Of a stretch of DNA of 63,625 bases, positions 1-63,625 are shown piece by piece. A model generated the notes under the pieces. That model worked only from the letters and a program-made list of their open reading frames with translations. It was not told where the DNA came from and made no database searches. The number at the start of each line of letters is the position of its first letter. Within the stretch, counting starts at the first letter, position 1. This DNA is from Candidatus Saccharimonadota bacterium (GTDB lineage Bacteria; Patescibacteriota; Saccharimonadia; Saccharimonadales; Saccharimonadaceae), in contig RZZT01000001.1 of NCBI GenBank assembly GCA_010014525.1, positions 1 through 63,625 on the forward strand. The letters are read 5' to 3'. Both the position numbers and the translations under genes were made by a program.

Positions 1-128
1 CGTTGGTTTCGCTGCAAAGCAGGAAGCGCGATGAACACCATCAAGAAGATCAAACCAGCGATGGCTAGCACAAGCACAACTTCGATGATTGTAAAGCCTT
101 TTGCTTTTTTTGTTTGTATGTCTTTCAT
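1..128 (-). CDS. Type IV pilin, N-terminal part (truncated by window edge)
   Basis: Reverse strand translates MKDIQTKKAKG|FTIIEVVLVLAIAGLIFLMVFIALPALQRNQR: class III signal peptide with G|F cleavage site and E5; SD-like AGGA upstream. Confidence 0.9.
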   Translation of the reverse strand, partial: MKDIQTKKAKGFTIIEVVLVLAIAGLIFLMVFIALPALQRNQ

Positions 129-264
129 TTCCTATATTTCCTTTCACTAAAAGTGAGTTAGTTATATTTACCTCCTGATATTATCATAACCATAATGGTA
201 GTGTCAAGACCTATTTTACACCTTGTGGCGTGAAAAAGTCTAATAAAAATGTTATACTAAATAT

Positions 265-1350
265 ATGAAAATTTTGGGAATTGAGAGCACATGCGATGAA
301 ACCGCCGCGGCGATAGTTGAATATAAAGGTGAAATTACAAGGGGTAGTTCGCCGAGGCTGGATTTATTGTCTTCAGTGATACATTCGCAGATTGATATAC
401 ATGCTCAATTTGGCGGAGTCATACCAGAAGTGGCGGCGCGCTCACATATTGAGTACGCTAATCCTGTGGTACGGCAGGCTTTGACTGAAGCTGATTTGAC
501 TTTTGAGGATATTGATGGCGTAGCTGTGTCGTATGCACCCGGTCTGGTAGGCTCTTTGCTAGTGGGCACTCTGACGGCACGGACTTATGCAGAGGTTTTA
601 GATAAGCCGTTCTACCCTATCCATCACGTTGAGGCTCATGTTTATGCTAACTTTTTGAATGAAATGCCACCCGAATTCCCTTTTTTGGCGCTGGTTGTCA
701 GTGGCGGGCATTCGCAGATTGTGTTGTTTCGGGCGCACGGCGACTATGAAATCTTGGGTGAGACTCAAGATGACGCGGTAGGAGAGGCTTTTGACAAAGT
801 GGCGAAGATTTTGGGCCTAGACTATCCGGGCGGACCTTCGATTGCAAAGGCGTCTCTAAGCGGCGATTCTAGCGCCTACAAGCTACCAAAAGCTCGCTTG
901 AGGGGGAAATACGATTTTAGTTTTTCGGGGCTCAAAACGGCTGTATTGAGGGCTGTGCAGAAAGAAGTTGGCGTTGGCCACACTTTCCCCTCGTTTGAAC
1001 TGGCGAATAGGTTAAGCGAGCGGCAGCAGGCTGATTTTGCTGCTAGTTTTCAACAGGTAGCTGTGGAAACTCTAGTAGACAAGATAAAGCTAGCGGTTGA
1101 AGAATATCAGCCAAAAGTTGTGGTTGTGGCTGGTGGCGTAGCGGCTAATCAGGCTTTGCGCGCGGAAATGGTGCGCCGGCTTAGCAGCCTAGTCCCGAAC
1201 GAAATTATTTTTACCGCGCCAGAATTGTGCACAGATAATGCCGCGATGGTAGCGGCGCTCGGCGTGTTCCGCGCGGCTTTGAACGGTCCATCAAGCCCAC
1301 TTGATCTAGAGGTTAAACCTTCGCTTTCGATGCGTGATTCGCGGTGGTAA
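265..1350 (+). CDS. tsaD: tRNA N6-threonylcarbamoyltransferase TsaD
   Basis: ILGIESTCDET, GGVIPEVAARSH, HHVEAH, DDAVGEAFDK, FSFSGLKT and TDNAAM motifs. Confidence 0.97.
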   Translation: MKILGIESTCDETAAAIVEYKGEITRGSSPRLDLLSSVIHSQIDIHAQFGGVIPEVAARSHIEYANPVVRQALTEADLTFEDIDGVAVSYAPGLVGSLLVGTLTARTYAEVLDKPFYPIHHVEAHVYANFLNEMPPEFPFLALVVSGGHSQIVLFRAHGDYEILGETQDDAVGEAFDKVAKILGLDYPGGPSIAKASLSGDSSAYKLPKARLRGKYDFSFSGLKTAVLRAVQKEVGVGHTFPSFELANRLSERQQADFAASFQQVAVETLVDKIKLAVEEYQPKVVVVAGGVAANQALRAEMVRRLSSLVPNEIIFTAPELCTDNAAMVAALGVFRAALNGPSSPLDLEVKPSLSMRDSRW

Positions 1351-1356
1351 TCGGAG

Positions 1357-2532
1357 TTAAAGCTTAAACTTTCGTATAATTCTCTTTCCGAGTGGCAAAA
1401 GATGCGCCCATACAAAATACAGAGGTGATAGGGGCTTGTCGTAAGTGCCGCAAAAAGTGTCTTCGTGCTTGGCAAATCCGCGTTTGAAGTTTGAGATGCC
1501 ATCGTTTAAGAGGCCATTTACGTCATATTGCCCTACTCCAGCCGATTGCATTTGCTTGATTGTGAGCCATTTTAAGATATAGTTAGCGCGAGTCTCTTGC
1601 CCTCTCTCTGTTACGCCACCGTAAAGCTCAAAGGCGATTTTACCGGATTTAATCGGCCATAAAAAGGCTACGAGTTCTTGCTTGCGCGCAAGTTTACTAC
1701 CGTATATACGCTCGAGATCTACTTGTTCAGAGCTGGGCTTTCCCAGAGTGCCTTTTATCTCTATGTCGATGTCAGTTTCTACTTGTTCGCTTTGTTCCCC
1801 ATTCTGTTCCGGCTCGATAGCTGGCGCATAGGCTCCGTAAACCGGCGCATTATCACCCAATATTCTGCGTAGATCTTGATAATATTGGCGCGAATGAATA
1901 TTAAAACCGGCCCGAGCGGCAGTTTCTTCGTAAATTTTAAGGCATTCTTCGAAATCGATATCGTGTTCAATTGGTCGGACTGAGATTTCATCTGAACTTT
2001 TGCGGATATACTGGCGAGTTTTTTTGCTCATTTCTTTAAACAGTTCCTCGTCGCTTTTCTTGAGGTCAATTAAAATAGTTTTAGGCAGCAAAATAGTATT
2101 TTTGGCGGTTTTCCAACCCTGCTCTTTCAATAGTTGCGGTGGAAAATCATTCCAGTCAGGTTCGATGCTTAAACAAACTGGTTTTGGCTTGATGTTTTTG
2201 GCGCAATAATCGGTAATTTCACGCATCATCTTTGCCCTTTCAGCAGGTTTTTTAGATAGGATATGAGCGCCTCTAGGGATATAAGCAAAATTATTGAGCG
2301 GCCATGGTAATTTGCGGGTTAGGATTTGAGCCGCCGCGACAACATCACGGTTGTCGCTTTTTTTGTATTCAGCATATTTTTTAGTAGTGCTGCGTATGAA
2401 GATACGCTTGACATCCCAGTGGTGCTCTTTCTTAAGCTCACCCCATCCCCACGATTGTAGTGGGTGGCCTCCGGTTGAGTCTATGAAGTCGTCCCATTCG
2501 GCTTGGTTTTTTATCTCGACAATTTTTAACAT
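1357..2532 (-). CDS. FemABX-family peptidoglycan peptidyltransferase
   Basis: HPLQSWGWG, YIPRG, KKTRQYIRKS and FKRGF motifs; start set at ATG 2532, 6 nt after TATAAT. Confidence 0.85.
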   Translation of the reverse strand: MLKIVEIKNQAEWDDFIDSTGGHPLQSWGWGELKKEHHWDVKRIFIRSTTKKYAEYKKSDNRDVVAAAQILTRKLPWPLNNFAYIPRGAHILSKKPAERAKMMREITDYCAKNIKPKPVCLSIEPDWNDFPPQLLKEQGWKTAKNTILLPKTILIDLKKSDEELFKEMSKKTRQYIRKSSDEISVRPIEHDIDFEECLKIYEETAARAGFNIHSRQYYQDLRRILGDNAPVYGAYAPAIEPEQNGEQSEQVETDIDIEIKGTLGKPSSEQVDLERIYGSKLARKQELVAFLWPIKSGKIAFELYGGVTERGQETRANYILKWLTIKQMQSAGVGQYDVNGLLNDGISNFKRGFAKHEDTFCGTYDKPLSPLYFVWAHLLPLGKRIIRKFKL

Positions 2533-2703
2533 AAGTCTATTATACAACAAAAAAGTATGTTATAATAGTAGGGTAAAACAAAAACGAGGAAAAACAATTC
2601 GGAGTTCGCCAATTTCATCGAGTATTTCGCGTGAAATGTGGCTTAGAATTAGTTTTATTTCTCGTGAAATACAATTCGCTAATCAGTAAAATGGAATATC
2701 TTG

Positions 2704-5271
2704 ATGAAAATAACTAAAACTTATGAACCAAATAACTATGAACCGGAGATTTACGCTCTATGGGAGGCCTCAAACTCCTTTAGCTCAAGTGGGCTAGGCC
2801 CAAAATACTCGATTGTAATGCCTCCGCCGAATGCTAATGGTAACTTGCATATCGGCCACGGTCTAATGGCGGCGCTAGAGGATATTTTAGTGCGCTATCA
2901 CAAGATGAAAGGCTATGATGCAGTATACTTGCCAGGCGCGGACCATGCTGGGTTCGAGACTTGGGTGGTCTATGAGAAACTACTTTCTAAAGAAGGCAAG
3001 AGCCGGTTTGATTTTTCGCGCGATGATTTATATAGCCAAGTTTGGGATTTTGTAGCCCAGCAACGGGGAAACATGGAGCTACAATTACGTGCTTTAGGGG
3101 CCGGCGCTGATTGGCAAAACTTAACGTTTACTTTGGACGAAAAGGTAACTTCTAGAGTGTACAAAACTTTCAAAAAAATGTGGGACGAAGGACTTATCTA
3201 CAGGGGTGAAAGAATTGTTAACTACTCAACTAAATATCAAACTTCATACGCCGATATAGAGGTTAACTATAAAGAAGAGAAGGGGAAACTGTGGACAATT
3301 GCCTATCCAATTTTGGGCGAATTCGGTGAAATTTCTGAATATCTTTTGGTCTCAACCACCCGACCCGAAACAATGCTCGGGGATACTGCTTTGGCGGTTA
3401 ACCCAACTGACGAGCGGTTCGAAAAAATGGTCGGAAAAATCGTGCAAGTGCCACTTGTGGGGCGTGATATACCGGTTATTGCTGATGACTATGTTGATCC
3501 GAACTATGGCACGGGTGTTGTAAAAATTACACCATCCCACGACCCGAACGATTTTGAAGTTGGCAACCGCCACGGTCTAGAGGCAATCCAAGTTATTGGT
3601 TTTGATGGTTTGATGACCGAAGAAGCCGGCGAAGCTTATGCTGGCTTAGAAGTGCTAGAGGCTCGCGAGAAGGTGCTAGAAGATTTGAAAAAGTCTGGAA
3701 ATTTGCATGGCGAAAAAGATATCGTTCATATGGTGGGCTATGATTATAAATCGGGCGAACCGATTCAGCCGCTAATTAAAGAACAATGGTTTATTAAAAC
3801 TACGCCTCTAGCGAAGCGCGCTTTGGAAGTGTTAAAAGCCGGCGAGATTAAATTTACGCCGCATAATAAAATGAATGTTTTGATGAATTACCTCGAGAAT
3901 ATTCGCGATTGGAACGTTTCACGCCAAATCCCTTGGGGGATTCCGATTCCAGCATTTCACGCCGAAAATGATGAAAGTGATTGGATTTTTGATGAGCGAG
4001 TTGACCAATCTGAAATTATGGTTGAGGGTAAAAAATATATTCGCGATGAAGACACGCTTGATACATGGTTCTCGAGTGCGCAATGGCCGTTTGTCACTAC
4101 TGATTATCTAGAGGGCGGGGAACTGGCGAAATTCTATCCGAATTCAGTGATGGAAACTGGCCACGATCTGCTATTCCCGTGGGTCTCACGGATGATTATG
4201 ATCGGGCTCTATTGCACAGATAAGGTGCCGTTCAAAGAAGTTTATTTACACGGAATGGTGCTAGATGAACACGGCCAAAAAATGAGTAAGTCTAAGGGTA
4301 ATGTTATCAATCCGATGGATATAATTGCCGAATACGGCGCCGATGCCTTTCGTTTAGGGATTGTTTCGGCGCGGAGCGCAGGGCAGAATCAGGCGTTTGC
4401 GCGCGATAAGGTAATCGCAGGGCGAAATTTCTGTAATAAGCTGTGGAATATTAGCCGTTTTGTGCAAGACAAAATTGGTAATATGACTTCTAGCCGACCG
4501 CCGGAGGCTTACACTTCTGCCGACCATTGGGTAGTGCGCGAATTGACCAAGGCTCAGGCCGAAATTGACAAAAATATGGCCAATTATCGCTTTTCAGAAA
4601 ATGCAGATTTAATTTATCATACAATTTGGTCAACTGTGGCCGATTGGTATATTGAGGCCGCAAAAACTCAAGACAATGACGAGATTTTGGCATGGGTCCT
4701 AGAAACTTGTTTGAAGATGGCGCATCCTTTTGTTCCGTTTGTAACAGAGACGATTTGGCAAACTTTGCCTTGGACTGAGGGTGTTTTGGCTGGCGAAACA
4801 ATGGCTGAAATGATTGGCTTTGACGAGTATGCAGCGACCGAATTTGAGCGAGTGCAAGATTTGGTTGGTGAAATTCGAACTGTTTTGGCTGAGCTACCGG
4901 GCAATAAACGCTACGACCTGTTGTTTACTGACGATAGTTTAGTTGAAGATAATGCCGCCTTAATTCGCCAGTTGACTCGTTTGCCGCAAGTTTTGGCAAC
5001 TGATGCGCCGCGCGGCGTGCAACTAGCGGTGAGCGGTCGCGGTGTGTGGTTAGATGTGCCCGCGAAGGTTTTAGATGAGTATAAAGAGAGCTTAATCGCG
5101 CGCATGGCTGAAGCTGAAGCTGAAGCCGAAAAACTAGAGACTCGACTCGCTAATAAAAATTACGTTGAGCGCGCACCAGAGAATTTGGTGGCGGAAACCA
5201 AGAGTGAGTTAGCTGCTAAACGGTCTCAGGTTGAAAAACTATCGCGTGAAATTGCTAAATTAGATAATTAA
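2704..5271 (+). CDS. valS: Valine--tRNA ligase
   Basis: PPPNANGNLHIGH, DHAG, SRQIPWG, DTWFSS, KMSKS and C-terminal coiled coil. Confidence 0.97.
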   Translation: MKITKTYEPNNYEPEIYALWEASNSFSSSGLGPKYSIVMPPPNANGNLHIGHGLMAALEDILVRYHKMKGYDAVYLPGADHAGFETWVVYEKLLSKEGKSRFDFSRDDLYSQVWDFVAQQRGNMELQLRALGAGADWQNLTFTLDEKVTSRVYKTFKKMWDEGLIYRGERIVNYSTKYQTSYADIEVNYKEEKGKLWTIAYPILGEFGEISEYLLVSTTRPETMLGDTALAVNPTDERFEKMVGKIVQVPLVGRDIPVIADDYVDPNYGTGVVKITPSHDPNDFEVGNRHGLEAIQVIGFDGLMTEEAGEAYAGLEVLEAREKVLEDLKKSGNLHGEKDIVHMVGYDYKSGEPIQPLIKEQWFIKTTPLAKRALEVLKAGEIKFTPHNKMNVLMNYLENIRDWNVSRQIPWGIPIPAFHAENDESDWIFDERVDQSEIMVEGKKYIRDEDTLDTWFSSAQWPFVTTDYLEGGELAKFYPNSVMETGHDLLFPWVSRMIMIGLYCTDKVPFKEVYLHGMVLDEHGQKMSKSKGNVINPMDIIAEYGADAFRLGIVSARSAGQNQAFARDKVIAGRNFCNKLWNISRFVQDKIGNMTSSRPPEAYTSADHWVVRELTKAQAEIDKNMANYRFSENADLIYHTIWSTVADWYIEAAKTQDNDEILAWVLETCLKMAHPFVPFVTETIWQTLPWTEGVLAGETMAEMIGFDEYAATEFERVQDLVGEIRTVLAELPGNKRYDLLFTDDSLVEDNAALIRQLTRLPQVLATDAPRGVQLAVSGRGVWLDVPAKVLDEYKESLIARMAEAEAEAEKLETRLANKNYVERAPENLVAETKSELAAKRSQVEKLSREIAKLDN

Positions 5272-5345
5272 AGTTGTATTTATGGCTCTAGCGATTGGAT
5301 TGGGCTACAAATTAGAATAAAATTATGTTAAAATAAAAGTGGTCT

Positions 5346-5435
5346 GGAGAGATGGCCGAGTGGTTTAAGGCGCACGCCTGGAACGCGTGTTGGGCGGAAA
5401 CGCTCTCCGGGGTTCGAATCCCCGTCTCTCCGCCA
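5346..5435 (+). tRNA. tRNA-Ser(GGA)
   Basis: Cloverleaf; anticodon arm CACGC-CTGGAAC-GCGTG; long variable arm; GTTCGAATC; encoded CCA. Confidence 0.97.
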
Positions 5436-5598
5436 AGAAATTATTTTTCGAGTGGGCTTCTTTTGTAAGGAAGTCTTAAGCATTGACTTTTTACCTTAAA
5501 TATGATATAATCAAACTAGTAGAATTATAATAAATTCTGCCCTTAGGGCGCTTAAGGGCTAAGCGCCAGAAACTTTATAATAGAGGGAGGGGCTTTCG

Positions 5599-6012
5599 AT
5601 GTTGTCAGAATATTACGAACCTCGGGAGTTCAATCACTCCCGAGTAGAATTCCCTCCGGACATCAAGTTAATGCCAGGAGATGAATGGTACCTCCAGTTT
5701 ACAAGGTGGGGGAACAGCGAAGATTCATGTCGTCCAGAGCATAGCCTGGAAGCAGTCTTTGGCAATTTTTCGGTTCACAACGGGGAAAAAATTTTCCGCT
5801 TGGCTGAGCCAAAGAACGCTGAGCATATTTTTTTCCAAGATTCCGGTGACAAACGCTACCGGATATTACCTATCGATGTTGTTTTGTATGTTCTGGATGA
5901 GCCTTCGATTGGCTCCGTGCAACGATCTTTCGAGCGGGGTATTGAGCAGTATGTGGACAGACTCCACGAGATAGCTCACGAGATTAATAAAGAATCTCAT
6001 CGCCTCACCTAA
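5599..6012 (+). CDS. Hypothetical protein
   Basis: 137-aa ORF with GGAGG SD, its own TTGACT-17-TATAAT promoter and a downstream hairpin. Confidence 0.65.
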   Translation: MLSEYYEPREFNHSRVEFPPDIKLMPGDEWYLQFTRWGNSEDSCRPEHSLEAVFGNFSVHNGEKIFRLAEPKNAEHIFFQDSGDKRYRILPIDVVLYVLDEPSIGSVQRSFERGIEQYVDRLHEIAHEINKESHRLT

Positions 6013-6016
6013 GATT

Positions 6017-6059
6017 CCCCTCGCATCTATATTCAATATAGAACAAGGCGAGGGGTTTT
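6017..6059 (+). terminator. Probable intrinsic terminator
   Basis: CCCCTCGC...GCGAGGGG stem followed by TTTT. Confidence 0.55.
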
Positions 6060-6109
6060 AATTTGGCTTTATTTTGGCGCGAGTGGTGGGTTTGTGCTAC
6101 AATGGTTTT

Positions 6110-6661
6110 ATGATAAAAAATGCAAAAATTCTTTGGATTGATTTGGAGATGACGGGGTTGGACCCAGCTTCGGATCGGATTTTAGAGGTGGCAGCGATTG
6201 CTACCGATTGGGGCTTCAATGAGATTGCTACTTATGAATCAGCGGTGAGAATTGATGAATCGATATTAAAAAACCGAATGATTGGCGATTTTTGGGAGAC
6301 TTTTAGTGAAACTCGGGAGGCTTTGAGGGTGCAAAACTCGGCGGCGGAGCTAGACACGCGAGCGATTGAGTTACAATTAATCGGATTCGTGAAAGCTAAT
6401 TTTGCTGAGGAGTTAGCGGCGGACGAAAAGATTTTGCTTGCCGGGAACTCGATTCATCAGGACCGGCGCTTTATCCGCAACGAATGGAAAGAATTAGATA
6501 AAATGCTGCACTATCGAATGCTTGACGTCTCGGCTTGGAAAGTTGTGATGAACGGCAAATTTAAACGAGTGTTCGCTAAACCCGAAGACCACCGCGCGCT
6601 TGAGGATATTCGCGGCTCAATTCAGGAATTAGAATTTTATTTGAAGAAAGTGAAGAAATAA
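6110..6661 (+). CDS. orn: Oligoribonuclease
   Basis: WIDLEMTGLD, GNSIHQDRRF, HYRMLDVS and HRALEDI (DEDDh) motifs; start at ATG 6110. Confidence 0.95.
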   Translation: MIKNAKILWIDLEMTGLDPASDRILEVAAIATDWGFNEIATYESAVRIDESILKNRMIGDFWETFSETREALRVQNSAAELDTRAIELQLIGFVKANFAEELAADEKILLAGNSIHQDRRFIRNEWKELDKMLHYRMLDVSAWKVVMNGKFKRVFAKPEDHRALEDIRGSIQELEFYLKKVKK

Positions 6662-6662
6662 T

Positions 6663-7097
6663 ATGACGCATGACGAACTAGAACAATTTTTACTAAGTTT
6701 TGAAGCTAGCCAGCTGCGGCGAGACGAAGAGAATAGATTAGTGATTTTTGAAGTCGATTTTGCGATTCTGGGCGAAATTTGGCGCGCGAAACTGGCGCAT
6801 CCCGATGATTTGGGTGAATTTGAACTCACCACTGGTCAGAAAATATTGGCTCATATTGAAAATGTAGATGACAATAAAGCAATCTTTGCGATTTTGTATG
6901 AAGGAACTCCCATTAGAATTGATATGAAAACGGGGCGAAATTTGGCGAAATTGTTGCGCGAGACGCATGAGAGCGTGGTGCCGAGCAAGCTGATGAACGA
7001 ACGCGAATGGAACACGGTGATTGGTTTCGGCCAGATTGATGCTAGTGGAATGATCGATTTGCTGCGGTTGAGCTACCGTTTAGTCACCGAGGGCTAA
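6663..7097 (+). CDS. MmcQ/YjbR-family protein
   Basis: KAIFAIL..., LLRETHESVVPSKLMNEREWNTV and LLRLSYRLV resemble the YjbR pattern. Confidence 0.7.
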   Translation: MTHDELEQFLLSFEASQLRRDEENRLVIFEVDFAILGEIWRAKLAHPDDLGEFELTTGQKILAHIENVDDNKAIFAILYEGTPIRIDMKTGRNLAKLLRETHESVVPSKLMNEREWNTVIGFGQIDASGMIDLLRLSYRLVTEG

Positions 7098-7098
7098 G

Positions 7099-8412
7099 AT
7101 GTTCGCTAGATTTGATGAGAATAAAGTAAAACGGAACTCTGAAGATTATCGCTTGCTGGCTAGCGAAATTAATATTTTTAACTATTTTTTGATAGGCTTG
7201 TTTTTGGTCAGTTTTGGAATTCTGGGCTTTAATTCTGGAAAAATTGGCATAAAATATAGCTTCAACATCTTGGGTTTTGCGTTTTTAGCGCTCGGCATCT
7301 CTAGGCTACTAGACGGAGTCTTGACTTATATCTATAAGAAATCTGGCCAAAAGTCGCTTGTGATTCTGCAACACGGCTTAATTTACTCCATAGCGGGACT
7401 TATAATTATTGAGTCCGAGCGGATAGATATCTTTCTGTTTAGTTTGGGCTGTTCGTTGGTCCTTGGTTTTATTGGGCTTACAAAATTAATTAGCTATATT
7501 TTGCTGCGCGACAGCCAAGTTAGATATAATATCGGTGATTTAATTTCAGCTATTTTTTACGGCTTGGCTGGTTTGGGCGTTTTGCTGAGCCCTGACCTAC
7601 ATATTGATGATTTGGTAAAAATAATCTCGGTTTGGCTGATTATATACGGACTTTCGTATTGGTCATTTTGTTTGATTGGCGTGGTGCCGCAGAGCCAGCG
7701 CAACTCTCTAAAGCGAAAAATTAGGCTGCCTTTACCGGTGTTTATTGCGGCGCTGTTGCCGGATATCGCTAGGCAAAATATTAATAAATTAATTGAAATT
7801 AATCCAGAAGAAATCGAATCTCGACAGTTGGTGGGGGATAAAAAGCCTAATATTGAGGTTTTGGTTCACGCTGGGCCAGAAGGCTTTAATCGGATTGGTC
7901 ACGTAGATCTACTATATAAAAATAAAATTATCTCGTATGGCAATTATGACGAAGATAGCCGGTCGATGCGCGAAATGATTGGTGATGGCGTGCTGTTTGT
8001 GGCTGAGAGCAAAGATTATATCAATTTGGCAATTCGTGAAAGTGAGAAGACTCTAGTTGGTTTTGGGCTCAATTTGGATAAAGCTCAGATTGAAGCGATA
8101 GACGAGCGATTAGCTGAGCTCGAGAGTCAGGTTGTTGAATGGTCGCCTGATGGCCGTAAAAAATCACGCTATTCGGCAAAACTAAAAAATGAGGCCAAAG
8201 CTAAATTTTACAAATTTAAATCGGGCAAATTTAAAAAATATTTTGTGTTTACTACAAACTGCGTGCTACTAGCGGATCAAATAATTGGGTCTTCTGGTCT
8301 GGATATTGTAAAAATCAATGGTATTATTACGCCGGGTAGTTTTTATGATTGTTTAAATAGGGAATTTAAAGCTCGCAGTGGCGTGGTGGTTTCGCGGAAT
8401 ATTTATCGGTAA
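7099..8412 (+). CDS. Membrane protein (DUF308/HdeD-like N-terminus) with soluble C-terminal domain
   Basis: About 6 hydrophobic helices, then a domain with GHVD, SYGNYD and TTNC motifs. Confidence 0.65.
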   Translation: MFARFDENKVKRNSEDYRLLASEINIFNYFLIGLFLVSFGILGFNSGKIGIKYSFNILGFAFLALGISRLLDGVLTYIYKKSGQKSLVILQHGLIYSIAGLIIIESERIDIFLFSLGCSLVLGFIGLTKLISYILLRDSQVRYNIGDLISAIFYGLAGLGVLLSPDLHIDDLVKIISVWLIIYGLSYWSFCLIGVVPQSQRNSLKRKIRLPLPVFIAALLPDIARQNINKLIEINPEEIESRQLVGDKKPNIEVLVHAGPEGFNRIGHVDLLYKNKIISYGNYDEDSRSMREMIGDGVLFVAESKDYINLAIRESEKTLVGFGLNLDKAQIEAIDERLAELESQVVEWSPDGRKKSRYSAKLKNEAKAKFYKFKSGKFKKYFVFTTNCVLLADQIIGSSGLDIVKINGIITPGSFYDCLNREFKARSGVVVSRNIYR

Positions 8413-8451
8413 TTTACGCCGGATTATTTTTGTGTTATAATCGTAAGTAAT

Positions 8452-9102
8452 ATGCAGCAAGATAATAATCCTGACCAGCGATCACAAAATCCATATACTA
8501 TTGATTACTTAAACCAGATTGCGCCCAAACAAAAACAGCCGTTGTTCGACAAGACGATGGTTATTATTTTTGGCGCACTGATATTTGCCGTAGTTGTATT
8601 TGCTGGACTAATGATGTTTTCTTCGCTCAACGAGAATCCTAATTCTGAGCCTCTGCTGCGAGTTTATTTGAAAGTGCAAAAGACTAATGAGCTAGCCACT
8701 AAATATCAAGGGCGTCTACAAAATTCCGATTTAAGGGCAATCAACTCTGGTTTGGCAACGACTCTTGCATCTGATGGGGCCAAGCTTAAATCATTATTAG
8801 GTAGTAATAAGATTGAAATTCCGAAAGCCGAAAAAAATAAAACGCCACCAAAAATTATAGCTCAAGTTAATAAAGACGCTGAGGAGCTAGATAAAACCCT
8901 GGATGATGCTTTTTTGAATGCGGTATTAGACAGGACTTATGCTCGCGAGATGAGCTATAATTTGGATGTAATTAACAGTTTAATGAAACGGGTAGAATCT
9001 TCGGCGCGCTCTAGCGATTCAAAAGCCTCACTTAACGAGATTATTAAAAGTTTAGATGTTTCGTCTAACCAATTTAGAGAATATTCCCAATCAGATAAAT
9101 AG
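8452..9102 (+). CDS. Hypothetical single-pass membrane protein
   Basis: One N-terminal TM helix and a helical soluble region. Confidence 0.75.
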   Translation: MQQDNNPDQRSQNPYTIDYLNQIAPKQKQPLFDKTMVIIFGALIFAVVVFAGLMMFSSLNENPNSEPLLRVYLKVQKTNELATKYQGRLQNSDLRAINSGLATTLASDGAKLKSLLGSNKIEIPKAEKNKTPPKIIAQVNKDAEELDKTLDDAFLNAVLDRTYAREMSYNLDVINSLMKRVESSARSSDSKASLNEIIKSLDVSSNQFREYSQSDK

Positions 9103-9137
9103 TTTGTTGCGCGCGCTATCTGTGGTAAAATATAGGT

Positions 9138-10886
9138 ATGAATGACGCCAGAGACGAGATTCGTTCCAGGATAAATCTAGAGGATTTGGTGAGTGAATAT
9201 GTTGAGTTGAAACGAGCCGGTAGGAACTTCAAGGCGCTCAGCCCGTGGACGAACGAGCGGACGCCTAGTTTTATAGTGAGTCCAGATAAGCAAATTTGGC
9301 ATGATTTTTCATCTGGTAAAGGCGGTGATATTTTTGGCTTTATTATGGAAGTTGAAGGTATGGAATTTCGTGAAGCACTAGAATACTTAGCTCGCAAGGC
9401 TGGAGTGGAGCTGGCTAATTTCGACTCAAAACGCTCGGCTGAGGCTGCGGAACAAAAGAAAAAATTATATGAAATTTCAGCTCTCGCAGTCCAGTTCTAT
9501 CAGTATTGCTTAACAAAAGATAAGGCGGCAGCTGAATATGTGCTTAAAAATCGTAAATTATCCAAGGAGATTATAAAAGAATTTCATATTGGATATGCGC
9601 CGAACTCCAAACAACTACTCAGGAGTTTTTTGGAGAAGAAGAAATTTTCATTGATTGATATTAGACTAGCAGGGTTGTTAAATCGGTTTGATGGTGATTT
9701 ATTTCGGGGGCGGGTGATGATACCGCTGATGGATCCGAGTGGAGCGCCAATCGGTTTCACTGGTCGAGCGCTGAAAGATGAGCCGAATTCGCCAAAATAT
9801 CTAAATACGCCACAAACTACACTATATGATAAATCGCGTCACATTTTTGGTCTTTCGCAGGCTAAACAATCAATCCGCCGCGACGGTTTCGCTGTAGTGG
9901 TAGAAGGCAATATGGACGTTATCGCTAGCCATCAGGCGGGCGTGAAAAATGTTGTAGCAACGGCTGGTACGGCAATGACGGCTCAGCATTTAAAATCTCT
10001 GGCGCGGTTTGCTGGTGATATTCGCCTATGTTTTGATGCCGACCAAGCAGGAATCAACGCTACTGAGCGGACTATTACGTTGGCTCAAACGGCTGGTGTT
10101 GAGCTTTCGATTATCACACTTGATCAATCGGCGGGCGGGGCAAAAGATCCTGATGAGTTAATTCAAAAAGACGCGGAGTTATGGAAAAATTCTATTGCAC
10201 ACCCACAACCAGCGGTCGATTGGATTTTTGACCAATATGAAAAACGGCTGGACATTAAAACTGCCAATGGTAAACGGCAGTTTTCGACGGTTGCTTTAAA
10301 GCTGGTGGAGAATTTGAACGATCCAGTAGAGAAAGAACATTATTTAGATGAAATCTCGCGCCGGATTGGAACTTCACGTCAAGCTCTGGTCGCCAAATTC
10401 TCAGATGTGAAACAAAATCAAAAGCCGAAACGACGCACTAAGATTGATAAATCCGCCGCCAAAAAAGCTACGCCAAAAAAGGAGCTTTTATATGAGGAGG
10501 ATCTACTTGGTCTAGCGATTGCCTACAAAGAATCGGCTGAATTGTTGCAAAATCTACCTGAGAATTGCTTTAGCGAGACGAATAGAGACCAACTTTTAGA
10601 GATTTTGAAGCAAAATGACCGTGAAAAATTGAAAAAATATGATAACTATGTTAAAATACTATTATTGAAAGTAGATGAACGCTACGACGGCTGGAAAACA
10701 AGTGAAGTCGCGGTAGAAATTACGCGTTTAGTCCAAAAAGTGCAAAAACAACACCTAGAAAAACAGAAAGATGTCTTGCAAGATCAGCTTAGAGATGCAG
10801 AGACTCAGAGTGATGATAAACTGGCACGCAAGCTTTTACTGGAAATTACCAAATTAAATAAGGAGATAAATAGTGGCAAAATCTAA
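9138..10886 (+). CDS. dnaG: DNA primase
   Basis: [36 protein letters not shown] and KDPD TOPRIM motifs; immediately upstream of rpoD. Confidence 0.97.
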
Positions 10887-11886
10887 GAAGGAAACTAAAT
10901 TGTCCGAAGAGGTGATAGACGAAAATGGTGTGGTAGACGCGACTGCTAGCATAAATGAGATTGATGGTCCAGATATTGATGAGTTAGCCGAAGAAGAGGA
11001 AGATCTAGCCGATGATGATATTATGTCTGGAAGCTACGTTGATGATATCTCAGATGATAGCGTACGGATGTATCTGCGTGAAATTGGTAAAATCCCTCTT
11101 TTGACGCACGAAGAAGAAATGGTGCTTTCGCGAAAAGCCGTGGAAGGCGACCGTCGGGCTAAAGATAAAATGGCCGAAGCAAATATGCGTTTGGTGGTTT
11201 CGATTGCTAAGCGATATTCTGGCCGCGGCCTAGATCTTTTGGACTTGATCCAAGAGGGGAATACTGGGTTACTGCGTGCGGTTGATAAATTTGATCCAGA
11301 GAAAGGCTATAAATTTTCAACTTATGCCACTTGGTGGATTCGCCAAGCGATTACGCGGGCCATCGCCGACCAAGCGCGAACTATTCGCATCCCGGTTCAT
11401 ATGGTTGAAACAATCAACAAGTTGATGCGCACGCAGCGCCGCATGACTCAAGAGCTAAACCGTGAGCCGACTACCGAAGAACTAGCGAAAGAGTTGGATA
11501 TTGAGCCGGAAAAAGTTGAGTATGTGATGAAAATCAAACAGGACATTTCATCTCTTGATGCTGGAATTGGCCGCGATGGCGAAGATGGCGAAGACTCAAC
11601 CCTCGGAGATTTTATTGAAGACGAAGATACTGCGAGCCCAGAAGAATCGGCCGCTGGGCAATTACTAAAAGAACAGGTTCGCGAAGTGCTTTCTAGCTTG
11701 AGCGACCGAGAGCAAAAGATTATCAAAATGCGTTTTGGGCTTGATGGCACCAAAAGCCATACCTTGGAAGAAGTTGGCTTGGAGTTTGCGGTAACACGTG
11801 AGCGAATTCGTCAGATTGAAGCTAAGGCCTTGATGAAGTTACGCAAGCATAAAGATTCAAGAAAATTACACGAATATCTAAGTTAA
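10873..11886 (+). CDS. rpoD: RNA polymerase primary sigma factor
   Basis: [44 protein letters not shown] and TRERIRQIE. Confidence 0.97.
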
Positions 11887-11896
11887 GGAGAATTAT

Positions 11897-12508
11897 ATGA
11901 AAGATAAATTATTACGAGTTGCGCCGATTTTATTGATTGTAGTGATTGCAATTTTAGCGATTGCCGCTTTAGTTAGTCTGGGCCAGGCGATGTTCGGTGG
12001 CGGGCAAAGTTCACAAACTAGCGACTTGGTAGATATATCGATTGAAAGTTTATTAAAAACCGACACTGCTCGTAGTGTTAAAATGACAGTTCGTGGACCG
12101 ATTGTAGCAGATGAGAATTTTCGATCGTATGTGGTAGAGGTAAGCTCTACTGAACGCAAACTTGTAACTTATAAGGGATACCTTGAGAGTGTGATTGATG
12201 AAGTTAAGCTTGAAAATAATACAAAATCGTACGACGAGTTTGTGCACGCTCTAAATAAGGCTAATATAATGAGCGGCAAGCAGTTAGAAGACGACGCCAA
12301 CGACGTACGGGGGATTTGCGCTACTGGCCACACTTATGACTTTGCAATTTTGAATGATGGTGAAGTTGAGAAAAACCTGTGGACTTCAACCTGTGAGGGC
12401 TCGACTGGGTCTTTGCAAGCAAATGTAAAACAGTTACAGAACCTATTTATCTTGCAAATCCCAAATAACAGCGAAATTGTGCGCGATCTGGGTGTGGGCC
12501 GTAATTAA
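11897..12508 (+). CDS. Hypothetical membrane-anchored/exported protein
   Basis: N-terminal hydrophobic helix, Cys pair, AGGAG SD. Confidence 0.75.
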   Translation: MKDKLLRVAPILLIVVIAILAIAALVSLGQAMFGGGQSSQTSDLVDISIESLLKTDTARSVKMTVRGPIVADENFRSYVVEVSSTERKLVTYKGYLESVIDEVKLENNTKSYDEFVHALNKANIMSGKQLEDDANDVRGICATGHTYDFAILNDGEVEKNLWTSTCEGSTGSLQANVKQLQNLFILQIPNNSEIVRDLGVGRN

Positions 12509-12607
12509 ATAACTTTTAAATATTTTTAATTAGCTGTATACGTATCCGAAGTCAAAAATAGTATTTTTATTTAGTGTCGTACAATATAATAAGGAGGGAG
12601 GGAATGG

Positions 12608-13480
12608 ATGCCAGAACTGCCAGAGGTTGAGACGGTTGCTCGCGGTTTGCGCCGCTTGATTGTGGGTAAAAACATCGTCAAAGTTAGCCATGATAACGCT
12701 AAAAGTTTTCCTAATTCTCTAGTGGAAGTCAATAATTTTATGGTTGGCGCGAATATTGGAGGCGTCCGCCGTCGCGCCAAAGTTATTATAATTGACCTCG
12801 ATGATAGCTGGTCTCTAGTAGCCCACCTTAAGATGACTGGTCAAATGGTGTATCGGGGTGAAGAGAATTGGGGGGCGGGGCATCCGAATGATGATTTTTT
12901 GGCGGAATTACCAGTGAGAGCCACCAGGGTGCAGATTGAATTTAGCGACGGTAGTAAACTATTCTTTAACGACCAGCGCAAGTTCGGCTGGATGAAGTTA
13001 CTACCGACTGCAGAAATTAAAAATATGCCGTTTTTCATAAAAGTCGGCCCGGAGCCGCTCGAAGATTCATTTACTCTTGAGAATTTTATAGATAGGTTTA
13101 AACGCAAAAAGCGCAGCGCGATAAAGGCGGCTTTGCTGGATCAATCGGTGATTGCCGGAGTGGGTAATATTTATGCCGACGAATCTCTCTGGCGTGCGCA
13201 AATTCATCCCGAAACTAGAGTCGAGTCTCTTGATAGCTCGGAGTTTAAGCGTCTTTATGAGGCTGTTCGATACGTAATGAACCTCTCAATTGAGAAGGGC
13301 GGAAGCACGGCGCGCAACTATGTCAACGCAGATGGCGGCAAGGGAAATTATTTAGATTATGCTAATGTTTTCAGAAAAGAGGGCTCGCTTTGTGCGCGAT
13401 GTGGTTCGGAAATTATAAAAACTAGAGTCGCTGGGCGAGGCACGCATATTTGCCCAGTTTGCCAAAAAGTTAAGGCTTAA
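12608..13480 (+). CDS. mutM: Formamidopyrimidine-DNA glycosylase
   Basis: MPELPEVET, HLKMTG, GVGNIYADE and C-terminal CxxC...CxxC zinc finger. Confidence 0.97.
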   Translation: MPELPEVETVARGLRRLIVGKNIVKVSHDNAKSFPNSLVEVNNFMVGANIGGVRRRAKVIIIDLDDSWSLVAHLKMTGQMVYRGEENWGAGHPNDDFLAELPVRATRVQIEFSDGSKLFFNDQRKFGWMKLLPTAEIKNMPFFIKVGPEPLEDSFTLENFIDRFKRKKRSAIKAALLDQSVIAGVGNIYADESLWRAQIHPETRVESLDSSEFKRLYEAVRYVMNLSIEKGGSTARNYVNADGGKGNYLDYANVFRKEGSLCARCGSEIIKTRVAGRGTHICPVCQKVKA

Positions 13481-13481
13481 A

Positions 13482-14435
13482 ATGGATAATTTAGCTTCTA
13501 GGGCGATTCTTTTGTACGGGGAAAACAGTTTTGAGCGGGCAAGAGAACTGGCTGAATTGTCTAAACTAGCTAAAAAAGATGATTTTGACATTGAGAAAAT
13601 TGATGGTGAGAGTTTGACTAGTTCGGATATGGTTAGCTTAGTCTCTGGGATTAGTTTACTCAGTGAAAAACGGTGTATACTCATCAAAAATCTAAGTCTC
13701 AATGCTGGAATATGGAATATTCTGGATCAATTTATTTCCAAAATTTCGAGCGATATTTTTTTAGTAATTATTGAAGATAAGTTAGACAAGCGAACGAAAA
13801 CTTTTAAAGCGGTAGCAAAAATTGCCGATATGCGTGAATTTAAGGTTTTAACTCCTAAAGATGCGGGACTTTTAGCCGAAACGGCCAGAGGCATAGCGAA
13901 ATCTCACGGCGAATCTATGAACCTAAAAGATGCGAAATTCTTAGTCAATTGGGTTGGAATGAGCGAGTGGAAAGTCAAATCGGCGGTGGATAGGTTGGCA
14001 ATGGTTGGTGATTTGAGTGAGGCGGCTATCAAGAAATATGTTCCTCAAACCCTCGAAAATAACGTGTTTGGGCTATTTGAAGCGGCAATCAATCGCCGAA
14101 TTAATTTTATAATTACAAGCTTAGACCCGATGCGATATAACAATAATTTAGATGAGGCCTATCAGCTATTCGGCTTAATATCGACGCAATTATTTAATCT
14201 AGCAGCTCTAAAACTAGGCTCTTTTGAGGGCCATTCGGTGGCGGATATCTCTAGTGATATCGGTGTAAACGCTTGGGGATTGAATCAATTGCAAAGCCTC
14301 AAAAACCAATGCTCAGACGAAGACATTGAAAAGATTTCAAAAATTTTAGCTAGAGCAGATGATAATATTAAAAAATCAAGTGGTGCTGTATGGGACTTCG
14401 TGGAGAGTGTCCTGCTGGGAATCGCTGCTAGGTAA
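13482..14435 (+). CDS. holA: DNA polymerase III subunit delta
   Basis: LLYGEN start, SLLSEKRCILIKN, KLDKRTK; size matches. Confidence 0.75.
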   Translation: MDNLASRAILLYGENSFERARELAELSKLAKKDDFDIEKIDGESLTSSDMVSLVSGISLLSEKRCILIKNLSLNAGIWNILDQFISKISSDIFLVIIEDKLDKRTKTFKAVAKIADMREFKVLTPKDAGLLAETARGIAKSHGESMNLKDAKFLVNWVGMSEWKVKSAVDRLAMVGDLSEAAIKKYVPQTLENNVFGLFEAAINRRINFIITSLDPMRYNNNLDEAYQLFGLISTQLFNLAALKLGSFEGHSVADISSDIGVNAWGLNQLQSLKNQCSDEDIEKISKILARADDNIKKSSGAVWDFVESVLLGIAAR

Positions 14436-14486
14436 TTTAGGTGTCTTTTGCAAAAACTCGCAAATTATGATAAAATTAAACCAATT

Positions 14487-16739
14487 ATGGCTAAGAAAGG
14501 AAAAAGCAAAAAGAGTGCGAAAAGCACTAAAAAATCAGAACCTTATGGTTTACCGACTGGTTTTTGGGCGCAAGTAGGCGCAGTTTTTTTGATTATTGTA
14601 AGCTTTTTGATGGTGTTGAGCTGGTTCGGTAGTGGCGGATCCGCGCCTCATTTTATCCATACCAACTTATTGAAATTTATGGGATACACGGTTTTCATTA
14701 TGCCCCTAATCTTGATTTTTAACGCAGTCGAAATATTTCGCAACGAAGACAATAAAATGTCGGGTGTGGTTGTTCTGTCCTCTGTTTTGATGGTGTTGTG
14801 GTTGAGCGGGCTATTCGGCTTAGTTAGAAATGACGCAGGCTTATATAGCGGTGGATTTGTAGGAGATCTAGTTAATAAATTAATATTAGGCTTAGTTAAT
14901 CCGGCTGTTGCGGGGATAATATATGCATTTTTGATTTTTGTCACTGTCTTGGCAGTATTGCGCCTCTCACCAACGGTAGTATTTAAACAGTTTGTAAAAG
15001 CACTAAAAACTAGTGACGCTAATCGAGATAGCCAGAACATAAGTGTGATGCGTAAAGCTGCTGAGACCACTGTCGTATCTAAATCCAAAGAAGATAAGCA
15101 GCTCAAGAGTGATTTTAAACTTAATGCCGGAGTGGCGGTCTTAGATAAGGAGGCGGATGCCATTAAAAGCGGTAAAAGGGCTAAAGGCGGATTGAGTAAT
15201 CTCCGTGGCAGCGTGACGCAAGATAAAGTAGCTGAGAATCGGACGGCGATGTTAGCGGTAAGCGATCCGAATTGGGAGGCCCCGAATCAAGACTTGCTGG
15301 AAAAGGGTGAATCTCCAGCTGACGCAGGCGATATCAAGCAGAACGCGACAATTATCAAAGACACCTTGCACGATTTTAATATTGATGTAGAGATGGAGGG
15401 CGCGAATATCGGCCCCAAAGTAACCCAATATACGCTTCGCCCACCGAGTGGTGTCAAATTGACGAGAATCACGGCGCTAGAAACTAATATTGCCTTGAAT
15501 TTGGCAGCGCAGAGTCTACGTATTGAAGCACCGATTCCGGGTAAACGAGCGGTTGGCATCGAGGTGCCGAATCTGAAGGCGGCAGACGTGAGGCTTTATG
15601 GTATGTTGAGCTCTACAGAATGGAAACGCGCGAGTGAGCCGCTAAGTTTCGCAGTTGGCAAAGATATTACGGGCGAAAGTGTAGTGGCCTCGCTTAATAA
15701 GATGCCTCATCTTTTGATCGCTGGTCAGACCGGATCTGGTAAGTCGGTGATGATTAATACACTTTTGGCGAGCCTTTTATACAGAAATAGCCCGAGCGAC
15801 ATGAAGCTAATCTTAGTTGATCCAAAGCAAGTTGAAATGGCGCCGTATGAGGATATCCCGCACCTGCTCACGCCGATTATTAACGACCCAGAAAAGACAA
15901 TTTCAGCTCTAAAATGGGCGGTCAATGAGATGGAGCGCCGATATAAGCTCCTAGCAGAAGAGAAGATCAAAGAAATTCGCAGTTATAATAAGATGATTCG
16001 TGCTCGTGGCAAGAAGATTGAGGTGATGGATGAAGCTGGTCATGTGCAAAAGCATGATGATGGCACCATGCCATATATCGTGATTGTGATTGATGAGCTG
16101 TCTGATTTGATGATGGTGGCGGCGCGTGATGTTGAGGCTTTGATTGTGCGTCTTGCGCAAAAAGCTCGTGCTGTCGGTATCCACTTAGTGCTCGCGACTC
16201 AGCGTCCGAGCGTGGATGTCATTACAGGATTAATTAAGGCTAACGTGCCAGCCCGAATTGCCTTTACGGTAGCCAGCCAGGTTGATTCGCGTACGATTTT
16301 GGACCAAATTGGGGCTGAGAAATTGCTCGGTCAAGGTGATATGCTATTTTTGACGTCCGATATGAGTAAGCCGCGCCGCATCCAAGGGGCTTGGGTGACG
16401 GATAGCGAGGTTAACGCGATTAATGGTCATTTGCGTTTGCAATCACCACCGCAATACAATGATGAGATTATTAGTCAGCCAGTTCAAATCAGCACTAGGG
16501 GTGGTATTGTGATGGGTGGCAGTATGAGTGATAGCACAGATGAGACTTTTCAAGATGCAGTACGGATTGTAATGGACGCGAAGAAAGCCTCAACTAGTCT
16601 GTTGCAGCGGCGGCTAAAAATTGGCTATGGTCGAGCCTCTAGAATCATTGACGAGATGGAGGAACGGGGGATTGTTGGCCCACCAAATGGCTCTAAGCCA
16701 CGCGAGATTTTGATTTCAAGTTTGGAGGAAGTGGAATAG
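14487..16739 (+). CDS. ftsK: DNA translocase FtsK/SpoIIIE
   Basis: N-terminal TM helices, PHLLIAGQTGSGKS, IDELSDLM, ATQRPSVDV and gamma domain (SLLQRRLKIGYGRA). Confidence 0.96.
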   Translation: MAKKGKSKKSAKSTKKSEPYGLPTGFWAQVGAVFLIIVSFLMVLSWFGSGGSAPHFIHTNLLKFMGYTVFIMPLILIFNAVEIFRNEDNKMSGVVVLSSVLMVLWLSGLFGLVRNDAGLYSGGFVGDLVNKLILGLVNPAVAGIIYAFLIFVTVLAVLRLSPTVVFKQFVKALKTSDANRDSQNISVMRKAAETTVVSKSKEDKQLKSDFKLNAGVAVLDKEADAIKSGKRAKGGLSNLRGSVTQDKVAENRTAMLAVSDPNWEAPNQDLLEKGESPADAGDIKQNATIIKDTLHDFNIDVEMEGANIGPKVTQYTLRPPSGVKLTRITALETNIALNLAAQSLRIEAPIPGKRAVGIEVPNLKAADVRLYGMLSSTEWKRASEPLSFAVGKDITGESVVASLNKMPHLLIAGQTGSGKSVMINTLLASLLYRNSPSDMKLILVDPKQVEMAPYEDIPHLLTPIINDPEKTISALKWAVNEMERRYKLLAEEKIKEIRSYNKMIRARGKKIEVMDEAGHVQKHDDGTMPYIVIVIDELSDLMMVAARDVEALIVRLAQKARAVGIHLVLATQRPSVDVITGLIKANVPARIAFTVASQVDSRTILDQIGAEKLLGQGDMLFLTSDMSKPRRIQGAWVTDSEVNAINGHLRLQSPPQYNDEIISQPVQISTRGGIVMGGSMSDSTDETFQDAVRIVMDAKKASTSLLQRRLKIGYGRASRIIDEMEERGIVGPPNGSKPREILISSLEEVE

Positions 16740-16888
16740 AGGAGCCCCCTTGTTTTTGCGTTATAGGTGCAAAATATGATAGATAAACCGCCGCGGCGAT
16801 GAATAGCTGTAATAAATTTACAATAGCTATAGCACTCAGGCGGCGGTGGAGTTTATCCTATGAGTAATTAGTATTAATAAGATCTAGC

Positions 16889-16917
16889 TTGATTTTTTGC
16901 CCATAAATTGGTATAAT
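16889..16917 (+). promoter_or_regulatory. sigma70 promoter of rpsF-ssb-rpsR
   Basis: TTGATT-17 nt-TATAAT with TG extended -10. Confidence 0.75.
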
Positions 16918-16930
16918 AACACTAATATTA

Positions 16931-16976
16931 GACTCAGTTTATAACTTAAAAGGGTATAGACTTTAACCAAAGGAGT
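16931..16976 (+). promoter_or_regulatory. Probable S6:S18 ribosomal protein leader
   Basis: ACTC/GAGT outer helix sequesters the SD; inner stem AGTTTATA/TATAGACT; unpaired CCA (CCR motif) before the SD. Confidence 0.55.
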
Positions 16977-16979
16977 AAG

Positions 16980-17294
16980 ATGAAAGACTACGAATTGACG
17001 GTTCTGATTCATCCTGACTTTGAGAGTGATGTTGAAAAACCACTTGAAAAAGTCCGCAACCTTATCAAGACCAACGGTGGCGAGATTGCGAAAGAGGATA
17101 ATTGGGGCAAGAAGAAACTGGCATACCAAATTCGCAGAGAAGATTTTGCGATTTATGTAGCTATGGATGTAAAACTTCCAGCCGCAGCGCCTCTAAAAAT
17201 TAGCAACACGCTAAATATTACAGACGAAGTATTGCGATATCTTTTAGTGAAGGCCGAAGATCGACCAGCGCCAAAAGCTGAAGACGCAAAATAA
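16980..17294 (+). CDS. rpsF: 30S ribosomal protein S6
   Basis: YELTVLIHP, WGKKKLAYQI and VLRYLLVK. Confidence 0.97.
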   Translation: MKDYELTVLIHPDFESDVEKPLEKVRNLIKTNGGEIAKEDNWGKKKLAYQIRREDFAIYVAMDVKLPAAAPLKISNTLNITDEVLRYLLVKAEDRPAPKAEDAK

Positions 17295-17328
17295 TCGAAT
17301 AAATTTTTGGAACAAAGAAAGGTTACCA

Positions 17329-17775
17329 ATGGCATTTAACAAAGTTATACTACTAGGAAATTTGACAGCTGATCCTGAGCTTAGGACCACACCAAATGGT
17401 CAAAATGTAACTAGTTTTTCACTAGCAATCAACCGAACTTGGAATAGCGCTAACGGAGAACGCCAAGAGGAGACAAGCTTTATTAACTGTACTGCTTGGG
17501 GCAAAACTGGTGAAACAATTGCGAAATATGTTTCGCGTGGACGTCAACTTTTAGTAAGTGGTCGTTTGCAGCAGCGGACTTGGCAAGACAAAGACACTGG
17601 CAAAAATCGCAGTGCGATTGATGTGGTAGTAGAAGAGTTTAGCTTTGTGAGTGATGGCAATCGTTCTGGCGAAGGCGGTTCAAGTTCAGCCCCTCGCGGC
17701 AGTTCGTCCGTAAAAGAGCCGATTGTCGAAGATATTTCAGATGATCCGATTGACCTTTCGGACATTCCATTTTAA
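17329..17775 (+). CDS. ssb: Single-stranded DNA-binding protein
   Basis: NKVILLGNLTADPELR, GRLQQRTW and C-terminal DIPF. Confidence 0.97.
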   Translation: MAFNKVILLGNLTADPELRTTPNGQNVTSFSLAINRTWNSANGERQEETSFINCTAWGKTGETIAKYVSRGRQLLVSGRLQQRTWQDKDTGKNRSAIDVVVEEFSFVSDGNRSGEGGSSSAPRGSSSVKEPIVEDISDDPIDLSDIPF

Positions 17776-17787
17776 TAAGGAGTAATT

Positions 17788-17988
17788 ATGGCAAAACGAT
17801 TCAAGAAAGAAATTCCAGAATATTTTGATTACAAAGATGCAAAAACTTTGCAGAAATTTGTAAATATTTATGGTCAAATTGAGCCAGCCTCAAAAACTGG
17901 ACTAAGTGCTAAACAGCAGCGCCAACTAGCTACGGCTATCAAGCGTGCTCGTCACCTAGCGTTAGTTGCTTTCGTAAATAACGCGTAA
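17788..17988 (+). CDS. rpsR: 30S ribosomal protein S18
   Basis: [24 protein letters not shown]; operon position. Confidence 0.96.
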
Positions 17989-18067
17989 GTAGAATTTGAA
18001 AGTTTTTCTCGCTTCTTTATCAGAGCGAGAAATTCTTGCGAATTTTAATAAAATAAAAGGAGAAAAT

Positions 18068-18628
18068 ATGTATCAGCCGACAGATTTAAAAAAAGGAATA
18101 GTCTTTCAGATAGACGGGCAGCCCTACAAGGTGGTTGAATATAACCAAAAAGTTGTTGGTCGTGGCGGAAGTATCGTCAGTGTCAAGGTAAAAAACTTGG
18201 TTACTGGTGCAATGCTACCTAAAACTTTTAAGGGCCAAGATAAAATTGAACCCGCTGAAGTTAATCTAAAGAAGGTGCAGTATTTGTATTCAGACGGCAA
18301 TGATTTTCACTTCATGGATCCAGAAACTTTTGAGCAATTTCAGTTGGATAAAGATATTATAGAAGATGCAGCTGGGTTTTTAAAAGAAGGTGAAGAGTTG
18401 AGTTTGCAGTTTTTTGATAATAAGGTTATTAACATCGAATTGCCGAAGAACGTCTACTTAAAAGTGGTTTATACCGAAAACGTAGTTAAGGGGGACACAA
18501 CCTCGAACGTCTTAAAAGATGCTGAGATGGAGACGGGAATCACTGTTAAGGTTCCGTCATTTATAAAAGAAGGTGATGTTATATCAGTAGATACTTCAAC
18601 TGGTGAATATCGCGAACGGCAAAAATAA
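18068..18628 (+). CDS. efp: Elongation factor P
   Basis: DLKKG, KVVGRGG loop, YLYSDG, FMDPETFEQ, KGDT and GEYRER; start at ATG 18068 after AGGAG. Confidence 0.95.
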   Translation: MYQPTDLKKGIVFQIDGQPYKVVEYNQKVVGRGGSIVSVKVKNLVTGAMLPKTFKGQDKIEPAEVNLKKVQYLYSDGNDFHFMDPETFEQFQLDKDIIEDAAGFLKEGEELSLQFFDNKVINIELPKNVYLKVVYTENVVKGDTTSNVLKDAEMETGITVKVPSFIKEGDVISVDTSTGEYRERQK

Positions 18629-18643
18629 ACCGGAGGTAAAAGG

Positions 18644-20383
18644 GTGGCTGAAAAAATAAAGCAGTTTTTTAAGATAATCTTTATTTTTTTTACTAAACAT
18701 TGTAAAAAGATAATCATTAGTATAGCATGCTCGATGTTGGTTGTTATTTTAGCCCAAGTATTTTGGCCGAAAAAATATTCTTTGCCATTTTCTAAAGTTG
18801 GTTCTGAAGAAATCGGAATTTTGGATCGTGATAAAATCCAAGAGACTGTAGAGCGCCAATTCTCTGGATCGGAAATTATTATAGAGTCAGGTGCTGATTC
18901 TAAGTCTAATTTGAAGGGCGAGGTTATGCTGAGTAGCGGTATTTTAGATGAGGCTTGGCTATCTTCGGAGCTGGAATATCCTTTAGTTTGGCGATTTGTG
19001 CCATTTTCATTTTACCTCTTTAAGACCGATATACAGGTTGTCAAATTTAATATAGACGAAGCTAAACTCGACAATTTATCTAAAGAGGAAGCTAAGGACC
19101 TCTCTCGCGAACCAAAAAATGCTGTTTTTGAAGTTGATGGTGAAAAAATTAATATCAAACCCAGCGAAGACGGCGTAAAAGTTGAATCTGGCGCTGTCAA
19201 AAGTGCTATAAAAGATTATGATTTTCGATTATCCAGTAATCATATATCTGTAAAAGGTGACAAGATAATCCCAGAGATTATTACTAGTAATTACGAATCA
19301 TTACGGGCTCAAGCTGAAAACGCAATTTCTAAAGACATCTATTTCATGCTGCCTGTCGGCAGCCGATTGAACAAGCTTGTGACATCTGATAAAGAGCGGG
19401 CGAGTTTATTGGATGTCACAAAAAATGAAGACGGTGAATTTGGCCTAACATTAAAAGATGATGAGCTATCTAAATTATTTGGTGCGCTAGAAGAAAAAGT
19501 CAGAAAAGAGCCCGGTGTAACAGTTATAAAAACTATAAATGGCGAGGAAGCCGGTCGTACTACCGGCATCGAGGGCTGGGGTCTGAATTTTGATGATTAT
19601 AAAGGCCAGATATTCTCTAAGATGTTTGATAATGGTTCTGGTGTAGAGATTGAGCTTAAGCTAAGATCTATCCCACCAGTTGTTAGATATGAGAGAGAAT
19701 TTACGAACAGCAACAAAGGCTTACAGAGCTATTTAGATGAGGTGACGAGGGATAAAAAAATATCAGTTAGTGTACAGCAACTATCGGGTGAATTTTGGAG
19801 TGCAGAATCAAACAGCAATAAACGGATGACTTCCGCTAGCACCTATAAATTATTTATGGCGCAGTTTATTATGAATAAAATTGATAATGGCCAGCTAGGT
19901 TGGGGTTCTTCGGCTCTAGGAACAAATGTTGAGGGGTGCATGTATAATATGATTGTTCGCAGCGCAAATGACTGCTCGGAATACTGGCTAAGTGTCTACG
20001 GCGGAAACACCATTAACAGTTATTTACAATCTGTTGGCTATGAGCCTGTGTTTTCTAATTCTGGCCAGGTGGCCTCAACGACTGCTAATAGCCTAAGAAA
20101 AATACTAACTAATTTATATTTTGGAGATAACTTCTCGGCGGGCAACGCCAATAAACTCCGCGAGTTAATGTCTTCTCAAATTTATAGACAGGGGATACCT
20201 TCCGGAACATCAAACCGGGTTGCTGATAAAGTTGGTTTTCTAAATGGAGTTTTGAATGACGCCGGGATAGTCTACCATCCTAAAGGCGACTATGCGTTGG
20301 TGGTGATGACAGAAGGTGAAAGTTGGGCAAAAATTGCTGAGATCACTAGAGAAATTGAGAGGATCATATATGTCCAAGGTTAG
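18644..20383 (+). CDS. Membrane-anchored serine hydrolase (class A beta-lactamase/PBP-like fold)
   Basis: TM helix, long linker region, then SxxK (STYK), SxN (SAN) and KxG (KVG) motifs. Confidence 0.8.
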   Translation: MAEKIKQFFKIIFIFFTKHCKKIIISIACSMLVVILAQVFWPKKYSLPFSKVGSEEIGILDRDKIQETVERQFSGSEIIIESGADSKSNLKGEVMLSSGILDEAWLSSELEYPLVWRFVPFSFYLFKTDIQVVKFNIDEAKLDNLSKEEAKDLSREPKNAVFEVDGEKINIKPSEDGVKVESGAVKSAIKDYDFRLSSNHISVKGDKIIPEIITSNYESLRAQAENAISKDIYFMLPVGSRLNKLVTSDKERASLLDVTKNEDGEFGLTLKDDELSKLFGALEEKVRKEPGVTVIKTINGEEAGRTTGIEGWGLNFDDYKGQIFSKMFDNGSGVEIELKLRSIPPVVRYEREFTNSNKGLQSYLDEVTRDKKISVSVQQLSGEFWSAESNSNKRMTSASTYKLFMAQFIMNKIDNGQLGWGSSALGTNVEGCMYNMIVRSANDCSEYWLSVYGGNTINSYLQSVGYEPVFSNSGQVASTTANSLRKILTNLYFGDNFSAGNANKLRELMSSQIYRQGIPSGTSNRVADKVGFLNGVLNDAGIVYHPKGDYALVVMTEGESWAKIAEITREIERIIYVQG

Positions 20384-21101
20384 ATTGGACCACCTGCTGG
20401 TGGCCAAAGAACTAGTAGCTTCTAGGTCGCAGGCGGAGAGCTATATAAAGCTCGGAAAGGTCATTGTTGATGGCCGTGTTATTAATAAGCCTGGGTTTTT
20501 TATAGCAGACACTGCTCACTTGAAGGTAGAGCAAGCCAGCCAGTATGTTTCTCGGGCAGGGATGAAGCTGGAGAGCGTGGCACAAGCAATGGGGCTAAGT
20601 TTTGTCGATAAAATAGTGCTAGACGTAGGGTCGAGCACTGGCGGATTCACTGACTACGCGCTTCGTAATGGAGCTAAGAAGGTGGTTGCCGTAGACGTCG
20701 GCACCGACCAGATGCACCCTTCTCTGCGAGGTAATCCACGGGTTGAGCTGTACGAGAAGACGGATATTCGTGATTTTAAAACAGCGCATAGGATCGATAT
20801 TGTAGTCATAGATGTAAGCTTTATATCTATGCGCGAAATACTACCTAGCGTACGGAACATAGTGCAAAATGATAGAGGTACTCTTATTGTGGCAATGCTA
20901 AAACCACAATTTGAAGCAGGTAAGGGCAACGTAATTAATGGGGTAGTGAAAAATAATGCCCAGAGACGACAAATTATAAGAGATTTTGAAACTTGGCTGA
21001 AATCTAACGGCTTCTACATCGGCGGTAAAAAAGACAGCGAGGTTAAAGGTGCTAAGGGTAACCAAGAAAGGTTCTACACTTTAAAAATAACTGAACAATA
21101 A
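20370..21101 (+). CDS. tlyA: TlyA-family rRNA methyltransferase
   Basis: S4 domain RLDHLL, YVSRAGMKL, DVGSSTGGFTD, DVSFIS, KPQFE and GNQE. Confidence 0.93.
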   Translation: MSKVRLDHLLVAKELVASRSQAESYIKLGKVIVDGRVINKPGFFIADTAHLKVEQASQYVSRAGMKLESVAQAMGLSFVDKIVLDVGSSTGGFTDYALRNGAKKVVAVDVGTDQMHPSLRGNPRVELYEKTDIRDFKTAHRIDIVVIDVSFISMREILPSVRNIVQNDRGTLIVAMLKPQFEAGKGNVINGVVKNNAQRRQIIRDFETWLKSNGFYIGGKKDSEVKGAKGNQERFYTLKITEQ

Positions 21102-21141
21102 ATTTGCTCAGTTATTTTTCTGTGGCAAGATTCCGATTGGC

Positions 21142-22218
21142 CTAAACGTTGAACCGGAATTCTACCACATCATTAGGCTGCATAACGTAACCCTTGCCCT
21201 CGGTTCTTACTTTGCCACTAGCCTTAGCAGATTGTTCGCTGCCAGCGCTAACCAGGTCATTATAGTTCACGACTTGCGCTGCTATGAAGCCTCTTTCGAA
21301 GTCCGTATGGATAACCCCTGCGGCTTGCGGCGCAGTCCAACCTTGTTTGATCGTCCAAGCATGAACTTCTTTTGGGCCGGCCGTTAAATAGCTTTGTAAG
21401 CCCAAAATACTGTATGCTGCGTGTATCATTTGTGATAGGCCATTTTCTTTCACACCGTAGCTTTCTAATAATTCTTTAGCATCCTCAGTACCTAAATCTT
21501 TGAGCTCTTCCTCTAGTTTGGCCGATACAAATACGGACTGGGAGGGGAGTACCAGATTTGACAATTCCTTTTGCCGGTTCTGGTCGTTCAGGACATCTTC
21601 GTCTACGTTAAACGCGTAGATAACTGGCTTGGCCGTTAGGAGATGAAGATCAGATACTAACTGGTAATTTAAATCTCCAATTGAAGAAAGGAGCGAGCCG
21701 CTATTTAGTTGAGTAATTAAATTGTTCAAGTGCTCAATGTCTGATCTTATAGAGGGTTTAGACTTAGCTTCTTTGGACAGCCTTTGCACTCGATTTTCAA
21801 GCGTCTGGATATCGGCAATTATTAACTCTGTATTAATTACATCGATGTCGTTTTCAGGGTTGATGCGATCTGAGACGTGAACAATATCATTGTTCACAAA
21901 GGCCCTCACAATATGTATAATTGCATCACACTGTCGGATGTTTGAGAGAAACTTATTCCCTAAACCTTCACCCTTACTTGCGCCAGCTACTAAGCCTGCT
22001 ATATCCACGAAGGTAACTGTAGCGGGTACTATTTTCGATGAACTGTAGATGGTGGCTAATTTTTCTAACCGTTCGTCCGGCACGGGCACGATTCCAGTAT
22101 TTGGCTCTATGGTGGCAAAAGGGTAATTTGCGGCTAAGATGTTATTATTTGTTAGGGCGTTGAATAAAGTTGATTTACCGACGTTCGGTAGACCCACGAT
22201 TCCGATAGATAAGCTCAT
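21142..22218 (-). CDS. ychF: Ribosome-binding ATPase YchF
   Basis: GIVGLPNVGKSTLFN, NYPFATIEPN, DIAGLV and AGVIHTDFERGFI. Confidence 0.97.
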   Translation of the reverse strand: MSLSIGIVGLPNVGKSTLFNALTNNNILAANYPFATIEPNTGIVPVPDERLEKLATIYSSSKIVPATVTFVDIAGLVAGASKGEGLGNKFLSNIRQCDAIIHIVRAFVNNDIVHVSDRINPENDIDVINTELIIADIQTLENRVQRLSKEAKSKPSIRSDIEHLNNLITQLNSGSLLSSIGDLNYQLVSDLHLLTAKPVIYAFNVDEDVLNDQNRQKELSNLVLPSQSVFVSAKLEEELKDLGTEDAKELLESYGVKENGLSQMIHAAYSILGLQSYLTAGPKEVHAWTIKQGWTAPQAAGVIHTDFERGFIAAQVVNYNDLVSAGSEQSAKASGKVRTEGKGYVMQPNDVVEFRFNV

Positions 22219-22366
22219 TTGGCTCCTTTTGGCTTTAAATTTAGTAGACTTGCTAAGTGTATTTTAACACATAAAGCTTTATCTATAAACCCAAACGGCG
22301 TTACTGGTCTACGCATTATGTTTAAAATGCTTGCAAAAAACATTATGATTATGATAAAATAGTAGC

Positions 22367-23413
22367 ATGTTTAATATAAAAGGTGTGGGCGAATTCTTCT
22401 CGTTAGATGTGGGCACGAACGCTATTCGTGTTATCCAACTTGATAAGGGCAATGACGGCAACTGGAATTTAGTTGGCTTTGGCTATACGCCGGTCGACTC
22501 TCGTCTGACTGCGAACGATTCTGAAGAGGGTCGTCGTAGACTAGGCGAAGTGATCGCGACGGTTGTAGGGCAGAGCGACATTAAAACCAAAAACGTAGCG
22601 ATTAGCTTATCGTCCCAGAAAACATTTACAACAATTATTGACGTTCCGACGCAAGACGCAAAAGAACTTCAGAAAACTATCAAATATCAAATCGACCAGT
22701 ATGTACCAATGTCGATCGAAGATGCTAAAGTGGATTGGGCCTCCCTTGGGCAATCGATGCATAAAAAAGATTCACAAGAGGTTCTTTTGGCATCGACCGC
22801 TAAAAATTATAGCGAAGATCGACTGGAATTTATCGAAGGCCTAGGCTTTAATGTAATCGCTGCCGAACCGGACTCACTAGCGATGACTAGATCGCTGCTG
22901 CCAAAAGGAGTAAATGACGGTCGGGTATTGATTGACCTTGGCGAAAACTCAACTGACCTTTCTGTAGTTTACGGTGACGCCCCGCGCCTTGTCCGCACTA
23001 TTCCGGTCGGGTTGTCCTCGCTTGTTAAAGCGGCGGTACAAAACTTGAATATTAAAGACGACCAAGCTCGGCAGTTTATTTTAAAGTTTGGTCTAGCGCA
23101 GGATAAGCTTGAAGGCCAGGTTTTTAGGGCTATCGAAACTACTTTGGAATCTTTCGTCCAGGAAATCGTAAAATCTATTAAATTTTTCTCGACAAGATAT
23201 CCTGATGTCGCTATCGGTGGAGTTATACTTTCTGGCTACGCCGGAATGGTGCCACACCTAACTGAATATGTGTCATCTAAGACTGGAATTTCTACCGTTT
23301 CGGGTGATCCATTCCAGTACGTTACAGTGCCAGCCAAATATCAGCAACAATTGTCCGGTGTTGCATCGGAGTTTGCCGTGGCTGTCGGTCTAGCCCAAAG
23401 GAGTATTAAATAA
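22367..23413 (+). CDS. pilM: Type IV pilus assembly protein PilM
   Basis: Actin-like fold motifs LDVGTNAIR, IDLGENST, ILSGYAG and AVAVGLA; first gene of pilus operon. Confidence 0.9.
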   Translation: MFNIKGVGEFFSLDVGTNAIRVIQLDKGNDGNWNLVGFGYTPVDSRLTANDSEEGRRRLGEVIATVVGQSDIKTKNVAISLSSQKTFTTIIDVPTQDAKELQKTIKYQIDQYVPMSIEDAKVDWASLGQSMHKKDSQEVLLASTAKNYSEDRLEFIEGLGFNVIAAEPDSLAMTRSLLPKGVNDGRVLIDLGENSTDLSVVYGDAPRLVRTIPVGLSSLVKAAVQNLNIKDDQARQFILKFGLAQDKLEGQVFRAIETTLESFVQEIVKSIKFFSTRYPDVAIGGVILSGYAGMVPHLTEYVSSKTGISTVSGDPFQYVTVPAKYQQQLSGVASEFAVAVGLAQRSIK

Positions 23414-24186
23414 TGATTGAAATTAACTTAATCCCTGATGTAAAAAATGAATTACTAAAAACCCAGAGCCTGCGCAACCGTATTATACTATTCTCAATTG
23501 TGGCCAGCATCGCCTGCGTGGTTCTCGTCGTTCTGGTAGCTAGCTTTGTGTTCGTGGCCCAACCACTGACTATAGGTGCGAAAGATCGAACTATCAAAGA
23601 GGATTTTGCTGCTCTAGAACACCATCCAGACGTCACTAGCATAGTGACTTTGCAGAACCAGCTAAGCCAAATTGATAGTTTGCGTGCAGCTGCGCCGAAC
23701 ACTTCTAGACTGCTAGGCCAGATTATTGTGGCTATCCAGCCGACTGGCGAAAACTCGGTTTCATATTCTTCATTGAATTATGACCCAGCTAGTAAAATGC
23801 TGTCAATCGAGGGTCAGGCGGCCGGTGGATTCCCCGCGCTAGAGGCTTTTCGTAAGACGATTGCTGAGACTAAAATAGTTTATCGTGAGGAGCATAAAGA
23901 GATAGTCTGTACTGCTGATGATGTGAGAAATGAAACTAATGATTGTATTAGCGAGGCCCTAGTCGATGGAGACGTTATCACGGAAGAGCAGTCTTTCGGT
24001 GATGATGAAAATGGTGCCAAAGTTCTACGTTTCAAGCTTAGCTTTAAAATTAATGATATGGCACTAAGTTTTACCGCGAAAGATTTTGCAGTATTGCCTC
24101 CGGGACGAAAAGATGTTACCGACTCTAAGATCCAGATTCCGGACGATATTTTTAAAGCTAGAACTAGTGTAGGGGAGGGTGAATAA
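23413..24186 (+). CDS. pilN: PilN-like protein
   Basis: N-terminal INLIP (INLLP-like) motif, single TM helix, follows pilM. Confidence 0.8.
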   Translation: MIEINLIPDVKNELLKTQSLRNRIILFSIVASIACVVLVVLVASFVFVAQPLTIGAKDRTIKEDFAALEHHPDVTSIVTLQNQLSQIDSLRAAAPNTSRLLGQIIVAIQPTGENSVSYSSLNYDPASKMLSIEGQAAGGFPALEAFRKTIAETKIVYREEHKEIVCTADDVRNETNDCISEALVDGDVITEEQSFGDDENGAKVLRFKLSFKINDMALSFTAKDFAVLPPGRKDVTDSKIQIPDDIFKARTSVGEGE

Positions 24187-24187
24187 T

Positions 24188-24955
24188 ATGCCTAAAGACA
24201 ACAAAGATATGGCTATTGGCAAGCGACAATTAATTGCTAAGGCTAATCAAACAATGTTTATAGCGGTCGCCATTGCTTCTGTGGTTATTGGTCTTGCTTC
24301 AGTGCTAACAACTTTCTTAGTGCGAGAAATGATGTTTAATTTTAAGGTTCTTGATGCTCAGAACGCTAGCATCGAGACTTTGAAATCTAATCTCGAAAAT
24401 GTCAAGGACCTAGAGTCTAAGATGGAAGAATTGCAAACTAATTCTGCGTTATTATCATCTCGAGCAGACGTAGAAAACAATGCTTTACGTGTCGTGATTG
24501 ACGCTTTGCCGTCGTTCGAGAACTCCGCTGCGCTTGGCGCTAGCGTGAGTAATAAACTATTAAATGTTCCGGGGATTAAAATTGAGTCTATTACTGTTAA
24601 TACGTCAGCCTCAACGGAAGACTCTGCCGCTAGCACAACCGAAGGCGATAAGGAAGCCGGCAACCCTAAGCCGCAGGCGATTGCGTTTTCATTCACTGTG
24701 GCCTCTGATGGCCCAGAAAATATTCTAAATGTAATAAAGAATTTAGAGAAGTCGATTCGCACAATTAATATAACTTCATTCAGGTTAGAACAAAATACTG
24801 GAGACATGTCTTTAACGGTGAATGCTCAGGCTTTTTATCTAGCGCAGGCTAACGTTGCGCTGCGTGAAAAGGTTATTAAGAGTGATGACACTTCTAAATC
24901 TGATACTTCCACCGCAGCTTCATCCGGTCAGGAAGATACGACAGGAGATAAATAA
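24188..24955 (+). CDS. pilO: PilO-like protein
   Basis: TM plus coiled coil, ALP motif, LEKSIRTINI; follows pilN. Confidence 0.7.
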   Translation: MPKDNKDMAIGKRQLIAKANQTMFIAVAIASVVIGLASVLTTFLVREMMFNFKVLDAQNASIETLKSNLENVKDLESKMEELQTNSALLSSRADVENNALRVVIDALPSFENSAALGASVSNKLLNVPGIKIESITVNTSASTEDSAASTTEGDKEAGNPKPQAIAFSFTVASDGPENILNVIKNLEKSIRTINITSFRLEQNTGDMSLTVNAQAFYLAQANVALREKVIKSDDTSKSDTSTAASSGQEDTTGDK

Positions 24956-24956
24956 G

Positions 24957-25214
24957 ATGAAAAAAACTGATATTGCAATGCTAGTACTGATTGCTGGAGT
25001 GAGTGTAGTTATTTCCTCATTCGTCCTAAACAATATTTTGGGTGATCCAGGAGAAAAGACCCGTAATGTTGAAATAACAGACGAGATCCAAGCAGGATTT
25101 ACTGAGCCCAACAAGGAAATATTTAATAAGGATGCGATCAACCCAACAGTTCCGATTATGATCGGTGAGGACGGAGCAGCGCCGATGTCCGATGCACAAC
25201 GGGCAGCAAACTAA
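24957..25214 (+). CDS. Small membrane protein in pilus operon
   Basis: MKKTDIAML... with one TM helix and IFNKDAINPT motif; lies between pilO and pilB. Confidence 0.7.
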   Translation: MKKTDIAMLVLIAGVSVVISSFVLNNILGDPGEKTRNVEITDEIQAGFTEPNKEIFNKDAINPTVPIMIGEDGAAPMSDAQRAAN

Positions 25215-25235
25215 GATACAGAATAAAAATAATTT

Positions 25236-27005
25236 ATGGCCCTAATAACGAACGACATTCAAGCTAGACTTGCGAAGCTCCTCTCTGAAGAGGGGCTTGT
25301 TCGAGCTGAGGTCATTTCTCAGTCTGTAGAAAATGCCAAAGCGGCTAATCAGTCGTTGATAGCGTATTTTCTAGAGAATAAAATAGTTGATAATGAAATA
25401 CTGGTTCATGCTATCTCTTATGTTTCGGGTGTCCCCTATGTTAACTTGGCAACCTCCAGCATCGATCAGTCAATCTTAGACTTAGTCCCGCTCGATATTG
25501 CCGAGAGAAATATGGCAGTGCCGATCGCAGAAGTGCAAAATAGGTTGGCTGTGGCTATGCTTGATGCTACTAACGTTCAGGCGGTTGATTATTTGTCTAG
25601 CTTGATTCAACGGCCGCTTAAGGTCTTTATGGCTAGCCAAGAATCAATCCGCCATGTATTAGATCAGTATAAAACTGACCTTTCAACGGTTGATGAAATT
25701 GCCGAAAAAACTGAATTGAGCGATGCTGCAGACGCTGATATGAAGAGATCGGCCCAGACGATCATTCAAGATTCACCAATTTCAAAAGCATTAAGCACAA
25801 TTTTGGAATATGCTGTTCGTGCCAAAGCCTCCGACATCCATGTTGAACCACTAGAAAAATCACTCAAAATTCGTTGCCGAATTGACGGTGTTCTGCGAGA
25901 AATTATGAACCTGCCGAAAAGTATTGAGCCGGCTCTAGTTTCTCGTATCAAGATCTTATCCAGTCTAAAAATCGACGAACACCGCATCCCTCAGGACGGC
26001 CAGTTTGCGGTTAGCGTGGCCAACAAAGAGGTCGACCTTCGTATCGCGATTAGCCCAGTTATTTGGGGTGAGCAGGTGGTGATTCGTTTGCTTGATAAGT
26101 CTGGCAGCTCGTTCGATCTTGAGCAAATGGGCTACGCAGGGCGAGCGCTTAGAACTATCAGGAAAGGTATTGCCGCACCAAATGGAATGGTTCTCACCTC
26201 TGGCCCGACTGGTTCTGGTAAATCGACCTCTTTATATGCCTTAATTAAAGAAATTAAAGACGAATCTGTGAATATTATTACGCTGGAAGACCCGGTTGAA
26301 TATAAGATGGATGGTGTAAATCAGATCCAAGTTAACTCTGACGTTGGCCTGACTTTTGCGGCTGGACTACGCTCTATCCTGCGTCTTGACCCAGATATTG
26401 TGATGGTTGGTGAGGTCCGCGACGGTGAGACCGCTAATTTGGCTGTACAAGCGGCCCTAACTGGACACTTGGTGTTCTCGACTCTCCACACTAACTCAGC
26501 GGCTGGTATTTTACCTCGTCTTTTGGACATGGGGATTGAGCCGTTCTTGATCGCTTCGACCGTTAATACGATTATTGGACAGCGTTTGGTTCGCCGTGTG
26601 TCTGAGAAGCGAAATGTATATCAATCGTCACCTATAGAGACAGAAGCCATTATGGAGACGGTGGGGCACTTGCTCCCCAAAACCAAAGAAGATGTTGCGG
26701 CGGTCTCGGCCGATTTAGGGTATAGAGATCTGCCACTAGCTAATCAAAAGTCATATTCTCTAGTAAGGGGTAGGGACACACCACAAACTCCAGGTGGGTA
26801 TAAGGGGCGTGCCGGTATCTATGAAGTTATGGAGGTGAGTGAGGAGGTGCAACAATTGATTATTAAGCGGGCTACGGCGGCTGAAGTGCAGAAAGTTGCC
26901 GTAGCCCAGGGAATGATTACGATGCGTCAAGATGGATACCTCAAAGCATTGACAGGGCTCACGACAATAGAAGAAGTAAATAGGGTAGCAGCTGATACTG
27001 CATAA
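25236..27005 (+). CDS. pilB: Type IV pilus extension ATPase PilB (GspE/PulE family)
   Basis: ASDIHVEP, PQDG, GPTGSGKSTS, LEDPVE, GEVRD and GHLVFSTLHTN. Confidence 0.93.
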   Translation: MALITNDIQARLAKLLSEEGLVRAEVISQSVENAKAANQSLIAYFLENKIVDNEILVHAISYVSGVPYVNLATSSIDQSILDLVPLDIAERNMAVPIAEVQNRLAVAMLDATNVQAVDYLSSLIQRPLKVFMASQESIRHVLDQYKTDLSTVDEIAEKTELSDAADADMKRSAQTIIQDSPISKALSTILEYAVRAKASDIHVEPLEKSLKIRCRIDGVLREIMNLPKSIEPALVSRIKILSSLKIDEHRIPQDGQFAVSVANKEVDLRIAISPVIWGEQVVIRLLDKSGSSFDLEQMGYAGRALRTIRKGIAAPNGMVLTSGPTGSGKSTSLYALIKEIKDESVNIITLEDPVEYKMDGVNQIQVNSDVGLTFAAGLRSILRLDPDIVMVGEVRDGETANLAVQAALTGHLVFSTLHTNSAAGILPRLLDMGIEPFLIASTVNTIIGQRLVRRVSEKRNVYQSSPIETEAIMETVGHLLPKTKEDVAAVSADLGYRDLPLANQKSYSLVRGRDTPQTPGGYKGRAGIYEVMEVSEEVQQLIIKRATAAEVQKVAVAQGMITMRQDGYLKALTGLTTIEEVNRVAADTA

Positions 27006-27019
27006 AAGGGAAGGAAAAT

Positions 27020-28090
27020 ATGGAACAACAAGATTTAAGAATAGAAATTTTACTAGAGGAAGTGGTGCGTAAAAACGCCAGTGACCTACACATTCAGGTT
27101 GGATTGCCGCCGATGCTCCGCTTAGACGGTTCGTTGACGCCATTTCCTGGATACAAAGCTCTTAACGAAGAGCAGGTTGAGATGCTTGTTTTCTCAATTC
27201 TCGATCAAGATCAACAACAGATTCTAACCAAGGATAAAGAGTTTGACTTTTCATTCGCGTTTGGAGAACTGGGTCGTTTTCGCGTTAACGCCTTCCATGA
27301 ACGCGGAAATCTAGCTGCTGCACTTCGTTTGATCCCTAATACTATTAAAACAGTTGCTGAGCTTGGCATGCCACCAGTTGTCCAGACGTTTGCAGATTAT
27401 CCGCGTGGATTGGTGTTAGTTACTGGCCCAACTGGTTCGGGTAAATCCACTACCCTAGCAGCTATAATTGACAAAATTAACACGGAAAAAGCTCAGCATA
27501 TCATCACTATTGAAGACCCGGTTGAGTTTACGCATAAAAGTAAACGTTCGGTGATTGTGCAGCGTGAAGTCCACTACGACACATACTCTTTTAGCTCGGC
27601 TTTGCGTTCAAGTCTTCGTCAAGACCCAGACGTTGTGCTGATCGGTGAGATGCGTGACCTTGAAACTATCTCAGCCGCGATTACGATTGCCGAAACCGGA
27701 CACTTAGTATTTGCAACCCTTCACACCAACAGTGCCTCGCAGTCGATCGACCGTATGATTGACGTTTTCCCGCCGCATCAGCAACCGCAAGTTCGTTCGC
27801 AGCTGGCTAATATTCTGCAGGGAATTTGTTCCCAGCGTTTAGTTCCTTCAATCGGAGGCGGTCGTGTTGTGGCTGCTGAGGTTTTGATTGCTAACCCGGC
27901 TGTACGAAACATTATTCGCGAAGGAAAATCCCACCAGCTCGATGCTGTGATCCAAACCGGAGCAGACCAAGGCATGCAGACAATGGACCGTACGCTAGTT
28001 AAATTAGTCCAGACGGGGGCTATTACTTATGATAGCGCTCGCGAATACGCAGTTGACTTATCGGAATTTGAAAGGTTAATGAGAGGTTAA
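27020..28090 (+). CDS. pilT: Type IV pilus retraction ATPase PilT
   Basis: ASDLHI, RFRVNAF, GPTGSGKSTT, EDPVEF, AETGHLV and AVRNIIRE motif. Confidence 0.95.
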   Translation: MEQQDLRIEILLEEVVRKNASDLHIQVGLPPMLRLDGSLTPFPGYKALNEEQVEMLVFSILDQDQQQILTKDKEFDFSFAFGELGRFRVNAFHERGNLAAALRLIPNTIKTVAELGMPPVVQTFADYPRGLVLVTGPTGSGKSTTLAAIIDKINTEKAQHIITIEDPVEFTHKSKRSVIVQREVHYDTYSFSSALRSSLRQDPDVVLIGEMRDLETISAAITIAETGHLVFATLHTNSASQSIDRMIDVFPPHQQPQVRSQLANILQGICSQRLVPSIGGGRVVAAEVLIANPAVRNIIREGKSHQLDAVIQTGADQGMQTMDRTLVKLVQTGAITYDSAREYAVDLSEFERLMRG

Positions 28091-28091
28091 A

Positions 28092-29297
28092 ATGAAAAGA
28101 TTTAGTTACGAGGCAAGAGATAAAACTACTGGCAAGATTGTAAAGTCTGAAGTCCAGGCTGAAACAGAGCACGCCGCCGGTCGATTGTTGATGGAGCAAG
28201 GATTCATACCCGTGAAGGATCTAAAAGAAATTAACGAAGAAGGTTTTTTTGGAAAATTTACAAACCGTATCTCTTCTAAAGATAAAATTGTTTTTACGAG
28301 GCAGTTTTCAACTTTGATTAGCGCCGGTTTGCCGTTGTCGCAGAGTTTGCATACTGTTGGGGAGCAGACCCAGAATAAAAAAATGAAAAATGTCATCGAG
28401 GATATTATGGCGAGCGTTGAGGCTGGTACCACCCTTTCTGACGCGTTTTCTAAACATTCGGATGTGTTTGACAAAGTTTATCTCTCTCTAGTTGCGGCGG
28501 GTGAGCTGTCTGGAACGCTTGATGAATCTTTACTACGTATTGCTGCTCAGCAGGAAAAAGATTCCGAGATGATGAGTAAAATTAAAGGCGCTTTGACTTA
28601 TCCTATTATCGTTCTATTCGTGATTTTGGGTGTGGTTGGATTTATGATGTTCACCGTTGTCCCGCAGGTAGAACAGCTTTACCGCGACATGGGTAAAGAA
28701 TTGCCTTTAATGACGCAGATCATGGTGAACGCGTCGAATTTTATTATGAACTACTGGTGGGTGGTAATTATCGCGATTGCAACTGTAGTTTGGTTTTTCC
28801 TTCAGTTCCTTAAAACCGACACCGGTATTAAATCTGCAGCCGCTTTCAAGCTTAACGTGCCAATGTTTGGCGCATTGTTTAGGAAGCTTTATATGGCGCG
28901 GTTCACTCGAACTGGGCAGACTTTGCTTGCGACTGGCGTGGCGATGCTAGATATGCTGAATATTTGTGGCGATGCTTTAAATAACGTGATTGTTAAAAAG
29001 AGTATCGACGAAGCTGCTGAGATGGTGCAGGGCGGTAAAAATTTGTCTGATTCCTTGAGGGGTAAAGATTATATTCTTCCACTAGTACCGCAGATGATCT
29101 CGATTGGTGAACAATCTGGTAAGATTGACCAAATGCTAGGTAAGACTGCGCAAGTTTATGAAAATGAGCTTGAAGAACAGATCCGGTCGATATCTACGAT
29201 GATTGAACCAATTATGATGGTGGTGATGGCGGTGCTTGCCGGTGGTATGATTGGTGCGATTTTAATGCCGATTTATGGCCTAGTAAACAATGTTTAA
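28092..29297 (+). CDS. pilC: Type IV pilus platform protein PilC (GspF family)
   Basis: FTRQFSTLISAGLPL, GELSGTL, ALTYP, GEQSG and IEP motifs. Confidence 0.93.
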   Translation: MKRFSYEARDKTTGKIVKSEVQAETEHAAGRLLMEQGFIPVKDLKEINEEGFFGKFTNRISSKDKIVFTRQFSTLISAGLPLSQSLHTVGEQTQNKKMKNVIEDIMASVEAGTTLSDAFSKHSDVFDKVYLSLVAAGELSGTLDESLLRIAAQQEKDSEMMSKIKGALTYPIIVLFVILGVVGFMMFTVVPQVEQLYRDMGKELPLMTQIMVNASNFIMNYWWVVIIAIATVVWFFLQFLKTDTGIKSAAAFKLNVPMFGALFRKLYMARFTRTGQTLLATGVAMLDMLNICGDALNNVIVKKSIDEAAEMVQGGKNLSDSLRGKDYILPLVPQMISIGEQSGKIDQMLGKTAQVYENELEEQIRSISTMIEPIMMVVMAVLAGGMIGAILMPIYGLVNNV

Positions 29298-29312
29298 CAG
29301 ACGGAGATCAAG

Positions 29313-30212
29313 ATGATATTTATAATTTTAATTGGCTTGTTTTTGTTCGGCGCGGTATTAGCTAGCTTTGCTGTTGCACAAGTTTGGCGGATTCGAGCTA
29401 GACAATTAAAGCACGAGATGGAATCTGGTGAAGAGGTAGACAAGACCGAATGGAAAAAGCTTAAATCGTTGGCTAGGGTAAAACAGAGAGACGATCGCTC
29501 AAAGTGCTTACACTGTGAATATACCTTAAGGTCGTATGATCTAATTCCTGTGGTGTCTTGGTTGAGCTTGGGCGGCAAATGCCGTAAATGCCGCAAGCCT
29601 ATCGGCGCTACTGAATTTGTGGCGGAGATTACACTCGGCGCTCTTTTTGTGGCTTCATTCCTGATGTGGCCGCTTGTAAATTTAGCCGGAGCGGAAGCTT
29701 CGGCGCTGCAGATTGTAAGTTTTATTCTGTGGCTGATTTTGCTAGTCATCCTAACCATTCTGTTTATATATGATATGAAATGGTCGTTGCTACCTTTGAA
29801 CTTGATGTTGGCATTCATCGCATTGTCTGCTGTCTTTTGGATAATCAATACGACTAGTGTCGTAGGCTTCGGCGTGGAACTTATTGCTAATTTATTAATA
29901 TCCATGGCTATTTTGCCTGGTATCTATTGGATATTAAATACTGTCTCCAGGGGCACTTGGGTGGGGTCTGGGGATTGGATTACTTCTATAGGTCTAGTAC
30001 TTATGATCCCTAATTCTCCAATTCTAACAGCCTTCGTTCTATTTTTGTCTAATTTTCTCGGGACTTTATTTATTGTGACTAGCTCAATGATAAAAAAGGA
30101 ATCTTTGGGCAGAGGCGCAAGAATACCGTTCGGGCCATTTTTAATTATTGCGACTATCCTAATTTTCTTTACATACCCGTACATTATGAATTTTTTAAGT
30201 TTTAGCGTATAA
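29313..30212 (+). CDS. pilD: Prepilin peptidase
   Basis: RSKCLHC, DLIPVVSWLSLGGKCRKC, GSGD and IPFGPFL. Confidence 0.92.
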   Translation: MIFIILIGLFLFGAVLASFAVAQVWRIRARQLKHEMESGEEVDKTEWKKLKSLARVKQRDDRSKCLHCEYTLRSYDLIPVVSWLSLGGKCRKCRKPIGATEFVAEITLGALFVASFLMWPLVNLAGAEASALQIVSFILWLILLVILTILFIYDMKWSLLPLNLMLAFIALSAVFWIINTTSVVGFGVELIANLLISMAILPGIYWILNTVSRGTWVGSGDWITSIGLVLMIPNSPILTAFVLFLSNFLGTLFIVTSSMIKKESLGRGARIPFGPFLIIATILIFFTYPYIMNFLSFSV

Positions 30213-30244
30213 AATAATAATGCTTATGATATAATAGAGTTAAT

Positions 30245-31216
30245 ATGAAAAAAAGTATTTCAAAAATAGTAGACGGTTTTACAATTATAGAGATCTCTCT
30301 GTTTTTGGCTATCTCGAGTTTTTTGGCGGTAGGGTTGATGGCGGGATGGACTACTAACATCAATAGGCAAAGATATACTGACATGGTTAGTACTTTTAAA
30401 TCAGATATACAACAGGTTTTCACAGAGGTTGAAAACCCGCATAACAGTATGACGCAGAGGGTACGTTGTATCGACGGTGGTATTAATATCTCGATTGTGC
30501 TAGATGACGGCGGAGACGCACGCGGTACGACTAACTGTATTATTCTAGGTAGGATGATTAGCTTTGGCAGCCCCGATTCGGCTGGACTATTCAGCACGCA
30601 TTATGATACGTCTAGATATATAGTTGGTTTAGATATCGACACCTCAGTTGCTTGTGGCGGTCCGTGTGCCAATGATCTTGAGGCGCTCAAAGCAACTAAA
30701 TTCGTGGTGGCCGTTGGTTCAAATGCTCTTGATACGACCTTTGCGGATACGAACAAATGGGAAGAGCAGAGGCTAGAATGGGACGGTCGTTATAAAATGA
30801 TAACTGACAATCGAAGCTCTGGAGCTAGGGCTTTTTCTGGTAATTTAACCTCTCCTTGGGCTATTAGTGATACTGTATTTGGAGTGATGATATTGAGGTC
30901 GCCTATGAGCGGCTCGGTTATGGCATTCGGTGTCCCAGTAGATGTCATATACCCTGGACTTGGCTACTACAATAATGAATCAAATATTAGAGACTTTAGG
31001 AATAGCTTTGTGGATGGCAGGCTTGCGATCTCGTCTAATAAAAAAGTTGATGTATGCATTATGCCTAGCGAATCTAATGGCCCCAGCATTTTCGGTCGCG
31101 GCAGAGTGGTGAGAATTGGTAATACTGCTGCTTCAGTTGAAATAGCGCCGCTGGAAGGCATCGGATCAATATCTTGCGACGACCAAACGGGTTTTAACGG
31201 AGTGCAAAGGCTATAG
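30245..31216 (+). CDS. Minor pilin-like protein
   Basis: G|FTIIEISLFLAIS class III signal. Confidence 0.85.
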   Translation: MKKSISKIVDGFTIIEISLFLAISSFLAVGLMAGWTTNINRQRYTDMVSTFKSDIQQVFTEVENPHNSMTQRVRCIDGGINISIVLDDGGDARGTTNCIILGRMISFGSPDSAGLFSTHYDTSRYIVGLDIDTSVACGGPCANDLEALKATKFVVAVGSNALDTTFADTNKWEEQRLEWDGRYKMITDNRSSGARAFSGNLTSPWAISDTVFGVMILRSPMSGSVMAFGVPVDVIYPGLGYYNNESNIRDFRNSFVDGRLAISSNKKVDVCIMPSESNGPSIFGRGRVVRIGNTAASVEIAPLEGIGSISCDDQTGFNGVQRL

Positions 31217-31219
31217 TCT

Positions 31220-31831
31220 ATGAAAAATATTTTTAAAAGAGGGGACACTATCATAGAGGTAACATTGGCTGTTTCTATTTTTGCGATGCTAATGGTGAGC
31301 AGTTTGGCCCTAATGAACGCTGGCCTGTCTAGGTCGCAGGCGACAATGCAATTGACTATGGCGAGAAACACTATCGATGCCCAAGCCGAGGCTTTGCGTT
31401 TTATGAACGGGGCATTCATCTCTCAACATCCTCGACCGGTCGGGGAATTTACCGGTCCAGCTCGCGAGTGGCTAAATGCTACGTCCGCGTCTTTTACTTC
31501 AGCCAGCCAGCTGAATGAATGCCGCTCAGATTTTAATGCCACGAATATACTAGTCGTAGATACAGCAAATATGGTAGTTCGAAAATCTGGTAATGGCGCT
31601 AATTTTACTCGGGCTGAAACATATCCGAGGCTGTCATTCGGCGCAGACAGTAACACAATTTCTATGCCGTCTTCATATTCAGAAGCCCAAGGTGTTTGGA
31701 TTGAAGTAGTTCGCCCGAGTGATTCAAATGCTAAGTATTATGATTTTCATATTCGAGCTTGCTGGACACCATCAGGTAGCAATATTGAGACAACCCTAGG
31801 CACGATTGTGAGGCTGTATGATCCTAGATAA
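31220..31831 (+). CDS. Minor pilin-like protein (PilV-like)
   Basis: RG|DTIIEVTLAVSIF prepilin motif with Asp at +1. Confidence 0.85.
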   Translation: MKNIFKRGDTIIEVTLAVSIFAMLMVSSLALMNAGLSRSQATMQLTMARNTIDAQAEALRFMNGAFISQHPRPVGEFTGPAREWLNATSASFTSASQLNECRSDFNATNILVVDTANMVVRKSGNGANFTRAETYPRLSFGADSNTISMPSSYSEAQGVWIEVVRPSDSNAKYYDFHIRACWTPSGSNIETTLGTIVRLYDPR

Positions 31832-32573
31832 CAATTATAAACAAGGTTTTACGATAGTAGAATTGGCGCTTTCAATGTCTATAGTGTCGGTATTGTTGAT
31901 TGCAATTGTTACGATGTCGATACAAATGGGTAGAATCTATACCAAGGGCGCAACTATGCTTGATCTAAACGCAGCTAGCCGAACGATTAATGCCGATTTT
32001 ACAAGGTCGTTTAACTCGATCCCATCTATTGAGTGGAGCAACCCCCAAACCACTTTTGAAGCAAGTCAAAATTATGTAGTGCGCCCGAACACTTCTGAAT
32101 CACAGGCCGGTGCTTATTGTACTGGGAGTTTCAGTTATCTATGGAATACTGCGCGTATCCTGAACGCCCCAGAGTCCGGACGAACTGTGTCGGTGCGCTA
32201 TGATGGTGCAACTACATCTAGCACTGAGATCAAACTGATCAAAATTCTTGACTCATCTCGACAATACTGTGCTGATAGCACATTATGGACTAGAATTCCT
32301 AGAGGTGGTCAGGTTATAGACCTATTGCCCCAGACTGAATCAGGGTTGATGATTTATGATATTAGGTTCCACTCTAAAGAGGCCCTACATGACCAGAGCA
32401 CAAACCAGAGGATTATTAATATTAGTTACGTCTTGGGCACGAGTGATGCTAATCTAGGTTTGATAGATATGTCTAATATGAATTGTCGTCCACCATCTGA
32501 TATACAAGGGGCGGAAAGCTACTGCGCGATTAATAAGTTTGATCTAACTGTTAGAACTCTAGGCAGGAGATAG
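31818..32573 (+). CDS. Minor pilin-like protein (PilW-like)
   Basis: QG|FTIVELALSM prepilin motif. Confidence 0.85.
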   Translation: MILDNNYKQGFTIVELALSMSIVSVLLIAIVTMSIQMGRIYTKGATMLDLNAASRTINADFTRSFNSIPSIEWSNPQTTFEASQNYVVRPNTSESQAGAYCTGSFSYLWNTARILNAPESGRTVSVRYDGATTSSTEIKLIKILDSSRQYCADSTLWTRIPRGGQVIDLLPQTESGLMIYDIRFHSKEALHDQSTNQRIINISYVLGTSDANLGLIDMSNMNCRPPSDIQGAESYCAINKFDLTVRTLGRR

Positions 32574-32579
32574 GAACCT

Positions 32580-33725
32580 GTGCCAAAGAATAGAAAAAAA
32601 TCTTTTTACGGAGGTGGAGTGTCGATACTTGTTGTTGCTACGACCTTCTTGATGGTAGCAATTATAGTGACTAGTTTTATCCGGCTCGCTAATAGGGACA
32701 GCCAAATGGCTGCAAGTCAAGATTTGTCCCAATCAGCGTATGACTCAGCGCAGGCTGGTATTGAAGATGCAAAAAGAGCTCTATTACAATGGCAGGGAGC
32801 GTGCACTGAGTCGCCCCAGTCTAATGACTGTGCAAAATTCAAAACAGCGCTTCATCAAGGACTAGACTCGCAGTCGTGTAAGCTATTGAGCGAGATATTT
32901 GATATAGGTGATAGAAACGCTGATGAAACTCTTATCCAGAGCAGCGAAGGCGATAAAGAGTTTGACCAGGCTTATACTTGTGTGAAAATAAATACTGAGA
33001 CGAGTGATTATTTGGGCGAGTCGCCAGCAGGCTTTTCGAAATTAATCCCGTTAAAATCAACCGCCAATTTTGATAAGATTCGTGTTTCGTGGTTTAGTGA
33101 AAAAGATGCTGGGTCTAGTGATATGAGCCTCGACGATTATCCAAATAAAATGCTAAACGCGTTTCCGGAAAATTCTAACTGGCCGCAAAATAGACCTTCA
33201 GTCTCTCGAGCCCAATTTATTAATGGTGACGATTCCGGCGTGGTCTTCTTGTACCCTAGCGCAAATGCTGCGGTGAATTCGGAGTTTAATGGGATAAGTC
33301 CCGTTGTTCTACAGGCGAGTCACCAAATATTTGATAGTTCTGTATTATCTCCTGTGCGATGTGCGAAGTCTATTTCTGAAAGTGGATATTCCGGCTATGC
33401 TTGCTCGGTTATGATTTTGCTAGGCCGTAATATTGCGCCAGATTCCGGCAGTATATTGAACCTATCTTTTCAGTATGGACAGACCACAAATTACAAAGTT
33501 GAGATGATTAGCCCAGATAATACGGTTGTTAATTTTAAGGATGTTCAGCCAGTAATAGACTCTACTGGCAGGGCGAACGACCAATTCCGTAGGGTTCAAT
33601 CCAGAGTAGAATTAGATGGTGTTGACCAACCGGTGCCCGAGTTCGCAGTTTCGACGGATGGGAAATTCTGCAAAACGATGATTATTAGAGATAATACGGC
33701 TCAATCGACCGTTGGCTGCAGATAA
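32580..33725 (+). CDS. PilX-like minor pilin
   Basis: Basic N-terminus, hydrophobic helix lacking E5, AYDSAQAGIE (PilX N-terminal-like motif). Confidence 0.75.
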   Translation: MPKNRKKSFYGGGVSILVVATTFLMVAIIVTSFIRLANRDSQMAASQDLSQSAYDSAQAGIEDAKRALLQWQGACTESPQSNDCAKFKTALHQGLDSQSCKLLSEIFDIGDRNADETLIQSSEGDKEFDQAYTCVKINTETSDYLGESPAGFSKLIPLKSTANFDKIRVSWFSEKDAGSSDMSLDDYPNKMLNAFPENSNWPQNRPSVSRAQFINGDDSGVVFLYPSANAAVNSEFNGISPVVLQASHQIFDSSVLSPVRCAKSISESGYSGYACSVMILLGRNIAPDSGSILNLSFQYGQTTNYKVEMISPDNTVVNFKDVQPVIDSTGRANDQFRRVQSRVELDGVDQPVPEFAVSTDGKFCKTMIIRDNTAQSTVGCR

Positions 33726-33726
33726 T

Positions 33727-34641
33727 TTACGTTTCGCTGTGAAATTTATCATGGACTTCTTTGAGATGAGAATCCGTAATGTGAGTATAAACCTGGGTGG
33801 TGCTAATGCTGGCATGCCCTAACATTGATTGTACAGACCGCAAATCCGCGCCGTTCATCAATAAATCGGTAGCGAAACTGTGCCGCATCGTGTGCGGACT
33901 GACATGTTTTGTAATGCCCGCCAGTTTTGCGTATTTGTCAATAATTCTTTGTATGGACCGGGCTGATAGTCGCTTATAACTTCCGTCATTAGTAGGTCTG
34001 GTATTCCGACGGCTGTAATTTATAAAGAGCGGTACTAAATTATCTTGTCTGGCGCTGAGATAGTTTTTGATTTGTTCAGACGCATTTTTACTGATAAAAA
34101 TCGGTCGATCCTTTTTTCCTTTCCCGCGCACCATAAACTCACGGCGCTCGGTATTCACATCGTCTCGATTTAACTTCACTAATTCCGAAACGCGTAACCC
34201 TCCAGAAAAAAGAAGCTCAATAATCGCTCGGTCGCGCAGGTCGCTCTCCTTGTCTCCAGAAATCGCTTCAAGCATCCGTTCTATTTCATCATAATATAAA
34301 AAAGTTACCTCTGAACGGCTAGTTTTTGGCAGCTCAATTTTACTAGGGTCTAGACTCTCAACATCGCGTTTAGACAGGTAAACTAGTAATCTTCGTAGTG
34401 CAATCAAGTGGTAGCTTTGAGTAGTGGTGCCGAGCTCTTGACCCTGATCGTTCTCATAACGATTGAGCCAAAGACGATACTTTCGGACGGTCTCACTTTT
34501 TATGTCATTAACTTTTATGTCGTCAGCGAATTCAACAAATCTTTCTAGATAAAGTCTATAATTATCAGCTGTTGACTTAGAGCGTCCGCCTTCAATCTCT
34601 ACAGACTCAATAAAATCACCGATTGCTTCAGATAGATACAT
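33727..34641 (-). CDS. Tyrosine recombinase, XerC/XerD family
   Basis: RDRAIIELLFSGGLRVSEL, GKGKK, HTMRHSFAT and LGHASISTTQVY catalytic residues. Confidence 0.93.
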   Translation of the reverse strand: MYLSEAIGDFIESVEIEGGRSKSTADNYRLYLERFVEFADDIKVNDIKSETVRKYRLWLNRYENDQGQELGTTTQSYHLIALRRLLVYLSKRDVESLDPSKIELPKTSRSEVTFLYYDEIERMLEAISGDKESDLRDRAIIELLFSGGLRVSELVKLNRDDVNTERREFMVRGKGKKDRPIFISKNASEQIKNYLSARQDNLVPLFINYSRRNTRPTNDGSYKRLSARSIQRIIDKYAKLAGITKHVSPHTMRHSFATDLLMNGADLRSVQSMLGHASISTTQVYTHITDSHLKEVHDKFHSET

Positions 34642-34707
34642 GGTATTAGTATACCAGTTTTTGGTAAAAAGTGCTATAATCTAACCATAAAGGAGCAGAG
34701 GAGAGCT

Positions 34708-35214
34708 ATGGACAATAAAATTGAACGAACCCTTGTATTGTTTAAACCAGATGCTGTGCAGCGGGGGATTGTGGGTGAAATCTTAACCAGATTTGAGAGG
34801 GTTGGCCTAAAAATTGTTGGTACTAAAATGATTTTTCCGGACAAGAGCCATTATCATAGACATTACGAAGAAATCGGGAAGATGGTAACTCGTCGCGGCG
34901 AAAAGGCTTTTGACATGACACTTAACTTTATGACACAAGGTCCAGTTATTGCCATGGTGCTCGAGGGTATCGAGTCTGTTGAGCTAGTCCGTAAGATAGT
35001 AGGCGGTACTGAACCGAAAACTGCTATACCAGGCACAATTCGTGGCGATTATTCCCATATGAGTTTTGGGTATGCTGACGAACGATCTGTCGGGATCCCT
35101 AATTTGATCCATGCTTCTGGCGATAGCCGCGAAGCCAAAGAAGAAATTAGACATTGGTTTAAAACATCTGAACTATACGATTATCCAGTGGCACACGAAA
35201 AATTCACTCGCTAA
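34708..35214 (+). CDS. ndk: Nucleoside diphosphate kinase
   Basis: ERTLVLFKPDAVQRG, PGTIRGD and NLIHAS. Confidence 0.96.
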   Translation: MDNKIERTLVLFKPDAVQRGIVGEILTRFERVGLKIVGTKMIFPDKSHYHRHYEEIGKMVTRRGEKAFDMTLNFMTQGPVIAMVLEGIESVELVRKIVGGTEPKTAIPGTIRGDYSHMSFGYADERSVGIPNLIHASGDSREAKEEIRHWFKTSELYDYPVAHEKFTR

Positions 35215-35244
35215 AATGCTTAAAATCTGGTAAAATATAATTAG

Positions 35245-35321
35245 GCCTCGGTAGCTCAACTGGATAGAGCAGTTCCGTCCTAAGGAAAAGGTTATAGGTT
35301 CGACTCCTATCCGGGGTACCA
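35245..35321 (+). tRNA. tRNA-Arg(CCT)
   Basis: Cloverleaf; anticodon loop GTCCTAA; GGTTCGACTCC; CCA. Confidence 0.95.
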
Positions 35322-35332
35322 AATTATATATT

Positions 35333-35854
35333 ATGATTACTAACTCAGATACTCAAGAAAAAATGTTTTCGGGTCAAAGAGACAACGAAGAGTTTATTTT
35401 TATGTTCAGGCGTCATATTATCTCTATGCGAAAGGGGTTTTACGGCTTGCTGATAATTTTCGCTTTAAGCTGTATACCAACTTTTATATTCTTGACTTAT
35501 GATATGCTACTGATTGCACTTGGCGGTTTTGTCCTAGGCCTAGTTTTCTTTATGTACCACTTTATGATTTGGTATTTTTCTGTCTACATAGTAACCGACC
35601 AGAGGATTCGTCAGATTTCCCAAGAGGGCCTATTTAAAAAAAATGTTATTGACTTACCACTGAATAAAGTACAGAGTGTAAACTATATTATTCCGGGTTT
35701 TTGGGCTGATATTTTTAAGTTTGGGGTTCTAAATATCCAGACAATTGTCGGCGACTTGACCATAAAAAATGTAGAGAAACCAGAAGAGACATATGACCGA
35801 TTGCAAAATGCGTTAAATTTAAGCGAAGAAAGAGAAGATGAAGAACATAATTAA
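35333..35854 (+). CDS. Membrane protein with bacterial PH domain
   Basis: Two TM helices, then YIVTDQRI...GLF...LPLNKVQSV...FG pattern. Confidence 0.8.
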   Translation: MITNSDTQEKMFSGQRDNEEFIFMFRRHIISMRKGFYGLLIIFALSCIPTFIFLTYDMLLIALGGFVLGLVFFMYHFMIWYFSVYIVTDQRIRQISQEGLFKKNVIDLPLNKVQSVNYIIPGFWADIFKFGVLNIQTIVGDLTIKNVEKPEETYDRLQNALNLSEEREDEEHN

Positions 35855-36893
35855 ACTAAAGAAAAAACAAAATGTGGCGCTTGTTCCAGCTGACCGGATT
35901 ACTAATACGACCGTAGAAGCCCGTCGCCAAGAAATTCTTGAGAAGGGTCGCAAGTTTAAATATCCAGTGCAGTATAGCAAACATAAATTGGTTATTAATG
36001 CGATTGTTATTTCTACTATTGCTGCAGCCATAGGTGCTATTGCTCTGTGGTATCAGCTATACAAGGTCCAAAATACCGGAATCTTCATTTACCGGGTCTC
36101 TTTATTCGCCCCCGTTTCTGTGGCTGATATAGACGGCGAGAAGGCTCTTTACGGTGATTATCTGGCTCAATACAGAAGTAATATCTCTGTGACAGAAAAG
36201 CAAGAGGGTCCTCTGGCGAGCGAAGAAGATGAAAAACGCCGTTCAGATTATTATAAACGTCAATCAATGGATAATATTATCGCTAACACATTTGCTATAA
36301 AATTAGCGAAAGAATATAGTATTTCTGTCTCCGATGAAGAAATCGAGGAGGTATTCAATGAACACCGTAAAACTAGCAATTCTGAGATATCTGAAAGTGC
36401 TTTTAATAAAATTATAGAAGATAATTATGGGCTATCGCCGAGAGAATACCGTCGTATGTTTATTGAGTTGCCTTTGCTCCGTAAAAAAGTTACCGCGCAC
36501 ATAGATGGTAATGCAAAGCAGCTTCAGTCTGAGGTCGTGGCTAAACTAAAGGCCAATGATAATGATTTTGCGAAAACTGCTGACCAGTTTGGGGGCAGAG
36601 TAGAAATGAGCGCACCTGGCTTTGTAAAATTGACTAATATTGACGGTGGGAGAACTCAGATCGCCGCAACTTTGTCTAAGGGACAGGTTTCAAAACCGTT
36701 CATATCTCGGGCGAGCGACGGCTATTATATTGTGAAGCTACTAGATAAAAAAGACGACGAAGTAAGCTACGCCTACATTAAAATTCCGTTTACTGAGTTT
36801 AACAAGCATCTAGAATCGATTAAGTCTGAGGGAAAAATCAAAGAATATATTTCTGTACCAGAGGTATCTCAGTTTGAAGATACCGCCCCTTAA
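35838..36893 (+). CDS. SurA/PrsA-like membrane-anchored chaperone
   Basis: TM helix, VADIDGE, ISVSDEEI, GQVSKP and GYYIVK (degenerate parvulin). Confidence 0.75.
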   Translation: MKNIIKLKKKQNVALVPADRITNTTVEARRQEILEKGRKFKYPVQYSKHKLVINAIVISTIAAAIGAIALWYQLYKVQNTGIFIYRVSLFAPVSVADIDGEKALYGDYLAQYRSNISVTEKQEGPLASEEDEKRRSDYYKRQSMDNIIANTFAIKLAKEYSISVSDEEIEEVFNEHRKTSNSEISESAFNKIIEDNYGLSPREYRRMFIELPLLRKKVTAHIDGNAKQLQSEVVAKLKANDNDFAKTADQFGGRVEMSAPGFVKLTNIDGGRTQIAATLSKGQVSKPFISRASDGYYIVKLLDKKDDEVSYAYIKIPFTEFNKHLESIKSEGKIKEYISVPEVSQFEDTAP

Positions 36894-36906
36894 TCTATCG
36901 CAACAA

Positions 36907-36936
36907 AATACACCAGATATAAAATCTGGTGTATTT
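36907..36936. terminator. Bidirectional terminator between the SurA-like gene and tRNA-Asp
   Basis: AAATACACCAGAT-ATAAA-ATCTGGTGTATTT inverted repeat. Confidence 0.75.
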
Positions 36937-36951
36937 ATATAACGTCTTGTT

Positions 36952-37029
36952 TGGCGGGCCCGACCGGATTCGAACCGGCGATCTCCTCCGTGACAGGGAG
37001 GCGTACTAGGCCAGCTGTACCACGAGCCC
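36952..37029 (-). tRNA. tRNA-Asp(GTC)
   Basis: Reverse-complement cloverleaf; CCTCC-CTGTCAC-GGAGG; CCA. Confidence 0.96.
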
Positions 37030-37133
37030 TCACTAAGACTATTGCTATTTTATCAGATAATTTGCGATATTTCAAGTGGTTTTTGTTTTATTTTCAATTT
37101 ACATTGTGCTATAATCTAAAGAGATAAGAGTAC

Positions 37134-37209
37134 GCCGATGTAGCTCAGTTGGTAGAGCGGCGCTTTCGTAAAGCGTAGGTCAGCGGTTCAAGCCCGCTCA
37201 TCGGCTCCA
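37134..37209 (+). tRNA. tRNA-Thr(CGT)
   Basis: Cloverleaf; CGCT-TTCGTAA-AGCG; discriminator T, then CCA. Confidence 0.96.
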
Positions 37210-37275
37210 AATTAGATTGTCAGAAGTTGTTATTGGACCTTAAATTTGGTATAATTTATCTAGGTAGAACTATAT

Positions 37276-37650
37276 ATGAAGAATAATTTTAAAGAGACCG
37301 CGACAACTATCATAAAAGATCGTCCTGTTTTGCTATGTATGATTATAATGTTCATTGCGGGCATTAGCTTTTTCTTATTCGCCGCTCCGAATATTGAGGT
37401 TTTTGACCACCTTATCTATAATCGGTACACTATTTACGGCTCGGAGCATTATTATCGTGACAGATGGACTTATCGGGTTGCAGTGGCTTTGTTTGGCGTG
37501 TTAATTGCGTTTGGGCACAATGCAATAGCCATTAAATTATACAAAACTAAGAATCGATCAAGCATCTTTATCCTAACTCTATTTACTACGATAGTTACGA
37601 TACTAGGATTTATGATCATGGCTAGTGTGTTGCGGGAGATTCCTAACTAG
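37276..37650 (+). CDS. Hypothetical membrane protein
   Basis: Three hydrophobic helices. Confidence 0.75.
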   Translation: MKNNFKETATTIIKDRPVLLCMIIMFIAGISFFLFAAPNIEVFDHLIYNRYTIYGSEHYYRDRWTYRVAVALFGVLIAFGHNAIAIKLYKTKNRSSIFILTLFTTIVTILGFMIMASVLREIPN

Positions 37651-37654
37651 GTTT

Positions 37655-39301
37655 ATGGATCAGAAAAATCTAGAAATACCCGAGGGCAAGCGGACCCCGT
37701 TTTATCGCTTTTTTGAGATTTTGCCAGCAGTGTTCAGTTACGGTGCACTAATATTGATGGTCGCATTGTCTATTGTATCGCCTTTTTGGGCTTCAATATA
37801 TCTACTGACTATAGTAGCCACTCTGTTGATTAAAGCAATTAGCATGGCGTTTAGAATTATAATGGGACACAAAAATCTTGCCAGAGCTACTAAACTGAAC
37901 TGGGATAGAATGCTAAATCATCTTCAAAATCCAAATGAAAGTTACGCCAAACTCAAAACTATGCCAGAGACTAACTACAAATCTGCGGAGCATCTTGAAA
38001 ATCTGCGCTTGATTTCAGCGGCTGAAGATGGATTTTTTCCGCGTCCAGACGAAATTTATAATGCAGTTATTATCGCCGCGTATAACGAATCATATGAGAT
38101 AATCAGGCCGACCATCCAATCTCTTGCTGACGTTACTTATGACACCAACCATCTAATAATATTTTTAGCGTACGAGGAGAGGGGTGGAGAAGCCATCCAG
38201 AAAACTGCTCAAAGGCTCCAAAAAGAATTTAAGGGCGTTTTTAAAGATTTCCAGATTGTTAAGCACCCTGAAAATCTGCCGCACGAAGTTATTGGCAAGG
38301 GTGGGAACATTACTTACGCCGGTAGAAAGCTAAAACAGTATTGTATAGATCAAGGCTTTGAATATAGCAAGCTTATCGTCACGACTCTAGACAGCGACAA
38401 TAAACCTCACAAAAAATATTTTTCAGCCGTTACTTACGAATATATCGTCAATGAAAACCGCAAACATTTGTCTTACCAGCCAGTCTCACTGTTTTTTAAT
38501 AACATTTGGGATGCGCCAGCCCCAATGCGAGTTATTGCTACTGGAAATTCATTTTGGAATATAGTTAGCTCTATGCGTCCGCACACCCTTAGGAACTTTG
38601 CCTCTCACTCTCAACCTATGGACGCTTTGGCTGAAATGGATTTTTGGAGTACCAGGACAATTGTTGAGGACGGCCATCAATTCTGGCGTAGCTATTTCTA
38701 TTTTGGGGGAGACTACTCGGTTCTGCCGATAGGGGTTCCGATCTATCAAGATGCGGTCTTGAGCGACACTGTAGAGAAGACTTTAAAGGCTCAATTCGTC
38801 CAACTCCGTAGATGGTCCTATGGCGCAAGCGATGTGCCGTACGTCGCCGAGCGTGTATTTACCGATAAACGAAATGTGCCACTGCTGGATGGTATTACGA
38901 AGTTTATCCGTCTGTTGGGCGGTCACGTTTCGCTTGCATTCCAAGCAATTATCGCTGCTTTCGGTGGCTGGATACCGATGATAGTTAACTCTTCGGCGCA
39001 AAGGAGTATCGTTGCTCACCAACTTCCAATCATTGTCAGCTATGTGCAGCAGGTGGCTGCCTTAGGTCTATTTGTGACTATTTTCTTGAGTCTTAAAATG
39101 CTACCGCCTCGCCCAGCTCGGTATAAAAAGAGCAAAAACCTGCTTATGGTTTTTCAGTGGATATTAATGCCTGTTACTTCAATCTGTTATAGTTCTTTTG
39201 CTGCATATTATGCACAGACGAGGTTAGCGCTAGGGAAATATCTAGATAAGTTCGATGTTACGGAAAAAACCGTAGTTGTAGATAAAGACAAAAAGACGTA
39301 A
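37655..39301 (+). CDS. Membrane glycosyltransferase, family 2 (processive type)
   Basis: AAYNE, GKGGN, TLDSD (DxD), VEDG and QLRRW (QxxRW) with flanking TM helices. Confidence 0.9.
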   Translation: MDQKNLEIPEGKRTPFYRFFEILPAVFSYGALILMVALSIVSPFWASIYLLTIVATLLIKAISMAFRIIMGHKNLARATKLNWDRMLNHLQNPNESYAKLKTMPETNYKSAEHLENLRLISAAEDGFFPRPDEIYNAVIIAAYNESYEIIRPTIQSLADVTYDTNHLIIFLAYEERGGEAIQKTAQRLQKEFKGVFKDFQIVKHPENLPHEVIGKGGNITYAGRKLKQYCIDQGFEYSKLIVTTLDSDNKPHKKYFSAVTYEYIVNENRKHLSYQPVSLFFNNIWDAPAPMRVIATGNSFWNIVSSMRPHTLRNFASHSQPMDALAEMDFWSTRTIVEDGHQFWRSYFYFGGDYSVLPIGVPIYQDAVLSDTVEKTLKAQFVQLRRWSYGASDVPYVAERVFTDKRNVPLLDGITKFIRLLGGHVSLAFQAIIAAFGGWIPMIVNSSAQRSIVAHQLPIIVSYVQQVAALGLFVTIFLSLKMLPPRPARYKKSKNLLMVFQWILMPVTSICYSSFAAYYAQTRLALGKYLDKFDVTEKTVVVDKDKKT

Positions 39302-39460
39302 TATTTATATAATATTTCTCGTGAAAAGCAAAATAGAATTATATAATTAATATATCACCAGGTGAATATACGAATTCGAATAACTAGAATTGGCCTGTGC
39401 AAAAACTTAATATTTTGGTGTAAAAATAAAATCTCATCTGTTTTCAGATGAGATTTTATA

Positions 39461-39805
39461 TTACCTATTGTCGCCAGACCCATGCAATTTATTATCTTCT
39501 AAACGTTTAGACAACTTTTTTATATTCATATCGGCGACTGTTTGGAAGTCTGCTCCCAGGTAGCGGGTTATCGTGGCTATATACCACAGCACATCGCCTA
39601 GCTCTTTCAATATTTCAAGCTTATCTTCTTCTGAGATTTCACCAGCTTTATCGCGCAAAATTTTCTTAAATTTCTCGGCCGTTTCGCCAGCCTCTCCGAC
39701 CAACCCTAATACCTTAGCCATAAAAGCGGGGTCGCTAGCTTTATATTTTTCTTGTGCGAACAAGTCGAACTGTTCAGCGTATTCTTGATATTGATTAAAA
39801 TTCAT
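39461..39805 (-). CDS. MazG-like nucleotide pyrophosphohydrolase
   Basis: LGLVGEAGETAEKFKK, KELGDVLWY, NIKKL and GSGDNR. Confidence 0.9.
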   Translation of the reverse strand: MNFNQYQEYAEQFDLFAQEKYKASDPAFMAKVLGLVGEAGETAEKFKKILRDKAGEISEEDKLEILKELGDVLWYIATITRYLGADFQTVADMNIKKLSKRLEDNKLHGSGDNR

Positions 39806-39940
39806 GTATTCTCCTATTTATTATATTTTATCATATTTAGGGTTGGCTACTGATAATTTATGAACCCGTTGCCAATGCAGCTGTTCGGTTAGATAGCTAA
39901 ATAAAATACGAGAGACTAAAATCTCTCGTATTATAATGCC

Positions 39941-40017
39941 TGGTGGACGATAGAGGACTCGAACCTCTGACCCTCACAACGTCAATGTGATGCTCTAGCC
40001 AACTGAGCTAATCGTCC
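39941..40017 (-). tRNA. tRNA-Val(GAC)
   Basis: Reverse-complement cloverleaf; TCACA-TTGACGT-TGTGA; CCA. Confidence 0.96.
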
Positions 40018-40063
40018 AGGTAGCTTGATTATACCAAATATGCGAGCAAAATTCAATCAGTTA

Positions 40064-40092
40064 TTGACATATCGCACAAAAAACTATAAAAT
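40064..40092 (+). promoter_or_regulatory. sigma70 promoter of thrS leader
   Basis: TTGACA-17 nt-TAAAAT. Confidence 0.8.
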
Positions 40093-40099
40093 CTTAGTA

Positions 40100-40288
40100 G
40101 GTGATGATTTGGCCTAACTACCCGATGAGCCTCGCTTATAGTTTTGGGCGTAAACAAGACAGAAGAGGGCGCCCCAGCTTAAAAGCTAGAAGCGAAGTCC
40201 GGTGGAACCGCCGAAATTAGATAATTTTGGTCCGAGACGCGTGATAATTCAATTTGTTGTATACGAATTTGATTATGGCGCGTTTTTT
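40100..40288 (+). promoter_or_regulatory. T-box riboswitch (Thr) upstream of thrS
   Basis: T-box GGTGGAACCGC; antiterminator CGG/CCG and GCC/GGT helices around the TGGAACC bulge; terminator hairpin with T-tract. Confidence 0.85.
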
Positions 40289-40308
40289 GTTTAATAAAAG
40301 GAGGAAAT

Positions 40309-42126
40309 ATGGACACACAAAACGACAAACTATTTAAAATGCGGCACAGCCTAGCGCATATTATGGCAGCAGCTGTGCAGAGAATCTATCCCGATGCTAA
40401 ATTTGGCGTTGGTCCGGCGATTGATGACGGCTTCTATTATGATATTGATTTAGGTGAAAAGAAAATTTCTGAACTAAATTTTGGCAAAATTGAAAAAGCC
40501 ATGCGTCGGATTATCTCTGAGGAACAAGATTTTATTCGCCAAGAAGTCTCGATTGACAAAGCTATCGAATGGGCGAACAATACTAGTCAGCCGTATAAGG
40601 TTGAGTTGCTAGAAGACCTTAAGCGAGCTGGCACAACTAACGCAAAACTGCTTGCTGAGGGTGATTTTGAGGTTGGCGAAGGCGCCGAGACTGTAACTTT
40701 TTATACTAATGGCAATTATAGAGACCTTTGTCGCGGCCCGCATCTAAATAACACTAGTGAAGTTGGCTCATTTAAGCTGATGCGTGTGGCCGGTGCTTAT
40801 TGGCGCGGAAACGAAAAGAATCCACAAATGCAGCGCTTGTATGGTGTGGTATTTGAAACTCAAGAAGAACTAGATGAATATCTTGAAAAACTAGAGCAGG
40901 CTAAACTGCGTGATCATCGTAAACTGGGCAAAGAACTAGATTTGTATACGATTTCGCCTTTAGTTGGTGCTGGGCTGCCGTTGTTTACTCCGAGGGGAAC
41001 TATTTTGCGTGATGTACTGGCAAATTATTCTAATCAGCTTCGCCAAAGGTATGGTTTTGAAAAAGTCTGGACACCGCATATTACTAAGAAGGATTTGTAT
41101 GAGAAATCAGGCCACTGGGCTAAATTTGGAGATGAACTATTTCTGGTTCAGAGCCAAGAAACTAGTGATGAATTTGCGCTAAAACCAATGAATTGCCCGC
41201 ATCACACCCAAATTTATGCGTCAAGCCTTAAGAGCTACAAAGATTTACCAGTTCGATATATCGAGACTACGACCGATTATCGTGACGAAAAGACAGGGGA
41301 GCTAGGTGGTCTTAGCCGCGTACGCTCCCTCACTCAAGATGACTCGCACATTTTTTGCCGCCCAGACCAAATTGAGCAAGAAATTCAAAACTTGCTTAGT
41401 TGCGCCCACGAATTATACGAAGAAATTGGCATGAACCTGCGAGTCCGTTTGAGCTATAGGGATGACTCGGATGGATATCTAGGAGATAAAAATCTCTGGG
41501 CTGCAGCTCAAAATCAGCTAAAGAGCGCTGTTATTGCCAATAATTTGGACTATTTCGAACAAGATGGTGAAGCCGCTTTTTACGGACCTAAAATTGATTT
41601 TATGGCTACTGATGCTATCGGCCGCGAGCACCAAGTGGCGACTGTGCAATTAGATTTCGTTCAACCAGGTCGCTTTGAGCTAGTTTACACCAATGCTGAG
41701 GGCGAGTCAGAAACCCCAGTCATGATTCACTGTGCCTTACTTGGTTCGGTCGAACGTTTTATGAGCGTTTATATTGAGCACAAAGCTGGCTGGTTTGACT
41801 TTTGGTCAGCTCCAGAACAGGTGCGAATCTTGACAGTTAATAATACGGTCGACGATTATGTTGAAGATGTTGAATCAGTCCTCAAAAATACAATCCTAAG
41901 TTCGCCCGTTAAGTTCAACGAGCTTAGATTCACTAGTGATACGCGCAACGAATCTCTGGGTAAGAAGATTCGCGAAGCTTCGACAATGAAGATCCCAGTA
42001 CAGCTAATCATCGGTCCGAAAGATAAGACCGAGAGAGCCGTTAGCGTTAGAAGTCGCCAAGGCGATGATTTTGTAGAAGAAAAAGTTAGTCTAGACACTT
42101 TAAACACATATTTGATTAATATCTAA
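40309..42126 (+). CDS. thrS: Threonine--tRNA ligase
   Basis: RHSLAH, DLCRGPH, RDHRKLG, KPMNCPHH, AAFYGPKID and GSVERF. Confidence 0.97.
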   Translation: MDTQNDKLFKMRHSLAHIMAAAVQRIYPDAKFGVGPAIDDGFYYDIDLGEKKISELNFGKIEKAMRRIISEEQDFIRQEVSIDKAIEWANNTSQPYKVELLEDLKRAGTTNAKLLAEGDFEVGEGAETVTFYTNGNYRDLCRGPHLNNTSEVGSFKLMRVAGAYWRGNEKNPQMQRLYGVVFETQEELDEYLEKLEQAKLRDHRKLGKELDLYTISPLVGAGLPLFTPRGTILRDVLANYSNQLRQRYGFEKVWTPHITKKDLYEKSGHWAKFGDELFLVQSQETSDEFALKPMNCPHHTQIYASSLKSYKDLPVRYIETTTDYRDEKTGELGGLSRVRSLTQDDSHIFCRPDQIEQEIQNLLSCAHELYEEIGMNLRVRLSYRDDSDGYLGDKNLWAAAQNQLKSAVIANNLDYFEQDGEAAFYGPKIDFMATDAIGREHQVATVQLDFVQPGRFELVYTNAEGESETPVMIHCALLGSVERFMSVYIEHKAGWFDFWSAPEQVRILTVNNTVDDYVEDVESVLKNTILSSPVKFNELRFTSDTRNESLGKKIREASTMKIPVQLIIGPKDKTERAVSVRSRQGDDFVEEKVSLDTLNTYLINI

Positions 42127-43017
42127 ATGGCCGACTCTAAAAAACCACTCATTATTATAACTGGTCCAACGGCGAGCGGGAAAACGTCGCTTGCCGTTGA
42201 GCTAGCCAAGAAATATGGTGGGGAAATTATTTCTGCCGATTCTCGAGCAATATATAGAGATATTGATACAGCCTCTGCTAAGCCAAGTATTCAAGAAAGG
42301 GCGGGTGTTGTTCATTGGGGGTTTGATTTGGTGGACCCGGGCGAGAGATTTACTGCAGCTGATTTTAAGGAGTATGCCTACAAGAAAATAGATGAAATAC
42401 ATAACCGTGGTTCACTACCATTTCTGGTTGGCGGAACCGGATTATATATAGATGCTGTTTTGTATGATTATCAATTTGCCGGAGAGGTTGAAAATTACTC
42501 TAGAGAGATGTTCCAAAAAAAGGATCTAGAGGAGCTCTATGAATATTGTAATAAACACAACATTGAGCTACCAGAGAATTATAAAAATAAACGTTACATC
42601 GTCAGGGCTATCGAAAAATCAGTTAATAATTACAACGCTACAGATGTAAAAAGTAATAATTACAACGAATATAATAATATAGTTGTAGGAATTACAACAC
42701 CAAGGGAGGTGCTTCGTGAGAGGATAGCCGATAGAAATAAAAGCTTTATTAGCTCGGGTATCGTTGAAGAGGCTCTGCATAATGGCGCTAAATATGGCTG
42801 GGAATCTGAAGCGATGACCGCAAACGCATACCCGCTCATAAAGAAATTTATTGAAGGTGAGTTGTCGGAAGACGAGCTAATTGCTAAAATGTCTACGATT
42901 GATTGGCGCCTAGCTAAGCGGCAGATTACGTTTATGAAACGGAATAAAAATATACGATGGCTTGATTTGGCCGAAGCTAACACCTACTTGAACAATGAAA
43001 TTAAGAAAATAGCATAA
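42127..43017 (+). CDS. miaA: tRNA dimethylallyltransferase
   Basis: GPTASGKT, ISADSR, VGGTGLY and AKRQITF. Confidence 0.95.
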   Translation: MADSKKPLIIITGPTASGKTSLAVELAKKYGGEIISADSRAIYRDIDTASAKPSIQERAGVVHWGFDLVDPGERFTAADFKEYAYKKIDEIHNRGSLPFLVGGTGLYIDAVLYDYQFAGEVENYSREMFQKKDLEELYEYCNKHNIELPENYKNKRYIVRAIEKSVNNYNATDVKSNNYNEYNNIVVGITTPREVLRERIADRNKSFISSGIVEEALHNGAKYGWESEAMTANAYPLIKKFIEGELSEDELIAKMSTIDWRLAKRQITFMKRNKNIRWLDLAEANTYLNNEIKKIA

Positions 43018-43065
43018 CCTGAACAAAAAATGTATATTTTATAAAAAGTGTGCTAAAATATAGAC

Positions 43066-43686
43066 GTGGCTAATGATATGATTGACGCACTATTTGGATC
43101 TAAAACTAGGGTTAAATTATTGAACCTATTCTTTAATAATCCGGGTAAAGAATTCTATGTGCGCGAAATCACGCGAATTATTGATGAGCAGGTCAATTCT
43201 GTTCGTAGGGAACTGTCAAACATGCAGAACGCTAATGTTGTTAAAAGTACTACAAAAGATCGCAAACTATACTACGAGGTTAACCAGAGGCACAAATATT
43301 ATTTACCGCTAAGGGCTATATTCTCTGGGACAGAAATCAAAGAAGACATTGTCTCCGTGGTGAATAGTTCCGATAATTGGTATAGTAGAATTAGACCCGT
43401 AAAAGATGATATTAAATTATTTATCATCTCAGGTGTGCTAGTTGATAACTCAAGCTCGGTCACTGATATGCTAATTGTCGGAGACAACAATAGCCACCGA
43501 TTATCTAAATGGGCTGCGAAAATCGAGAAAGACGAAGCTAGGGAGCTAAATTACACCATTATGAGCCCAGAAGAGCTTTACTATAGGGCAAGTCTGAAGG
43601 ACAAGTTCCTAGCTAGCATTATAGAGAGTGAAAATAGAATAATTGTCGATACTGATAATATTTTTAGCAATAAACAAGGAGAATAA
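43066..43686 (+). CDS. Winged-helix transcriptional regulator with nucleotidyltransferase-like C-terminus
   Basis: LFGSKTRVKLL...YVREI...NSVRREL HTH; C-terminal G...TDMLIVG...ELNY. Confidence 0.75.
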   Translation: MANDMIDALFGSKTRVKLLNLFFNNPGKEFYVREITRIIDEQVNSVRRELSNMQNANVVKSTTKDRKLYYEVNQRHKYYLPLRAIFSGTEIKEDIVSVVNSSDNWYSRIRPVKDDIKLFIISGVLVDNSSSVTDMLIVGDNNSHRLSKWAAKIEKDEARELNYTIMSPEELYYRASLKDKFLASIIESENRIIVDTDNIFSNKQGE

Positions 43687-43687
43687 G

Positions 43688-44305
43688 ATGTTTGATATAG
43701 AATATAAAGGAGCTAACACAGTAATTATTTCGACTAGAAATTCTAGTTTGGTGGTCAACCCTAAGTTATCTGAGTATGGTCTGAAAGATACTATCATAAA
43801 GGATGGGATAGAGCTAGCCACTTCAGGCCGCTTCTTAACCGATGATGATAATTTTAAGCTGAGCATAAGTTATCCAGGCAGCTACGAAGTATCGGGTTTT
43901 TCCATAAATGGATTTTCGACATCTACCAAAGAAGGCGATGACTCTGTGATCTATAGCATTAATATCGAGGATGTCAAAATTGGTATCGTGGGCGGTGTGG
44001 ATAAAGAACTCTCCGACGACCAACTGGAGAGCTTGGGCGTTTTAGATATTTTAATCTTGCCAGTTGGGGGTGGGGACGGCCTAGGCGCGACCGCTGCAGC
44101 TATGACTGCTCGAAAATCTGACGCCAATGTGATTATCCCGACCAATTATGCCGATTCGGATGTAAATTATACTGCCGAGCATGACGATCTTGACCTATTT
44201 CTAAAAGAGTCCGGCCTAGAGGTGGAGAGGACCGCTAAATATAAAGTTAAATCCGGCAATACAATGCCGGAAAAACCGACTGTGGTTGTGTTGGACAGAA
44301 GATAG
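43688..44305 (+). CDS. MBL-fold hydrolase-like protein (degenerate)
   Basis: PGSYEV, DILILPVGG and IIPTNY; HxHxDH metal motif absent. Confidence 0.7.
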   Translation: MFDIEYKGANTVIISTRNSSLVVNPKLSEYGLKDTIIKDGIELATSGRFLTDDDNFKLSISYPGSYEVSGFSINGFSTSTKEGDDSVIYSINIEDVKIGIVGGVDKELSDDQLESLGVLDILILPVGGGDGLGATAAAMTARKSDANVIIPTNYADSDVNYTAEHDDLDLFLKESGLEVERTAKYKVKSGNTMPEKPTVVVLDRR

Positions 44306-44322
44306 GGCGTCACTGATTATAT

Positions 44323-44358
44323 AAAAAATACTACCCCGTGCAGAGGTAGTATTTTTTA
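44323..44358. terminator. Bidirectional terminator
   Basis: AAAAAATACTACC...GGTAGTATTTTTT between convergent genes. Confidence 0.8.
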
Positions 44359-44370
44359 TATAAGATAGCT

Positions 44371-44559
44371 TTACAAAATACCTTTTTTCTTTAGCGTTCG
44401 TATAGCTTGTGTGCTCAAGTTAAGTCTAACCTTTTTGCCATCAACTATAACTGTCTTCTTTTGGATATTTGGTTTGAAGGTTCGCTTGGTTCGGCGAAGT
44501 GAGAAGCTCACATTGTTGCCGTGTTGCTTGCCCTTACCGGTCAAATCACATACTGCCAT
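44371..44559 (-). CDS. rpmB: 50S ribosomal protein L28
   Basis: CDLTGK, GNNVSFS, TKRTFKPNIQ. Confidence 0.96.
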   Translation of the reverse strand: MAVCDLTGKGKQHGNNVSFSLRRTKRTFKPNIQKKTVIVDGKKVRLNLSTQAIRTLKKKGIL

Positions 44560-44644
44560 AATTTACTCTCTTTTATTTATTATTTACAATCTTTTCAATT
44601 ATAGCCCAATTTAGTTAATTAGTCAAGTGTGTTATAATCGTAAT

Positions 44645-45271
44645 ATGCAGGTATTAGGTATAGTCATAGTTTTTAGTGTAGTGGTGTTTTCTATGGTGAT
44701 ACATGAGCTAATGCACGGTCTGGCAAGCTATTGGTTGGGCGATGATACGGCTAAGCTACAGGGCCGGCTGAGCCTCAACCCATTAAAACATATCGATCCG
44801 GTTATGACATTACTGGTGCCAGTATTGTTATATATGGCGGGCGGACCAATTTTTGGGGGAGCAAAACCGGTACCGATTAACACTAATAAAATAAAATATG
44901 GTGACTACGGGCTCGCTCTAGTGGCACTAGCCGGGCCACTATCAAATCTTGTGCTGGCCTTTATTTCTTTTGGTATCCTAACGGGCCTCGGCGCAGATGG
45001 TGGTTTGTTGGCATTAATTCTAAGCTTGATGGTCCAAGTGAATCTTGGTTTTATGATATTTAACCTGTTGCCAATCCCACCCCTGGATGGGTCAAGAATC
45101 ATCTATGCGATAGCCCCAGAATTTGTTCAATCTGTCATGCGGAAAATTGAGCCCTATGGCATAGTAGTTGTATTTCTACTAATTAGCACGTTTTCTACGG
45201 TATTCGCTGGATATATGCAGGCGGCTCAAACCATAATAATCGAAATATTTATGGGAATTTTCAGAGTTTAG
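44645..45271 (+). CDS. Site-2 (M50) membrane metalloprotease
   Basis: HELMH, LNPLKHID, AGPLSN and FNLLPIPPLDG. Confidence 0.93.
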   Translation: MQVLGIVIVFSVVVFSMVIHELMHGLASYWLGDDTAKLQGRLSLNPLKHIDPVMTLLVPVLLYMAGGPIFGGAKPVPINTNKIKYGDYGLALVALAGPLSNLVLAFISFGILTGLGADGGLLALILSLMVQVNLGFMIFNLLPIPPLDGSRIIYAIAPEFVQSVMRKIEPYGIVVVFLLISTFSTVFAGYMQAAQTIIIEIFMGIFRV

Positions 45272-45286
45272 TGATATAATGTAAGT

Positions 45287-45430
45287 AGCCCTAGAACGAA
45301 AGGCTAATGATTTTCCTGAATAATCATTGATATTGGGACTCCTAATGATGATCTGTCGTCGTGGCGACATTTTGCGGAAACCCACCTTGCTTTTAGCGGG
45401 GAAATATCATGGCTGTCTCGAACTGGGGCT
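45287..45430 (+). ncRNA. Probable 6S RNA (short)
   Basis: Rod-like fold: AGCCCTAG/CTGGGGCT closing stem, ATGATTTTCC/GGAAATATCAT, central bubble, terminal TGTCG/CGACA; starts 6 nt after TGATATAAT. Confidence 0.6.
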
Positions 45431-45473
45431 TTATGAAATTATTTAATAGTATTGTGTAAATTACAACAACATA

Positions 45474-46346
45474 ATGAAACAAAAAGTAAAAATTACAACG
45501 ATTATAGAGATGGGTAAAAGAATTGTTCTTTTAAGGAATAATAAAACTGATCTTTTAGAATTACCGCAAGGTGTATCGTCTGCTGGTGAGCAGCCAGAAC
45601 AATTTGCAGTCAGGCTAGCCATGGATTTATTTGACACAGAGCCTGAGAGAGTAAGACTATACGATATAGTCTCGTATACTGATAAGAAATTAGACAAAGG
45701 CAGGTCAAATTCGCAGTTATTTATACTATATAAAGTTGACTTTGATGATACTAATAACTTAAAATTATCTAGATATAATATTAAATACAATTCGGCAGAA
45801 TCAGTTGACTTAGAAAAATACGTATCTCAGACTAACGTGTCCGAAGAAACCGATTTTATCCTAAACGTGTTATCTCAGAATTATGACAAAAGTTTTATTA
45901 GTAATGATATTGCCGGTGAGGCGTTGTCGGACTGGACGCTCTATACGGACGGGGGCTCTAGGGGAAACCCTGGCAAATCGTCTGCTGCCTATGCTATTTT
46001 TAAAGGCGAAGAGCAGATTACTATAGGCGGAGAATTTCTAGGCATTACAACTAATTCTCAAGCTGAATATCACAGCTTGAGAATAGGCCTAGAGGCTGCC
46101 CTAGCCCGTAACGTTACGCGTTTGGTAGTGAAAATGGATAATCTAATGGTCGTGAACCAGATCAACGGTACGTATACGGTAAAAAATCGTGAGCTATGGC
46201 CGATATACGCCAAAATTAAGGACCTAATAAAACACTTTGAGTATCTGAAGGTGGAACACATCAGAAGAGAGTTTAATACGATAGCGGACCGTGAAGTTAA
46301 CCGTGTTCTAGATGAATTCGTAGCTAGTGATAGTCTAGATGTGTAA
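45474..46346 (+). CDS. RNase HI-family protein with degenerate NUDIX-like N-terminal domain
   Basis: C-terminal YTDGGSRGNPG, TNSQAEY, MDNLMVVNQ and HIRREFNTIAD; N-terminal ELPQG...GEQPEQFAVRL. Confidence 0.85.
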   Translation: MKQKVKITTIIEMGKRIVLLRNNKTDLLELPQGVSSAGEQPEQFAVRLAMDLFDTEPERVRLYDIVSYTDKKLDKGRSNSQLFILYKVDFDDTNNLKLSRYNIKYNSAESVDLEKYVSQTNVSEETDFILNVLSQNYDKSFISNDIAGEALSDWTLYTDGGSRGNPGKSSAAYAIFKGEEQITIGGEFLGITTNSQAEYHSLRIGLEAALARNVTRLVVKMDNLMVVNQINGTYTVKNRELWPIYAKIKDLIKHFEYLKVEHIRREFNTIADREVNRVLDEFVASDSLDV

Positions 46347-46373
46347 AATAAAAATTTTGTGATATAATTGTTT

Positions 46374-46718
46374 GTAGCCCATCGAATGATCGCTAGCTTT
46401 TAGCTAGAGGAAAGTCCGGGCAGCATAGGGTATGACAGTTGTTAACGACAACCGGAGGAGACTCTAGGGAAAGTGCCACAGAAACGATACCGCCTTGGCT
46501 TTAGGGCTAAGGTAAGGGTGAAAGGAGTGGGGTAAGAGCCCACAGTCGCTTATGGTGACATAACGCGAGAGGTAAACCCTGTCTGCTGCAAGGAGAGTTT
46601 CTGGCCGTTAAACGCCAGTTGGCTACCCGCCAAGCTCGATAACCGCTAGACTGCATAGGTAACTATGTGGCTAGATAGATGATCATTTTAAACAGAACCC
46701 GGCTTACAGGTGGGCTAC
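46374..46718 (+). ncRNA. rnpB: RNase P RNA
   Basis: GAGGAAAGTCC, AGTGCCACAGAAA, GGTAAACCC and AACAGAACCCGGCTTA; P1 GTAGCCCATC/GGTGGGCTAC. Confidence 0.97.
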
Positions 46719-46733
46719 CTAAAACTTATGTAA

Positions 46734-46767
46734 TAAAAAATCCAGTATATTATAACTGGATTTTTTA
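46734..46767. terminator. Bidirectional terminator between rnpB and rplT
   Basis: TAAAAAATCCAGT...ACTGGATTTTTTA. Confidence 0.8.
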
Positions 46768-46786
46768 GTTGAATACAAGATTTGTA

Positions 46787-47128
46787 TTATTTTACAGATT
46801 CAACGACTGTTGCAAATGCCTGTGGCTCTCTAGCGGCTAGCTCTGCAAGAATTTTGCGATCTAGCTCGATATTTTTAACTTTAAGGCCGGCAATTAGTTT
46901 TCCGTAAGTTGTTCCGCATTCTCTAGCGGCAGCGTTGATCCTAGTGATCCATAAGCCGCGTAGGTCACGTTTGCGGTTGCGTCGGTCGCGATATGCGTAT
47001 TGTCGCGAACGGATTACGCCCTGTTTTGCTAGGCGATATGAACGTGTGCGCGAATGTTGCATGCCCGTAGCGGCTTTTAAGATTTTTTTGTGCTTAGCGC
47101 GTGCTGTGACACCTCTCTTTACTCGCAT
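46787..47128 (-). CDS. rplT: 50S ribosomal protein L20
   Basis: [21 protein letters not shown] and DRKILA. Confidence 0.97.
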
Positions 47129-47129
47129 A

Positions 47130-47327
47130 TTATTTTACTCCTAACGCTCGTTTAACATTTTTTGCCATTGCGCCGTCTACGGTCGCAGTGGTATTGATTC
47201 GTCGTTTACGACTTTTGCTTTTCTTTGAAAGCATGTGATTCTTAAAGGCTCGGCGACGAGTGACTTTACCGGTTTTGGTAACTTTCATTCGCTTAGCCGT
47301 GCCCTTATGGGTCTTTAGCTTTGGCAT
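47130..47327 (-). CDS. rpmI: 50S ribosomal protein L35
   Basis: [13 protein letters not shown]; operon position. Confidence 0.97.
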
Positions 47328-47329
47328 TA

Positions 47330-47839
47330 TTATTTACTCCTTACTACTAAACTCAGATTGCGGCCAGCCATCTGAGGCTTTTGCTCCACTATAGTTTCTT
47401 CTTCGAGGAGGGAAATGATTTTATTAGCCATGTCAAATCCTAGTTCTTTATGGGCCATCTCGCGGCCCTTAAATACTATTTGGATCTTCACTTTATGACC
47501 AGCTTCAAGAAATTTCTTGATCTTCTTTAACTTGATTTCTAGGTCTCCACCTCCGATTTTCAAGCCAAAACGCATTTGTTTTAGATCAACAGCTTTTGAA
47601 TTTCGTTTATTCTTCTGCTGTTCTTTCATTTTTTGGTACTGGTATTTACCCCAATCAATAATCTTTGCGACTGGGGGATTGGCGTTTGGCGAGATCTCGA
47701 CTAAGTCGACTCCAGCCTGTTCGGCAAGTTTCAGAGCCTCTTTAGCCGACATAATGCCTAGCTGTTCGCCATCTTGACCGATAACCCGTAGCTCACGTGC
47801 TCTTATAGCTTGGTTTATCCGTGCTGAATTGGTGCTAAT
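47330..47839 (-). CDS. infC: Translation initiation factor IF-3 (ATT start)
   Basis: ORF extends in frame 29 codons upstream of the ORF track call to an ATT after AGGAAGGA, restoring the conserved [14 protein letters not shown]. Confidence 0.95.
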
Positions 47840-47924
47840 ATTTCCTTCCTTTCGAGCTTGCTATTTCAGATGCAATTTACTCAGAGACAATTTTACCAAA
47901 AAATCCCTAAAAAATCAAGTTGTT

Positions 47925-49442
47925 TTATAGAGATTTATCTCTATAGCGATACTGTAGGGCCTCGCTTATGTGTTGGGGCAGGATTTTGTCGGATAATTCC
48001 ATGTCGGCGATCGTCTGTGAAACCCTGATAGCTTTGAGATAACTTCTAGCTGAAAGATCCAGTTTACCGGCCGCCATGTCTAATAATTTTTTAGCTTCGT
48101 CTGTGAGGTTTAAGCCATCTTGGACGGTAGCTAACTGAATCATACTATTGTAAAAATTACTACGATTGTATCTTTTTTGTTGTATTTTTGACGATGATTC
48201 TATCTTATAAGATAATTCTTCATGAATGTTGTAATTTTTATCATGGTTATCTAGTAAGGATTTATTCTTGATACGTTGAACGGGGATGACTATATCTATT
48301 CTGTCTAATAACGGCCCAGAAAGCTTGCGCTGATAGTTGAGGATTTGCGTTGTAGTGCAAGTACACTCTTTCGTTTCGTCTCCTAGGTAGCCACATGGGC
48401 AAGGGTTCATAGTCGCTATTAGCATAAAATTGGCAGGGTAGGTACTAGTTCGGTTGACTCTACTGATAGTGATTTCTTTGTCTTCTAGCGGTTGCCGTAG
48501 CGATTCCAGGACATTTCGGGGGTATTCGGGTATTTCATCTAAAAACAAGACGCCCAAGTGTGATAAACTAACTTCTCCGGGTAGGGCTTTGGGACCGCCT
48601 CCGACTATTGAGATTTTACTGGCTGTGTGATGCGGAGCTCGAAAAGGTCTGTTATGAACAGTGGTAGATGAATTATTGACTAGCCCATGTACTTTAGAGA
48701 CCTCGATAATTTCCTCGTCTGTCAAATCTGGCAATAGCGAAAGGGCAGCTTTGGCTAGCATTGTCTTGCCGGTGCCAGGTGGGCCTGTTAATAATATGTT
48801 ATGCCTGCCTGCGATAGCTATCGCTAGGGCGCGTTTGGCCTGATCTTGGCCTACAACATCGTTTATGAGTTTTCTGGTCTCCTTAGGGCGTCTTAGCGGC
48901 TCAAGATTAGGCTCATAAGCTGGTGTGAGCTGCTCCTTTTTCAAGTGAAGGAATAGGTGCTTCAGATTTTTTATTGGTATAAGCTCAACGCCCTTGATTA
49001 GGCCTGCTTGTTCGGCGTTACCCGTAGGTATAAAAATAGTCGAAACTCCCGAATCTCTTATTTTTTCAACGATGTTAAGAATCCCTCGAACGGCTTTTAT
49101 GCTGCCATCTAGGGATAATTCACCCACAAAAGCAGCGTTTTCTATATCGGAAGAACTTAGTTGTTTGCTTAAAATCAAGATCGAGATAGCAATTGGGACA
49201 TCAAAATACGTACCATCCTTGGGCAATTCTGCGGGCGCAAGGTTAATTGTGATTTTACTGCTAGGGAATTCCAACAAGGAGTTTTTAATAGCGCTTCTAA
49301 CCCTATCTTTAGCTTCGTCGATGGCTTTATTGCCCATTCCGACAATTTGCAGAGTCGGTAGACCTTTAGACATGTCGCCTTCGACCTCGATAATCTCGGC
49401 GTCATAACCGATTGGGGCGGCGGATATAACCTTACTTACCAT
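47925..49442 (-). CDS. comM: ComM/YifB Mg-chelatase-like AAA+ ATPase
   Basis: ITINLAPA, GELSLDG, GPPGTGKT, FRAPHH, GVLFLDE, MNPCPCG and SGPLLDRID. Confidence 0.92.
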   Translation of the reverse strand: MVSKVISAAPIGYDAEIIEVEGDMSKGLPTLQIVGMGNKAIDEAKDRVRSAIKNSLLEFPSSKITINLAPAELPKDGTYFDVPIAISILILSKQLSSSDIENAAFVGELSLDGSIKAVRGILNIVEKIRDSGVSTIFIPTGNAEQAGLIKGVELIPIKNLKHLFLHLKKEQLTPAYEPNLEPLRRPKETRKLINDVVGQDQAKRALAIAIAGRHNILLTGPPGTGKTMLAKAALSLLPDLTDEEIIEVSKVHGLVNNSSTTVHNRPFRAPHHTASKISIVGGGPKALPGEVSLSHLGVLFLDEIPEYPRNVLESLRQPLEDKEITISRVNRTSTYPANFMLIATMNPCPCGYLGDETKECTCTTTQILNYQRKLSGPLLDRIDIVIPVQRIKNKSLLDNHDKNYNIHEELSYKIESSSKIQQKRYNRSNFYNSMIQLATVQDGLNLTDEAKKLLDMAAGKLDLSARSYLKAIRVSQTIADMELSDKILPQHISEALQYRYRDKSL

Positions 49443-49510
49443 AATATTCTAATTTAAGCATAAAAGCTATCATAAATCAATAAAATATGCTATAATCTAA
49501 TCATCTGGAT

Positions 49511-49896
49511 GGGGCTGATTTAGCTTTAGACAAAAGGATTTTAACATATTATCTGGCAAGTCGATTACTTCGTACAGTATATTTTAAATGCAAAAGAAAA
49601 TTTTGTAGCAAAAGTAAAGGGTATGTTTACTCCAGCTTTTGCGCCAATCGCTGCTTAATTATTCAGCGATCATCAGATTAAACTAGGCAACGTAAGTTTA
49701 ACTGGTGTTATATTTTACCGTTGATCGTTTGTCCGCGGTTTCTAATTCCGTGGATAAATTAAACTTTTAATTAGGACTCGGGTCTTTTTTTGTTTATCCT
49801 TTTTATAGACCTTGAGTAATTTAAGGATACACTAAGCTTGTAGATGGATAATAAGTTACCTTTTGGACCCGAGGGCAGTTCTCGGCAGCTCCACCA
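49511..49896 (+). ncRNA. ssrA: tmRNA
   Basis: 5' GGGGCTG pairs with 3' CAGCTCC-ACCA (G3:U); tag ORF 49590-49658 AKENFVAKVKGMFTPAFAPIAA*. Confidence 0.93.
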
Positions 49897-49976
49897 AATT
49901 TGAGATTATTATAAGGCCTAGTTGCACAACTAGGCCTTATTTTATTGCGTAGTAAATGTGAAAAATACAACAAAAT

Positions 49977-50011
49977 AAAAAATGAGCGACTGCGAGGAAC
50001 GCTCATTTTTT
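49977..50011. terminator. Bidirectional terminator
   Basis: AAAAAATGAGCG...CGCTCATTTTTT. Confidence 0.8.
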
Positions 50012-50132
50012 ACAGAATTGTGGAGTTATATTAGTTTTCTACGTAGAACATCTGCGGTTTATTCTATGCAGGTAATATATAATTTTTGTTTTTGGGGTTT
50101 GGGCTTATGAATAAGTTTTTTGTTCACAAGCT
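49977..50132 (-). ncRNA. Candidate small RNA
   Basis: Bounded by a minus-strand consensus promoter and a terminator; 5' hairpin; no convincing ORF. Confidence 0.5.
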
Positions 50133-50138
50133 ACCCCT

Positions 50139-50167
50139 ATAATAGCGTGTTATTATGCTAATGTCAA
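50139..50167 (-). promoter_or_regulatory. sigma70 promoter (leftward)
   Basis: Reverse strand TTGACA-17 nt-TATTAT. Confidence 0.75.
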
Positions 50168-50275
50168 GCCTTTTATGTTGTTTTTTGAACAACTTTTTTA
50201 AACAATATTTCTTTGTGTTTGTGGAAACTCTCGCGGCTTATGCAGTATGGAAAACAGGCAAGTGGGGCTAGGGTA

Positions 50276-50304
50276 TTGACAAAGTATTATGTTTATGATA
50301 GTAT
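50276..50304 (+). promoter_or_regulatory. sigma70 promoter (rightward)
   Basis: TTGACA-17 nt-TAGTAT with TG extended -10. Confidence 0.8.
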
Positions 50305-50310
50305 GTAAGT

Positions 50311-50724
50311 AGCTTTTACAAAAAACAAAAATAAAAGCAAACACAAAAAAGTACTAGCACATTACATAAATAAAATAGCACCTTTTACAATTAATGAGAA
50401 TTATTGAAGCTTGACTTTGTCCGTTATTCGCGGAGCCTGAATGGTGATTTAAAATCTTATAAGGTTTATGAGAATGTCTTTCGATTCCTAACTTATTCGT
50501 TTTTTTGAATTACCAAAAAGCTCCGCCAGTATTAAAGCGTAGAGCGCGAGGATAAGTACTCATACTATTTACTCGCATAAATAGTATTTGATGGAACCCC
50601 TCAAGGACATATGCCCCCTTACAAAGGGAGCGGTCAAACTAGCCTAAAAGGGCAGACTTCGGACCACGACTAATAGTTATATTATCGCGTCGTATGGAAT
50701 TTTCGATTTGTTTGTCCTTTGGGC
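50311..50724 (+). ncRNA. Candidate large structured non-coding RNA of unknown family
   Basis: Strong promoter, no ORF of 60 aa or more, multiple GC-rich helices and a loop-loop pairing in an AT-rich background. Confidence 0.65.
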
Positions 50725-50752
50725 TGAATCTAATATATGATATATTATAGAT

Positions 50753-51118
50753 ATGCTTAAAAAAATTATTTTCTCGTTAATGACTGTCTCCGTGATTGGC
50801 TTAGGCTTATTACTTAATTTGACATCACCTTCAAATATCGGCCCGATGGGTATATTGGCGTTCTTCGTGCTGCTGTACCTAATTTTTCTCGGGCTCTTTT
50901 CTTTTTTTCTGCATATTATAGGCAGAATTTCGGCTGGTTTTTTGAAGAGACCATTGAGGTTTATAGATTTTAAACGTAGCTACTACTATGCTACGGTTTT
51001 AGCTTTTGCCCCAATTATCCTGATTGCCCAGCAGTCTATTGGGAGGGTTGGTTTTTTTGAATTTATTTTAGTCATAGTTTTTGAGATAATTGCGTGTATT
51101 TACATTTCAAAACGCTAA
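50753..51118 (+). CDS. Hypothetical membrane protein (4 TM)
   Basis: Four hydrophobic segments; leaderless-type promoter. Confidence 0.8.
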   Translation: MLKKIIFSLMTVSVIGLGLLLNLTSPSNIGPMGILAFFVLLYLIFLGLFSFFLHIIGRISAGFLKRPLRFIDFKRSYYYATVLAFAPIILIAQQSIGRVGFFEFILVIVFEIIACIYISKR

Positions 51119-51139
51119 CGTCTGTGGTATAATTTTACT

Positions 51140-51568
51140 ATGGAACCCCAGCTTGAAAATAGGTTACCTGAAGTTAAGATTGAGTCTCAAAAAACTGTTG
51201 AGACTGGTTTTGAAACTCTCCATAATCCTGATCAGATAAGTGGTGCAAGGTCCTTAGACGCCGAAAAGTCATTTAATGAAGCTGTATTTGCAAGCGAACA
51301 ATTGAGGAATGAGGCAGAAGCGGTGGCGCCGCTGGCGACTTCGCCGATAGTAAATAGCCAGTCTAATACTCCGGCCGATGGCGTGAATGTAATCGCTGCG
51401 CCGCAGGTAGCCCAAGATGGTGATTTAATGGAAAAAGAATGGTTGGACAAGCTAAAAAAAATGGTTAAAGAAACCCACGATCCATATTTGAAGCAGAAAT
51501 ATTTCAGAGATATACAGATGGACTATATGAAAAAGCGCTATGGTCGAATTCTGGGTGGGGGCAAATAA
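51140..51568 (+). CDS. Hypothetical protein
   Basis: Disordered N-terminus and conserved-looking C-terminus (DLMEKEW...DPY...YMKKRYG); stop overlaps next start. Confidence 0.8.
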   Translation: MEPQLENRLPEVKIESQKTVETGFETLHNPDQISGARSLDAEKSFNEAVFASEQLRNEAEAVAPLATSPIVNSQSNTPADGVNVIAAPQVAQDGDLMEKEWLDKLKKMVKETHDPYLKQKYFRDIQMDYMKKRYGRILGGGK

Positions 51569-54528
51569 TGAGTGTTTGGGCAGCATTATTCGTACTCGTG
51601 GTTTTGATTCCTGTGGTATCTTTTTTGTTTATAGATCAGTATAAAAATACCATTCGCGAAACCAAAAATTATGAACGTGGCCTAAAGATGGTACCGATGA
51701 AAATCCATTTGCCCCCGCCGAGCGATGATATTGAAGGCGGTTCTAGGGATGAGCGAGACGTGGTAGACGAAGCTTTATCTCAGGCCCAAACTATGTACAA
51801 TATTATATACAGTACTGCCACAAAAGGTTTTAAGACTAAATTATACGGGCAAAGGCATATTTCATTTGAAATTGTAGCTAGCGATGGCCTGATTCATTAC
51901 TACGCAGTTGTGCCGGCAGTAATTACGGAGACCGTAAAGCAAGCGATAGAAGCAGCTTATCCAGCGGCGCGTCTTGAAGAGATCGAGATGAAGAATATTT
52001 TCAGTCAACAAGGTGGTAGCCACGGCGTGATTGGTGGAGAATTCACTTTAAAGAAAGATTATATTTACCCAATTTCGACTTATGAAGACAGTAAACGTGA
52101 TGCTTCGCGGGCTCTCTTAGATGCGCTATCGCGCGCCTCCCGTGGTGATGGTATGGCGGTTCAATTTATGTTTCGCCCAGCTAGTGAAGATTGGACACAA
52201 AAGTCTATTCAAAAAGTTGATGCTATGCGTAAAAATAAAAAGACTGACGGCACGGTGGCCTTAGACATTATGGAGGCTTTATGGAAGCCGCCCCAAGAAA
52301 GACCAAAAGATAAACCCGAATTTAAAAATCTAACATCCCTAGAAGAGTCTGAGATTGAGGCTATTGAGCGCAAAATTAGGTACCCCGGATACGAAACCTT
52401 GGTCCGCGTTGCAATATCCTCTAGCACCTCTTCTAGAAGTCAGGCTCTATTGCAGAGCGTTATAGCCGCTTTTTCGATGTTTGATTCCCCCACGTATAAC
52501 GGTTTTAAATTTAATATGACTAATAATATTGACGATTTGGTGACATCGTATATTTTTAGGTTTTTCCCGCAGAATTTTAAAAGTAATATTTTGAATAGTG
52601 TGGAGCTTTCGACTATGTTTCATTTACCCAGCCGGACATCTATTCCTACCGAAAAAGTCCAGCGACAGAGGATAAAACAAGTTGATGGTCCCACAGAGTT
52701 GATGGACGAGGGGTTATTGCTTGGCGTAAATGAGTTCCGCGGTGTAAAAAAACAGATTAGGCTGGGAGAGAATGACAGGCGTCGGCATGTGTATATCATT
52801 GGCCAAACTGGTATGGGTAAGTCTAAGCTACTTGAGAATTTAGCTTATCAGGATATTATGGACGGTCGGGGCTTCGCATTTATTGATCCGCACGGCGATT
52901 CGGCTGAAGAGCTGATTGGTATGATACCCAAAGAGAGGATCGACGATGTCATTTATTTTAATCCTAGCGATATTAAAAATCCAATCGGTTTTAACATGTT
53001 TGAGGCCACAACGCCCGAAGAAATGGATTTCGTTATTTCTGAAACTAACTCGATGCTCAAGTCCCTGTATGATCCGGGGAACACTGGTATTGTTGGTCCG
53101 CGCATGGAAAATATCGTGCGTAATGCAGCTATACTTTTGATGAGTGACCCCGATGGTGGTACTTTTATGGATATTCCCAAGGTTTTGGTTGACGCTGAGT
53201 TCGCCAAGTCCAAGATTAAATATCTAAAAAATCAGCGCGCGATAGATTTTTGGACTAAAGAATGGCCAGCCTCACAGCGATCTAACGATGCTGGAGAAGT
53301 CGTAAGCTGGGTTGTCTCGAAATGGGCGCCGTTTGAGAGCGGCTTAATCAATAATATCTTAGGACAGAAAACTAGCGGTTTTAATATTCGTGAAGTTATG
53401 GATGGGCAAAAGATTCTGATAGTTAACCTATCTAAAGGTTTGATGGGCGAGCAGGCTGCCAAGCTCTTAGGCATGGTGTTTGTGATGAAATTTCAAGCCG
53501 CGGCTATGAGCCGGGCAGACACTCCGGAAAGCGAGCGTAAGGATTTTTGTTTATACGTTGACGAGTTCCAGAACTTTGCTACCAACAGTTTTGAATCTAT
53601 TCTCAGCGAGGCTAGGAAATATCGCCTTAATCTGATTTTAGCGAATCAGTTTATGACGCAGCTAACGGATACTATCAAGAGCGCTATTACTGGAAACGTG
53701 CCAACCAAGATTGTAGGGCGTATTGGTATAGATGACGCTGAGAATCTACAGCGAGCATTTACTCCAACTTTTACGGCAGAAGATCTAACCAAACTACCGA
53801 ATTATAATGCAGTAGCCACTATTCTAGTTGGCGGCATACCCTCGGCGCCGTTTACGATGGCTTTGCTCCCCCCGATAGGGCGCTCGAACCAGCAGCTTAG
53901 AGACGCGCTGAAGAGATATTCTTCATCTAAATATGGTCGCCCGAAGGCGATCGTAGAGGCGGAACTCAAAGAGCGCTTGCGAGTGAAAACGGCTCTTTCA
54001 GCTTCTCCTCCCGCTTCTGGAGTGTCTAGCGAACAGGGGGGTCAACCTGCGTCGACAATTAATGAACAAATATCCGCGCTTAATAGCCGGCCCTTAGAAA
54101 ATACAGCCCCCCAGTCTCGATCTATACAGCCGCAAACGCCTAAATCCTCTGGGGCGGGCAATCAGTCTATCGATCGGCCGTCGTTTATTGGTCAAAACCC
54201 AGCCCTAGGTGGGTCGCAAGGTCCTGCTAATGTGCAGTCACCCCAGAATAACGTAATAAAATCACCTCCGCAGTCTGTAGATGATAGTTTTCTTGATGGC
54301 TGGTTGAGGAAAAGGGAAGAACTACGCGAACAAGAGGCGCGGGCGACTACAGCCACAAAAACCTCAACTCCAGAAGTAATAAACAGGCAGACTAAAAGTG
54401 CTTCGCCCGCGAGGTCTGAACCTTTCCGGGCTCAAACTCCACTGACACCAAAGTCTAACGATAACTCGGGTAGATTCGATGTTAATAGCCGTGATAACTC
54501 AGAAGAAGTTATCTTTAAAATTCGGTAA
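51568..54528 (+). CDS. VirD4/TraD (type IV coupling protein)-like or HerA-like ATPase
   Basis: N-terminal TM, RRRHVYIIGQTGMGKS (Walker A), IDPHGD, LYVDEFQNF (Walker B), SEARKY, ANQ; low-complexity tail. Confidence 0.85.
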   Translation: MSVWAALFVLVVLIPVVSFLFIDQYKNTIRETKNYERGLKMVPMKIHLPPPSDDIEGGSRDERDVVDEALSQAQTMYNIIYSTATKGFKTKLYGQRHISFEIVASDGLIHYYAVVPAVITETVKQAIEAAYPAARLEEIEMKNIFSQQGGSHGVIGGEFTLKKDYIYPISTYEDSKRDASRALLDALSRASRGDGMAVQFMFRPASEDWTQKSIQKVDAMRKNKKTDGTVALDIMEALWKPPQERPKDKPEFKNLTSLEESEIEAIERKIRYPGYETLVRVAISSSTSSRSQALLQSVIAAFSMFDSPTYNGFKFNMTNNIDDLVTSYIFRFFPQNFKSNILNSVELSTMFHLPSRTSIPTEKVQRQRIKQVDGPTELMDEGLLLGVNEFRGVKKQIRLGENDRRRHVYIIGQTGMGKSKLLENLAYQDIMDGRGFAFIDPHGDSAEELIGMIPKERIDDVIYFNPSDIKNPIGFNMFEATTPEEMDFVISETNSMLKSLYDPGNTGIVGPRMENIVRNAAILLMSDPDGGTFMDIPKVLVDAEFAKSKIKYLKNQRAIDFWTKEWPASQRSNDAGEVVSWVVSKWAPFESGLINNILGQKTSGFNIREVMDGQKILIVNLSKGLMGEQAAKLLGMVFVMKFQAAAMSRADTPESERKDFCLYVDEFQNFATNSFESILSEARKYRLNLILANQFMTQLTDTIKSAITGNVPTKIVGRIGIDDAENLQRAFTPTFTAEDLTKLPNYNAVATILVGGIPSAPFTMALLPPIGRSNQQLRDALKRYSSSKYGRPKAIVEAELKERLRVKTALSASPPASGVSSEQGGQPASTINEQISALNSRPLENTAPQSRSIQPQTPKSSGAGNQSIDRPSFIGQNPALGGSQGPANVQSPQNNVIKSPPQSVDDSFLDGWLRKREELREQEARATTATKTSTPEVINRQTKSASPARSEPFRAQTPLTPKSNDNSGRFDVNSRDNSEEVIFKIR

Positions 54529-54595
54529 ACTAGAATACCGTGATGTGCGCCCTGATATAATCGCGGTGTTAGAAGATCGGGCTAAGAGCTACCGC

Positions 54596-54943
54596 CTATC
54601 GTTTAAATAAGAGGTAGCGCAGGCCCCTAAATAGTAGTGTAGATGCCCAAGCCACTGCAAAGACCAGCAGTGGAACCGCAGTGTTGATGCCGGCTGACAG
54701 AAGCACATTAAGACTTATTGAAGCTATATAGACCAAGACGGCACCAACCGCAGCTGTAATAATTGCTGTCGGATCTAGTAGCAAATCAATCAGGCTAAAG
54801 ATCCCTCTCGCTAAGGTATTATTGTTTACTACGCTGCCGAACCTTTTATCGAAGGAGCCTAGACTTGTGAGACTTTTTTCTATCGCTATTTTGGCTCGTT
54901 TTGCGGCCTTGCGGTCAAGTGTTTGAATGCTATTTTGTGGCAT
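54596..54943 (-). CDS. Hypothetical membrane protein
   Basis: MPQNSIQ... with two C-terminal TM helices; directly follows the upstream ORF. Confidence 0.55.
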   Translation of the reverse strand: MPQNSIQTLDRKAAKRAKIAIEKSLTSLGSFDKRFGSVVNNNTLARGIFSLIDLLLDPTAIITAAVGAVLVYIASISLNVLLSAGINTAVPLLVFAVAWASTLLFRGLRYLLFKR

Positions 54944-54944
54944 A

Positions 54945-55697
54945 TTACAAGTCCTCCCGATTTTTTCTAATAAATGATAATTGCTTGAGTAATATATTTG
55001 TTCGGTACGCAGACAGGGACACTGCAAACAGTAATGAAGTAAGTACTATTGTTGTTGAAAATACATCAATGTTAGGAAAAGACGTTGTGATAATATCTAC
55101 ATTTTTTATATTTGGGCATTCTATGCTCAAATCTATTCTATTACCGAAAATATTGCTGATCTGGCAGTCGTAGCTATTTTTATCTGTAGAACTACGGCCT
55201 AAGGTTGGTGCGCGGTTTAGCATGGTTGCTCCAAAGAAGGTTTCGTAAGTTTCCCCTGGTAGCAGGGTGACTTCTGGCCAGACTATCGCATCTCCTCGGA
55301 TTGTACCGCCGCTAGTATTTGTTATGTTGGCATATTCTAGAATGTCGCTAATATCATTGCTAGGCGCTAAGGTGCGGACTTCAGCACCATAGTTGGTCGC
55401 CGATAGCCTAAATATAATTTCTTGAGAGGGTTTAAGCATTCCACTTTCGGCGTTAGTGGCTGACAGCAGGTTAATGTCGTCTAGCGAACTCATCTGTGAT
55501 GATAATAGCGAATTTTGCGAAGTATTAGTATTTCTAGAGAAGGGGATTGTTAGTATGTTCATAAGAACTATTACGGTCACTAAAAGAACAGCTATTTTTT
55601 GTAGCTTGTAGCGTTTGCGTAAGGTTTTCTCGTAAGCTATGAATTCCTCGCCTAGTGAAGGGCTCATTATTAGACCAGAGACGATTTTATAGAACAT
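54945..55697 (-). CDS. Membrane protein with Ig-like (DUF11-like) extracellular domain
   Basis: TM, PSQEIIFRLSATN...IVWPEVTLLPGET, C-terminal TM. Confidence 0.65.
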   Translation of the reverse strand: MFYKIVSGLIMSPSLGEEFIAYEKTLRKRYKLQKIAVLLVTVIVLMNILTIPFSRNTNTSQNSLLSSQMSSLDDINLLSATNAESGMLKPSQEIIFRLSATNYGAEVRTLAPSNDISDILEYANITNTSGGTIRGDAIVWPEVTLLPGETYETFFGATMLNRAPTLGRSSTDKNSYDCQISNIFGNRIDLSIECPNIKNVDIITTSFPNIDVFSTTIVLTSLLFAVSLSAYRTNILLKQLSFIRKNREDL

Positions 55698-55832
55698 TTC
55701 CCACCTTTATAAATAACGTTAATGTCTATATTTTAGCATAAAAATCATGAAATTTTAAGCATAATTTGAGAAAATTACTAGTTTAGTGTATAATAAGGAC
55801 TATACAATATATCAGAAAATGTCTGAATGTGA

Positions 55833-57818
<1,986 letters not shown>

Positions 57819-57820
57819 TC

Positions 57821-60319
57821 ATGAAAGAAGAAAACAATACACCACAAGAAGGCGAAATCATTGCGCCTGCACAAACGCACTCTAGAGTTGTTGAACATAG
57901 AACGGTAGAGAATGTTATGGAAGATAGCTTCTTCCGTTATTCGATGAGTGTTATTATCGACCGTGCCCTACCAGATGTTCGCGATGGAATGAAGCCAGTT
58001 CATCGCCGAATTCTGTATTCGATGGGTGAAAAGGGGATTCGCCCAGGCAGTAAATTCCAGAAATCCGCGCGTATCGTTGGTGACGTGATGGGTAAATATC
58101 ACCCGCACGGCGATACTGCAATTTATGATTCAATGGTGCGTTTGGCGCAAGATTGGGTGATGCGCTATCAACTAGTTGATGGTCAAGGTAACTTTGGGTC
58201 AATGGACGGCGATCCAGCGGCGGCGATGCGTTATACCGAGGCGCGCTTAGGCCGGATTGGCGATGTCCTACTCGCTGATTTAGATAAAGATACGGTTGAT
58301 TTTCGTGACAACTACGATGGCTCAGAACAGGAGCCGTCTGTCTTACCGGCTAAAGTTCCTAATTTACTCTTGAACGGGCAAATCGGTATTGCTGTTGGTA
58401 TGGCTACGAGCATCCCGACACACAACCTCGGTGAAGTGGTTGATGCGACGATTGCCCTAATCGATGATCCAGAATCAACACTCGATGACCTGCTAAAGCA
58501 TATAAAAGGGCCAGATTTCCCAACAGGAGCTGTGGTCTACGGCGGCGCTCCAATGCGCCAAGCCTATCAAACCGGCCGCGGTAGTGTAACTATGCGCGCA
58601 GTGGCAGAAATTACGGAAACTAAACGTGGTCGCCATCAGATTATTGTATCCGAGATTCCATATGCAGTGAACAAGGCAAATCTAATTGAAAAAATTGCCG
58701 ATCTAGTAAAGGACAAGAAAATCACTGCAATTTCAGATTTGCGAGACGAGTCTGCGCGCGGTGAAGTGCGGATAGTTATTGATCTTAAGAAAGACGCCTA
58801 CCCGAAGAAGGTTCTTAACCAGCTGTACAAACTAACGCCTTTACAATCAAGCTTCCATTATAATATGTTAGCATTGGTAGACGGCATTCAGCCGCGAGTA
58901 CTCGGCCTTAGGGATATTTTGGCGGAATTTATTAAACACCGTCGAATTGTGGTGCGCCGTCGAACTGAATTTGAATTGAAAAAGGCTAAAGCTCGAGCTC
59001 ACATTTTAGAAGGTTACAAGATTGCTCTAGATAATATCGACGAAGTTATTAAAACTATCCGCGAAAGTTATGATGATGCCGATAGGCGCTTGATCGAGCG
59101 ATTCGGCTTGAGTGAGATTCAGGCTGCGGCAATTTTGGCGATGCAACTTCGCCGCTTGCAGGGTCTTGAACGCGATAAGATTGAAGAGGAACTGAGGCAG
59201 CTTCGTGAGCTAATTGAGCAGCTCGAGGCGATTCTAGCGGATGAAAATGAAATCTTGAAGATTGTCAAAACTGAACTTCTAGAAATGAAAGAAAAATACG
59301 GCGACGACCGTAAATCTAGGATGATTAATCATGAGCTTGGCAGATTCAGCGATGAAGAATTGATTCCGGAAGAAGAATCGGTGATTTTGTTGACTACAGA
59401 AAATTATATTAAACGTACGCTTCTAAGTGAATATCGACGCCAAAACAGGGGCGGAAAAGGTAAGCGGGGTATGGTAACTAAGGAAAAAGATGTGATTGAC
59501 CGCCTAATCCCAACCAGCACACACGATTGGCTACTGTTCTTTACAAACAGGGGGCGGGTTTTCCGTTTGAAGGCTTATGAAGTCCCAGCGGCTAGCCTAC
59601 AAGCCAAAGGTGTGGCGGCAGTAAACCTACTTCAGCTACAACCAGAAGAGAAAATAACTTCGATTATTAAGCTGGCACAATCATCTGAAGCTGATAACTA
59701 TCTGTTCATGGCAACTATTAAGGGGACAGTCAAGAAAACAGCCTTGAAAGATTTTGCGAATATCAGGACTAATGGTCTGAACGCTATTAATCTTGATGAG
59801 GGCGATGAACTGCGTTGGATTCAAGAAACTAATGGCTCGCAGGACATCATTATCTCGACTTCGGCTGGCCAAGCGGTACGCTTTAATGAGAACCATGTTC
59901 GCGCAATGGGTCGAGCGGCTCGAGGTGTGCGTGGTGTACGATTGCGGCCAGATGATAATGTAGTGGGTATGGATGTTGTTGGCGATGATAAACAAAAACT
60001 ACTAGTAATTGCAGCTAATGGTTATGGTAAGAAAACCGAAATTGCTAATTTTGAAGTCAAAAATCGAGGAGGAATTGGCGTTAAAGCGGCTGTCGTAACG
60101 GCTAAAACCGGCCCAATTGTATCTGTTAAGACATTACCCGATAACGTTTGTGACGCGCTAATGATTTCAAATGGTGGGCAGACAATCCGTGTGTCACTCA
60201 AAGACATTCCTACGCTTGGACGTACGACTCAAGGTGTTCGGATTATGAAAATGAGTGCAGGCGATTCAGTTGCTAGTGTTGGCTTAATGGAAGATAATAA
60301 GGAAGAAGAGGAAGAGTAA
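57821..60319 (+). CDS. gyrA: DNA gyrase subunit A
   Basis: [22 protein letters not shown] and GyrA-box QNRGGKG. Confidence 0.97.
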
Positions 60320-60323
60320 AACG

Positions 60324-60752
60324 ATGTTTATGTCGCCCTATATAATAGTATTTGTGGTAGCTTGGTTTGTTGCTCAAGGAGCTAAATATATATTGCAATT
60401 GCACAATAATAAGGCGGCCAGCTTCAAGACTATCATTACGGAGAGCGGCGGGATGCCGAGTTCCCATAGCGCAGTTGTTGTTGCGGTTACTACATTAATC
60501 ATGCTGAAGGAAGGGTTGGCTTCGCCAGTTTTTGGGATCGCATTAACATTTGCGATGATAGTTATATACGATTCGATGAAGGTTCGTTATTCTACGGGTC
60601 AGCAGTCAATTGCTATAAATAAAATTATAGATCAGCAGAAGCTAAAAATTCCAAAGCTCAGAGTTGTAAAAGGGCATACTCCACTTGAGGCAGCTGTCGG
60701 CTCTAGTCTAGGCTTATTCATCGGGTATTTGGCCTTTATTGTGGGCTTGTAG
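60324..60752 (+). CDS. Divergent PAP2 (DUF212) family membrane protein
   Basis: AQGAK, SGGMPSSHSA, IVIYD and GHTPLE. Confidence 0.9.
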   Translation: MFMSPYIIVFVVAWFVAQGAKYILQLHNNKAASFKTIITESGGMPSSHSAVVVAVTTLIMLKEGLASPVFGIALTFAMIVIYDSMKVRYSTGQQSIAINKIIDQQKLKIPKLRVVKGHTPLEAAVGSSLGLFIGYLAFIVGL

Positions 60753-60803
60753 GCCCTAAAAAGACTGTTTTAATAAAAATCTCCAAAAAAGTCGAAAAAA
60801 GTG

Positions 60804-60832
60804 TTGACTTTTATAAAGCGAGCTAGTATACT
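60804..60832 (+). promoter_or_regulatory. rRNA promoter
   Basis: TTGACT-17 nt-TATACT with upstream A-tracts. Confidence 0.85.
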
Positions 60833-60961
60833 TGGTATTAGTTCGCACCGAGGAGATAGAAATAACCGATGTGGAGTTGAACTAAAACGAACGTTAACAA
60901 TTTAGTTGTGCAAATTTATCGTCAGTCTATTTAAAAATAGATTATCAATTTTGATAGTTTT

Positions 60962-62487
<1,526 letters not shown>

Positions 62488-62647
62488 TAGAGGAGATTAC
62501 GCCAGATAGTCGAGAAATCACTATCTGAAGCTAGGTCGGTCTTTCTGCTAAGTTATAATAAATTTAATTAGCAGATTCGGTCCTTCGGGACAAGACTTAA
62601 ATTTATTCACAGACTGAGATAAATTGCACAACTAAATTGTTAAATAG

Positions 62648-62679
62648 AAAATTCCCGTATTTTACGGGAATTTTTTGTT
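62648..62679 (+). terminator. Intrinsic terminator after 16S
   Basis: AAAATTCCCGTA-TTT-TACGGGAATTTT followed by TTGTT. Confidence 0.75.
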
Positions 62680-62833
62680 GTATCTTGACGAAACTAGTTA
62701 ATGCAAGTATCAACTAATAAAAATAATTAGCCGGTCGTGCGAGAGAAAGAGGCCGGGCTAATTTTAGGCTTAGACCTTCTCTTTTTTTGAAATTATGATT
62801 TCCTTTTAGTGGGTAATAATGTATTATAGTATA

Positions 62834-63376
62834 ATGAATAAAGTTAAGCGTTTTAGGAACTATAAAGATGGTTTTACCATTATCGAGGTTGTGCTAGTAC
62901 TCGCGATTGCAGGTCTTATTTTTTTGATGGTGTTTATTGCGCTGCCGGCACTGCAGCGGAGCCAGAGAGATACACAGCGAAAGCGTGATACAGATAGGCT
63001 ACTTGCGGCTATCCAGTCTTATCAATCGAATAACCTAGGCAGATTGCCCGACGAAATCGATCACTCTGCTCCCATAAATAGTTACTCCGATATAAATGAT
63101 ACTAACTTTGGTAGGAATTATTTGCGTCAAGACGGTTATTTCAGTAATCCAGAAGGGACAGTTTATGTTATTTATACTAGCACTAGAGTGAACCCTGGCG
63201 AGACATTGCCAGATAACTCGGTTAACGATTTTTGGTTGGCTCGCGGAGTGGAATGTGACGGGGAAGATTTGAAACTTACTGTCGCGAATAACTGGGCTAG
63301 TCTTAGAAATGGGAGTAATCGGGTGGCGGTTCGTATAAAATTAGAAGGCGGAGGTGTATACTGCGTAAATAATTAA
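62834..63376 (+). CDS. Type IV pilin between 16S and tRNA-Ala
   Basis: G|FTIIEVVLVLAIAGLIFLMVFIALPALQRSQR and C-terminal Cys pair; ATG 6 nt after TATTAT. Confidence 0.92.
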   Translation: MNKVKRFRNYKDGFTIIEVVLVLAIAGLIFLMVFIALPALQRSQRDTQRKRDTDRLLAAIQSYQSNNLGRLPDEIDHSAPINSYSDINDTNFGRNYLRQDGYFSNPEGTVYVIYTSTRVNPGETLPDNSVNDFWLARGVECDGEDLKLTVANNWASLRNGSNRVAVRIKLEGGGVYCVNN

Positions 63377-63448
63377 GATATTTTTTGTAAATAGTCTTGA
63401 TTTATGAACTATTTTGATGTAAAATTGGTAGTGTTCTTTAATAGAAAT

Positions 63449-63525
63449 GGGGATATAGCTCAGTTGGCTAGAGCACCTGCTTTGCAAGCAGGGGGTCCAG
63501 GGTTCGAGTCCCTGTATCTCCACCA
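63449..63525 (+). tRNA. tRNA-Ala(TGC)
   Basis: GGGGATA acceptor; CCTGC-TTTGCAA-GCAGG; CCA. Confidence 0.97.
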
Positions 63526-63625
63526 GAGAAAGTTGCCAAATATTTGGCGGTTTTCTCTGGTAGCCTCATACGAGACCCAGTTATGGGGCGAACCAAGGCT
63601 TCGGTCTTAACTCGCTCCACCAAAC

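Follow-up and report, generated by a model that had tools for sequence, protein, structure and literature searches.

An uncatalogued two-module RNA conserved among Patescibacteria, with a long variant in a Saccharimonadales genome

The window analysed here, a stretch of 63,625 nucleotides from Candidatus Saccharimonadota bacterium (GenBank assembly GCA_010014525.1, contig RZZT01000001.1), contains an RNA element, designated RNA-A, which we regard with high confidence as a real conserved noncoding RNA. An earlier sequence-only reading of this DNA had proposed a stable large RNA of an unrecognised family, and this is borne out in part: the element matches no Rfam family, it has relatives in other genomes, and their alignments contain base pairs in which both sides have changed. 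Judging from the comparison of homologous loci, the window copy is a derived long variant of a two-module family, in which the fixed modules are an A-rich tract (AAAACAAAA) and a 3' bulged hairpin with an AU-rich loop. What is new is the RNA family and its architecture, not a mechanism.

RNA-A belongs to no catalogued family and is present in single copy across many ultra-small parasitic Patescibacteria. Since a single-copy RNA is kept in genomes of 0.6-1 Mb that lack SRP, Rho and Hfq, its retention points to a core job. A 2022 TM7x paper (10.1101/2022.03.25.485537) notes that small RNAs of TM7x had until then not been validated, and a 2024 review (PMC11665869) describes the control of the switch between attached and swarmer cells as unknown and expects translation control to matter. 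We found no description of RNA-A in the literature; a term search in the main text of two large screens (PMC8040213; 10.64898/2026.09.22.753630) returned no mention of these bacteria, and the supplements of both could list the motif. The locus is directly testable, as S. epibionticum is transformable and has published Tn-seq reads (PRJNA957798, given in PMC10633639), a gap of 778 nt ahead of SEML1_0140 and syntenic downstream genes that are essential or nearly so.

The RNA-A gene, its folding and its expression

The features of the locus are as follows, in window coordinates.

49511..49896, plus strand: tmRNA, the upstream neighbour (Rfam RF00023, 87.5 bits)
49972..50134, minus strand: RNA-B, a candidate small RNA with a promoter at 50167-50139, an A-rich tract and a terminator hairpin with an invariant loop
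50276..50304, plus strand: sigma-70-type promoter of RNA-A (TTGACA, 17 nt, extended -10)
50310..50726, plus strand: RNA-A noncoding RNA gene, about 420 nt with predicted ends, from folding, genus matches, alignment and RNA-seq contigs
50312..50338, plus strand: 5' hairpin of RNA-A, conserved module 1, with the A-rich tract AAAAACAAAAA (50321-50331) in its loop and five consensus pairs
50430..50526, plus strand: long arm of RNA-A (GGAGC/GCUCC) including the 13-bp helix, a family-specific domain
50548..50602, plus strand: GAGG/CCUC helix, AGUAC/GGAA internal loop and variable hairpin, a family-specific domain
50606..50636, plus strand: hairpin HP2, with a near-invariant GCGGUCA at its end, kept across the order
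50641..50725, plus strand: 3' hairpin HP3, conserved module 2, extended here; short stem, 2-nt bulge and AU-rich loop with AUAGU
50738..50746, plus strand: extended -10 element, 6 nt ahead of the next start codon, from the sequence and the genus alignment
50753..51118, plus strand: 121-aa four-helix membrane (4-TM) protein of no known family, the most frequent downstream neighbour
51140..51568, plus strand: 142-aa unknown protein, adjoining RNA-A in this order only
51568..54528, plus strand: VirD4/TraG-like coupling-type ATPase, 986 aa (Pfam PF12696, PF02534, PF10412), a neighbour in this order only

The tmRNA was found by Rfam and missed by ARAGORN. All motifs named in the sequence-only reading lie where it placed them, including the promoter (TTGACA at 50276, TG-n-TAGTAT at 50299), which has a counterpart at all 19 genus loci compared and also in most homologues of the class. 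The absence of a coding frame was likewise confirmed, in that no ORF of at least 50 aa overlaps 50345-50752; the ORFs within RNA-A are 20-34 aa long, and one 48-aa reverse ORF reaches its 5' end. The folding z-score is -4.7 on the plus and -3.0 on the minus strand, and none of 100 shuffled sequences folded equally well. The window is contig C28 of the genome G000 (693 kb, 98% complete); a scan of genome contigs gave a single locus.

A DNA search matched RNA-A in 33 of 34 genomes of the same genus and in none of 26 more distant genomes; its motifs recur at 25 of the 26 metagenome loci that were usable. From the 31 genus copies extracted, 18 were picked for diversity (alignment A1), for which RNAalifold gives a consensus of 80 pairs; in 32 of these both partners have changed. 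Several helices proposed earlier are retained in A1: GCGGAGC/GCTCCGC is paired in 79% of cells, the 13-bp helix in 85% (double changes in 4/13 pairs), the ATACTATTTA hairpin in 74% (7/10), CCCTT/AAGGG in 86% (3/5) and ACGAC/GTCGT in 90% (3/5). The kissing loop or pseudoknot suggested between CTCGC and GCGAG did not survive: it is paired in 12% of cells, CTCGC occupies a loop in only 1 of the 18 copies, and GAGG pairs with CCTC instead (90%, double changes in 3/4 pairs). Similarly, the multibranch closure AAGGACA/TGTCCTT is paired in 53%, and the same strand pairs rather with AAGGGCAGAC (180/180 cells, double changes in 4 of 10 pairs); the lower stem of HP3 is paired in 180/180 cells of A1. GGTC/GACC is retained within the genus (90% paired) but shows no double changes, and GACC was not seen in other genera. 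The boxA-like word claimed near the 5' end occurs within two mismatches in only 3/18 genus copies, although a looser form is found in 8/20 family loci; NusB is present. We take the AGUAC/GGAA internal loop to be loop-E-like.

In the window's genus RNA-A has no U-run terminator and is followed instead by the conserved extended -10 at 50738..50746, which is likely to be a separate leaderless promoter. 

Contigs from RNA-seq were inspected in two runs, X17 and X18, which come from two studies, were picked by this stretch and consist of assembled contigs without strand. In the 18 kb examined for X17 there are four contigs, namely the infC region, tmRNA and two on RNA-A (50459-50643 and 50645-50845), the latter extending 92 nt into the next gene. 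X18 covers RNase P, tmRNA and RNA-A (50452-50737), along with some short stretches of mRNA. These data give weak to moderate support that RNA-A is transcribed; contigs in X17 and X12 continue into the next gene. Since silent stretches are covered in X12, X16, X14 and X15, these runs contain DNA. Coverage in X17 and X18 starts after the first 140 nt of RNA-A, an absence that is uninformative. RNA-A is probably an independent transcript.

Range of the family and its conserved core

With the 4-TM protein for an anchor (found in 25 of 201 genomes from the order), a much shorter element was located at the corresponding position in other families. It consists of a promoter, an A-rich tract, a hairpin with GCGGUCA at its end, and a 3' hairpin. 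The latter has a 2-nt bulge, an AU-rich loop of 15-19 nt and a stem conserved in sequence. A model, R1, built from 14 short copies with none from the window's family, matches 46 of 150 genomes of the class, always with one copy each: every one of the 25 genomes from other families of the order, all of them outside the training set, 4 of 37 genomes of the window's own family, and 17 of 87 from other orders of the class. Across 24 of the new R1 matches, aligned with plain MAFFT, the 3' hairpin is 95.8% paired with 8 of 14 pairs double-changed, compared with 34-46% for slid controls; a shuffle test on this alignment is inflated by related sequences. A set of 10 genomes that R1 had missed, or whose 4-TM gene was looked up separately, gave four further divergent copies adjoining that gene, three of them with E <= 0.002 and one weak.

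The refined model R2, whose training alignment contained one spurious antisense row (L141), was run on 141 genomes from beyond the class. It matches 16, of which 13 had not been seen by the model before, and does not detect the element in the other 125. Twelve of these 13 new copies also bear the A-rich tract, which is no part of the model. The predicted lengths of the homologues range from 131 to 485 nt with a replaceable middle, so that the conserved core amounts to about 100 nt plus the A-rich tract and most of the 410 nt in the window is lineage-specific.

The window copy itself is scored poorly by both models (E 0.27 and 0.13, second in the window). Because of this, its membership of the family is argued from synteny and graded intermediates: the same-family loci L131, L133 and L044 score 60, 57 and 27 bits and bridge the long and short forms.

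Rfam 15 at the gathering threshold has no match to the element in the window or in 29 homologue loci, and the looser scans of the homologues (10 loci at E <= 5, 19 at E <= 3) return only tmRNA neighbours and chance rows. Phage copies gave no matches, and none of 21 pattern loci passes the model. A loose phylum-wide pattern occurs in 128 of 401 cases with a similar control background and hence is not counted; a different pattern misses the window's own genus (0/13) and was used only for fetching family loci.

Neighbouring genes and the explanations tied to them

The three downstream genes follow RNA-A in 20/20 loci. The earlier suggestion of a link to the coupling-type ATPase holds within the order, where the 142-aa and ATPase genes lie downstream in 24 of 26 loci within 1.5 kb, and fails beyond it: the two genes are neighbours in this order only, and in other orders and classes pheS or dksA/traR is found downstream. 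The 4-TM gene is linked to the RNA more widely, with breaks in several lineages. It lies behind the RNA at 41 of the 47 homologous loci and in 2 of the 13 new copies from other classes. Other orders show the arrangement RNA, 4-TM gene, then pheS; in several other classes a dksA/traR-type gene with lspA or rluA is near, and the 4-TM gene is elsewhere; yjbQ-family/dksA/lspA is among the neighbour sets. The dksA/traR-type gene lies within about 1 kb in eight other-class loci and is confirmed by Pfam for three of them.

Neither Pfam nor NCBIfam has a family for the 4-TM protein; its model with four helices is confident, and fold searches return only generic helical bundles (best Z 9.2). It is widespread in Patescibacteria, usually ahead of pheS, and its look-alike Atlas clusters are mostly from CPR. 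At L210 the core lies about 550 nt upstream of the 4-TM gene. A weak core match at L201 191-247 (E 1.5) has a methyltransferase gene (Pfam) between core and 4-TM gene.

It is conceivable, though in our estimate improbable, that RNA-A forms a membrane ribonucleoprotein like OLE, binding the 4-TM protein and working at the membrane, joined in this order by the coupling-type ATPase. The frequent adjacency of RNA and 4-TM gene described above favours this, as does the apparent restriction of both to this bacterial group. Table S1 of PMC10633639 lists the S. epibionticum genes SEML1_0140, SEML1_0141 and SEML1_0142, equated with the three downstream genes by order, strand and size rather than by sequence, as growth-defect, essential and essential, and OLE RNA with its membrane protein OapA (PMC12286853) would be the precedent. 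PMC12102498 calls the coupling-protein homologue of that S. epibionticum strain not essential, which may mean another gene. Against a membrane particle, the RNA and the 4-TM gene are on different contigs in G490, G511 and G551, and the 4-TM protein has no family match of the OapA type in Pfam or NCBIfam. Moreover, pheS is the steadier neighbour of the 4-TM gene (9/9 loci outside the order with downstream sequence, plus L207), and the adjacency of RNA and 4-TM gene may therefore be passive synteny.

We give the same low probability to a cis-acting leader or attenuator, in which the 3' hairpin or a terminator behind it would halt transcription unless an upstream switch is thrown. RNA-A is on the same strand directly upstream of the operon in nearly all copies, a terminator or U-run stands at the 3' end of homologues (a separate terminator follows the core in 29/47), and the contigs mentioned above cross from RNA-A into the next gene. 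In the window's family GCUCCGC can pair either upstream or with a downstream GCG..GAGC, both states being 79-100% paired in the genus (window 50520-50547). Such a mechanism is difficult to reconcile with downstream genes that share no function (ATPase, pheS, dksA, unrelated), with the conserved extended -10 just ahead of the next start codon, with the shortest copies (about 130-150 nt), which leave no room for a sensor domain, and with an alternative pairing found in one family only. A -10-like word precedes the next gene in 25/47 of the wider homologues. The alternative pairing of GCUCCGC may be a two-state switch; its sequence is nearly invariant.

RNA-A does not resemble a type III toxin-antitoxin or retron RNA, in that its alignments contain no tandem repeats and its neighbours are the 4-TM, ATPase, pheS and dksA genes.

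Proposed role and comparison with known systems

Because the two modules are kept phylum-wide while the middle is swapped and the neighbours change, RNA-A is best viewed as a trans-acting RNA with two recognition sites. The tract resembles A-rich leaders, and an anti-Shine-Dalgarno-like loop is frequent outside the order; on these grounds we rank first, tentatively, a decoy or scaffold RNA whose protein partner would be a factor with affinity for A-rich leaders, possibly damping translation initiation. The observations beneath this reading are conservation, covarying helices, single copy, changing neighbours and the two fixed modules. RNA-A would be transcribed alone from its own sigma-70 promoter; the A-rich tract and the 3' bulged hairpin, joined by lineage-specific domains, would serve as two protein-recognition sites, a proposal drawn from the pattern of sequence conservation; and the RNA would soak up a factor that binds A-rich mRNA leaders, so that translation initiation is damped. 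The partner might be S1, KhpA/B or an RRM protein, and the effect on translation might differ, for example, between host-attached and free cells. Ordered by the probability that we assign, the decoy is followed by the membrane particle and the attenuator, which stand level, then by a polymerase decoy, and last by a base-pairing regulator.

Of 65 homologues, 42 have the tract AAAA[C/T]AAAA upstream of the core; the corresponding figures are 8 for the antisense strand and 3.7 for shuffled sequences. The strict form is missing in 23/65, and a looser form is present in 56/64. In G000, 7 of 51 occurrences of AAAACAAAA stand just ahead of a first ATG, compared with 2 of 46 for AAAAGAAAA and 11 of 116 for AAAATAAAA; the enrichment in leaders is small. 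Four of the seven other AAAAACAAAAA sites in G000 occur shortly before an ATG, and several tract hits in the 5' region overlap -10 boxes. In L233 (G000:C17), a 36-aa ORF at 159-269 has a consensus promoter and a AAAAACAAAAA leader, and directly downstream (438-845) is the gene of an RRM-domain protein, a candidate binder of the tract. KhpA/B-type proteins are present in 5/5 genomes and an RRM protein in G000, whereas Hfq (PF17209) was found in 0/5 and Rho was not found in 5/5. SRP RNA (RF01854) was not detected in the one genome searched, and Ffh/FtsY (PF00448) has no match in G000 (0/1, 98% complete) and none over the cut-off in a set of five genomes.

The C-rich loops invite a different explanation, namely a base-pairing regulator. 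RsaE/RoxS-like RNAs pair with Shine-Dalgarno sites through a C-rich loop, and RNA-A might likewise cover such sites, the loop having moved to RNA-B in this order; we consider this the least probable of the readings. An exposed C-rich, anti-Shine-Dalgarno-like loop is present in the 5' domain of 5/8 other-order and 5/16 other-class copies, i.e. 10 of 24 copies outside the order (L148, L149, L177, L219, L220, L223, L228, L141, L147 and L208), and RNA-B combines an invariant UUC(C)UCGCAG loop with the same A-rich tract as RNA-A. In this order, however, RNA-A lacks the loop: it is exposed in none of 15 copies of the window's family, and the count of 2/38 in the order falls short of the 5.2 that shuffled sequences would give for any occurrence. 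An RsaE/RoxS-type family calls for the exposed loop in all members, and the RNA-A family has it in only part of them. Furthermore, neither 16S, tmRNA and RNase P nor the 23S fragment contains a conserved complement, with only scattered 9-13-nt matches, and the RNA-B loop is not the exact 16S tail. L145-L147 bear ACCUCCU, as in the 16S tail.

RNA-B, 163 nt long in the window and about 75-85 nt in other families (folding z -5.9), is a candidate for a second uncatalogued small RNA. Its short form was found in 15 loci of other genera and families, one from the unpublished genome G069, and its exact pattern in 7 of 81 genomes of the order, G069 included. At 29 of 30 genus loci the predicted starts of RNA-A and RNA-B are separated by 157-175 nt, usually by 167-168, and this near-fixed spacing of divergent promoters (window 50134-50310) suggests coupled regulation. 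RNA-B has no RNA-seq coverage in X17/X18, which is uninformative. A kissing interaction between the two RNAs was considered and rejected, as the RNA-B loop is invariant while its partner in RNA-A changes in step with the strand it pairs with inside RNA-A. An interaction of GCGGUCA with 23S rRNA was also discarded, since the genus 23S differs at that site; the 23S rRNA fragment on G000:C44, which had fitted GCGGUCA, does not agree with the 23S sequence of the genus and is possibly a contaminant.

A polymerase-binding RNA similar to Ms1 or 6S, whose AU-rich 3' hairpin loop would mimic an open promoter, is another alternative, which we judge quite unlikely, only a little above base pairing. The strong consensus promoter, the single copy and the 15-19-nt AU-rich loop on a sequence-conserved stem are compatible with it, as are the dksA/traR-type genes near eight other-class loci and the lack of a detectable 6S in G000. 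RNA-A, however, has no 6S match (RF00013, in the window and homologue loci), and its consensus fold does not take the form of a rod whose two ends pair. Identity with 6S was rejected because G475, G511 and G551 have a 6S match on other contigs, over the cut-off in G475 and below it in G511 and G551 (E 2e-8 and 9e-7). In a sample of Patescibacteria, 6S-like RNAs (L211-L216) occur in 15 of 121 genomes and in 0/7 of this order. Pairing of the two ends through the A-tract was also rejected: of 64 3' tails, 9 contain TTTTGTT, and the A and C versions are seen in 13 and 7, so that there is no excess.

A broader proposal, to which we attach a low probability, is that RNA-A serves Patescibacteria as a housekeeping RNA no less basic to them than tmRNA or RNase P. 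It would act as an essential ribonucleoprotein that stands in for the lost SRP or switches between the attached and free state, engaging the translation machinery or a membrane 4-TM/ATPase complex, and would be paired with the C-rich-loop RNA-B in this order. RNA-A itself, as the sequence-only reading had held, is not SRP, 6S, tmRNA or RNase P RNA.

Several known systems can be set beside the decoy or scaffold that we prefer. The OLE and oapA genes are adjacent. In PMC12286853, OLE is a large noncoding RNA tied to the small membrane protein OapA, and RNA-A adjoins a 4-TM gene; RNA-A differs in having no OLE match in Rfam (window and 29 homologue loci), a neighbouring protein without known family and an adjacency that breaks in other lineages. 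The raiA motif RNA, as described in PMC10861870, is an orphan structured chromosomal noncoding RNA of similar size range, with fixed neighbours and trans action, and RNA-A is like it in these respects, its trans action being likely; RNA-A has no Rfam match, occurs in another phylum with other neighbours, conserves about 100 nt and has no supported pseudoknot.

T-box leaders share with RNA-A kin a position ahead of pheS in some lineages, where pheS stands only behind the 4-TM gene, an end in a terminator and the loop-E-like motif of the window family. They differ in that the neighbours of RNA-A are often not tRNA synthetases, and it has neither a T-box match in Rfam nor a visible antiterminator bulge. 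Ms1-type RNAs bind polymerase. RNA-A has in common with the 6S (RF00013) and Ms1 types a single copy, a length of about 150-400 nt, a strong promoter and an AU-rich unpaired region; unlike 6S, it is not a rod with paired ends, and a 6S-like RNA occupies another locus in three genomes. RNAs of the CrcZ/CsrB type are protein sponges. RNA-A is set apart from CrcZ by the lack of an Rfam match and of Hfq in the five genomes, and from the type as a whole by one or two copies of the motif rather than many and by an extra conserved 3' hairpin; the likeness lies in an exposed A-rich motif resembling mRNA leaders, which RNA-B carries as well.
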